The notes below the pieces were generated by a model, which did no database searches, was not told where the DNA came from, and worked only from the letters and a program-made list of their open reading frames with translations. A program made the translations under genes and the position numbers. DNA of 61,870 bases, filler included, from Dugesia japonica (lineage: Eukaryota), in NCBI GenBank assembly GCA_001938525.1. It is 6 parts of 6 records of this genome, joined end to end, with 100 filler letters (N's around TTAATTAATTAA, not from the genome) between each part and the next. Parts side by side here need not be neighbours in the genome. Positions count along the whole stretch, not along the records: positions 1 to 8,960 come from MQRL01632681.1; 5 more parts are not named here. One strand, given 5' to 3'. This document shows positions 1 through 61,870 of this stretch, piece after piece. Each line of letters starts with the position of its first letter. The stretch's first letter is position 1.

Positions 1-827
1 TTAAATATGTAAATTAAAAAAAGACAAAATTATCGAATTTCTTTCATTAATTTTCCCTAACGTAAATACTACAACAAATAAAATCAAGATATCTGTTTTA
101 AAATATTTCACTAAATGGAAAGTCAAATCAAATTCGAAAAAAAACTGTAAATTTNTTTTAACAAAACAAAGAACTAGTTATGAATGTCAAAAAATTTAAT
201 ATTTTAACTAAATAATAATCCTTATAAATAGTTTATTAAATTAATCATAAAAGGAAAATTATTGAATCAGAAATGGAATGTGAAATTGAATTAAAAATAG
301 AATATGCAAAAGAAAAATAATCAATATACATAATTCACCATGTATGTTTGTATGACTATAACGCTTCAATTAAACAAAATATTTAAAACATAAATTTTAA
401 GCTTATAAATTATAAGCATATAAATTTTAAGGATAAAAATTATAAACACTTCAACTAAATGAATTATTGAATTGAAGGAAACTGTGGATTTTCATTTAAA
501 AAAGTGGTTTTTAAAAATGTTTTTATTAAAAAAAATATGAAAAAGAAAAGATAAAATTAATTCTCTTCCATCATTTTTGACGGGTTACATCTAGTTTGTA
601 TATAAACAAAATAGATAAAAAAAACTCGGATTTAGAATTGAAATTTTATTTAAACGAATATTTAATATTTAATAGTATTTAATAATTAGATTATTTTTAT
701 TAATAAATATGTAAAATTTCTATTAATTATACATTACTTAAAATACTATTTCATATTTACCAAAATAAAATTGACATTAATTGAATATTAGAACAAATAC
801 AAAATTAAACTGTGAAATTATTTACAC

Positions 828-1025
828 CTTATAATCTGATCCTTTGGTAATATCAATAAATGCATTCGTCCATGAGGACATTTGAATATTATTGTTAGAT
901 TTAGAAGACCAAATTTCATCACTTTCACTGGAATCATTACACAGATGAAATATTGGAATTATTGAAAATGCACTCACCAAAGAACTGCATACTTCTTATT
1001 AACTCCAGCTCTTTTACTACAATCT
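828..1025 (-). CDS. Variable two-exon cassette 1 of a MAM-like gene (exons 978-1025 and 828-927)
   Basis: Canonical AG/GT boundaries and a 50-nt intron. Spliced: DCSKRAGVNKKYAVLC-ESDEIWSSKSNNNIQMSSWTNAFIDITKGSDYK, open frame. Confidence 0.85.
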
Positions 1026-1151
1026 CTACAATAGGTTAATTTTTATTAATAAATTGTTTTGATTTAAGTATTTAAATGAACACTTCAAGGAACCAAAAAA
1101 ATGTTTAGATTTAAAGAAAAACAAAATAAAGAAAAATTAAAAAATAATTAC

Positions 1152-1345
1152 TTTGAAATCAGACTTTGATTTTAATGTAACAAATGCAGAAATCCATTGA
1201 TTATATGAAGATGACGATTTATCTGACCATATTTCATCACTTTCACTGTATAATAAAGAGATTTATTATTGCCCTAAAACTAAAGATCTCTACATACCAT
1301 GTGACTGCGTACTTTTTTTTGTTGCCCACGTGTTTATTGCAATCA
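1152..1345 (-). CDS. Variable cassette 2 (exons 1298-1345 and 1152-1245)
   Basis: DCNKHVGNKKKYAVTC-ESDEIWSDKSSSSYNQWISAFVTLKSKSDFK; canonical splice sites, same phases as cassette 1. Confidence 0.85.
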
Positions 1346-2044
1346 CTGAAATGAATTTTTACATTTCTCAATTACTAACTAAATAAAGGAGGCTAGATAC
1401 CCAGCAGATATAATTTCATTTGCAATTTACTAGAAATTATGTTGAAGAATCATAAAAAGAAATAAATAAAATTGAGATTTAAAAATTTAATTACAAAAAA
1501 CTCCAAGCTTAACGATATGATGAATAATTATCAAATTTTCTAAAAAGTAAAAGCAATATTATTCAATTAAGTCAGTCATTTATAGTTTTTATTTACATTT
1601 TACTCTAGAAAAGAAATTATCAAAATTAAACTACCATCATAAAAAAATTAATTTAAAGTTTAACGAAAAGTATTGTTCTTAAATGATTACCAATATTTTA
1701 TTTAATAATTAAAATTTAAAAAATAATCACAATATATATTCGATTAAAACAAAGAAACCAAAATATTTTCTTTGTGTTTTTATTGGAGAAAAATGACCAA
1801 AAGACAGAAATCAAACATATGCAAAATATAATTATAGAATAAAACATTGAAATACTAATTTCAACAAATCTTAGCATTAAGAAATATAATTTTAAATTTG
1901 CAAATATTAAGAGTCTCTAAAAAAAGTTCATAAAAAAACATAACAGACAGTCTAAAATTTAAAAATATTTAATGATTTCACAATTCTACATGGTAATATG
2001 AGAAGAAGATCAATAGTAAAATTTTAATTTTTTATTTAAAAAAA

Positions 2045-2355
2045 ATGATTTAACGCAATTTAATATAAAATTGTATTGTAATATATTTCGACGGATCAAC
2101 CGTCATCATCAGACAAAATGAAAAATATGAGATTATTAAGTCTATATTATTCAAACAAAGATTTAAGCAATTTTACTGAATATTAGATAGAATAAAAATT
2201 CAAAGTTTTATAAAAAAATTTTAAACTTTGATAATATTCAGTATAATTACTCAAATCTTTGATTGAATAATCTTTTATTTTTTATTTTATCTAATGATGA
2301 AGGATGATTAGTCAAAAAATATCACAATAAAATTTCATTTTCAATGGCATTATTT
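2045..2355. repeat. Imperfect ~300-bp inverted repeat of two hammerhead-bearing (probably Penelope-like) 3' ends
   Basis: 2045-2210 aligns with the reverse complement of 2215-2355. Each arm carries a hammerhead-like motif pointing outward. Confidence 0.65.
2076..2116 (-). ncRNA. Minimal type I hammerhead ribozyme
   Basis: uugu-CUGAUGA-u-gacgg(uugau)ccguc-GAAA-uaua-UU-acaa: intact core, 5-bp stem II, self-complementary stem III region, stem I uugu/acaa. Confidence 0.8.
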
Positions 2356-2418
2356 AATATTTTCCAGACATTTGACTTTGTTTTACGCATATTTTTTGTA
2401 TTATTATATTAATAATGT

Positions 2419-2483
<65 letters not shown>

Positions 2484-2955
2484 NNNNNNNNNNNNNNNNN
2501 NNNNNNNNNNNNNNNNNNNNNNNNNNNNNNNNNATAGTATATTTTTAATGTTGCAAATCTTTCAGAGGAAATATAATATGAAATATAATATGATATATGA
2601 AATCACTGAAAACATATTTTACAATTCAAAGAGTAAATCAAATTTTAATCGTATTAAGTTTCAATAAAAGTTTCATTTTGAAGACGATTCACTTTATTTG
2701 TTAACTGTAGTTTCATTATCATTCAATGCTATTCACTTTATAAAAAAAGATTACATATAGTATTTTTAACCAGTTGGTATGAAATTTGAGATATTTTATA
2801 ATTATGACCCGTAAAATGGTTATCGATTTCTATTTTTAATATATTATAGTTATTATATACTGGATGTTTGATTTCAAAGAAAATAAAATTCTAAAAAAAT
2901 AGGTTTTCTCAACAAAATCTATTGAAAAAGAAAAATATAAATGAAAATATATATA

Positions 2956-3198
2956 CAGTAAGACCCCGCTTAACGGGAAAGATGCATTTCAAATTCTTAT
3001 AACCTAAATCGGGGTTCAATGCGTACATATGCATATATAAACCGTTTGCATCTTATAAATGTATATACATACATATAATACATGTATGAGCACAATTTGT
3101 ACATCAAAAAATAATTTCAGAAAATATTTTAAAAGCAAAACAAATTTACATCGAAAAAAATCACACTAAAAAAGGCAATGTTAAATGAGAAATTACTG
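2956..3198. mobile_element. pogo/Tc1-type MITE
   Basis: TA-flanked imperfect TIRs cagtaagaccccgcttaac ... gttaaatgagaaattactg. Confidence 0.5.
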
Positions 3199-3286
3199 TA
3201 TATTATAATTAAGTAATAATCAATAAAATATAAATGTTTTCGCTTCATATTTGTCAAAATGAAATCCAATAAAATGTTGTGTCTAC

Positions 3287-3490
3287 CTTAAAATCATTAG
3301 AACTCGGTAAATCAATCATTTGGGTTATCCATACAGATGATGAAATCTTGTTATCATCGCTACTAGTCCATATTTTATCGCTATCACTATATAAAGACGA
3401 TTTTTGTTTTAATTGTAAAATAATAAATTTAATAAAAATAACCAAATCAAAGATTGTTTAACTGAGCTTTTGTCTTTCTGTTGACAAGAC
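3287..3490 (-). CDS. Variable cassette 3 (exons 3443-3490 and 3287-3386)
   Basis: SCQQKDKSSVKQSLIC-DSDKIWTSSDDNKISSSVWITQMIDLPSSNDFK; canonical splice sites. Confidence 0.85.
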
Positions 3491-3619
3491 CTAAATATGA
3501 TAGCTATCGATAAAAGCAATAAAAGTACTATTTTATATTTCAAAATACCAGCAGAAAACCGAAAAATTTGTTCATATAAGAAATGAAAATAACAAAAAAA
3601 AATTAATGAAATGTGATAC

Positions 3620-3812
3620 CTTATAATCATTAGAACTATCAAGGGTTATTTGAGCCATATGCCATTTAGAAACAGATTCAATCGAAACCTGTTTAGAGGT
3701 CCAGATTTCATCACTATCACTGTAAAATATCTGATTTAATATTCACTTTCAGATTAACACTTACCAAGTCAAGGATTGTTTTTTATTACCTTTTACTTTA
3801 TTTTGACAAGCC
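3620..3812 (-). CDS. Variable cassette 4 (exons 3765-3812 and 3620-3719)
   Basis: ACQNKVKGNKKQSLTC-DSDEIWTSKQVSIESVSKWHMAQITLDSSNDYK. Confidence 0.85.
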
Positions 3813-3935
3813 CTAAAAACAATTTCATAGTAGTGTCAATCATCAACAATTATTTATCAAGCACACCGGATAGATACGCACACCAAATACATATTTTATG
3901 AGGTCAGAAATTTACATACATATATAAAAAGAAAC

Positions 3936-4155
3936 CTTATAATCTGTTGAAGAGGCCATAGTTAATTGAACTTCATTCCATTCATTTATTAAACGCTTTA
4001 AAACAACAGATTTTTCTTTTGACTTATCACTGCTCCACAACCGTAAACTATTGCTATTTAAATATTTACATAATATATATATATAACTATTCGCTAGTAA
4101 TGATTACCAGGACAATGTTTGCAATTCTGAATCACCTTGCTGATTTTTGCAAGCC
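3936..4155 (-). CDS. Variable cassette 5 (exons 4108-4155 and 3936-4053)
   Basis: ACKNQQGDSELQTLSC-NSLRLWSSDKSKEKSVVLKRLINEWNEVQLTMASSTDYK; carries a frame-preserving insertion. Confidence 0.8.
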
Positions 4156-4275
4156 CTAAAAATGGTCCAGTAGTAAAATGTGGTAAAAAATATAATTTAA
4201 TTTATATTAAGATAACAATCACCAAGTAAAGCACCAGAAGCAGATAATTAAAAAAAACCATTATGAAATTAATAC

Positions 4276-4363
4276 CTTGAAATCAATATCATTTTTAAGA
4301 TCAATTTTCGCAGATTTCCAAACAATTGATGGTTCATCACTGGACCATATTCTGTAGTTCTCA
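4276..4363 (-). CDS. Orphan second exon of a cassette
   Basis: ag|T-ENYRIWSSDEPSIVWKSAKIDLKNDIDFK|gt; no intact first exon immediately upstream. Confidence 0.7.
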
Positions 4364-4911
4364 CTTAAATCATTTCATATTAATATAATCATATTAAATA
4401 AACAAGACGGAAGTCACTTATCATGAAAAAGAATTATTTCTCAACATAAATAAAGTTTTAAAAATGATTTATTTATATTATTAAATTATTATAAAACGTA
4501 AAATTATATCATTCATCATACTTAAAAGAGAAAACTTAAGAATATCTTGTATTCACGTGACTCTAATTTAGTGTCACAACATTCTGAAGCTTTGGGAAAA
4601 ACTCGGTCAAATTAAGTAAATGTAATTAAAAAAAAGTTTCTTTAAAACAATTAATAAATTATAAGATAAAAATTTAAACAAAAAAGGNNNNNNNNNNNNN
4701 NNNNNNNNNNNNNNNNNNNNNNNNNNNNNNNNNNNNNNNNNNNNNNNNNNNNNNNNNNNNNNNNNNNNNNNNNNNNNNNNNNNNNNNNNNNNNNNNNNNN
4801 NNNNNNNNNNNNNNNNNNNNNNNNNNNNNNNNNNNNNNNNNNNNNNNNNNNNNNNNNNNNNNNNNNNNNNNNNNNNNNNNNNNNNNNNNNNNNNNNNNNN
4901 NNNNNNNNNNN

Positions 4912-4950
4912 GTTTTAAACGGACTATTTCCTCATAATAAGCGACAACCA
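4912..4950 (-). pseudogene. Broken first exon of a cassette (runs into an N gap)
   Basis: catatttag|T GGT TGT CGC TTA TTA TGA GGA AAT...: GCRLL*GN, with an in-frame stop. Confidence 0.5.
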
Positions 4951-5241
4951 CTAAATATGATATGAATATTAAATTCAAAAAAAAAACATTCTAAAATTTT
5001 CTGAAATTAAGAATACGAATTTGGTTTTATTAATTTAACAATTTTATTTTTCTATTAAATAAAATAATAAAAAACAGATTGATTTTGTATAATGAAAATA
5101 ATTTTTTATTAATACTAAAATAATAAAAATATCCATCCGTAAGGAGATTGTAAATAATCATGTAACGAATAAAAATATATTTATATATTTTAAATATAAA
5201 TATATTATATTTAATATTATTAAATATTATATAATATTTAC

Positions 5242-5290
5242 CAAGACAATGTTTCTAATTCGGAATTAATTTGCTGATTTTTTTCAAACT
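5242..5290 (-). pseudogene. Broken first exon, a recent duplicate of the cassette-5 first exon
   Basis: 5235-5385 aligns to 4100-4250 including the intron. The exon is 49 nt and its Cys codon has become TGA. Confidence 0.7.
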
Positions 5291-5827
5291 CTAAATGTGG
5301 TCCAGTAGTAAAATCTGATAACAAAAAATAGTTTAATTTATTCTAGATAACAATCACCAGATAAAAGACTAAAAGCAGCAATAAAATATCAATAAAACGT
5401 GGAAATTTAACAAAAAAAATATGATTATATTTACTGCTGAATTTGTTTTAATCATTTTGAAGAAATATCGTTCTATATAACAAAATGAAATATTGTCAGG
5501 TCTAATTTAGAGAAAATATGTTTTCATTAATAATCTCATTATAACAAAACTATTAGAACATAATGAGTGAAATTATGTTGTGAATGAATAAGACAATTTA
5601 TAAATTATATTTAAATTAACTTATAAACTGTCAAATGAAAATAAAGCTTATCGTGACATGAATAAAACGGATTTCATCAGCAAAAATCTTTAAAATATAA
5701 TATTTTAGTAAAAATAAATTAACATGTTTCATTTTTACCCACGAACAAGTATTATTTTATGAGATATTATTTAATAAAATTGAATACAATATTCATATCA
5801 TATTATCTTGTAAGTTATATTTCTAAC

Positions 5828-5875
5828 CAAGTAAAGGCCTGCTTTACGGCATCTCCAGAATGAGATTTACAAGAT
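5828..5875 (-). CDS. Orphan first exon of a cassette
   Basis: ag|A-SCKSHSGDAVKQAFT-TG|gt, 48 nt; partner exon not recognisable as intact. Confidence 0.7.
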
Positions 5876-5991
5876 CTAAATACAAGTGACATTGTAATTT
5901 AATTCAACGAAAATTAATAAATTTCCAAAAGCAGAACGGTTAATTTTATTTTGATTTAAAAAAATTAATAACAAATCTTTAAAAAAAACAC

Positions 5992-6194
5992 CTTAAAATC
6001 ATTTTGGACTGATATATCAACGTAAGCAGTATTCCAGCCATTATTAGTTGTTTCCGTCTTTTCACTTATCCATATTCGATAACTTTCACTACATGTGATA
6101 CAAAAAAACAGATAACATTTCATAAAGGAATAATTGCATCACTCACCATAGAAGAGCCTGCTTAACATCATTTCCTTCTTGTTTTTTACAAGAA
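5992..6194 (-). CDS. Variable cassette 6 (exons 6147-6194 and 5992-6088)
   Basis: SCKKQEGNDVKQALLC-ESYRIWISEKTETTNNGWNTAYVDISVQNDFK. Confidence 0.85.
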
Positions 6195-8333
6195 CTAATA
6201 TAAAAAAAACAAAGTCACGAAATATTTATGAAACGAAAAAAAATGAAATTGCCAAAAGCAGACAGAATTCGTTTTAATTTTTCCATTGAAAAAAAANNNN
6301 NNNNNNNNNNNNNNNNNNNNNNNNNNNNNNNNNNNNNNNNNNTATTATTGGAAAAATAAAAAGGTCTGTAAATTTTTAAGAATATTTGAAATAGAAACTC
6401 AAAATATCCACTGCGATTTTCATAGAAAATTTAATGGAAATTTGGAATTTTATTCTTCTCATAATTTAATTAAATACTTTTTAGATTGAAATCATTACAT
6501 ACATATAAAATATAATTTCAAATAATAGTGAGAGTTGTAAATTTAAAATTTAATTAAATTAAATAAAAGATATAAAATTAATGATTTAAAATAGAAAAAA
6601 TAATTTTTAGATAAATTTCGAATGTTTCCATTTTATGTATGATGAATAGATTTTTATTAAAATAACAGAAGATGACAAAATATTCAGAATAATGTTTTGT
6701 TTGAATATTGTAATTGTTGTGAGTTAGTTTTTTGAAGTATAAATTTGTGAATTATTTCGTTTTTTATAATAAATTCCTTAGATTTACAAAATAGCAAGTC
6801 TAACATAGCGATAATATGCTCATTTAAAAATTCTTTTGGAAGTATTATTTATTAATATGTCCATAAAAATACCATCTATATGTACAGTATAACTTTAAAC
6901 TGTAAATTATAATTGACAAAACAGTGGTTTACAAACGAGTGATATGTGAATATCCAAAGAATTCAAATATCTTGTTTCCAATTAAATTAATGATTGGAAG
7001 AACTTCAATGATATTAAGTATAAGTGAGATGGAAATCCGATGAAAAAAGTAAATAAATTAATGTAATGAAAATTAATCGAAAAATGTTGTCAATTTTTCG
7101 TGTTTTTCAATCATGTCTGAAGATTGGCATATTATAAAACATGATGTTTCTGGGGAAATTTTTTTTAAGAGAATTAAAAAATGAACTTGTTTCTCACAGC
7201 ATGCAATAAATTGATGATATTCCAGAGTAGATTAATTGGTTTTTAAACTCTATTGTTGAAATATTTGTTTATTTGTTATATAATTGAATGTTAATTATCC
7301 AAATAAAATGTCTGTTTAAATTTTCGTGGAAAACACTATTTAAAATATCTGTTATTACTGATTTCTAACTATTAAAATTTTGATTTTAAATATTAATTAA
7401 AATTGAAATAACAATATGTTAAATTTTAACATTTTAATTGGATTTTTTTAATCTTAACTTGTATATATTTTGATAATAATATCCAAATCAGAAAATTATG
7501 TTACTAATTTTTAAGCTTAAATAACTTATCCGTTTCTAATTAAAGACTTTCTCGACAGTTAATCAAAAAATATTTAAGTAAAAATCGTTCAGCCAGTTTT
7601 TTTTAAAAATTATTTTTTTTATTAATTTGTATTTAATTTAAAAATCTTTTCGAATTGAAACGAATTGTATTAATTCCAGTGAAATATTTTAAATTCTAAA
7701 ATCAAAGGTAATTAATTATTGAATACTCAAATAACCTAGACAAAACTGAATGTATTATAACATTATCGAGGAAATTATTAGAACATATTCAAAATATTTA
7801 ACTATCATTTTAAAATTAAAGATATTTTTGAAAATTAAGAAATAGAGTTATCTTTTACTGAAATAATAGAATTTTATGAATATGTCAATTGAATTTGAGC
7901 TTTAAAATAAGTAATGAAATATTTGAGATTAAAAAGAGTTACTACCGAGACAACTGGAAAATAGAAAACACATATTTTAGATATTTCTCGCATGATAATC
8001 ATGATCATTTTCAATTCATTTTTCTATAAATGTTAGATGGCAAAATATAAATTTTTATTTATTTTTAATTTCAGATTAAAAATTAATCATTTTCTAAAAC
8101 AAACTAATGAATGGGGCGAGGAATTTTGGCCGGTTTTAATTCCTCATTATNNNNNNNNNNNNNNNNNNNNNNNNNNNNNNNNNNNNNNNNNNNNNNNNNN
8201 NNNNNNNNNNNNNNNNNNNNNNNNNNNNNNNNNNNNNNNNNNNNNNNNNNNNNNNNNNNNNNNNNNNNNAATAAAGAAAAGTTAATTAATCAAAAAATTA
8301 TTTAATACTTTGTTTATTAAAAATTTATATAAC

Positions 8334-8525
8334 CTTGAAATCATTGTCAATGGTAATCGACACATGCACTTGATCCCATTTTCCAATACCCCTTCCCCCA
8401 CTGCTCCATATTTCAGCACTATCACTAAACCAACGAATAATAGGAAAATTACTAGCGAACCAGTCATTGATTACCAAGCCATAGTTTGTAATTTAGAATC
8501 GCCTAATTTCCGGAGTCTACAAGCA
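8334..8525 (-). CDS. Variable cassette 7 (exons 8475-8525 and 8334-8424)
   Basis: ACRLRKLGDSKLQTMAC-DSAEIWSSGGRGIGKWDQVHVSITIDNDFK; the most MAM-like copy (IW..G.G..W..V.V.I....F). Confidence 0.85.
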
Positions 8526-8665
8526 CTGAAGGGAATAAAAATTTTAATACACCCATCAAACGTAAATTCGACTACAAGGTATCTAAGCTACATGCTGAAC
8601 GGATATTTAATTTTAAAAAACAAAAACGAAATAAAAAAGTAGAAGTTTGACAAATAATAAACTAC

Positions 8666-8875
8666 CTTATAATCGGCTGTACTTTCAAGAGTTATGTAAA
8701 CATAATTCCAATTACTTTTTAAATCTTTATTAGTATTAGATTTCCAAATTTCAGAACTATCACTGAAAATATTATAAAATTGCTTTATTTTCACCAGAAA
8801 GTTTTAAACCAATGATATACCAACCATGTCAGAGATTGCAATTTTGCATCACCTCGATCTTCTTTACGACAAGAT
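8666..8875 (-). CDS. Variable cassette 8 (exons 8825-8875 and 8666-8762)
   Basis: SCRKEDRGDAKLQSLTC-DSSEIWKSNTNKDLKSNWNYVYITLESTADYK. Confidence 0.85.
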
Positions 8876-8960
8876 CTATAAAGAATCCCTATTAAAAATT
8901 TTACATCTCTTTTTGCAAACAAGGTACCAGAAAAACGGATTTTTAAATTTATAAATTTGT

Positions 8961-9060
8961 NNNNNNNNNNNNNNNNNNNNNNNNNNNNNNNNNNNNNNNN
9001 NNNNTTAATTAATTAANNNNNNNNNNNNNNNNNNNNNNNNNNNNNNNNNNNNNNNNNNNN
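8961..9060. other. Artificial contig linker
   Basis: 44 N + TTAATTAATTAA (stop codons in all six frames) + 44 N. Confidence 0.95.
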
Positions 9061-9202
9061 GGTTTATATACTAGTTGCAATTAACACACATACTCTCTAT
9101 ATGTAAGTTCCTATTGTTAATTATTACTATAATTGATATGATTGGTTATCGAGTTTAGAAAAAATAGGACTTGTGTTTTAAAATAAATTCACTCTTTACA
9201 AA

Positions 9203-9746
9203 ATGAATACTTGTGAAATTTTTTTTTTCGAAAGCACTGTCCAAGGAGAGGAACAGCTTGAAAATAACATTAACCATGAAGAAATAGAAAATATAATGGA
9301 AGTTAATGATAACAGAAAATCTATATTAATGAAGGAATAAATGAAGAGAAAAACTATTGAAGATGAAAAGATGGAAGATACATGTCATGGTGATGACTGT
9401 GATGGTGATGGCGGTTAATTTGAAATCGAAGACCAAAATTATGAAAATTATTATGGTAAAAGTTTAATTTATTATTGTTTTATTTAATTATTTTTTAGAA
9501 TTAGCGTTAGAGATATTACATGAAAATTTCCCAGACTTACTTCATGAATATATGTTGTTGATGATGATTGAATATTTTAAGCATTTATTGCAGAAAAAAG
9601 CAATAGATATTTTTCAAGTTATGGACAATTTCATCATAGAACTTCATTCGGGTTTCTTTTTCAATGAAAATAAGAACCATTATGAAGTCTTAAAAGATAC
9701 AATTTTGAAGATGACTGCAGAATATCGTAAAAAAATTTTTAATTAA
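9203..9746 (+). pseudogene. Two-exon acidic protein gene associated with Polinton DNA (intron 9456-9498)
   Basis: Exon 1 is E/D/N-rich and disrupted. Exon 2 reads ELALEILHENFPDLLHEYMLLMMIEYF...KKIFN*. A paralogue at 44540-45070 has the same intron position. Confidence 0.6.
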
Positions 9747-10164
9747 TAAATTTTATATTAATAAATGTTTTACCAGATAACTGTTTTCTTTTTTATAATT
9801 AGAAATAAATACGGTTTTTTTATAATACTTAGTAAACAAAAAATATTTTTTGAATAAATTAATTTATGATAACTAATTTTGCATGGTGACCTCTTATACA
9901 CGGTTAATATGCAAATAATATACTAATAAACCCTATGCAATCATGAAAATATTTTGTTCTCAGAAATATTCTCAACCAATAGGTTTTTTATTAAAAATTG
10001 CAACAGTAATGATACTTTTTATTAAAAATTGCAACAGTAATGATACTTTTTATTAAAAATTGCTTGTTTTATAGAAAATAACCTAGTTTTTTATGTTATG
10101 AAAAATTTTCTGTTTTTATCATCTTGTAAAGAAAAGTTTTAATTTGAATATTGTATCATGATAA

Positions 10165-10355
10165 TATCGCAAAGACTCCCCTCTTTGATTATTTTTAATA
10201 GTTATATTTTTATCATTTAAATATCACAAAGACTCCCCTCTGTGAACTTTTTTGATATATTTGTCAAAACAGCATCACACAGACTCCCATCTTTGAACTT
10301 TTTTTTGATATATTTTATCATGTAAATATCACAAAGACTCCCTTCTTTGAACTTT
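10165..10355. repeat. Degenerate ~55-bp tandem repeat x4
   Basis: Recurrent core atatc(a/g)caaagactcccctct(t/g)tgaacttttt. Confidence 0.7.
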
Positions 10356-10619
10356 TTTGATAGATATATTTTAGACTATCCAATATCTTGCAATAATATC
10401 AAAAACTATCAAGACCACCTCAATGTTTTAATACTGAATGCAATATGAATGCAATATGAATGCAATACAGCAACACGTGCCTGTAAATTTATTGATTTTT
10501 TTTATAATGCAATATGTATGCAAGTCAAATACCACTAGAATGCAACACACATACACTGAAAATTTCGTGCCTCGGAATTTTTTATTGCTAAAGGCAATAA
10601 GTATGCATCTCAGATTCAA

Positions 10620-12640
10620 CTCAAAATCTGATGATTTTTAGATCCTATACAAAATTGTTCTACCGAGACTGATTTATTCTTATTATAACAGTCAATGTAT
10701 GATTGATATTTTATTCCATTATTCTTTAAGGTTGTGCCCTTAGCTTTCATCGATTCTATATTGCTTAGTAGGCTATAACATTTCGGCCTAAGAAATATCA
10801 GTTCCTATTATTTCTTCCTTTTACTTTCGTCTTTGAACTTTTCAATGACTTAATTAAGCTTGTAAGCACTGGAACACATGCATTTGTCTGGTCTGGGGGG
10901 GGGTCTTCTTCTTCAATTATTTGTTCTTCAATTTTTGTGGTTCAAATTTTTTGTTCTTCGAATTTTTTGTTCTTCAAATTTTTGTTCTTCAAATGTTTTG
11001 TAAAGGGGATGATCTGTACTATAATTAGAGGTTTCCAATAACTGATCACTCACCATCAATCCGGTTAGCTTTTCCAAACTAGTGCCTGCAATCTCCAAAA
11101 AAAAACTATCCGTATTTTGCAATTTTATTCTTTCCTGTACTTTTTCAACTCAATGTACTATAATTGGTACATTCTTAATTTTGAGAGGTCAAATACAGTA
11201 TGCCCAATGTAACTCGGACGATCCAAACAAACGATTTCCTTATTGATAACGTAAGCTATCAGATCATCTGCGATTTTTATTCATTTTTTAAATCTAGCCT
11301 TTGAAGTGTAAGTTATCAATTTCTTCGCTGAATTACACAGTTGTAAATTTATTTGCTTTTTCAAATTTTCTACTTTTTTTCCATACAGACTGTTTTTAAT
11401 AATTTATAATAATTTTTCGCTTACGCGGTTTGACACTCTAATTGAAATATTATATTCCTATTGATATAATTTACAAATTTTGTAACCTGACTAAATTTCA
11501 CACTTCTGTGTACATTAGTAACCTGTACACCTAATTAGATTTATATTTGTAGCAGCCTCCAGTGAATAACATAATTCATTTTCGGATAATGAGTAATTAA
11601 TAATTTTTTCTTTTTTGAGTTTGGAGGACTATGATGTTCTGCTGCTACTTTGAGATTGTTCAACTTATCTTGAATATCTGCCTGTATATCTTTATCCACT
11701 TCCAATGTGTATCCATAAGATAATGAGTTGAGATCTGCAGTTTTACAATAGTGATTCGTATTCGGAATAGACCCACTCGAAATCCTTATAGGGCAACTTT
11801 TGACTTAGTGCCCAGCTATATAGATTATCAATATCTGTATAAAGTATTTCAGTATTTTCATTAGTGGCCACATGGTGCTTATTCACAAAGGTTAACCCGT
11901 CGATTATAGCTCCTTCGAAAAAGGTATATCTATCATTATCAGTCAAAAGTTCGATTAGCTCATCTAATGATATCGATACTGATGTCCAAATCATACTCGA
12001 ATGCTAAATAATGTAAATGGCTCCAATTTATTATGCCCCAATGACTTTGCCCAAAACCTTTGAAAACAGTTGGCAAACTGGAAAACATCCAACTTTAAAT
12101 ATACCAGCACATAGTCCAATAGCTTCCAGCATCCAGTTATTTCCCACATTTCCAATACTTTTGTATATTCCTGCTCGTTCACTTCATCCCATCTTGGTGG
12201 CATGCTTGTTGTTTCTTTCAGAATTTGCAAACTAGTAGTATGATTTATGGAAATATACCCTATTCGTCTATCTTTGAATTCATTTGTTGTCAAAGGTAAT
12301 GATTTTAATGATTTTACTGTCACGTCCTATGAAGAATAATTAAATTGATAATTGTAGATGAATCTGATTGTGGTTTTTTATTTATGAACCATCAAACATA
12401 GTAACTTCTCACATGTTGTTGAAATACATGGGATGTTCCATTCTGGAAGTTTATTTAAGCCATATTTGAGAATATGATGCGGATCAAATCCTCTGAGATT
12501 ATGAAATATAACAGGAAGTTGTATATTTATTCTTCGACTTAAATTGCATTAATTGCATGCTGCGCCAATATACTCTCCTGTAAAGTAGTCATGATCTCGA
12601 ACTGTAGTTTTAATTTTTTTGTTAACAAATGACACATGGT
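10620..12640 (-). pseudogene. Polinton/Maverick protein-primed DNA polymerase B (disrupted)
   Basis: Motifs in order: RDHDYFTGEYIGAACN*CNL, PVIFHNLRGFD, YLKLDV, YTDIDNLYSWALSQKLP, TDS, KFKDE, FLRPKCYS, KAKG; many stops and frameshifts. Confidence 0.9.
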
Positions 12641-14509
12641 TGCTGATGAAAATGTTGTTTCTTTTTTCACTTTTTTTATAATAAAAATAATATAAAATTT
12701 ATATCATTAATTATTACTTAGCACATATTCGAAATATTTACGCCATTTTAACCAACCTTTAGCATATTAATGGAACCTTTAAAAATCAGACAATATTATA
12801 ATGGACTATTTTTTGAAAGATTTAACTAAATTTCAATTTAATTAACACTAAATTAACTTTAAAAAACGAAAATTTCATTTAACATTTAATTTAAAAATTT
12901 AAACATAAAAAATAAATACTCTCACCCTTTTTAATTTCAAATACAATTATGGTAATATGGAATTAAATAATCAACATATTTATTGATTGTTTAATTTCAT
13001 ATTATCATTTTCAATTCTAATGCATCATGCATGCAATTATGATAATATGAAATTAAAAAATCAATAAATATATTTACTGATTAATTTCATATTATCATAA
13101 TTGCATTTGTGATGCATTTGAATTGAAAATCCAGGGACCTGAATACAATATAAATTTTAAAAAAATTATTGAAATCATATTACGAGAGTATTGTAGTTAT
13201 TATCCAGGGTAACTTAATCAACATATGTGCATAGATACATTGTATTATTTACATAGTTACGATGTATTGTTTGTATTATTTACATAGTCACGGTATATGT
13301 TTTCAAAAAAAATGGAAGTCTTTGTATATTTTTATTATAAAATATATCTATTAAAAAATATTCAAAAAGGGAGTCTATGTATTGGTTTATTATGCACATT
13401 AGGTTACTATGTGTAGAGTTTAACCGGCTTATAAAATTATATAAACCCATAAAAATCCAACATAAAATCCAATATATAACTTAAATAAATATATAAAACC
13501 CTTATAAGTCTATAAAAACCGTGTTATTCAATAAACGTATGTAAACCTACTGATAGTCTAAAATTACTATATAAAAACTTAAAATTAATTATTTTTTAAC
13601 AAATAAATGTTAATTAATGTTTATTAACTTTAATTTAATTTTAATAAAAACGCGAAAACTTTTATCCAATTTTTAAATAAATGTAACAAGTTTAATTTAA
13701 TTTTATTAAAAACAACATTTTTTTATTATTTATAAAAAAATACAATAATGTTTTAAAATAAGATCAATTTTTAATAAACTAATTATTTTTATATAAAAAA
13801 CATGTTTTATTAATTATAAAAAACATTGATCAACCAAGATTTGGGGCCCAAAAAATATATTCAGTCCAAATAGCATCACAGTATATAAACAAAATATCTT
13901 TTTTCTTAATATTATAAAAATGATAATATTAAAGAAAATTGTAGTTAATCAAGTAGCTGATGGTGTTGTCAAACGACAAAAAATGTACTTTGTTAAGAAA
14001 AAGTATGGAAAAAAGAGGAAACAATTGCATGAGAAACTTCATGTAAATAAGAAGAAACTAGTAAACAAAAAGAAACAATTGAATATGTTTAAAAAACTTG
14101 CAAAAGGCATTGAAAGGAAAGTAAGTATGATAAAAGGAAAATAGATATCATTATAATCAAAACAAAAAAATAAAAATGAAATGATAAAGAGGTATTCCGT
14201 TTTTTACCACCTTAATTAAATTATCAAAAACTTCGAGAATGAGAATTTTTCAATCATTCTCCCCATATGTTATAGATGATTTAATTGAGATTATTGTAAA
14301 TATTGTTTAAGGTAATGTAGGTTTGAGTGAAACCAAAATGAAAGCATTGAAAAACCTATCGGAACATTATGAACATTTAATACGAAAAATAGGAAATCAA
14401 TGAGACTTGTGTACTTGGGCAAAATTGTGACGATATCGCCTTTTAAGCTTTTTTGTCCCTCGTGGTCTTTTGCTAGATCTACACTATGCTAGTGTTTGGT
14501 GTATTCTCT

Positions 14510-15060
14510 CATATAATGCTGCACATATAGAGAGATTTAATCGTACCGTGAGAGATACTATGATAAAGTACTTTGTACCTGTTGGTAATAAAACATAGAT
14601 AAATGTTTTATTGAAATTTATTCATAGTTATAATCATTCGAATTACAAAGGTTTAAATGGAGCAAGACCAATTGGTGTAAGTTCAAACAATCAATTATAG
14701 TTATCGCGAAAATATTCGAAAGCAAATAAAAAACCAAAATATAAATTTGGGGATTATGTGAAAATCTCGAAATATCAGCTTCACCAGTTATCAAAATTTT
14801 CAATAGTAATTGAAGTGATGAAGTGTTTCAAAAAACAAAAGTTAACACAAATCAAAATCAGATCATGTATTTTATAAAAGTGTATGAAGATAATATCGTG
14901 CAAGGAAAATTATATGAACAAGAATTACAAGTCATTCTACCAAAAGAGATATATCGATTTGAAAAAATTATCAAATCAAAGGAAACCGGTAAGAAAAATT
15001 ATTATTATGTAAAGTTTCATGGATACGAAAAACCAAGTTAAATATTAGCATCGCAAATCA
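14510..15060 (+). pseudogene. Polinton retroviral-like integrase, C-terminal half with chromodomain-like tail
   Basis: AAHIERFNRTVRDTMIKYF...SYNHS; KPKYKFGDYVKISK; GKLYEQELQ; YRFEKII...YYVKFHGY. Confidence 0.85.
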
Positions 15061-15074
15061 AGAAGAAAAATCAG

Positions 15075-15341
15075 ATGAAATCAAATAATGTCTATACAAC
15101 TTTACCAAGTAATAGTAGTCCACTAATCCATCCAAATAACACTTGTAGTAATTACATTGTTGAGCTAGAAAATCCGCTTTACTTGGATGGTAGTTGGGAA
15201 GTAGCATTGATGGATTTCACCTTTGTATATTCAACCATGCCGATTTACCGTCAATCTAGGATTGAATATGAACTATTTAAACCAATTGAGAAGGAACTAA
15301 TAATTGATGTTAATAAAAAAAGAAAAAAAAGGTGCTTTTAA
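15075..15341 (+). pseudogene. Polinton minor capsid (penton/PX) N-terminus
   Basis: YTTLPSNSS...PNNT...LENPLYLDGSWEVALMD is the family N-terminal signature; truncated. Confidence 0.85.
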
Positions 15342-15344
15342 CTG

Positions 15345-15740
15345 TAACTTCTCATTAATTGAAACTATAATAAATTATAATGGTGATAATAAGTATATCT
15401 GTCTTGATGCAATGGGATATGGATCAGAAGCAAATAGAAAAATATTAATAAGATATCAAAAACATTGTTTCTATGTTGTTCATTGCAACTTGATTTCATG
15501 GATCAACTGAAATACCTTCAGGTTTTAATATTCATCTTAAATTGAAAAGGGCATTTTCTAAGATTTGTTTGGAATCTGCAACCAGTGAATCTAGATATGT
15601 ATTATTAGATGCAAAATTAATGGTTAAGGTGTACGATTTGAACTCTCAGTATTAACTGTTCATCAATTGAGACTAAAAACGCAATATGGTATTTATATAA
15701 TAAGAACCAAGGTAGTCGTTGCATTTGCAATTAGAAAAGA
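15345..15740 (+). pseudogene. Polinton major capsid protein internal fragment
   Basis: IETIINYNGDNKYICLDAMGY, DFMDQLKYL, LLDAKLMVK, VRFELSVLTVHQ; parallels the copy at 29017-30045. Confidence 0.75.
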
Positions 15741-18305
15741 TAGTTCATCGTTTTGTTGGGATGAAACACACTACAAAGATAATGCAAAGCCGGCACAGAT
15801 TATAAAATGATAAAAGAGGGAGAAGAATCATAAATGCAGAGGAAAAATACATCAAAGATTGTTAAAATGAGAATAAGAACAAGAACGGGTTGAAAATTAA
15901 TTAGCGGATGAACAAAAGTAGGAAAGGTCGGCGGGAATGAACCCAGATAATCAAACCCGCATCAGTCCATTTAATTTAATTAAAAGAAATTATAAATTAA
16001 TATTCTAAGAAGAAGGAACATGTTTAATAAAACATTTAATTACAAGAAAAATATTAATTAATTAAGTTTTAAAATAACTGAAAGTTAAACCCAAAATTCG
16101 TTTATTTCAAATAACTTTGCTACAAAAAAGTACAGGAGCTCGGGATAAGAAAATTCCAGATGAATAAAGGGTAGGGAATCTCAAGTTTATAATCAAAAAA
16201 CCTTACCATCATCTAGAATGCTGCTATAAGGTCCAAAAAACTAGACCAATGGAATGCCTAAAAATAAAATTAGAACAAAGGAATCATTGTCATGTGCCAT
16301 TTCAAAATTAGGCACCAATGACATGTCTAAAAACATGAAAAAAACTATTCATAGTGAACTATTACTACCCGTGAATTAATTATTGGAGTTATTTTAGAAG
16401 ATTATTAGTCATAATCAACAATAAAGTAGTCCACTCAATTTAACCATAACACTCGGTGGAAATTCATTAACGGCAACAATCAGAGAACGAAGATCTATTT
16501 ACTCTTCCCGCGTTGCAAAAAAATCCTGATTAATTAGTAAGCCATTCATTTTGTTATGTTGATAATAGTTAGGTGATGTTTTAAATGATTTAATGCAATA
16601 ATTATGTGGTTTAATATATTATGCACAACAACCATTTTATTTTTNNNNNNNNNNNNNNNNNNNNNNNNNNNNNNNNNNNNNNNNNNNNNNNNNNNNNNNN
16701 NNNNNNNNNNNNNNNNNNNNNNNNNNNNNNNNNNNNNNNNNNNNNNNNNNNNNNNNNNNNNNNNNNNNNNNNNNNNNNNNNNNNNNNNNNNTATTACCAC
16801 TAAATTGAACCAACCACACCCAGAACAGAGTGAGAAATAGTCATTGTCGTCTAACCAATAATTGATGAACATCTAAAAAGTGATCGCCAAGTTACGTTGA
16901 CAGAATAAAACATTATAACACATTGAGTCGGTGTGCGGTGACAGATAACGTTATGAAAGTCATCATAGTAAATCCACAGTGGTGATAGTAAATACTCTAT
17001 GGATCTGACATAACATTAAATTGTGCGTAGGAAATAATTTTGACTATGATACTGTATATTATGGTTAAAAAAGCAACATCGCAGTTGAAAGTTTAGTGGC
17101 ATGTATTTCTTGAATACAAAATATGTTTTATTGAAAACATACCTTGTTCATTTATTTAATAAAACTATGAAAAAAACACATTGCAAATTAATGACAATAT
17201 TTTGTATAATCCGATGTTATAATAAATTAATTTCTGGAAATTAGTGGCTAAACATTTATTATATATAAAGCAGTATAATTTAAATTTGAATGTAAATGTT
17301 ATTGATTAAAAGTATAATTTAATTTTGAATGTTCAGAATTTTGGATGCGTGATATATTTTTAAATAACTATACAATTATATTCATGTCAAACCACAAGAT
17401 TTGAACCCCTTTGATTTTAAAATCTTATAAAACCCATGACCTTATACACTCCTAAACCCTATACACTCGTACACCACATACACTCATTAACCTTTTATAC
17501 TTAACAACCTGATACACTTATAAACACATGCACTCATAATCCCATACACTCAAAAACCCTATACAGTACGAAGGACCATATCTTGTAACCCACAGGAGTA
17601 CAGATTTAAAGACATTTGAAATGGATTTAGACGGAACTAAAAAACGGTATCAGTGGACAGACTAAAACCCAAGTTCACGTTTTCCGAAGACCTTCAAAAT
17701 TCGTCGGGAGTTATGTAATATGCTTTCTAATTATATTATATTTGAAATTTCAAATATATTTAAAATGAATTCACTGTGTTTAAATAAAATATTTTAAGAG
17801 AAAAGTAGAAATTGGAATTTTAATAAATATTGGCATTTTGACTTTTTTTATTTTATATTTTATGTTGTCCTTTTACTTATTTTAAGATTTTAACTTTTTT
17901 TCAATTGATTACATTAATTAATCATTTTAATTTGGATTATTTTGACTATTTTTACTTTTTTTCGATTTGGTTGAAAATTTGTAAATTTCCCAAATATTTA
18001 CATAATAGAATACTAATACATTGCATTTGTCAAGAATGTATGGTGTAAATCGACAGGCCGTTTTGATTTTTAATCAATTTTCTGATATTGGTGATAATAC
18101 TTTGACTTCGAATTTAATATTTTATTTTTTATAATCGAATTTTTAGCGTATTTGCATATTGCTGTTGTTTTTTAGTTTTCTTTTCTCTTAATTATGTTTA
18201 TCAACAATAAATATATGTTTTCATCACAAGAAACGAATCTTAGATTGTATAATAGTTGTTGAATGATGTTCTTATATCATTATTTGTACTGTGTTTGTCA
18301 TAGTT

Positions 18306-18470
18306 GATTTAGATCAGTGGTCGTCAACTTGTCATCATCGATTTAGATCAGTGGTCGTCAACCTGTAATCATCGATTTAGATCAGTGGTCATCAACTTGT
18401 CATCATCGATTTAGATCAGTGGTTGTCAACTTGTCATCATCGATTTAGATCAGTGGTCGTCAACCTGTGG
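18306..18470. repeat. 34-bp tandem repeat x~5
   Basis: Unit gatttagatcagtggtcgtcaacttgtcatcatc starting at 18306, 18340, 18374, 18408 and 18442. Confidence 0.9.
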
Positions 18471-18712
18471 TCTGTAAGAAACTTTTGGTGGTGCATGGAA
18501 ACTTTAGGTAAAAATGGTATATTTAAATCGTTTTGACCCAGTCAATTGTTTTAAAAGAATACCATTAGATTCCCAAATTTTTGGAGCTTTATATGGAAGA
18601 CTATTAAGGAAAAACTTACCAATAATCAAATAATATTATTCTATTATTGGTCCATCAGATTAAAAATTATTATTTTAATGGTCCGTGAAGTCTCAAAGAT
18701 TAGAGATTACTG
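18451..18712. mobile_element. hAT-type MITE
   Basis: Ends cagtggtcgtcaac ... tagagattactg with similar 8-bp flanks atttagat/attcagaa. Confidence 0.45.
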
Positions 18713-18863
18713 ATTCAGAAGAATGCAGATTTAAAATCATTTCAAAGTTACAATAACCTCATTACAATGATAAATTCTGATTGTTATTTTATCATTATTA
18801 TAAGAATAAGTTTAAAAGTTACATCACAAAATATGAAATTTAAAACAAAAACATAAAATATTC

Positions 18864-18963
18864 NNNNNNNNNNNNNNNNNNNNNNNNNNNNNNNNNNNNN
18901 NNNNNNNTTAATTAATTAANNNNNNNNNNNNNNNNNNNNNNNNNNNNNNNNNNNNNNNNNNNN
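18864..18963. other. Artificial contig linker
   Basis: 44 N + TTAATTAATTAA + 44 N. Confidence 0.95.
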
Positions 18964-19020
<57 letters not shown>

Positions 19021-20260
19021 TATAATTATAGTAATAATCATAATAGTTATTATTATTATAATAATATTAATAGTAATTTTATAATAATTATAAGATAGTT
19101 TTTTAAAAGAACACATTTAGAATTTTTTATCTTTAAAAACGGAATTTAGTAAAATCAAAAGTATATTTAAAATTATATCAAGAAAATAAACTTTAAAATA
19201 AATTACTAAAATTTAAGGATTTTTTAAAATATAAAATGAAATGAATAAAAGATTTTTATTATAATGTATTTTTTTAAATTCAAATATATTTTAAAAAGAA
19301 TAAACTATAAAATGAAATAAATAAAAAATGTTATTTAAATATTTTTTAAAATCAAAAATAATTTAAATATAATAAAATATAAAATTAAATATTTGATAAT
19401 TTTCCGTTTTGAATATGAATTTTTAAATTTGTTTGATTAAAAAACTAATGATGTTATAGTTTTTTATATTAATAAANNNGTTGTAATGAATTTGAATTCT
19501 GATGTTAATGATTCGATGAGTTTTCAAAACCCAACTAACAATAATAATTAGAAGAAAATAAATACATAATGAGTTTTAGCCAATAGAAATTTATTAAAAT
19601 TATTATTGATAGAAAATTAGTTGTTTTAACTTTTGTTTATTTAATATATATCAAATATATATGAAACATCTTTAAGTATCCAACTCTTTTCAATTGACCA
19701 TAGTTTTAGCTGCCCTGCTATTTTGCGAACCGTTGCCTGTCTGTAAAATTCAATGATAGCCTTTACTTGATACTTGCGACATCTTCAAGTGAAAGATTTT
19801 TAGAAATAAAAATAAATTTTTTATTCGAATTTTGGTAAGTTCTTTCCGGTATTGCTTCACATCACATATTTTTATATGCACATTTAAAGCTGAATTTTCT
19901 TTCTTAAAATAAAAAATTAATTTGTCTAAAATGTACATTTTTACTGTACATTTGAAAATGACGCTAAACAAATGTAAACTAAACCAATCAACTTATATAT
20001 TTAAACAAAGTCAGCATTGATAATTATTATTAAAAATAAATATACGTTTCAGATTGATTCCTTTCATAAATACGTAAAACTTTATTAAAGCCATGCACTG
20101 GTAAATATCGAAAGAACCTTCTGAAAACCTAATAAATTAAATTAAAATTTAAATATTGCAAAACAAGAGATTTTTTAAATATTACAGACAAATATTATTC
20201 AATAATAAAAGAATTTAATTAATATTTAAAAAATCTTTGTATAAAACTAAACATTTATAG

Positions 20261-20667
20261 GTGTACAGTGTTTACCGTCTGTTTCAGTGTCCTTTTCGTC
20301 GTTCTATAATCAGACCGTTGCAGTCGATTGAGGTGACACCAAATCAAGAACCGATTAAACTTGAACCACAATTATTGACCTCAAAACAGAAATATGATGT
20401 GTATCTAGGGGGTACTTGTGGAAATAGTAATTGGAGAGAGAAAATCGCAATACCACTATTACAAAAAGCGGGATGCTCGTTTTACAATCCAAAAGTAAGA
20501 TAATTTAGTAAAATTGAGTACGAAATAATTTACAGATCGAATTCTAGATGAACAATTCAGAATGGAGTAGAAAATTACTTCCATTAGAAGCTGAAGCCCG
20601 CGACCACTCAAAAGTTTTGGTGTATATAATTACAAATGAATGCACATCAACAGCTACTCTAGTTGAG
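20261..20667 (+). CDS. raw: Raw/OLRN-1-like protein (nucleoside 2-deoxyribosyltransferase-like domain), exons 20261-20494 and 20548-20667
   Basis: YDVYLGGTCGNSNWREKIAIPLLQKAGCSFYNPK|MNNSEWSRKLLPLEAEARDHSKVLVYIITNECTSTATLVE matches the VFLGGSC..T.WR...AIP.L...G.SFYNP motif; 53-nt phase-0 intron. Confidence 0.75.
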
Positions 20668-21049
20668 GTAAATATCGTTTAGATCTTTCTGACATTTTAT
20701 ACAATGTATATTTTGATATATTTGGTATAGTCCCAAATTGAAACGTTTGATTAATTAATATAATGCCCAAGTGATATTAGAAAATCGGAAAGTCACAAGG
20801 TCCTTTCAATCTATATTTAGATTGCATCATTGAAAAATAACATCTCAACAATAGAATCGGTTAAACTATGTTAATTACAAAGTTAAATATAAAGCAGAAC
20901 AAAAGTATAGTTGTTACTCTAAATTATTTGCTTTTATTTTTATTTTACAATGATAAGTAAAACTAAAAATATGTGAGAAAGAATAAAATTAAAAACATTT
21001 TATTTTGTAAAAATTTTCAGTTGGGCAGCATTTTAATTTTGATATGTAG

Positions 21050-21363
21050 AATCCATCATAAATTTTACTTCTGGAAGTATATCTGTAGAATCTTTATTCG
21101 TTTTATCTTGTAGTGTTATTGTTCTGTAATTTGTCCATTTGTAAAATGATGACACAGACTAGAGAATTTCAATTCTATCCAATAATGTTTGTCGATTCTC
21201 TAATCAAATTTGATTCAAATGATCTTCCCCTATCCCATAATAAATTCAGGTGTCCCAAATTTCAAAATCCACTGAATTTTTAATGTGTTTGCTACAGTTT
21301 TTTTCAGTGTGACCAATCATCGAAGTTAATTAGATGTACTTTCTAATTTGATCTATAATAACC

Positions 21364-21394
<31 letters not shown>

Positions 21395-23887
21395 TAAATC
21401 TGTAGATAACGTTTTAGTTATGTCTTTTTTGTTTTCGAAGTTAAAGTTTTCATTTTTTGACATTTTCACAGCTTTGTACAGTTGCAAATATTATATCAGT
21501 TTCGGTTTCCATATCGAAATTGTCTCGAAATATATTCGTGAATCTTTTTCGATCCAGCATGGCATAATAATTTATGAGTATAATTAATGAATTTGACTTT
21601 CATTAATTTTGAGATCTAAATTTTATTTTGAATTGTATAAACAATATTTTCAATCAACTTCAATTTGTCATTTTTTCTAACGTTTAAGTTCTCGTTAATA
21701 TCATCGATTTCTTTACACCCTTCTTGTCATTTACAATCATCATTTTGTAACATTAGTGTCAATATTTTAAAATAATATTGTGCGCTTTTTGATGAAAAAT
21801 CAATTTTACATTTTAATACATCTGTTAAAATTAATTGATAGTAAGCATTGTTTAAATCTATACTAGTAAAATACTTGGCTCCATATAAAATATTCATCAT
21901 TTTCTCAGTGAATGGAACATAAAAAATTGGTCTTTTTGTAACTTTGTTTAACAATTTATAATCTCAGCAAAGTTTATTTCATCATTATCTCGTTTTTTTA
22001 TGCAAACCATAAGAGCATTCCAAGGGGAGTCACATTTTTTTATAATAAAATTTATTTCCATTTTTTAAAAAATATTTCTCAATCATATTTATTAAATGAT
22101 AAGACTGACACGTCTAGAATTAATTGTAATTGGTTTACTATTTGTTATTTTTTCATGTTTTACAATATTAGTTTTTCCAATATCCTTTGAATGTTTTATT
22201 ATAATGCTTTCATATTTTTTCAAAATCTGTAATATAATCTTTAAAATTTCAATTTCTAATGTTTTCGGTTTAAATATTATTACATTAACAGATTCCTAAT
22301 TATGTATTTCATCAATGGTAAGTTTTATATTATATTCCAAAATTAACAGCGTAAAATTTCTTTTGCAACATAAAAACAAATGTTCTCCATTTTCCATTAA
22401 GCTTTCCATCTAAATATACTTTTCTCACAATTTTTAAATAATTGTTTTTCACATATTTAACATTTAAAGCGGCATCAATTATTGAAAAACTTTGCATTCT
22501 TTTTAATAATTCATATTAAATAACATTAATTTTAGCTCCAGTAAACACTGTAAAAATATTAATAATTTTTTATTTTATCATTGGTCGATTATCTTCAGTA
22601 TTATATTTGTCATAAATATCTTTATCCAAATTATTAATAATAGAGAAATTATTATTATTATCATAACTAGCATTATTAGATTAGACTTTTCTATCAATAA
22701 TAACATTATATGAAAATACATAATAACAAAAATTACTTTCAAGTAATTCAATATCATAAATACATTTACAAGCATTATCAATCATACCGTTATTACTGAA
22801 ATTAAATCTTATATTTTTTTAGCGAATCACACAGATAGCTTCCTTTCTTGAAAGGGCTTTGGCATTTGAAAACTTATCTGTCATAGTTCTGTCATCAGAA
22901 CATCTTGATATTCATTGTACTCAGCAATATTGAATTGACTATAATCTCTTTTTACATCTCAAAACCTCATAGCACTGATACATTTTACATTCGACAATTA
23001 GCTAAGATATTTCCTTCTTCTTACGCCCAGCATCGTTTTGACATTCGTGAAAATTATTTTCCATTGTCTTAATTACTCTCTGAAATAATTTATGAGTTCA
23101 TTGGAATTAACTTATCTATTGAAATCTAAATTTCCGTTTCTGTTGTTTTCTGTTATATTATTCTTTTTTTGATTTTAATTGCTATAACATTGACGTCGAG
23201 ATTAAACTGCTTTTTTATTATGTCCATTTTTCTAATAATTTCTTTCATTCCTTCATTTCTTGTTGACCCTCAAATTTTTATTTCTTTTTTAACAACCATA
23301 TCTTCAACATTTTTTTCGACAAAAAACTGACTAGATTTTCCTTTGTTAAATCATGCTTAATTCTGCATTATGCCTAATTATATATTATCCGCTAAACAAC
23401 TAATTTTGTTGAAAAATGAATTTATTGAATCATTGTCCTTGCGATTATGTAATGCAGCTGATAAAACTTTACCGACATTTGCAGGTTGTTCAAAAGCTTT
23501 TCTGCATCTTTGGTAATAATCTTCAATTGAATCATATACGGATTCATATCTTTTCAAATCTTTTGAAGAAAAAAAATGTCTTGATAAATGTTACTGTTAT
23601 AATTTACAATTTAGCTATTTTCACTAAATATTCTTCTGCATCGCTTCCAATATCGAATGTCTTTGGAGTGCAAATAAACAAATTAAGCATATGTTCTGTT
23701 GTGGATGCCATGTTAATAGACTTTTTAACAACCATAAAATTTATTAATGAAAATGTAGAAAAGGAAGAATAAATATATACATGATTATGATTTGAACAAT
23801 CAATATATTTAAATCAGTAAACAAAAACTGATTTATTACTCAACATACTAAATATTTGACCTCAGAGACAATTATCAATTGTAAAAC
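21050..23887 (-). mobile_element. Decayed Ty3/Gypsy LTR retrotransposon
   Basis: LTR ~23711-23887 followed by a TGG PBS-like site; gag MLNLFICTPKTFDIG; RT SPWNALM and YGAKYFTSIDLNNAYYQ; integrase WILKFGTP..DRGRSFE. Confidence 0.8.
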
Positions 23888-23955
23888 ATTCAATTTTAAT
23901 TTTATCTTATTTTTATTATAAATAATTATTTATAATAAAAATAAGATATATTTAA

Positions 23956-24025
<70 letters not shown>

Positions 24026-24075
24026 NNNNNNNNNNNNNNNNNNNNNNNNNNNNNNNNNNNNNNNNNNNNNNNNNN

Positions 24076-24141
<66 letters not shown>

Positions 24142-24492
24142 TTTGTGAATTCATGGCATTATATTTTTTGATTATGTTATTTTTATTTTTATTGTGATTA
24201 TATAAAGCCTTTGAATTATTTTTAATTAGAATTATTTTTCAATTGAAATATTAATAGTAATTAATTTTTAAATTAGTAAAGTAAATCTCAATAACTTTTC
24301 TAATTCTAGTTGTAATATTAATTGTTAGTAAATTTGGTGATTAAATAGTGATAATAATAATGATAATAAATAAAAACAGTTTCTTCCAAATTTTAATCAT
24401 AAATTAAAATTGTATTCATTGTTTATTTTGAANNNNNNNNNNNNNNNNNNNNNNNNNNNNNNNNNNNNNNNNNNNNNNNNNNNNNNNNNNNN

Positions 24493-24534
<42 letters not shown>

Positions 24535-37841: not shown

Positions 37842-40099
37842 GTTCATTTGCTTGCTCTATCCATTGGTTTTGCTGAAACACATGAACTATACTGTGTCCA
37901 CTTGCTTACTCTATATACAGAATATTAGAGAAGTGTTAGAAATTTCTCAAAACCTATGTAAAACAATGAGAAATTAGTTCAAATATTTCCGAGATGAGTT
38001 CCAAATTTAAACAAAATTTCAGAGATGTGTTGGAAAATTATTCAAAATTTCCAAGTAGTCATGAAAATCTATTTAAGATTTCCAAGTAGTGTGTGAAAAT
38101 TAATAAAACTTTTACAGACACCGTGAATTGTTATACGTTGATTCATTGAATATGATTAATTTGTTCCACTAGACATATATCTATAAGAAATAGTCATTAT
38201 TTCCATTTAAATAAACTCAAAACTGAGTCTAATGTTTACTGGGGGTCAACATGATTTTATAGTCTACCATCATAATTCATTTCATATAACCACTAATGAT
38301 ACAGTTAATTAATTTAAATAATTACTTATTAAGTGATATAACAATTTTGCCAATTCAAATATACTAGTTTGCTAATGAGTACACTAAGCCAATGTGATAG
38401 AGTAAAACCAGTGTGACACAGTTAGCCAATTTGTTATAGTATATTAATTTGTAACACTGAAACTGATGGTCTATGTGTTACATATACTAATGCGCAATAG
38501 TGAAACCGATGGTCACAGTAAAGTCTGTGTTACAGTAAAACCAGTGAAATATAGTAAAATCAACCAATAGCACACTTAATACCAGATCGAATCAAATAGT
38601 TCAAGTAAATTATTTGACTTATTATTAATTTACCAATTGAATATGCATGAAGTCTAATCATCTATTCACTAATTTCAATTAACAATGAATAAATTATAGT
38701 CGTCTACAAGCATAAATTCGCCACTAATGTACAAATTAAGACCACAGATATGTAATTTACTGACATCTATGCACAAGTTATGCTCACCACTTATGTGTAA
38801 AATATAGTTAACTATGTACAAAATGTTGAAACCTATGATTATATTGTAACTATGTGTAAATTGCAACCACCTACGTATCAATTGAGACATTAGTTTAAAA
38901 CTTTCAAGTCTAAATTTTATTTTTATAACTTGATTTTTTTATAGATATACTCAAAATATATACTAAGACTTTAAGCAATTCCATTAAAATGTACAGACCC
39001 GTAATTAAAATATAGGCTTAATTTATCATTATTATCGAATATAGTAGGTTTAATATATTTATAGTATTCATTAGATGTACTCTATTGCCTTTGTTTTGTA
39101 GAGTTCAGTAGTTGTATTTAAACAGTAGACAAATAGTTATAGAAAAATAGTAGAAAACAATGTAATAATATAGACCTATTTTATAAAGATTTATTAAATT
39201 ATTAATAATTTCCTTAATTTCTATAATTTTTATAATTTTCAAAGAGTTTAGCAAGGGATACTAAAAGCCAGTAAATATAGTAAACATGTAGATCGAGTAA
39301 GCAAATGGGTACCGAAAACCGATCTCCTACACTAAAACCAATGAGTTTCAGTAAATCAATGGATAGAGTAAGCCAATGTAAGACAGTAAAGCCCATGAGT
39401 TTAACTACAACTCATGTTTCAGTGTACACAGTAAAACCAATTACACAGTTAGCCCATGTTATTCAGTAAACCAGAATGAAATATTGAACCAATGTGGCGA
39501 AGTAAAACTAAGTGACACTGTTAATCCCATGTAATAGAGCAAGCAAGTGAACACAGTACAGTTCACGTGTTTCAGCAAAACCAATGGATAGAGCAAGCAA
39601 ATGAACATTACACATTACATTACACGAAGTATTTATTACTGTATTTGATCGATTCGGCAAATTATTTAATTTATTACAATAATTTATTTTAATTGTAGAC
39701 AAATAATGTAATTTAACTTAATTATGTCTAGAAGAATTTTTACTATTACAAAAATTTTGAGTAATTAATAAGTGTTGTAATTTAAATTTGTGTTTTTATT
39801 GTTGTCAATAAATTTAATTTAAAAATTTTATAAATTTTTGAAAATTTAAATTTTACATGTGTTNCCAATTTTAGTATTATTTTCATTTTTTTAAGTTTTC
39901 CAATGTAAATAGTTTGAAAAAAATTTTACCGCTTATTTTTAAAAGTAAATCAAAATTTATATTACAAAATCATTAAAATTCGTCATTTACTGGAAAAATC
40001 ATTTTTTTATTTTAAAGAAATTTAATGAATTAAGAAAATGAATTAAGATATTATAAAAAATACTAATTATAAATAAATAATTATTCATATTGTGAGTAT

Positions 40100-40683
40100 G
40101 TTTTTAAAAGTGAGTTGAAATTTTTGTTTGGTTGTTGATCGTTTTTCTTAAAATCTTTGCTTTGAAAAGCTTTAAATTGTAGATGAAAATTTTAAATGAC
40201 GAATGAGTATTTCCTTTTCGATAATTTAATGCAAATAATAAATCTTTACCGATATTTGCTGGTTCTTCAAAAGCTTTTCGGCATCTTTGGGCATAATCTT
40301 CAATTAAATCATCCACGGACTCATATCTTTTAAAAGCATCCAAGGAAAGAAATTCTTTGATAAATGTTCTTTTAACAAGACCTTGAGTCATTGTAAGCTC
40401 AAAAAATTTTGTTATCTAAATAAAAAATTCTTTCACGTCGTCTCCAATATCAAAAGCTTTTGGAGTAGGAACAAACAAATTTAGCATATGTCATTAGGTG
40501 GTCACCATGTTTGAAGTCTGTTTCATTATTATAATATTCATTAAATGACAATCTAAAAGGAGGAATAAATATATATGTAATTATGATTTGAGCAAATCAA
40601 CATACCTCAATCAGCAAACAAACATTGACCGATTATACAACACACAAAATATTTGAACTCAGTCAAATATTAATTATGCAACA
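40100..40683 (-). mobile_element. LTR + PBS + gag start of the same Gypsy family as 21050-23887
   Basis: LTR 40508-40683 aligns with 23711-23887; gag MLNLFVPTPKAFDIGDDVKEF. Confidence 0.75.
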
Positions 40684-42174
40684 TACTTTTTTAATAATCA
40701 TTTATAATAAATATAAAATATCCTCATATAGCATAATAAAATTTATATGATTGTAATAAATTTCTCTGTTTATTTAAAATATTAAAATTCTTCTACATAT
40801 TATAATTGTTCGTAATACCTAAATACCAATGTTAATTAACAACAAAAAATAAAACAAATTTTACTTTTAATTTTGAATAATAAATGTCCATCATATTTAA
40901 AATTGAAATAGCCAAACAAATATTAAATAATAATTATCAACCATATTTTAATTAATATGGTTAAACAAGAATTAATTGTAAAATCAAAAAAATTAATAAG
41001 TTGATAAATCTGAAAACTATAATCTGAGGGTATAAATTTAAAATCCTGTTAATTATAATTTGATAAATTTTAAACTTAAGAATTATAAAACTTATAAACT
41101 TTAAACTTCATAATTAGAAACTGTTTAATTTTAAACTTGTACATTTTAAGCTGTTAAACTTGATTCATATTAAATTTAAACTGATAAATTTAAAATTGTA
41201 TTAATTTTAAACTGCTATATTTGGATTCCTATGAAACTTACAAATTCTTCATTTAAAATCTCATGACTTTTAAGGTTTATGATGAAAGTTGTATTTTCAA
41301 TGAGGAGTTTTATACTTTCTATGTAGTTGTCTCTAATTTTCTATGATTACTTGTTTTTTTTACCAGGATGATACCTGTATATTATATGATGAAGTGTCTA
41401 TATTTTGTGGTGAAACTATAATTTTACATGACAAAGTGATTGTTTTCAATAATGAATCTTATATTTTACATGGTGACCTAGAAATTTAATGTGTTGTTTT
41501 AGAACTTTGTGTGATGTAATATAATTTTAAAGCGTTGACTTAGAAATTCCAATGTGATGAATAGAATAAATTTAATTAATCAATCAGTAAATGTTTCTTT
41601 AGTTCTTTAGTAAAATAATTTGATAAAATAAAAATTTTTATTTATGAGAATTGGTACATAGAAATTAAAAATTATATTAAAAAAATTAAAAAAACAAAAT
41701 CTAGTGGTAAACTTTATGATACAACTTTATTAGATACAACTAAAGAATTCATTGATAATTATTTTCAAATTTCAAATAAAATAAAGAAATCTGATTATCA
41801 AATAGGTGAACACTATAATATTATTAGACAATGTAAATCCCATTCACTTTTTTGTTGAACTACTTTATTTAATAAAAATGAATTACCATCTATAAAATTT
41901 TTATCTAATTGTGAAATTTTAAAAATAATAATAATAATTATATATTATTTAAACTATTACAACTTTATTTTTTTATTAAAAATACTAAACATGTTTATTT
42001 TATAATAAAATGTTCAACTGAATTACCTCAATTTAAAATTCAAGTACAAATTAATGATTTTTTAAAAGAATTTACTTACAACTTTACAGAAAAATAGAAT
42101 ATAAACTTTTTATTGAAGATTCACAAGTTGCTTTGAATTTCCTAAAGAGAAAATAAATAGATGAAATTAACAAT

Positions 42175-42630
42175 TGCAATTATTGCGAGAATAATTATTG
42201 GACATAACCATTGATAGTTTTACAGAATTCATTTAAAAAAAAAGTCTCGATTAAAATATTTTGTTTTTATTTTTATTGATATTTGATAACAATTTGATAT
42301 TTCGACCTTGTCTTCTTCAGGAATTGACTTTTTAATTTATTCAATAAATATTCTTATAATAGTAATTTTCTTTGGATAAATTTAATTTCACTAAATCTTA
42401 ATTGGTTAATTTTAATTTTAAATTTAATTATTATAAATTACATTTATTTTAGGATTGTTTTCTTCATATTTTTTTCTATGCAGTGTAGAAATATAGCCTG
42501 TACCTAGTGTTTTCCATGTAATGTGATGTTGTTCTGGTGAAATTTAATGCTTGTGTTGAAAGTGTTTGAAGACTTCACTTTCTTTTTGTTTCAAATGTTC
42601 CTTAATTCTTGTACAGAATATTCTTTTTTT
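42175..42630 (-). mobile_element. 3' end of a Penelope-like element (GIY-YIG C-terminus, 3'UTR, hammerhead)
   Basis: RIFCTRIKEHLKQKESEVFKHF...WKTLG...RKKYEENNPKIN* followed by the ribozyme. Confidence 0.75.
42291..42325 (-). ncRNA. Minimal hammerhead ribozyme
   Basis: aauuc-CUGAAGA-a-gac(aag)guc-GAAA-ua-UC-aaauu (one stem I mismatch). Confidence 0.7.
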
Positions 42631-43397
42631 TATTACCGTGTGTCACCTTATACATAAAAAGCAAAGATTTTATATTTGCTGTAACCATATCAATGGGATT
42701 TGACTCACTTGGTGGAAAATATGTGCAGGTTAGTATTTTATTGTGCTTAATGAACTTCGCAACATTTTTTTATTAGTTTTTATTTTCAATGACTAATATA
42801 ATAAATGAGGAAATAACATTACTAATATAGAATAATAATAAAATATAATAATAAAAATAAAACAGTATTCGGTTTATAACTAATTTTATACTTTTAATCA
42901 CCCATTTTAGATATATCCAAATTAGATTGAAAGGATTAGATGCCAAATTCTAATTGTTGTATTGTTATATTGGAAACTATTCAATAACTCAAAACGTTGT
43001 TATATTGAGTTACTCAGTAAAATAAAATGTTTTGATTAACTGAGTAACTCAACATTTATTATTTTTTGATTTACTAAAAAAGAAATACCAAACATCATCA
43101 TTTTAAAATTATAAATAATCGTTAAATACAATTGCGAAAACGTTTTTATTTTTATTTTCAAAATGTAATTCTTGGTGAAACTTTCATTTTTACTATTAAT
43201 CTGTAAATTAGAATTTCATTTTCCCCTTCTAAATAATTTTTTAACAATAATTGAAATAATTGCTATTATTTAAATTTAAATAATGACTTAAAAAATTTGT
43301 TTGATAAATTTGTTAAATTATTTTATTTTTGACTGTCTTAATTTATTTAAAATAAAAGGTTCGATCAAAATTTTGTTTTTTTTCGTTTTTGATAAAA

Positions 43398-43426
43398 CTT
43401 CTACATTTCGACTTTGTCTTCGTCAG
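43398..43426 (-). ncRNA. Minimal hammerhead ribozyme (5' stem I strand lost in a gap)
   Basis: CUGACGA-a-gac(aaa)guc-GAAA-ug-UA-gaag. Confidence 0.65.
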
Positions 43427-44539
43427 NNNNNNNNNNNNNNNNNNNNNNNNNNNNNNNNNNNNNNNNNNNNNNNNNNNNNNNNNNNNNNNNNNNNNNNNNN
43501 NNNNNNNNNNNNNNNNNNNNNNNNNNNNNNNNNNNNNNNNNNNNNNNNNNNNNNNNNNNNNNNNNNNNNNNNNNNNNNNNNNNNNNNNNNNNNNNNNNNN
43601 NNNNNNNNNNNNNNNNNNNNNNNNNNNNNNNNNNNNNNNNNNNNNNNNTAATTTGTATTATATGAATATATTATGTTAATTGTGTATAATTGAAGACTCT
43701 ATTTCGTTTACAGTGTGTATAATATAATTCTTTTATGTTTATTGTATCTATTATATAACTATATTGGTTTTATTGTATCTATTTATTTGTATGCATTAGA
43801 TTTATTCTGTGTATTTAAGTGACTTTATTGGATTATTTTTGTGTCGTATGTTGCATTATTTCATGTATTGCATTTATTATATGAATATATGGTATCTTTT
43901 GTGTATTTAAGTGGTTTTATTGGTTTAATAATGCGTATTATATGACATTATTGGCTGTAGTTTATGATATTATTTCGTGTATTGTGTGTATTTTAAGGTA
44001 TATTATTAAGGTATATATTATTAAAACAGAGTATATTATGTATGTATTATACTACTATATTGGGTAAATTGTGTGTATTGTATGACTTTAAAGAGTTTAA
44101 TGTGTGTATTTTAAAAACTCATTGGGTTTATTGTATTTATTTTATTATCATAATAGGTTTATTGTTTGTATTATACAGCTCTTTAATAGTTTATTGTATG
44201 TATTTAATGACTTTATTGGGTTTATTATATGTATTATATGACTTTATAAGGATTATTTTGTTTATTATATAATTCTATTAGATTTCTTGTGTGTAAATTA
44301 TAAATCTATATGGTTTAATGTATGAAACTAGTGACTTTATGGGGTTTATTGAGTAGATAATGCTCATTGCTTTACTGCATATTAAATTCTATTAAGTTTA
44401 TTGTATTAAATTCTATTGTTGTGATTAGTTGATGTTTGCTAAAATTGATATGATTCAATAATATTTGTTTTAACAGTTATGATTAGTTACCAAGTTTATA
44501 TAAATAGGACATATTTATAAAATAAATTCACTTTTTACA

Positions 44540-45070
44540 AAAATACCTTTTAATGCTTTTGAAAATCCCGATCAAAGTGAAAGAGTTCTTGAAAATAGTC
44601 CTAACCAGGGAGATTAGAAAATATAATGGAAGCAAATGATAACAGAACCATGAATATTGATGGAGAAGAAATATAAGAGACAATCATTCAAGATGAACAA
44701 AAAACAGATAAAAAAGATGTAAGATACATGCAATGGTAATGATATTGTTCATTTTAAAAATATGAACAAAAAATATGAACATTACTATGGTAAGAGTTTA
44801 ATTTATTATTACTTTATTTAATCTAATTTTTTAGAATTAGCAAATGAGATATTAAATGAAAGGTTTCCAAATTTTTTTAATGAATATATGCTGTTGACCT
44901 TGGAGGAATATTTTGATCATATATTGCAGATAACAGCAATAGACAAGGATCTAATTATGTAAGATTTCCATCAGGAACTGCGATTTGATTTCCCGTCCAA
45001 TGTAAACAAGACACATTATGACATCTTAATGAAACATATTCTAAAGATGATTGAAGATTTTGAGAATTAA
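44540..45070 (+). pseudogene. Second copy of the two-exon acidic gene (intron 44790-44834)
   Basis: ENIMEANDN...YYG|ELANEILNERFPNFFNEYMLL; contains stop codons. Confidence 0.6.
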
Positions 45071-46559
45071 ATGTCATATTAATTAATATTTTATTGGATA
45101 ATTGTTTTCTTTTATTTATTATTTTTTTATAAATAGTAAATTAACAAAGTTTTTAAGTAGTAAAATAATAAATGTTTCTTATTGTAAATAGTTTTTAATA
45201 ATGAATGCAATAGGCATGCAATAGTGTTCCAACACAGCGAAACGTGCCTGGGACGTTTAGAATGCTCAAAACATACCAAGACTGCCCCATCTACTGAAAA
45301 AATGTAAAGACTGCTACACCCCATACATAAATTTCAAATCTGCTAAAAAATACATTTATTTTTCAAAATACATCATTTTCAATATATTCACTATTCTATC
45401 TATAAAACAAACGTTTTTCAAAAATTCATTACGTCACCTACACTCCACAGAAAAAATTCGTTTAAATCTTATAAATAATTAATTACCTTAAAACCCATAC
45501 CTGTTTCTCTCGAAGAAAAGTTTTTAAATATTCACTATACTACTTACAAAAATTAACCAATCAAATTATTGATTAAAAATTCACTACCACCTCTTTACTA
45601 TCATACTCCCTATTACATTACCTTTCCAAGAAGCCATTACCAACCAAAATCTATCAAGTACCAACAACTCTATACCACTTCAGGCAATCAACTCAAGATA
45701 ACGCATATACTGTGCCAGTGTACCACCATCCCTTGTAGACCAAACCATCCATCCTATCCATAAGTCCTTTAGACGATGTATAAACAGAATATTAGTCCTG
45801 ACAAGCTCATACCAAAAATCCATAAAACCATTAAACCCAAGATTTCCAGACCTCCTTCGAGTCCACTTTAACTTTTACACACACACCCACTCACACACAC
45901 TACACCAACCTCACCTACTTCAATTTAACCACTTTCACTTTCCAAACACACAGAAATTTTAAAATCAAATTTACCCCCACCTCCACCCTCCCAGTATCAA
46001 AAATTCATGATCCAAATAAAAAAAATAATTCGATCAAAAATTTTATGATCCCATATATCTTAAAAAAATCCACGACAATACATACAAAAATTCTAGCGCA
46101 ATTATATGATTTTTCGCGAGAGGGGGCTCAAAAATACTGAAAGTGACCGTGCGAAACTATCTACCTACTTATTTTTATTATTACATTTTATTATTATTAC
46201 TATTCTATATTAATAATGTTATTTCCTCATTTAGTATATTAATGTTAAAAGTAAAAACTAATAAGCAAAAAATGTTCAATAAACACAATAATTTACTGAG
46301 CTGCAAATATTTCCCACCTAATTAGTCAAATCCCATTGGTTACAACAAATATAAAATCTATGTTTTTATGTAAAAGACGACGCACGGAAATAACAAAAAA
46401 TTAAACACAAAGTAAAATTTTAAATGAATAAATTAAAGCAAAAAAAACTAAATTAACCTATTTAAACAAAAAAATAATAATAATAAATTTAAAGAAATTA
46501 TAAAAAAATGAACTTCATAAATGAAAACAAAAAATATTAAACCTGTCCACGGAATTTTC

Positions 46560-46700
46560 ATATTAAGTACGCTTGAGGATTAATAATATTAAGTCTGCTG
46601 GGGATTATTAATATGAAGTCTGCCGGAGGATTAATAAAATTAAGTCTACCAAGAGATTAATAATATAAAGTCTGTTGGTGAATTAATGATATTAAATCTT
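46560..46700. repeat. 27-bp minisatellite x~5
   Basis: Unit ~gaggattaataatattaagtctgctgg. Confidence 0.8.
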
Positions 46701-47684
46701 CCCAGATCATAGTTGACATTGACCTACAAATAGTTGTAATGGAAATGACTTTGATCTACATTCATTTATCTACGTTGATCTACGTTTATTCAACGAATAA
46801 AATATTCCACCAATAAGATCACTAGATACAGTATCCATTTGACCTTGAAATTTTCTACCAATCAAAATTGAGTATACTAGATCAATTTAGCCTTGAAAAA
46901 GTTTGACCTGGACTGGGAGGTCTAACCCAGTGCGCTACTATCTACCTAGTAATGTCTCCAGAGAATCTTTATCGTGAAGATAAATGCAATTAAAATCTAT
47001 ATCATAATCTACAAGATTATATTTCCAATGACAAAAAATTATTATACAAGATTTGAAAACAAAATGAGCTAATTTGAGAATAGATGATCTTGAATCTGAT
47101 TTAAATTTTTATAGATGAATAGATTAAACATTATACTACAAATTATAAAAGACGGAGTAATTTGGATAATGGAATACGATTTACAGACAAAAGAATGAAG
47201 TGAGAAAATAATTTAGAATGTCTGAACCCTACATACAAAATAATTTTGAAAAGAACTTACCACTGAAAGAATAATTAACATTATGAAAACAAAGCAATCG
47301 GTGATTAGACAAAACAAATTAAAAATAATTGAGTATCTATTATTTCTATAATACATTCAAAACGAATATTACATTTTCGAGGAATCGTTTTTATGAATGA
47401 TTTTCATTTGCTTCACAACCGTACTCTTGTCTGATTCTCCATTACCTAAAATACCATAACTATTCACACATTTTAATAATTACATAAATATCATAGAAAA
47501 ATAATTATGAAGTTAACTTTATTAAACCCAGAGATTTATTTTTTCATTTTCAGAAATTCTTAGTAAAATCATGCTTTTCTGATTAATTTGTGGATATCAA
47601 TAATTTAAACAAAATTTTGATTTAATAAAATATTTTATCTTTGTGGGATATTTATTTCATCAAAAGGCTCTTAATGGTGATGTA

Positions 47685-47784
47685 NNNNNNNNNNNNNNNN
47701 NNNNNNNNNNNNNNNNNNNNNNNNNNNNTTAATTAATTAANNNNNNNNNNNNNNNNNNNNNNNNNNNNNNNNNNNNNNNNNNNN
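47685..47784. other. Artificial contig linker
   Basis: 44 N + TTAATTAATTAA + 44 N. Confidence 0.95.
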
Positions 47785-48172
47785 CGCCTAATAAGCCTAA
47801 AAGATTTTCACAACTAAACACACAGGAAAAATTAAACACCACATTACCGCTTAAAAAGTCTAAAATATTTTCCTAAATAAAACCACAGGAAAAATTAAAC
47901 ACCAGTTAATCCTATTACGTAACATTTCACCGATGAAATTAATCTTATGACCTAATTTGTGTGCAAAAAATTTTCCCAACTAAATACAGGGGGAAACGTA
48001 ACACCAAATTATGTAATAATCTCGCGACGAAATTAATTACGTTATTTAATGCACACAAATGTGTACCGCCGCCTATTTAGATTAGAAAATTACTGGATAA
48101 CTTATGTAATAATCCGATTACGTAAAGAGGGCGGGGGGCTTACTGAATGTGTATGGTGTTGTCCGCCACTAT
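47785..48172. repeat. Interspersed repeat (possible Polinton terminal region), second copy ~54525-54838
   Basis: Shared aaaccacaggaaaa, ttaatcctattacgtaa, gtgtgcaaaaaattttccca, ttactgaatgtgt. Confidence 0.65.
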
Positions 48173-49805
48173 TAAATTTTTTTATTGAGTTTATTAACTC
48201 AATTTAAATTAAAACTGTTGAAATATTTGATGAATATGAGATTATAANNNNNNNNNNNNNNNNNNNNNNNCGACAAGATTAAATGGTGATTAGCAAGTAA
48301 AAAGTGTACCCTAATTGTTGAAAGAATTAAATATAATTATTAATTTATCAGTTATTTTATCCATTATTTTGTTGAACTTTTAAACATTGTTCACATATGT
48401 TTATCTAATTTTAATTTATCCAAAGATTAGTTCTTTAGACGATGTAGTTTTGTTATGAGAAAAAAGGTTTAAGATTTTTCATAGCTGATGACAGTACTGC
48501 TTTAAACAAACTCTCAATTGTTTCTTAAGTTCATGAATCGTGTTAAAACTGATGGAAGTATATTATTTTACACTTAAAATTATTGCGAGAATAATTTTTG
48601 GACATAATCATCGATCGTTTTTCATAATTTTTACACGGGTTCATTGGGTGCCGCTGTTGGCTATACATTGGAACTTAATTTTTTCGATTTTCTTCTATAT
48701 TTCATCTTTTTAAGATACATAAGATTTCTTATCTTTTTCATGCATACGTTATTTAATTTCTATTTTATATCAGTAATCACTGGTTTTTAAAATAAATAAA
48801 AAAATTTGAAAGAATTAGTGAGAAGTTAAAGTTTTAATATTGTAATATTTTAATATTAATAAAAAAAAGATTTTTTGAGATTTAATTTTAAAATAAAAAC
48901 TTTTTACTTTAAATAAACCAATAAACTTTCGATAAAAGATAAAGAATTTTGTAGCAGAGATCTATTGTCCTTTTGAATTATCAGAAATTCATCATTCCTG
49001 NNNNNNNNNNNNNNNNNNNNNNNNNNNNNNNNNNNNNNNNNNNNNNNNNNNNNNNNNNNNNNNNNNNNTATTTTAATGAAATATCAATAATCAATTTAAA
49101 CAAATCAAATTATTCTTGTCATTGGTCAGAAGTTAAGGTTTTTTACCAAGACTGATATTTGCGTTTAAATTGTCACAGATTTTGAAGTTTAATTACCTTC
49201 ACACGCGGTAACAAAAGCTTCGTAGAACTATAGTCTAGGCCGCAATACCAACATTTAAGATTATAAGGGACTCCAAAAGACTAAAACGTCCTGGAAGATT
49301 TAGAAGTCAGAACATGTAACAGACGAGGTAGAAAACAGTTTTTTACCGGTCGGGTCTGTATCTGAATCCCCCGTGAGCACTAGTAATAATAGTGATGTGT
49401 GCGATATGTAATACCAACATTCAGCATTACCAAATGTATTGTACTTATCGTTACGTTCAATAGTAATGTTTTGAAGAGTTCACTGTTGATGTTAACAAAA
49501 ACTTCTTTGGAGTGAAAATGTACAGACCGTACAACCTTATAGAAATATAAGGCATGGTTGGCAATCCCAACGGGCTTTTAGTCCACCAGAGTATGCTTGC
49601 ACTTATCGTATGAGTTCAATTTCAGCAGCCTTCTGAAAGGTTCNCTTTTGGTGTTTATCTTGCCAAAAGTGCCTTTTTGAGATGATAGTATACATATGTA
49701 TAAAATATAAAATAAAAATAAAAATAAAATAAAATATAGTGGTATTATATATCATTTGATTATTGACCCGAACCCAATCTTATTATTGTATATCATCGTC
49801 TAAAC

Positions 49806-51119
49806 CAGTGTTTCTCAAAATTTTTGAACCACGGACCTCTTTTTGAAGGTTTGAAATTTCCATGGACCCCCTATTATATATGTAACTTTTATCAAACATA
49901 GATACGTATTTAATACGTATTTAATACATATTTAATACATATTTATTACATATTTAATGCATATTTAATGCATATTTAATGCATATTTAATACATATTTA
50001 ATGCATATAAAATACATATTTAACGCATATTTAATACATATTTAATGCATATGTAATACATATTTAATTTTGATCGAAGCTTTTTCTTTATTTTAATGAA
50101 ATCACATATTTAATACATATTTAATACATATTTATTACATATTTAATGCATATTTAATGCATATTTAATACATATTTAATACATATTTAATGCATATTTT
50201 TTAGGCTAAAAAATTAAGCTAAATTTCTTGTTTTTGAAAATATATTTAAAACATTTTACAATCAAAAACAAAAAGAACTCAATAAACACCATTTGAATTA
50301 CTTGACCTTTTTCTTTTTAATAAGTGCATTATTTTATGAATTTTATCTCAACATAAAAGTTTATTTATAACAATAATAATCTACTTTTGCCTATGAGTTT
50401 TGCTGTTGTTTCTTTTTGTATCTTAAAAATATCGATTTCTTTTGTTTTTAAGGTAAAGAAAAATTACGGAAAATAAGAATTTTGTAATAGCAAACGACAT
50501 TAATTAAACAAAATCTTATATTTTGTACTTTGAAATTGTCTTTTTCTTCAATTTTTCTAAATTTTGAACTTAAATTATTTTTTCTTCAACCAATTTTTAG
50601 TAATTCTTTTTGATTTTTTTGATGTATGTTTATACATCAAAAGAAATTATTATAAATTGGTTGAAGAAATAAATAATTTAAGTTCAAAATTTTAAAAAAT
50701 TGAAAAAAAAGACATTTTCAAAGTAACCAAACTTGAAGGATTGTTGAGGAGACTAAAGATTGAATATTTTATTTTAGACAATCATAAATCGTTACTATTA
50801 ATTTTTAGAAGTCATGAACTTCATAAGTTAAAAACTAAAAAGAATATAAACTAACAATAAATAATTAACTTTTTAAGTCGTGCTAAAAAGTTTGGTCATT
50901 CTACAAACAAGGCACATAATAGAGACTACTATATATGCATCAGTAATTAAATCTGCTAAACGGAATTAACTAATTATAAAATATTTCAAAAATACAAAAA
51001 AGATAATTGATCAGTTACGGACCCCCACGGACCCCCTTCTATTACATATTCCTATGTGGACCCCATGAATCGTTCCACGGACCCTAGAGGATCCATACGG
51101 ACCACTTTGAGAAACACTA
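49806..51119. mobile_element. Non-autonomous hAT element with nested insertions
   Basis: TIRs cagtgtttctcaaa / tttgagaaacacta, 8-bp TSD gtctaaac/gcctaaac, subterminal cacggaccc motifs, and an internal 12-bp tandem (catatttaat[a/g]) at ~49905-50200. Confidence 0.85.
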
Positions 51120-54100
51120 GCCTAAACAAAGTATTTGTCTACAGTAGTCTTTCAACAGTGAATAGGTAACTTTTAATTTTGAGTCTGATGTTACCAAGTT
51201 CAAAGCCACATGAGCATTATTGTCTTAAAGCATTAGACATTAAAGTTGCAGTGTTCCAGTGAACATCACCTCCTTTCAGTGAGAACAAAACATTCTTTGA
51301 TAAAAGTATCCTAAGATCCATGTACATTTTTTAATTCTTAGTCCAATTATATTAAATTAGAAGCAATGGGATAAAATTTGACAGAGAACATTAGAAACCA
51401 AAATACAGAATTTTGACATTTTTGAACAAAGTTTCGGCCAATGAAATTCGAATTCCAAATGGTTTTCTAACCAAACATGTAGATCAATCAAAATTCTAAA
51501 AAATTAAAACACTAAAAACGGTAAATTTTCCAAAAAATAGTCGGCGTAATTTGATGAAAAACCATTTGATTTCAACAACAATTTATTTTCGTTTATATTT
51601 TTGAGGTTTTCTTGCATTTGTTTTGATTATTTTCGTTATATTTTAATTAACATTGGATCAGAAAATAATTTAGTTGTAAACGTTAACAAATTTGAAAGAA
51701 TACTAAGAATAACTAACACTAATGTTAGTTAAACAAATAATTTGGAAACAAGTAGTTAATTATAGAGGTTAAATAATAATTAGAAACCTAAATTGCAAAT
51801 TAATTGCAAAATAAAAGTAATTAAAACTTAAAATGCAATTAGAATGCAATAGGAATGCACTACTAATGCAAAACAAGTTGAAATTACTAATTGGTCAATT
51901 CGAAAATTTATTATCAATTTATTGGCTGTTTATTAACAACATTTTGAACAAAATCTTTAGCAGTCAGATATACATTTAATTGTCTAACCAATCAGAAATG
52001 AAAAGTTAAAAATGTTTTGGGTTAAATAAAATATTTATATTGAAAATAAAGTATTACCAGTTAAACAAATAAATTTTAGGGAACAAAAAATAATTTTCAT
52101 CAATTAATCACTAGCATGGATAAAAGAAATTCACCAATTAGAACCAATGGTGAAGATAGTTTAGTAAAAAGCAGTGGCATATGCATTGCTGTAATTTCAC
52201 TTTTAGTCAGATTTTTATTAGCAGTGAAAACTTCGAAAGCTAGTTTAGTCAATAATAGTAAGCAAAGATATCATTGTGTTACACACCGTATGCACTAATG
52301 TGCATATTATTGGCGAATTTTTAACATCCCAATCTTAACTCAATGCATTATTTGCAGGCATGCGAGTATCTTCGATTTGTTTAGAATAATATCATTCAGA
52401 ATGTTTGTTAGGTTTTGGAAATATTTTCAATGTGTTTTATTGGGTGTTTGGTGTAATGTTTTGTAACTGAGTCGAATTATTATTATAAATCTTAGTAGCT
52501 GGTTAATTTAGCCATTTAGTTTAATTATTTATTAGATTTGAAGAATTAAATTTTGAGAATACCGTGATTAGTAAAGAACTTGATAATGCTAAGAATAAGT
52601 TTAACTAAGTTGTTGAGATGAACTTTATATTTATTAATTCTTCCCCTTTTAAAAATTACGACTTTATTGAGTTATATTCCAAAGTGGCAACTTAAAGTAA
52701 CGATTTAGGCGATCATTAACAGTAAGTGTTTTACTTAATAAAGTAAATTTTATAAATATTAGTTGAGGATTTTATTAGTATTGAAGTTATGATATAAAAG
52801 AGGTGTAAGGTGTTTTAATTGATGCATGCTAACGATTCAAGTACTTAAAGATTAGTAAAACAAATGCCAAAAGAGAACATTCTTTAGAGTAGTGGTCCTC
52901 AACCTGTGGGCCTCGGCCCTTATCCAGTCCGTAAATAAAATACTATTGGGCCGCCCAAGGATTATTAAATAATTTCATAATTAATATTTCTGAATTTATC
53001 TCGAGGTTGTATTACTTTTTGTAATAAGACAATGTAAATGATAGATAATAAAACATTCAAATTATATCAAAAAAGGAATATTGTGAAGATATAGGTAAAC
53101 TAAAGCTGTCATAGAGCAATGTTTCTCAACTAGTGGTTCGCGTTAATAATGTTTTACAGTTTACTGGTCAGCGGTGTGTTTTTGGTTTAGAAACACTGCC
53201 TTAGAGGGTATACGAAGTTGATATATCAACAATAAGCGAGAATCAAAAAATTCAAACAAACAAAAAATTGGCATGATTTTTCTGGACATAAATTTCTCGG
53301 TGACTATCGAAAATTCGGATCCTTGTTAAAATTTTACCGGGTGTCCGAGAGAAGCATAGTGCCAATGTGATGTATAGCAGATAATAAGAGGTAAAACAGT
53401 GATTTTAATTTTAGAAAGACTTTCCGAATCCCAACATAATTATTGTATTTATTATTTTTTAAGTAAAATCAATAAAATATAAAGGAAACTTTAATAAAAT
53501 GTATTTGGTGAAAATCATTTTAAAAAGACTAATTAAAATATCTTTCGTTACATTGTTAAATTGTATTTATTGGCCGAATATTTTTTTTAAATCCACCCTT
53601 TGTATTTCCTGGTGGAAAATAAAAACAGACAATTACCGAAAAGTTCGACATTGTAGAAATTCCAATTCCAATTTCTTTGGTTGCCGCCCAGACCACTTGA
53701 GAAAAATGACCTAAATAATTATACTTTTAAAAGCTTTTGTAACTAAATACATTAAATATTAAGTTGGTGTCTGTTTTGTTTTTTTTTAATTTTGATATAT
53801 ACTTGTGTTTTTTATTATTTTTTAATGTTCATCGAGAACTCCCAAATAAAGTTCTTGTTTTTTCTATATAACTTTTATGCATAAGGTTTGTTGATTTTTA
53901 GCTTTTTATTCGTACTCACCCTAAAATTTCCTATCGAATAGTATAAATTTCGATAAACTTTGAGGTATTTTTAATATTTTCAAAAAATGTCACCGAATTC
54001 CGGAAGAGCGTCTGTTAGGAAGCATTTTTCCCGAGACGATATTTTAACTTTGTACAGTCGTTTTTTCCTCCTGAGTAAAATAATACAAATTTGAGTCGAT

Positions 54101-54849
54101 AGCTGTTATCTGCGCCCAGAGGTCTGAACCCTAAACTCTGAAATTTGAGATTTTTTCACCACTAAACTTCATTTATTTCATCAAGTATTAACTTTGGCNA
54201 TTTTAGGTTAACATATTTGGAATCAGCGAAAACTTCTCTATCGAATAGACATTCTGCTAAAATATGTTAGAAGCAAAAAATTTTCAAAAAATTTTTATTT
54301 GTGAGAAATGATTGCCGTAAAGTTCTCTGCAGTTTGGTATAAACATCTTTGAAATCTGAGATATAGAACATTTTTTTTCAAAAATTTAGACTAATAACCA
54401 CAATTCCCATAAAAATTTCATTTAAATAATTTTCATATTATTTAAACAAAGTGAACGGTTTGCCTGGATTCTTATAAAAAATTCCCATAAAAATTTTTTC
54501 TTTACTAAAAAGCTTTAAAAAATATTGCCGCTTATAAAAGCCTAATAATTTTTTCCAACTAAAACCACAGGAAAATGTATAGCTACTTAATCCTATTACG
54601 TAAAAATCTCGACGATAAAATTAATCTTATTGCATAATTGGTGTGCAAAAAATTTTCCCAAATAAATACACAGGGAAAAACCATAGCCACTTAATCCAAT
54701 TTCGTAATATCACCTAATATGATGTCATTTTATAAACTTCCCTACTAAATGCATTAGGATTATGTTTCATTACATCACTAATCTGGTGGAGGGGTTACTG
54801 AATGTGTGCTGCCTATGACCCCAACTATCTATCTACTATGGTTATAGTT

Positions 54850-55691
54850 CATGATTACGGTGCATGAGCAAGCAGTTTCCATCCTTTATTAATAATTGAA
54901 TGTACTACTCGACTCTCAACATGTAGACGCACATTATCACGGTGGAAGATGGTTTGCTTCTTTTGACGCAGTCTTTTAGCTTGAATTTCACTATAGAAGC
55001 GATTGCGCTGAGTCAGATAAACTTTGTTATTGAGATTAAATTGCCTTTTACCTTTTGTCTAGAATTCATTACTGTTGCCACTCATGATTGTCCTTTCATC
55101 AGAAGCATATGTCGTAGGAGATCTCACAATATACACCACATTGTTTTATTGCAGTGGTTATCTTTTGATATTCCTTACAGTATTTGACCTACAGATTTTC
55201 AAATTTTAGTTTTTTTGAGGTTCTTGAGTAATAGTCAAGAATCATCTTCAGCAAATAGGTTTTACAGGAATTGCTCTTTTTCATTTCTCTACAGTAATTT
55301 TATGATCGATCGTGGAATTGTCAACATTGAAATCTATAACTAGCATTCTGGTTGTTAAACTGTCTTCATATTCTGCGGCAGCCAAAAGTGACTGATCATA
55401 TAAATCCGTTGGCCATCCTCTTTCTTCATCATTGCTGAAGCTTTTATCGCCTGATGTAAACTTTTTGAACTATCATTAAACCTGTTTTTAGCTGATTGTT
55501 CCTTCACTGAAAACATTTTTCAAATCACGAAAAGAATGCGCCATTTCTCAAAGAGAAAGAATAAGCCTTTTAACTCGAACTTTTTCATAAAAAAGATTAT
55601 TTTTTTAAAATCATTTATGGATTCGTTTTTGAATTTTATGAATTTATAATAAATGTTAAAACATCGTTGTTAATTATTCACCAACCTAATA
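54850..55691 (-). mobile_element. Decayed mariner transposon
   Basis: TIR tattaggttggtgaataa; HTH FKKFTSGDKSFSNDEERGWP...TTRML..FNVDNSTI; IFHRDNVRLH...GWKLLAHAP*S. Confidence 0.8.
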
Positions 55692-56502
55692 TGTTCGGAA
55701 ATATTACCTAATTACCAATTGACTTAAACTTTTATAGAAATCAACTTAAAATTTCAATATTTTCAGCAAACTACGGCCAAATGAATATTATGTGGCAATG
55801 TAATAATGTAAAATCATGCCCTAAAATAATCAAACTAAGAATCATACAAAAATCACAGCGGTTAGTAAAATTTCTTTTATATTACGTGATCCGATGATCT
55901 CTACTGGCATCATCTAATTTTACCCAAAAGTTCATAAATGTCATCTATAAACATTGAACACATGTTGATGCACATTTCCAACAAGGTTAAGTGTGTGAAC
56001 TTCAATTAGAAGCGCTGAAAAAAATTTCTAAAATCATGTATCAGTTATGTTTAACCAGTACCGGACTAAGGTTTTCAGGATTCCGGGGAAAATTGTTTCA
56101 TGTCCCTCTACTCCATTTTCCTTTGTGTAAAATTAATACAATTATTCCAAATAGTATAGCCCTGGTCAGTGGCCACTTAAAGAAAATTTCAATTGAAAAC
56201 ATGAGCATTTCTTAAATCTTGTATAATATCTTAATGTGGAACTTTTGTTTCAAAAATACATAGAAAACATGATGTTTTGTAGATTTAAATAATTTCATCC
56301 GTAACTTTACTAATTTGAAAATACTGTTAATTGAACAAAATCTTGATGTCATGGGCATAGTAAACTTGTCTTTCTATGCATTTGATTTATTTAATTTTAC
56401 AGAGAAATTTCTGCGCCCCTAGCGGTTATCTGGTTTGCCCCTCCGTAATCCAGTATTGTGTTACATTACACATTTAGAGGTTAGTTAATTATAATAATTT
56501 AC

Positions 56503-56873
56503 CAATATTGTCAACATTTAGCGGTTCAACATCATAATTAAAATTTTCCATTTCACTGTACCAATTTTTTACCATTTTTCGAATAAAATCAGAGAGCGAT
56601 CCCTTTAGTTGTATAACAATATTCTCACCAACTTCAACATCATTATAAATCCATTTGCTATAACCCAACTGATTTGTTTTAGAAATGTGATCAGCCCATT
56701 TTTGAGCCATATTTGTTAATTCCTAAATTTAAATATATTTTTTTTTAATTTTCTAGGAATATTAGTACCCACCATATTGGTATTTAATGGTTTAACTTTA
56801 TTTAATGATCTATATCCATTATGTGCTCGTAAAATTTCATTTCGAAATTCAATAATATTTTCTTCAAAGTTGT
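56503..56873 (-). CDS. CAP/SCP (GAPR-1/GLIPR2-like) domain protein, exons 56773-56873 and 56503-56722
   Basis: ILRAHNGYRSLNKVKPL|ELTNMAQKWADHI...GENI...VKNWYSEMENFNY...IG; 50-nt phase-0 intron. Confidence 0.85.
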
Positions 56874-56939
56874 CTGAAATAAATTTAGTTATTTAATTTA
56901 AAATTAAATTTAAAAAATAATAATAATAATAATAATAAT

Positions 56940-56984
<45 letters not shown>

Positions 56985-57935
56985 NNNNNNNNNNNNNNNN
57001 NNNNNNNNNNNNNNNNNNNNNNNNNNNNNNNNNNNNNNNNNNNNNNNNNNNNNNNNNNNNNNNNNNNNNNNNNNNNNNNNNNNNNNNNNNNNNNNNNNNN
57101 NNNNNNNNNNTATGATGTGTCATTGAACGCATCGATAAATGATAAAAGATATCTATAGTAAAATCATCAGCATAATCTCGTCATTCGAAAGTTTATTAAA
57201 TTCTCTAGATGTAATAAAGTAGTTTGTAATTAATTGAATTTATAGTTGTTACAAATAATTTATTGATTTACATTTAGAATATTTGAAAACCAAAACTTAC
57301 TCAGTTATATTAAATCAAAAGTCAAATCATCATATAGAAATTAAATAAAACTAAATTACCAATCCAGATTGTTTGCATAAAATTAAAGAAAATAATGAAT
57401 TGACTTAACAATAACAAATAGACTAACAACAATTAATCGTTTTGACAATAAATTGACTAAACCTTATCAATGAACAATAATGAATTGATAAACTGAAAAT
57501 TAATAATTAGTTTGACACTAAAAACTTGGTAATACTTTGTTTTGAGAATGTTCCCAATACTTCAGAATCGTTAAAATGACTGACTTATCTTACAATTTAT
57601 ATGATAACTCTTCTGTATTCAACCTTTTCTTGGTCGGATAATTTAATATTTGTCAAATTTTTTCTGTAACCTCAATTTTTTCTTTTTTGTATGAATCATT
57701 ATTTGAACTTCGTGTTTTGTGAGAATAGTATTTGAATTGTTTGATTTCACATTTATGTGCATAATTAAAATCTTTGTAAAACGTTTGAAACAGAATATTT
57801 AGAAAATCTTGAAAATGATTGCAGATATTTGTTTGAATCTTCAAATTTTTCAAATTTAATTTTTATATTTCAAAAAAACGCCTAGAAAGATTGTTATAAA
57901 TAAATAGATTGCAATTGAGATGTCTTTAATGCTAA

Positions 57936-59060
57936 TGTGGCGACCACGCCAGGTTCAAACTTGGTAACAGATTTGTTACGGTTGAGACCATTCAAGTTAA
58001 TCGACAATCTGACAGATTCTTGAAGTGCATCGGTTGATTCTTCGAAGTAGCCGAAATATGCAAAGATTTGAAGAGATAGTAATCGCCAAGTTGATTGACC
58101 CGAAATAGAAGAAAGATACGAAGCACAAGAAAACAATGTCAAAAGGTATGAAACTATAATAAATCTACTGGTGAAAAGGCCGAGAATAGTTTGGATACAA
58201 ACATGGAGACACCGATAATAATAAAGATGTCAACAATTGATGGAACGAATATTCCCTGGAAATAAGAGAAATGAGTTCAAAAAGCTTCTATTTCTGGGTA
58301 GGCAGGTTAACATCAATACACTGAATGATGAGACAAGTGACAAAGTATATGAGGATGACAGATATGAAGGTGCTAGAGATGGTGACAACCGGTATGATGC
58401 AAGTGGATAATAGCTAAATTGAGAACCACCACCAACACAGAATTTGTAGGACCGGTTGATCCTCGAGATATTGATATTTATAATGCAGGTAAATAGATTT
58501 ATATTTATATAAATAAAATATAGGAAAATATCGGAGAACGAGTTGATACTTTCAGTAATCAAAGTAGAAATATCAGTATCGCAACTGTTGAAGAATGGGA
58601 CAAAGTGTGGTTATGTATGATATAATGCAGGATAAACTGAGTATTATTATGTGCCGTTATTGATCACAAAGGAAAGACTAACGATAGTTCATTTTGCACC
58701 AAAAGAAGAATTGAGGTGGGCGTAATGATCGACAGTACAATTAGGTGGATTAACTTTAAAATTATGTAAAGATAATTTCAAGCATAATTAGTGGTAAGGA
58801 ATTACATACAAGTTTTGAATTAGAACTACATTGGATAGATAAATTAGTAAAGGAGAACCAGGACTGGATGTCCAATATCGAGCAGTATTTTGGAATGATT
58901 ATTACGGATGAAAAAAATATCAAAAATCTTTGAGTGAGATAAATACAATGGACATTTGCACGTTCAAGTAGATGATAAAGAAACATTCTAATATCTATGG
59001 AAAATAAATGGGACATAGGATGCACAAAACTGTTCAAGTATAAGTATAAACAAATGTTAA
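57936..59060 (+). mobile_element. Heavily decayed LTR retrotransposon (Gypsy-like)
   Basis: PBS-like tggcgaccacgccagg followed by purine-rich disrupted coding sequence ending WDIGCTKLFKYK (resembles the pre-RT region). Confidence 0.4.
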
Positions 59061-59129
59061 GCTTTAGATACGGATGCAAAATGCAATACAATTGTTGCAT
59101 TATTATCTTAAAAGGACAACAATTATTAA

Positions 59130-59180
<51 letters not shown>

Positions 59181-60769
59181 CATTATTATTATTANNNNNN
59201 NNNNNNNNNNNNNNNNNNNNNNNNNNNNNNNNNNNNNNNNNNNNNNNNNNNNNNNNTTATCATTTTTATCATTATTATTATTATATTAATAATCATAATA
59301 ATTTTGTATGTAAAGTAAGAATAGAAAAAACCCGAAGAGACTTTTACGATTTAAAATATGAAATTTGTTTATTTATAAATAATTTAACGATTGGATATAA
59401 AAACTTGATTAATTATTTATATAAATTATTTTACATATAATATTATTTTTCATGTAAAATAGTAATAAAAATAATTTCTGTTAAACTTTTGTGTCTAGTT
59501 ACTTTCGTATTATTTCTGCATATTAAAAGAAAATTAAATAATCTCTAATTAAATACAGAATTTCTCTAAAAGAATAGACTGAAGTATAATTAATTCATAA
59601 TTAAATAATTCATTTAAATAATTTACCTTCTTCGCTATTAAGAATAACACCCTGAATAAATTCATAAAGACATAATTAATTAAAAATAATTTTTACAAGT
59701 TTCACATTCAAACTTGTATTACTTGAGACGGTTGTTTCCTGATCAATAGGTTCTACACAATTAACAGTTTAACGAAAATAAAGAGATCTGTAAACAGATA
59801 ATTTATTTACTAACCTTTATTGAAATTGCTCTGTAAAAATATTTTTATCAATAATTTAACAAACCAAATTAAATAATAAAATCAATTATATAATTTTTAG
59901 GGGAGTCTCTTGTTAGTGTTTAAATATTTAAATCAATCCATAAAAGTTTATATAAGTCAAAGAAAACAAATGAATGAAAACTATTATTTAAATAAATTTA
60001 CCTATTTTATTTTTTATATTTTTTCTATTCTAAATTCAATTAAAATTAATGCTAAAAAAATAATTTATTTTTTTAAATTAATAAGTCTCTTTATAACAAT
60101 ATATAATAATATTTCACTATATTAAAAGCTTCGATCACTGGTTAAGTTAAAAAATTGTTCTCACAATAATTGTAATTTTAAAAATATAATAACTATATTT
60201 CAAAAAAAGTTGCTACTTATTCCAGCACCGTAAAAATGCGGATGAAACAGTGCATTTGTATAAAGCTCAAAAGAAAGTGGACTGTGGAAGCTGAATAACC
60301 AGCAGATTTTAGATGTGTTCCAAAAAATCGATACATAATAATATTTTTATAAATTTTAATAAAAATAATTATAATTTCATCATTTGTAATATGAAAAATA
60401 ATCCTATTCGTAGAATTATTTCTAAAGATAGAAACAATGTAGNCAAAATCACCTATTTACTTAGTTTTATAATTACAATGATTGCGAGAATAATTTTTGG
60501 ACTGAACTATTGATTGGTTTTGAGATTTCATCAAAATAAAGTTATAACTTCGATCAAAATATTTTATTTTATATTTTTTATTTAATTTTTATTTTGATCG
60601 AAGCTTTTACTTTATTTTAATGAAATATTTACTCTGTTCATTCCAGTGAAAAATAAAAATAATCCATTAAATATGAAAGATTCATCAAAAATTTTCTTTA
60701 ATATTTCTTAATTCACGAACAATTGATAAGCTTGTCTGTAAATTTAATATTAATCAAATTGGGAATGTG

Positions 60770-61045
60770 TTACCAAAGAACTAGGTAAAATTGATAAAAC
60801 TGACTTTATATTGAATGTTCCTATTTTTGAAGGTCTTGGTGAATTTAAAAGTGGAATGCTTAAACATACAACCTATCTTTCAAATTTTAAAATTGTCTTG
60901 TAATTGTTCAAAATAATAAATAGATTTTTTAATAAGTCTAAGACACCTTACAGACTGTATTCTGATCTTATTTATAAATACGAATATAAGGAGTATAAAG
61001 ACACATACATTAGAGAGACTTCTGTTTTCTTTGTACGAAAATTTA
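60770..61045 (+). mobile_element. Penelope-like GIY-YIG endonuclease fragment
   Basis: KSKTPYRLYSDLIYKYEYKEYKDTYIRETS is a degenerate K..P....S.VVY...C..C...YIGET. Confidence 0.6.
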
Positions 61046-61161
61046 AGAGAGTATTTTATAAGATATATTGTTGTATCGGAATTAAAAAGGTTCGGTAATG
61101 CCTATATTGTGAATTGAAATACCGGTTTTTTTAAAGAAATCTAAATTCTATTGCTTTTTCT

Positions 61162-61400
61162 TTGATTGATATTCAAGCTAATTTAAATTTTGATGAAGAT
61201 GAATTAAATGTACTGGGTGAATTTATATCTGCTTTACAACCAATTAAAATCGCAATAAAGTCTCATTTTCGTCAAAATACGAATTTACTACCAGCTGATG
61301 TCACACTAAACTTTATGATCGAGGAATTACGTAAACAAACAATATACTAAGTCATCAGCTTAAAGAAAGGTTAATAAAGACAAAGAATCGACTCAGATCT
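61162..61400 (+). mobile_element. hAT-like transposase fragment
   Basis: VLGEFISALQPIKIAIK...NLLPADVTLNFMIEEL resembles the hAT helical insertion region. Confidence 0.45.
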
Positions 61401-61870
61401 GCCAGAATTCTCACACAATTGTGATTATTAGTTAAATTCAAAATCTCACAACTTTCCATAAGTTTTTATTTATTATTAAACATATTTTGATTAAAGTGAA
61501 AAAATGATGAAAAACAAATAATCTGAGAAATTTTAATAAAATATTTTTATAAAATATTGATTTTAATTTTAAAATACTTTTATTTGACATATGTCTTTGA
61601 TTGCTTTTCAACATAATTTCATAAAATAATTTTTATACTTTTATTGTTTTGCTTGATATAATTTTTATTTTTATAATTTTTACTGATAATTAGAATTAGT
61701 CATTTGGTATAATTTTGAATAATGTATTTTTTGGTATTTTTCATTTTAAATAATTTTAGTAATCCATTCTCTTTCATCCTTTTTTTTAATTTTGGAAAGA
61801 AAAATTACTCGGTGAAGTCGAATCTGGTTACTTTTATTAAGAAATTTCTTTGGGATTGTCAATTTTTGTT

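What the first reader, a model, noticed from the sequence alone, without database searches (positions are those of the whole stretch)
828..8875. Array of frame-incompatible two-exon cassettes: a candidate Dscam-like mutually exclusive splicing system in a MAM-like gene
Seen: eight intact exon pairs on the minus strand, plus four orphan or broken exons. The first exon is always 48 or 51 nt (phase 2 to phase 2) and encodes xC-x13/14-C, with the last Cys codon split by a ~45-60-nt intron. The second exon is always 3n+1 nt (88-118) and reads [D/E]S.[E/R]IW...W....I.L....D[Y/F]K, ending in phase 0. The copies are highly diverged, yet all eight pairs keep canonical splice sites and open frames, and their indels are multiples of 3. 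Splicing a second exon straight to the next first exon gives a stop within 3-10 codons in all six adjacent cases (e.g. AAG|ATC TTG TAA). Two of the ~115-140-nt spacers (3813-3935, 4156-4275) contain no internal AG, so no canonical linker exon exists there. Inference: the cassettes are alternatives, not tandem domains, with one pair spliced between shared exons outside this contig. The W...W..V.I/L...F pattern resembles the C-terminal strands of MAM domains, so each isoform would swap a disulfide loop plus beta-strands of an extracellular recognition domain. Known arrays such as arthropod Dscam1 exon 4/6/9 choose single exons; here the unit chosen would be an exon pair. I know of no description of this locus type, but I cannot search.
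Basis: partly seen in the sequence, partly recalled or inferred. Interest (0 to 1): 0.95.

Follow-up and report, generated by a model that had tools for sequence, protein, structure and literature searches.

The report
Alternative exon-pair array in MAM gene
The window holds a real tandem array of two-exon cassettes, each encoding an interchangeable piece of one MAM adhesion domain; a flatworm genome carries the same design on a larger scale, so this looks like an undescribed Dscam-style diversity generator, though no RNA evidence was available.

Summary
Observation confirmed. No exon or A-B intron touches an N gap.

The only clear relative among 1.84 billion proteins is a mis-predicted gene of the monogenean flatworm Cichlidogyrus casuarinus. 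Its locus carries about 19 homologous cassettes, four of them with A and B fused. Upstream lie at least 16 alternative exons (all 3n+1, ending in phase 2) that encode the N-terminal 95 positions of a MAM domain. Downstream lies one constant phase-0 exon.

One N-half exon plus one cassette plus the constant exon gives a complete Pfam MAM match (1-158/158, E 1.5e-13).

Skipping or doubling a cassette breaks the frame. The copies are diverged to saturation yet stay open, with canonical splice sites. The short spacers are AG-depleted and carry a conserved TCTGCT element.

Best reading: combinatorial mutually exclusive splicing of a MAM domain. No transcripts could be found, so the splicing is inferred. 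How one cassette is chosen is unknown. I found no prior description.

The parts
8825..8875 (-). cassette 1, exon A (51 nt, SCRKEDRGDAKLQSLT + TG of Cys)
8666..8762 (-). cassette 1, exon B (97 nt)
8475..8525 (-). cassette 2, exon A (51 nt)
8334..8424 (-). cassette 2, exon B (91 nt)
6147..6194 (-). cassette 3, exon A (48 nt)
5992..6088 (-). cassette 3, exon B (97 nt)
5828..5875 (-). orphan exon A (48 nt, open, AG/GT); no B within the usual 45-62 nt; could pair with orphan B 4363-4276 across a 1.46-kb intron that holds a gap (speculative)
5241..5291 (-). broken exon A: Cys codon lost and an in-frame TGA; with its upstream spacer it is a 75% copy of 4144-4243
4276..4363 (-). orphan exon B (88 nt, open, AG/GT); no recognisable A upstream
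4108..4155 (-). cassette 4, exon A (48 nt)
3936..4053 (-). cassette 4, exon B (118 nt, longest inter-Trp loop)
3765..3812 (-). cassette 5, exon A (48 nt)
3620..3719 (-). cassette 5, exon B (100 nt)
3443..3490 (-). cassette 6, exon A (48 nt)
3287..3386 (-). cassette 6, exon B (100 nt)
1298..1345 (-). cassette 7, exon A (48 nt)
1152..1245 (-). cassette 7, exon B (94 nt)
978..1025 (-). cassette 8, exon A (48 nt)
828..927 (-). cassette 8, exon B (100 nt)
5925..5936 (-). best copy of the conserved inter-cassette intron element TTCTGCTTTTGG. Related copies: 8926-8931, 6252-6263, 5369-5380, 4233-4245, 3550-3555, 1403-1408. All lie 56-89 nt upstream of an A acceptor.

Best explanation
The window is part of one gene for an extracellular MAM-domain protein. 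The stretch of the domain between Pfam positions about 96 and 135 is encoded by a tandem array of alternative two-exon cassettes.

**What each exon encodes.**
- Exon A encodes an extra disulfide loop (C-x13/14-C).
- Exon B encodes the strands IW.S and W...[VI].[LI], a variable-length loop between them, and D[FY]K.

**How the mRNA is built (inferred).** Each mRNA takes exactly one cassette. It is joined upstream to an exon that ends in phase 2 and encodes the N-terminal 95 positions of the domain. In the relative, that exon is itself chosen from a second array. Downstream the cassette joins a constant phase-0 exon that encodes the last strands (..EG....D[DN]I...C).

**Frame control.** A+B is 3n+1 and the flanking phases are 2 and 0. 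Skipping the array, or including two or three cassettes, shifts the frame into stops. Only single-cassette mRNAs encode protein; the others would be substrates for nonsense-mediated decay (NMD).

**The pair as a unit.** The very short A-B intron makes the pair behave as one unit. In four cassettes of the relative this intron has been lost.

**Shown:** exon anatomy, phases, homology, and domain completeness with one cassette.
**Inferred:** that the choice is made by splicing of one pre-mRNA, and that most cassettes are used.
**Unknown:** how one cassette is picked. The conserved TCTGCT..GG element and the AG-free spacers are candidate cis-signals.
For: **Anatomy and frames in the window.**

**Homology.**
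- The window's B-exon profile, searched against 1.84e9 proteins, hits P0003 of Cichlidogyrus casuarinus (E 1.4e-6) and the C-terminal strands of each MAM domain of a vertebrate protein (E 7e-4).
- A profile made only from the Cichlidogyrus cassettes scores all 8 window cassettes at 23-32 bits, against at most 11 bits for shuffles.

**The relative's locus (L001/L002).**
- About 19 cassettes (15 split, 4 fused), with the same A/B split inside the Cys codon.
- Four fused cassettes confirm the junction.
- At least 16 N-half exons. The 12 mapped in L001 have AG/GT and are 283-307 nt = 3n+1, ending GG|GT; 4 more, seen as open frames in L002, end in the same LLRHS.G motif but were not mapped for splice sites or length.
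- A constant exon at 15548-15635 starts in phase 0. The annotated protein P0008 uses the DFK|LILEG junction.

**Domain completeness.**
- One N-half exon + one cassette + the constant exon = PF00629 positions 1-158/158, 51.3 bits, E 1.5e-13.
- The N-half alone covers profile positions 1-95. Cassette plus constant exon covers 99-158.

**Long-term constraint.**
- Amino-acid identity among cassettes is 22-53%.
- pS is 0.64 (saturated), above pN at 0.45.
- Introns and spacers are at shuffle-level identity, yet all frames and splice sites are intact.
- The broken copy shows what decay looks like.

**Spacers behave as introns.**
- AG count is 9 against 23.2 expected.
- AG-free zones run 99-169 nt.
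- A conserved TCTGCT element is present.

**No other MAM exons in the window.** No N-half or C-terminal exon lies between the cassettes.
Against: - No transcript or protein of the window's organism was found. Cassette usage, exclusivity and expression are untested.
- The flanking exons of the window's own gene lie outside the piece. Their phases are taken from a distant relative: cassettes are only about 26% identical between the two species and cluster by species.
- Inter-cassette introns (116-140 nt here, 56-104 nt in the relative) are long enough to be spliced. Nothing seen so far prevents B-to-next-A joining before NMD.
- A crude docking/selector duplex test in the relative gave no signal.
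- No complement of the conserved element lies in the window.
- Scaffold gaps leave the order of the four blocks unverified.
Confidence: 0.72

Rival explanations
1. Mostly dead duplicates. One cassette is constitutive. The others are unused pseudo-exons left by tandem duplication.
For: One copy is visibly broken, and there are two orphans. No RNA evidence shows that any particular cassette is used.
Against: - Synonymous sites are saturated and introns are randomised. Even so, 8 of 8 pairs here and about 19 in the relative keep open frames, both Cys, both Trp, D[FY]K and all splice sites.
- The chance that the window's eight frames all stay open is about 3e-15.
- The spacers are AG-depleted and carry a conserved element.
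Confidence: 0.1
2. Tandem inclusion. All cassettes are spliced in series into a repeat protein, through linker micro-exons, non-canonical sites or recoding.
For: The units are regularly spaced, and each has two Cys that could form a small module.
Against: - Direct B-to-A joining gives stops in all eight junctions tested.
- Two spacers have no AG at all, and AG is depleted overall.
- A single cassette completes the MAM profile between the N-half and the constant exon. A cassette covers only about 40 of the 158 profile positions.
Confidence: 0.03
3. DNA-level diversification. The cassettes are silent donors for gene conversion or somatic rearrangement into one expressed copy, as with lamprey VLR or chicken pseudo-V genes.
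For: This is a large array of diverged partial-domain segments next to a constant part. The cassettes cluster by species, which is compatible with sequence exchange within the array.
Against: - Every cassette keeps functional-looking acceptor and donor sites and its own internal intron.
- Frames and phases fit splicing exactly.
- No recombination signals were seen.
- The cassettes are far too diverged (22-53% identity) for ongoing homogenisation.
Confidence: 0.04
4. Separate genes or separate MAM domains. Each cassette, or each block of cassettes, belongs to its own transcription unit or its own tandem MAM domain, whose other exons lie in the long spacers or gaps.
For: Spacers of about 1.5-2 kb, each with an N gap, split the window's array into four blocks.
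Against: - The window has no N-half-like or C-terminal-like coding piece in any frame.
- The gaps are estimated at 46-224 nt, shorter than an N-half exon of about 290 nt.
- Within blocks, the cassettes are only 116-140 nt apart.
- In the relative, N-half exons and cassettes sit in two separate homogeneous arrays.
Confidence: 0.08

Closest known systems
Arthropod Dscam1 exon 4/6/9 clusters (mutually exclusive splicing)
   Same: - Tandem arrays of diverged alternative exons inside one gene.
- Each variant encodes part of an extracellular recognition domain; Dscam exon 4 and exon 6 variants encode half Ig domains (my own knowledge).
- There is more than one array per gene, so diversity is combinatorial (at least 16 x about 19 in the relative).
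   Different: - The fold is MAM, not Ig.
- Both arrays build a single domain.
- The variable unit of the second array is an exon pair.
- The host is a flatworm-like organism, not an arthropod.
- No docking/selector pairing was detected.
- No RNA evidence yet.
Chelicerate sDscam and vertebrate clustered protocadherins
   Same: Tandem variable cassettes joined to constant exons. sDscam-beta cassettes are multi-exon, with four exons each (PMC9258826).
   Different: Those cassettes are 5' units, each with its own promoter, and are chosen by promoter choice. Here the cassettes are internal, flanked by phase-matched exons on both sides, so the choice must be made at splicing.
Frame-incompatible mutually exclusive exon pairs policed by NMD (for example FGFR2 IIIb/IIIc; general knowledge)
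   Same: Variant length is not a multiple of three, so double inclusion or skipping gives premature stops.
   Different: Those are pairs of single exons. Here there are 8 or more two-exon units in the window (about 19 in the relative), plus a second array.
MAM domain proteins (PF00629: meprin, A5/neuropilin, RPTP mu, zonadhesin-like)
   Same: A composite of one N-half exon, one cassette and the constant exon matches the full MAM profile. The window's B exons align to the W..V.L...F strands of vertebrate MAM domains.
   Different: - There is an extra C-x13/14-C loop (exon A) where canonical MAM has a short turn.
- No MAM gene is known to me, or was found in the literature searches, with alternative exon arrays.
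Schistosome micro-exon genes (MEGs)
   Same: A flatworm system proposed to diversify secreted proteins by alternative splicing (my own knowledge).
   Different: MEGs skip symmetric micro-exons of unstructured proteins. Here homologous cassettes swap strands and loops of a folded domain, and skipping is out of frame.

Membership tests
MAM domain (Pfam PF00629) | Full-length match to the profile above the gathering score | tested here: met
   The relative's composite isoform matches positions 1-158/158 at 51.3 bits (cut-off 26.4), E 1.5e-13. This concerns the Cichlidogyrus gene. The window holds only the cassette part.
MAM domain (Pfam PF00629) | The window's own cassettes match the MAM profile | tested here: inconclusive
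   - Cassettes alone give no Pfam hit at E<=10.
- Their profile does hit MAM strands of P0006 once per domain (E 7e-4 library-wide).
- They are homologous to the Cichlidogyrus cassettes, which align to MAM positions 87-135.
MAM domain (Pfam PF00629) | Conserved cysteines of the N-terminal part and the C-terminal Cys | tested here: met
   In the relative, four Cys are invariant in 12 of 12 N-half exons and there is a C-terminal Cys in the constant exon. This cannot be tested in the window, because those exons lie outside it.
Mutually exclusive exon cluster | Tandem homologous variants with the same phases and intact splice sites | tested here: met
Mutually exclusive exon cluster | Inclusion of none, or of more than one, is non-productive | tested here: met
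   A+B is 3n+1 and B-to-A joining gives stops. The flanking phases are 2 and 0 in the relative.
Mutually exclusive exon cluster | Flanking exons with compatible phases | tested here: met
   Met in the relative only. The window has no flanking exon.
Mutually exclusive exon cluster | Transcripts carry exactly one variant, and different variants occur in different transcripts | not testable with these tools
   No transcript-derived protein was found. No RNA data were available.
Dscam exon-6-type docking/selector RNA pairing | A conserved selector upstream of each variant, complementary to one docking site | tested here: inconclusive
   - A conserved TCTGCT..GG element lies upstream of 7 of 10 A exons.
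- No complementary site lies in the window.
- A duplex pile-up test in L001 gave nothing above shuffles.
- A docking site could lie outside the piece.

The most novel reading that the evidence does not exclude
A lineage of flatworm-like animals independently invented Dscam-style molecular diversity on a non-Ig fold. A single MAM domain is assembled from one of at least 16 alternative N-terminal exons and one of about 8-20 alternative two-exon cassettes. That gives hundreds of surface-recognition variants, which might serve neuronal or cellular self-recognition, or the host-parasite interface.
Probability: 0.5. Interest if true: 0.9.

Novelty: new variant of a known kind. Interest (0 to 1): 0.82.

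Why it matters
Large mutually exclusive exon arrays that diversify a recognition domain are essentially known only from arthropod Dscam. Vertebrates and chelicerates use promoter choice instead.

A second, independent case would differ in three ways: it is outside arthropods, it uses a MAM jelly-roll rather than an Ig domain, and both halves of one domain are chosen combinatorially.

That would give a natural comparison for two questions. How does the spliceosome pick exactly one variant? Here the variant is an exon pair, and no obvious docking site was found. What selective pressures create such systems? The only identified carrier is a fish-gill parasite, so a role at the host interface is also worth testing.

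In practice, the annotation of the relative splits this one gene into five or more false "hypothetical proteins". Such loci are therefore invisible in current proteomes.

Tried and rejected
- **Pfam on single window cassettes:** no MAM hit.
- **PDB sequence search with the composite isoform:** nothing at E<=1.
- **Word-indexed protein searches.**
  - Three concatenated window cassettes: no hits.
  - The Cichlidogyrus composite isoform: only the two neighbouring annotated fragments, P0007 and P0008.
  - The N-half profile: only P0007.
  - These searches see only a limited length range, so longer relatives may exist.
- **Metagenome scan.** A 56-aa window frame found no relative.
- **Identifying the window's organism:** not achieved. 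Published Gyrodactylus genome GC values are 31-39% (PMC12677651), against 20% here, which neither fits nor excludes a monogenean.
- **Docking/selector duplex pile-up in L001:** not above shuffles.
- **8-mer sharing among spacers:** not above shuffles. The TCTGCT element was then seen by eye and tested separately.
- **A possible degenerate A exon near 4590-4540:** rejected, no nhmmer signal.
- **A possible transmembrane exon after the constant exon in L001:** candidates only, not claimed.
- **Rfam and tRNA scans of the window:** nothing.
- **Walking further upstream on the Cichlidogyrus contig:** stopped at contig position 11232, because the 1235-aa upstream product could not be retrieved.

Full report
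**1. What is in the window**

The piece (1-8960) is about 20% GC. Read on the minus strand, it holds a series of short exon-like units.

A pattern search followed by frame checks gives nine A exons. Each is 48 or 51 nt and reads AG|N NNN TG[TC] ... TG|GT. The same approach gives nine B exons of 88-118 nt, all 3n+1, reading AG|[TC] ... GA[TC] T[AT][TC] AA[AG]|GT.

Eight A exons are followed 45-62 nt later by a B exon. The intron splits a Cys codon as TG|T or TG|C. A+B is always 3n+1.

The incomplete copies are:
- One A exon (5875-5828) with no B.
- One B exon (4363-4276) with no A.
- One broken A copy (about 5291-5241) that has lost its first Cys codon and carries an in-frame TGA. With its upstream spacer it is a 75% copy of 4243-4144.

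DNA profiles of the A and B exons find exactly these copies and no others.

Splicing a B exon directly to the next A exon gives a stop inside that A exon in all eight junctions tested. Spacers 4275-4156 and 3935-3813 have no internal AG.

**2. Assembly gaps**

None of the four N runs touches an exon or an A-B intron.
- Gap 8151-8269 lies 65 nt past B 8334.
- Gap 6297-6342 lies 103 nt before A 6194.
- Gap 4688-4911 lies between the broken A and the orphan B.
- Gap 2484-2533 lies deep in a 1.9-kb spacer.

No reading frame is carried across a gap. The gaps leave two things open: whether a further cassette is hidden, and whether the four blocks are ordered as scaffolded. All blocks are on the same strand. 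The contig is clearly not human.

**3. More than chance**

- Stop codons occur at 0.082 per codon on this strand. The chance that eight frames of 47-55 codons are all open is about 3e-15.
- Exons are 33% GC, against 20% for the rest.
- The repeat finder independently recovers the A exons and both ends of the B exons as repeat families.
- The cassettes are old. Pairwise amino-acid identity is 22-53%. Synonymous differences are saturated (mean pS 0.64) and exceed non-synonymous ones (pN 0.45).
- Introns and flanks are no more alike than shuffled sequence (0.53-0.56 against 0.51).
- Even so, every pair keeps both Cys, both Trp, D[FY]K, its frame and four canonical splice sites.
- The broken copy shows what an unconstrained copy looks like.

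**4. What it is: comparative evidence**

*The search.* A profile of the nine B exons (A1) was run against 1.84 billion proteins and gave six hits.
- P0003 (E 1.4e-6) is a 251-aa "hypothetical protein" of the monogenean flatworm Cichlidogyrus casuarinus. It is visibly a gene model that runs through several cassettes.
- P0006 (E 7e-4) is a vertebrate protein with seven MAM matches. The profile aligns once per MAM domain, at ...W.LAQVDLT..GDF, just before the final ..IIEG strand.
- The other four hits (P0001, P0002, P0004, P0005) are long, internally repetitive proteins. I read them as bacterial from their sequences and take the hits as generic W...[IV].L matches.

*The flatworm cassette array.* The flatworm contig (L001/L002) shows the whole design. 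On its + strand, at 9217-15451, lie about 19 cassettes homologous to the window's. The shared pattern is xC-x12-14-C-x4-[LIV]W ... W...[LIV].[LIV]...D[FY]K.
- Fifteen are split at the same Cys codon, with introns of 32-46 nt.
- Four have no A-B intron at all (10018-10159, 11533-11683, 12552-12699, 15310-15451).

*The N-half array.* Upstream there is a second array of at least 16 exons (12 in L001, four more in L002). Each encodes ..DC.F....C.W....W...C.....C..F......L..LRHS.G.
- All 12 mapped in L001 have AG/GT and are 283-307 nt = 3n+1.
- They start after phase 1 and end GG|GT, which is phase 2.

*The constant exon.* Ninety-six nucleotides after the last cassette comes one exon, 15548-15635. 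It starts in phase 0 and encodes LILEGSIPAGYPDAKICVDNITTYTEPCS. The depositor's own model P0008 uses the junction DFK|LILEG.

*Domain completeness.* One N-half exon plus one cassette plus this constant exon gives 178 residues. They match Pfam MAM over the entire profile (1-158/158, 51.3 bits against a cut-off of 26.4, E 1.5e-13).
- The N-half alone covers profile positions 1-95.
- Cassette plus constant exon covers 99-158.
- A cassette aligns to about 87-135.

So a cassette is about a quarter of one MAM domain, and the domain needs exactly one.

*Link back to the window.* A profile built only from the flatworm cassettes scores all eight spliced window cassettes at 23-32 bits. The best of 1600 shuffles scores 11 bits. 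Among all six-frame pieces of the window, only the nine B-exon frames score above the best shuffle. The window has no N-half-like or C-terminal-like coding piece. It is therefore an internal part of the cassette array.

**5. How it most likely works**

*Shown.* The phases form a lock.
- N-half exons end in phase 2.
- A cassette (3n+1) brings the frame to phase 0.
- The constant exon starts in phase 0.
- Zero, two or three cassettes give a frameshift, and the next A exon read in frame 0 has stops.
- N-half exons are also 3n+1, so two of them in series break the frame as well.

*Inferred.* One pre-mRNA spans both arrays. Splicing picks one N-half exon and one cassette. Mis-spliced products are removed by NMD. 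In the relative this would allow at least 16 x about 19, roughly 300, MAM variants.

*Where the variation falls.* Compared with canonical MAM, exon A adds a disulfide-closed loop where MAM has a short turn. Exon B carries the loop between the two Trp, which varies from about 8 to 21 residues. These are the most variable parts, which suits a swapped recognition surface.

*The pair as one unit.* The short A-B intron, and its loss in four flatworm cassettes, argue that the pair acts as one unit.

*Unknown: the selector.* Inter-cassette introns are long enough to splice: 116-140 nt here and 56-104 nt in the relative. Steric hindrance is therefore unlikely.

Two features of the window's spacers suggest regulation.
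- AG is strongly depleted: 9 against 23.2 expected, while other dinucleotides are as expected. AG-free zones of 99-169 nt precede four A exons, against a window median AG-to-AG gap of 16 nt.
- TCTG[CG]T occurs nine times on the whole strand. Eight of these lie 56-89 nt upstream of an A acceptor, one lies in an A-B intron, and none lies in the long spacers.

YTGCT is mildly enriched in the flatworm's inter-cassette introns (13 against 6.4) and absent from its intra-cassette introns.

The element contains UGCU, a YGCY motif of the kind bound by Muscleblind-type factors (my own knowledge, untested here). It could equally be a selector for a docking site outside the piece. No complement lies in the window. 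A crude duplex test in the relative was negative.

**6. Rivals**

- **Dead duplicates.** This rival is contradicted by the conservation pattern.
- **Serial inclusion.** This rival is contradicted by the frames, the AG-free spacers and the domain arithmetic.
- **Separate genes or domains.** This rival is contradicted by the absence of other MAM exons between cassettes and by the two homogeneous arrays in the relative. Only a gap-free assembly will settle it fully.
- **DNA-level donors.** This rival is hard to reconcile with intact splice sites on every copy.

Cassettes cluster by species in a tree (99/99). The expansions, or some homogenisation, are therefore lineage-specific. The A/B split, the exon sizes and the phases are shared between the two species.

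**7. Comparison with the known, and novelty**

In logic, the closest system is arthropod Dscam1. It too has several arrays of alternative exons, each encoding part of a recognition domain.

The differences here are:
- the MAM fold;
- two arrays building one domain;
- an exon pair as the variable unit;
- a non-arthropod host.

Multi-exon variable cassettes do exist in mite sDscam, but they are chosen by promoter (PMC9258826).

Seven full-text literature searches, covering MAM, mutually exclusive exons, flatworm, monogenean and Dscam, found no description of such a locus. The library does not cover subscription journals.

The relative's annotation splits the locus into at least five unrelated-looking hypothetical proteins.

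I rate the finding a new variant of a known kind.

**8. Limits**

- The window's organism was not identified.
- No transcripts were available.
- The flanking exons and phases are borrowed from a distant relative.
- The mechanism of cassette choice is open.

Noticed in passing
window 8926-8931, 6252-6263, 5925-5936, 5369-5380, 4233-4245, 3550-3555, 1403-1408 (minus strand): A conserved element, TCTGCT(N0-4)GG, lies 56-89 nt upstream of most A-exon acceptors. TCTG[CG]T occurs nowhere in the long spacers of the window. It may be a splicing-regulator site or a selector sequence.
   Followed up: partly
window 8526-8665, 5876-5991, 4156-4275, 3813-3935, 3491-3619, 1026-1151: The short inter-cassette spacers are depleted of AG (9 against 23 expected). 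AG-free zones of 99-169 nt precede four A exons, which hints at distant branch points or selection against cryptic acceptors.
   Followed up: partly
L001 338-8728 and L002 1-1571 (Cichlidogyrus casuarinus contig JBJKFK010000354.1): A second array of at least 16 alternative exons encodes the N-terminal 95 positions of the same MAM domain. The 12 mapped in L001 are all 3n+1 and end GG|GT. The array runs off the fetched region upstream.
   Followed up: partly
L001 10018-10159, 11533-11683, 12552-12699, 15310-15451: Four cassettes of the relative have lost the A-B intron and are fused into single exons. The window has no fused cassette.
   Followed up: yes
L001 15548-15635: The constant MAM exon ends in phase 1 and the N-half exons start after phase 1, which makes a 1-1 module. 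The contig ends 529 nt later, so the rest of the protein (an anchor, further domains) is unknown.
   Followed up: partly
L001/L002 gene calls: The public annotation cuts this single locus into at least five 'hypothetical' or 'MAM domain-containing' proteins of 1235, 335, 128, 251 and 139 aa. Some read through introns.
   Followed up: partly
window 2146-2200 / 2217-2271: A 55-nt inverted repeat (80% complementary, 16-nt loop) sits inside a long AT-rich spacer. It may be a small transposon remnant or a hairpin.
   Followed up: no
window 2406-2483: An (ATA)26 microsatellite directly abuts assembly gap 2484-2533 and probably caused it.
   Followed up: no
window 8286-8639 (+): A 118-codon open frame runs antisense to cassette 2. 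It has no Pfam match and is most likely a by-product of the coding strand opposite.
   Followed up: partly
window 5279-5378 vs 4144-4243: This is a recent partial duplication (75% identity) of an A exon plus its upstream spacer. The copy is already disabled by an in-frame stop, which points to ongoing birth and death in the array.
   Followed up: yes

What the first reader, a model, noticed from the sequence alone, without database searches (positions are those of the whole stretch)
1085..8940. Shared intronic 'selector'-like motif ~45-75 nt upstream of nearly every cassette
Seen (transcript sense): atccgtttttctggtaccttg (8920-8940), atccgttcagc...agataccttg (8575-8604), ctgtctgcttttggc (6251-6265), ccgttctgcttttgg (5925-5939), tgctgcttttagtc (5367-5380), atctgcttctggtgc (4231-4245), cgtatctatccggtgtgcttga (3857-3878), tcggttttctgctggtattttga (3540-3562), atctgctgggtatctag (1393-1409), ttttggttccttga (1085-1098). 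These are GC-richer islands in otherwise unalignable AT-rich introns. They cover overlapping parts of a consensus ~AUCCGUUCUGCUUCUGGUACCUUGA, and several deviations are C-to-U, which preserves pairing to G. Established: Dscam1 exon 6 selectors pair competitively with overlapping parts of a single docking site. Inference: these are selectors. A docking site ~UCAAGGUACCAGAAGCAGAACGGAU should lie in the intron next to a flanking constitutive exon. I did not find it in this contig.
Basis: partly seen in the sequence, partly recalled or inferred. Interest (0 to 1): 0.88.

Follow-up and report, generated by a model that had tools for sequence, protein, structure and literature searches.

The report
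Conserved intron motif before each cassette
A GC-richer 15-25 base element sits 44-76 bases upstream of every copy of a tandemly repeated two-exon cassette on the minus strand; it is the only conserved intron sequence there and looks like the selector sequences that choose one exon in Dscam-type splicing, but the partner site that would prove this is not in the piece.

Summary
All ten quoted strings are at the stated places on the minus strand. A motif search with no prior input finds them again, at z 6-8 against shuffles. They lie 44-76 nt upstream of all ten A-type exons. A model of the motif finds no other clear match on either strand.

Once the motif is masked, the introns share nothing but splice sites.

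The array holds 8 complete two-exon cassettes (A 48-51 nt, B 91-118 nt) and 3 decayed ones. Splice phases are identical, and A+B always leaves a remainder of 1 when divided by 3. Neighbouring cassettes therefore cannot be joined in frame. The peptide looks like the middle of a MAM-type domain, on weak evidence. The only relative found is a misjoined gene model from a monogenean flatworm.

The selector reading fits the motif's length, strand, position and overlapping coverage of one consensus. Its defining feature, a complementary docking site, is absent from the 8.5 kb that can be read, and the flanking constitutive introns are not in the piece. No DNA from relatives could be fetched.

Verdict: a real and probably functional splicing element. 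Selector function is plausible but unproven.

The parts
8920..8940 (-). Motif copy 1 (upstream of cassette U1); the fullest copy
   Evidence: Exact string check; recovered without prior input; best match to the motif consensus
8575..8604 (-). Motif copy 2 (U2), with an internal insertion of about 7 nt
6251..6265 (-). Motif copy 3 (U3); the 6297-6342 gap begins 31 nt upstream of it
   Evidence: repeat family D20 with copy 4
5925..5939 (-). Motif copy 4 (U4)
5367..5380 (-). Motif copy 5 (U5, before the decayed A exon); a weakened copy
4231..4245 (-). Motif copy 6 (U6)
3857..3878 (-). Motif copy 7 (U7); the most divergent copy
3540..3562 (-). Motif copy 8 (U8)
1393..1409 (-). Motif copy 9 (U9). 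No B exon lies within 1.8 kb upstream, so the motif belongs with exon A and not with a preceding B exon
1085..1098 (-). Motif copy 10 (U10); covers the 3' part of the consensus
8666..8875 (-). Cassette U1: exon A 8825-8875, intron, exon B 8666-8762
   Evidence: AG/GT boundaries, phases and translation; nhmmer exon models
8334..8525 (-). Cassette U2: exon A 8475-8525, exon B 8334-8424
5992..6194 (-). Cassette U3: exon A 6147-6194, exon B 5992-6088
5828..5875 (-). U4: intact A-type exon with no B exon following it
5242..5290 (-). U5: decayed A-type exon (49 nt, stops in frame), a recent duplicate of the U6 region
   Evidence: (family D4)
4276..4363 (-). Orphan B-type exon (U5b) with no recognisable A exon or motif upstream
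3936..4155 (-). Cassette U6: exon A 4108-4155, exon B 3936-4053
3620..3812 (-). Cassette U7: exon A 3765-3812, exon B 3620-3719
3287..3490 (-). Cassette U8: exon A 3443-3490, exon B 3287-3386
1152..1345 (-). Cassette U9: exon A 1298-1345, exon B 1152-1245
828..1025 (-). Cassette U10: exon A 978-1025, exon B 828-927
1790..1816 (-). Possible relic motif in the long intron between U8 and U9
   Evidence: Ninth-strongest window against the complement of the consensus; nhmmer E=44 only; uncertain

Best explanation
The motif is a cis-acting RNA element that controls use of the 3' splice site of each cassette, in an array where only one two-exon cassette can be kept per mRNA. The most likely mechanism is that each copy is a selector. 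Each would pair, one at a time, with a single complementary docking sequence outside this piece, most probably in the intron after the upstream constitutive exon, as in Dscam1 exon 6. That pairing would bring the chosen A-exon acceptor close to the upstream donor and release it from a general repression. The short A-B intron (45-62 nt) would then be removed by default, and the B donor would skip the remaining unpaired cassettes. Shown here: the motif, its strand, position and exclusivity, its overlapping coverage of one consensus, and the frame rules of the array. Inferred: pairing, the docking site, repression, and one cassette per mRNA.
For: Motif search with no prior input: z 6.2-8.1. The motif is present before 10 of 10 A-type exons, 44-76 nt from the acceptor and always on the transcript strand, with no other clear match in about 8.5 kb. 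Masking it leaves only exon ends and donors as shared sequence, and the A-B introns share nothing (z about 1). The element is therefore under constraint while its surroundings have diverged beyond alignment. The copies match different, overlapping windows of a roughly 25-nt consensus and tolerate internal gaps of 3-7 nt. That suits a duplex with bulges better than a short protein-binding site. GC is 36-53% against a background near 15%. Eight of the ten copies are the eight strongest windows in the whole piece against the complement of the consensus, at -17 to -31 kcal/mol. This test is circular and shows capacity only. Cassettes share splice phases, and A+B is 142-166 nt, always 1 modulo 3. 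The selector and docking mechanism, and the origin of selectors by tandem duplication, are described in PMC6071210. Multi-exon cassettes chosen by competing RNA pairings are described in PMC6191721.
Against: No docking site was found in the readable piece, including the 827 nt downstream of the last cassette and both 2-kb internal introns. The best windows beat shuffled selectors by only about 3 kcal/mol, and they are exons or donors. A motif model finds no credible match on the opposite strand; the only one is at E 95. Only 85 nt lie upstream of the first A exon. There are no expression data and no sequence from relatives, so neither mutual exclusivity nor covariation is shown. The excess of wobble-compatible changes is not significant. 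The element is pyrimidine-rich and would also suit a protein binding site.
Confidence: 0.45

Rival explanations
1. The motif is an intronic splicing silencer or enhancer read by a protein, for example a pyrimidine-tract-binding or hnRNP-type repressor. It would keep each A-exon acceptor off by default, with no RNA-RNA pairing to a docking site. This role could also exist alongside selector function.
For: 17 of the 25 consensus letters are pyrimidines, with UCU/CUU-type runs. The motif lies at a fixed short distance upstream of the acceptor. No complementary site is in the piece. The inter-cassette introns of 116-140 nt are long enough to be spliced, so a repressor is needed in any case. From established knowledge, a repressor (hrp36) is part of the Dscam exon 6 model; PMC6071210 summarises this.
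Against: No short core is shared by all ten copies. U2 and U7 lack the TGG core, U1 and U10 lack CTGC, and several copies lack the CCGT or CCTTGA ends. The conserved span of 15-25 nt, with internal gaps, is longer than a usual single protein site.
Confidence: 0.3
2. The 3' half of the motif (GGTACCTTGA) pairs with a 5' splice site. Its complement reads TCAAG|GTACC, like the ends of the B exons (..TTCAAG|GTA, ..TATAAG|GTA). It would mask or tether a donor, either that of the preceding B exon or that of the upstream constitutive exon.
For: B-exon donors recur among the windows that pair best with the real motifs relative to shuffled ones (4251-4286, 8649-8684, 813-860). The B-exon end plus donor is the only other shared element in the inter-cassette introns. 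The U1 B donor and the U2 motif can form a duplex of -9.9 kcal/mol.
Against: The other adjacent pairs are weak, at -2.6 to -7.2 kcal/mol. Pairs from the same unit do no better than pairs from different units (permutation p 0.78). The 5' two-thirds of the motif has no complement next to any donor seen. Masking the B donor would also block the splice that the cassette needs. U3, U4, U5 and U6 lack the CCTTGA part.
Confidence: 0.12
3. The motif is neutral leftover similarity from the tandem duplications that built the array and has no function.
For: The cassettes are paralogues. The U5/U6 pair still aligns over 100 nt of intron (family D4).
Against: Outside that one recent pair, the rest of each intron shares nothing above shuffles. 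With the motif masked, the only hit is the exon end. The A-B introns give z about 1. Meanwhile the exons themselves have diverged to 28-47% peptide identity. Ten separate survivals of the same GC-rich stretch in 15% GC introns are not expected without selection.
Confidence: 0.05
4. The motif is the 3' end of a small extra exon, either a micro-exon or a non-coding leader from a promoter of its own. Its donor would be at the TG|GT inside the motif, and it would splice to exon A across an intron of about 50 nt.
For: Seven copies hold G|GT, and the distance from it to the A acceptor resembles the A-B intron length.
Against: U3 and U4 have GC or GA at that place, and U2 has no such site. Gaps of 1-8 nt between copies rule out a conserved reading frame. 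U1 has no AG in the 33 nt upstream to serve as an acceptor. A exons begin with a split codon behind a normal pyrimidine tract and AG, and have no conserved start codon.
Confidence: 0.03

Closest known systems
Selector sequences and docking site of the Dscam1 exon 6 cluster (competing RNA pairings; variable-window binding; PMC6071210, PMC1431710)
   Same: A tandem array of homologous alternative units, with one conserved intronic element upstream of each unit on the transcript strand. The copies match overlapping parts of one longer consensus, and the surrounding introns cannot otherwise be aligned.
   Different: No docking site has been seen. Each unit is a pair of exons with a 45-62 nt intron, not a single exon. 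The product is a MAM-like segment, not half an Ig domain. There are far fewer units (8 intact in the piece). The only relative found is from a flatworm. No evidence from transcripts or from other species is available.
Multi-exon alternative cassettes chosen by competing RNA pairings at 3' variable regions (Drosophila PGRP-LC, CG42235, pipe; PMC6191721)
   Same: Tandem cassettes of two or more exons each, with a selector-like element duplicated together with each cassette.
   Different: Those cassettes are terminal, each with its own 3' end. Here every B exon stays open to its last codon and ends at a GT donor, so the cassettes are internal.
Arrays of 5' cassettes with alternative promoters (chelicerate sDscam, vertebrate clustered protocadherins; PMC9258826)
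   Same: Tandem, sometimes multi-exon, variable cassettes, each preceded by a conserved short element.
   Different: Those elements are promoter elements in front of first exons. Here exon A starts at an AG acceptor in the middle of a codon and has no conserved start codon.
MAM domain (Pfam PF00629)
   Same: The B-exon profile matches the IW...W..A.V.L...F.I stretch of MAM domains in a multi-MAM protein (E 7e-4). The flatworm relative matches MAM profile positions 87-135.
   Different: All scores fall below the curated cut-off. There is a second cysteine at the A/B junction, and the segment between the cysteine and the first tryptophan is shorter.

Membership tests
Docking-site/selector competing RNA pairing (Dscam1 exon 6 type) | Tandem array of homologous alternative exons or cassettes with conserved splice phase and similar length | tested here: met
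   There are 10 A-type and 9 B-type exons, forming 8 complete cassettes. The phase is the same in all of them, and A+B is 142-166 nt, always 1 modulo 3.
Docking-site/selector competing RNA pairing (Dscam1 exon 6 type) | A conserved intronic element beside every variant, on the same side and the same strand | tested here: met
   10 of 10 A exons have it, 44-76 nt upstream. z is 6-8, there is no other clear match in the piece, and it is the only conserved intron sequence.
Docking-site/selector competing RNA pairing (Dscam1 exon 6 type) | Copies match overlapping parts of one longer consensus | tested here: met
   Alignment of each copy to the 25-nt consensus. This is descriptive, and the consensus was derived from the same copies.
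Docking-site/selector competing RNA pairing (Dscam1 exon 6 type) | One docking site complementary to all selectors, in an intron flanking the array | tested here: inconclusive
   None was found in the readable 8.5 kb. The flanking constitutive exons and their introns are not in the piece.
Docking-site/selector competing RNA pairing (Dscam1 exon 6 type) | Conservation and compensatory change of the pairing across species | not testable with these tools
Two metagenome scans found nothing. The other DNA collections hold no animal genomes.
Docking-site/selector competing RNA pairing (Dscam1 exon 6 type) | Exactly one variant per mature mRNA | not testable with these tools
   No transcript data were available. 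The frame rule (1 modulo 3) argues only against joining two neighbouring cassettes.
MAM domain (PF00629) | Score above Pfam's gathering cut-off | tested here: inconclusive
   The B exons searched singly gave no hit. The flatworm relative scored 19.2 bits against a cut-off of 26.4. hhalign against a MAM protein gave a probability of 12%. The profile search hit a MAM protein at E 7e-4.
Terminal (3' variable) multi-exon cassettes, PGRP-LC/pipe type | Each cassette ends in a terminal exon with a stop codon | tested here: not met
   All B exons stay open to the last codon and end at a GT donor.
Alternative-promoter 5' cassettes, sDscam/protocadherin type | Each cassette starts with a first exon (start codon, no acceptor) | tested here: not met
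   All A exons follow a pyrimidine tract and AG, begin with the last base of a split codon, and have no conserved ATG.

The most novel reading that the evidence does not exclude
An internal array of at least eight two-exon cassettes encodes the variable middle of a MAM-like recognition domain and is resolved by Dscam-exon-6-style competition of selectors for one docking site. On this reading it would be a gene family, and possibly a phylum (the only relative found is a flatworm), where such a mechanism has not been described, which would imply an independent origin. A further twist is that the predicted docking sequence begins like an exon end plus donor (TCAAG|GTACC), so it might sit directly on or beside the upstream 5' splice site.
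Probability: 0.2. Interest if true: 0.8.

Novelty: new variant of a known kind. Interest (0 to 1): 0.6.

Why it matters
Arrays resolved by docking sites and selectors are the best understood way for one gene to make many exclusive isoforms. All well-documented large examples come from a few arthropod genes. A new array would show that the mechanism arises repeatedly when exons duplicate in tandem, as PMC6071210 proposes. This one has two-exon units, a different protein fold and possibly a different phylum. Its short, AT-rich introns would also make it a compact case, because the control element stands out clearly. If the element turns out to be a protein binding site, it still marks the control point of a previously undescribed variable surface-protein gene.

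Tried and rejected
1. Local hairpins. I tested each motif against its own exon A, the motif-to-exon spacer, the A-B intron, exon B and the B donor region. Pairs from the same unit never beat pairs from different units (permutation p 0.38-0.81), so I rejected this.

2. Docking site inside the piece. I ran a raw duplex scan, a shuffle-controlled scan and a motif model on the opposite strand. Nothing turned up beyond GC-richer exons.

3. Branch point. The motif core has no A, and AG dinucleotides lie between the motif and the acceptor, so I rejected this.

4. Micro-exon or leader exon. Rejected; the reasons are given under the rival explanations.

5. Known RNA families and tRNAs. None were found.

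6. Gene identity.
- Pfam on single B exons gave nothing.
- A PDB profile search gave nothing.
- A PDB search with the flatworm relative gave only a chance-level hit.
- A word-based protein search with an ORF covering exon B of U8 gave no candidates.
- The same search with the flatworm protein returned only that protein.

8. Literature. Searches for a described MAM-type array of mutually exclusive cassettes, or for one in flatworms, found nothing relevant.

9. Step left out. Exons were searched one by one by reference.


Full report
**Layout.** The piece (1-8960) has about 20% GC. The gene lies on the minus strand. Translation of that strand and inspection of splice sites show two kinds of short exon that alternate.
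- Exon A is 48-51 nt. It begins with the last base of a split codon and ends with TG.
- Exon B is 88-118 nt. Its first base (T, once C) completes a Cys codon, and it ends on a complete codon at AAG|GT (AAA|GT in U9).
- The A-B introns are 45-62 nt. The B-to-next-A introns are 116-140 nt where both ends are seen.

nhmmer models of the two exon types find exactly ten A-type and nine B-type exons and no others.
- Eight cassettes are complete: U1, U2, U3, U6, U7, U8, U9 and U10.
- U4 is an A exon with no B.
- U5 is a decayed A exon.
- 4276-4363 is an orphan B exon.

In every complete cassette A+B (142-166 nt) leaves a remainder of 1 when divided by 3. Exon B ends in phase 0, while exon A needs two bases from the exon before it. 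Joining B of one cassette to A of the next would therefore break the frame. This is the arrangement expected of alternative cassettes, not of constitutive repeats.

**Gaps.** None of the four N stretches touches an exon or a motif.
- 2484-2533 lies in the long intron between U8 and U9, next to a (TAA)n run.
- 4688-4911 lies between the decayed U5 A exon and the orphan B exon.
- 6297-6342 lies 31 nt upstream of motif 3.
- 8151-8269 lies 64 nt downstream of exon B of U2.

Continuity across the gaps cannot be tested from the piece. The cassette count is therefore a minimum, and distances across the gaps are unknown. I did not look up their letters.

**The observation.** A motif search given only the 140 nt upstream of each A exon returns the same sites. 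At width 14 the log-likelihood is 52.1 against 34.6+-2.7 for dinucleotide-preserving shuffles. At width 18 it is 64.2 against 45.1+-2.8. Dropping U5, whose whole intron is a recent copy of U6's (family D4), gives z 6.2 and 8.1.

The copies have 36-53% GC in flanks of 5-29%, and they end 44-76 nt before the acceptor. A profile of the ten copies finds no other clear match on the transcript strand. On the opposite strand it finds only one hit, at E 95.

When the motif is masked, the best remaining shared element is just the end of the preceding B exon with its donor. The A-B introns share nothing (z about 1). U9 has the motif but no B exon for 1.8 kb upstream, and the orphan B exon has no motif. 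The element therefore belongs to the acceptor side of exon A.

**The search for a partner.**
- A duplex scan of the whole transcript-sense piece against all ten copies picks out only GC-richer exons.
- After subtracting the energy of shuffled copies, the best windows gain only about 3 kcal/mol. They are exon A of U4 and U6 and several B-exon donors.
- Each motif was tested against its own exon A, spacer, A-B intron, exon B and B donor region. Same-unit pairs never beat pairs from different units.

No docking site and no cassette-specific hairpin is visible. The readable flanks are 85 nt upstream of the first A exon and 827 nt downstream of the last B exon, and no constitutive exon is in the piece. 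The expected location of a docking site is therefore simply not available.

**Features that bear on the mechanism.** The copies align to different, overlapping stretches of the 25-nt consensus, with internal gaps of 3-7 nt. No short core is common to all ten. Measured against the complement of that consensus, eight copies are the eight strongest windows in the piece, at -17 to -31 kcal/mol. This measure is circular, and it shows only that such duplexes could be stable.

Deviations from the consensus lean towards changes that keep a wobble pair (C>T 10 and A>G 3, against G>A 4 and T>C 2). The counts are too small to carry weight.

The complement of the motif's 3' half reads like a B-exon end plus donor. 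Predicted duplexes with neighbouring donors are weak and inconsistent, so I keep this only as a minor rival. It is also a hint that a docking site could lie close to a donor.

**What the cassettes encode.** The peptide pattern is x-[S/A/D]-C-x14-15-C-[D/E/N]-[S/N]-x2-[I/L]-W ... W ... D-[Y/F]-K. Single B exons have no credible Pfam or PDB match.

A profile of the nine B exons was searched against 1.84 billion representative proteins and gave six hits.
- One is a 251-residue protein (E 1.4e-6) that strings together four units of the same pattern, three with the cysteine pair and one B-type only. It is KAL3317620.1, a hypothetical protein of the monogenean flatworm Cichlidogyrus casuarinus, evidently a gene model that ran several cassettes together.
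- Another is a fish protein named 'MAM and LDL-receptor class A domain-containing protein 1' (E 7e-4). The match falls on the IW...W..A.V.L...F.I stretch of its MAM domains.
- The rest are repeat proteins whose matched repeats I read by eye as beta-sandwich modules. This is my reading of the sequences, not a tool result.

The last cassette of the flatworm protein matches Pfam MAM positions 87-135 of 158 at 19.2 bits, below the cut-off of 26.4. My reading is that the cassette replaces the middle of a MAM-like jelly-roll domain. This is weak evidence. The source organism remains unknown, and nothing here ties it to arthropods.

**Comparison with known systems.** In mechanism the closest match is the Dscam1 exon 6 cluster, which has selectors upstream of each variant and a docking site after the upstream constant exon (PMC6071210, PMC1431710). 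The two-exon unit recalls the multi-exon cassettes of PGRP-LC, CG42235 and pipe, which are also chosen by competing pairings (PMC6191721). Those cassettes are terminal, and these are internal. Promoter-driven 5' cassettes (sDscam, protocadherins; PMC9258826) are excluded by the acceptor and split codon at the start of exon A.

Membership of the selector class cannot be claimed, because its defining feature could not be examined. The claim that the motif works like a selector rests on anatomy and on precedent.

**Limits.** Both metagenome scans were empty. There are no transcript data.

**Verdict.** This is a real, constrained, cassette-linked intronic element. Selector function is the leading explanation (about 0.45). 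A protein-bound silencer or enhancer comes next (about 0.3), and the two are not mutually exclusive.

Noticed in passing
window 828-8875, minus strand: The alternative units are pairs of exons, not single exons. A conserved Cys codon is split across the A/B junction (TG|T, once TG|C). A+B always leaves a remainder of 1 when divided by 3.
   Followed up: yes
window 5828-5875, 5242-5290, 4276-4363: The middle of the array holds decayed units: an A exon with no B, an A exon with stops, and a B exon with no A or motif and a poor AAG acceptor. This pattern suggests that cassettes are gained and lost over time.
   Followed up: partly
window 1790-1816 and about 1685-1700; also 3120-3146: There are motif-like stretches in the long introns. 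One of them is followed, about 90 nt on, by a sequence resembling an A-exon end plus donor. These may be relics of lost cassettes.
   Followed up: partly
P0003 (KAL3317620.1, Cichlidogyrus casuarinus): A flatworm gene model contains four units of the same cassette pattern in a row (three with the cysteine pair, one B-type only). A homologous array therefore exists in Monogenea. Its DNA could not be fetched.
   Followed up: partly
window 2146-2271: A 55-nt inverted repeat (80% complementary, 16-nt loop) lies in the long intron. It resembles a miniature inverted-repeat element.
   Followed up: no
window 2420-2483: A (TAA)n microsatellite runs into the 2484-2533 gap.
   Followed up: no
window 2935-3060: A GC-richer island of unknown nature lies in the U8-U9 intron. 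The only nearby RNA family match is a chance-level miRNA hit (E 0.81).
   Followed up: no
motif 3' halves (e.g. 8920-8929, 1085-1094) versus B-exon donors (e.g. 4270-4282, 8660-8672): The complement of the motif's 3' half reads like a B-exon end plus donor (TTCAAG|GTA). Predicted local duplexes are weak and are not specific to the unit.
   Followed up: yes
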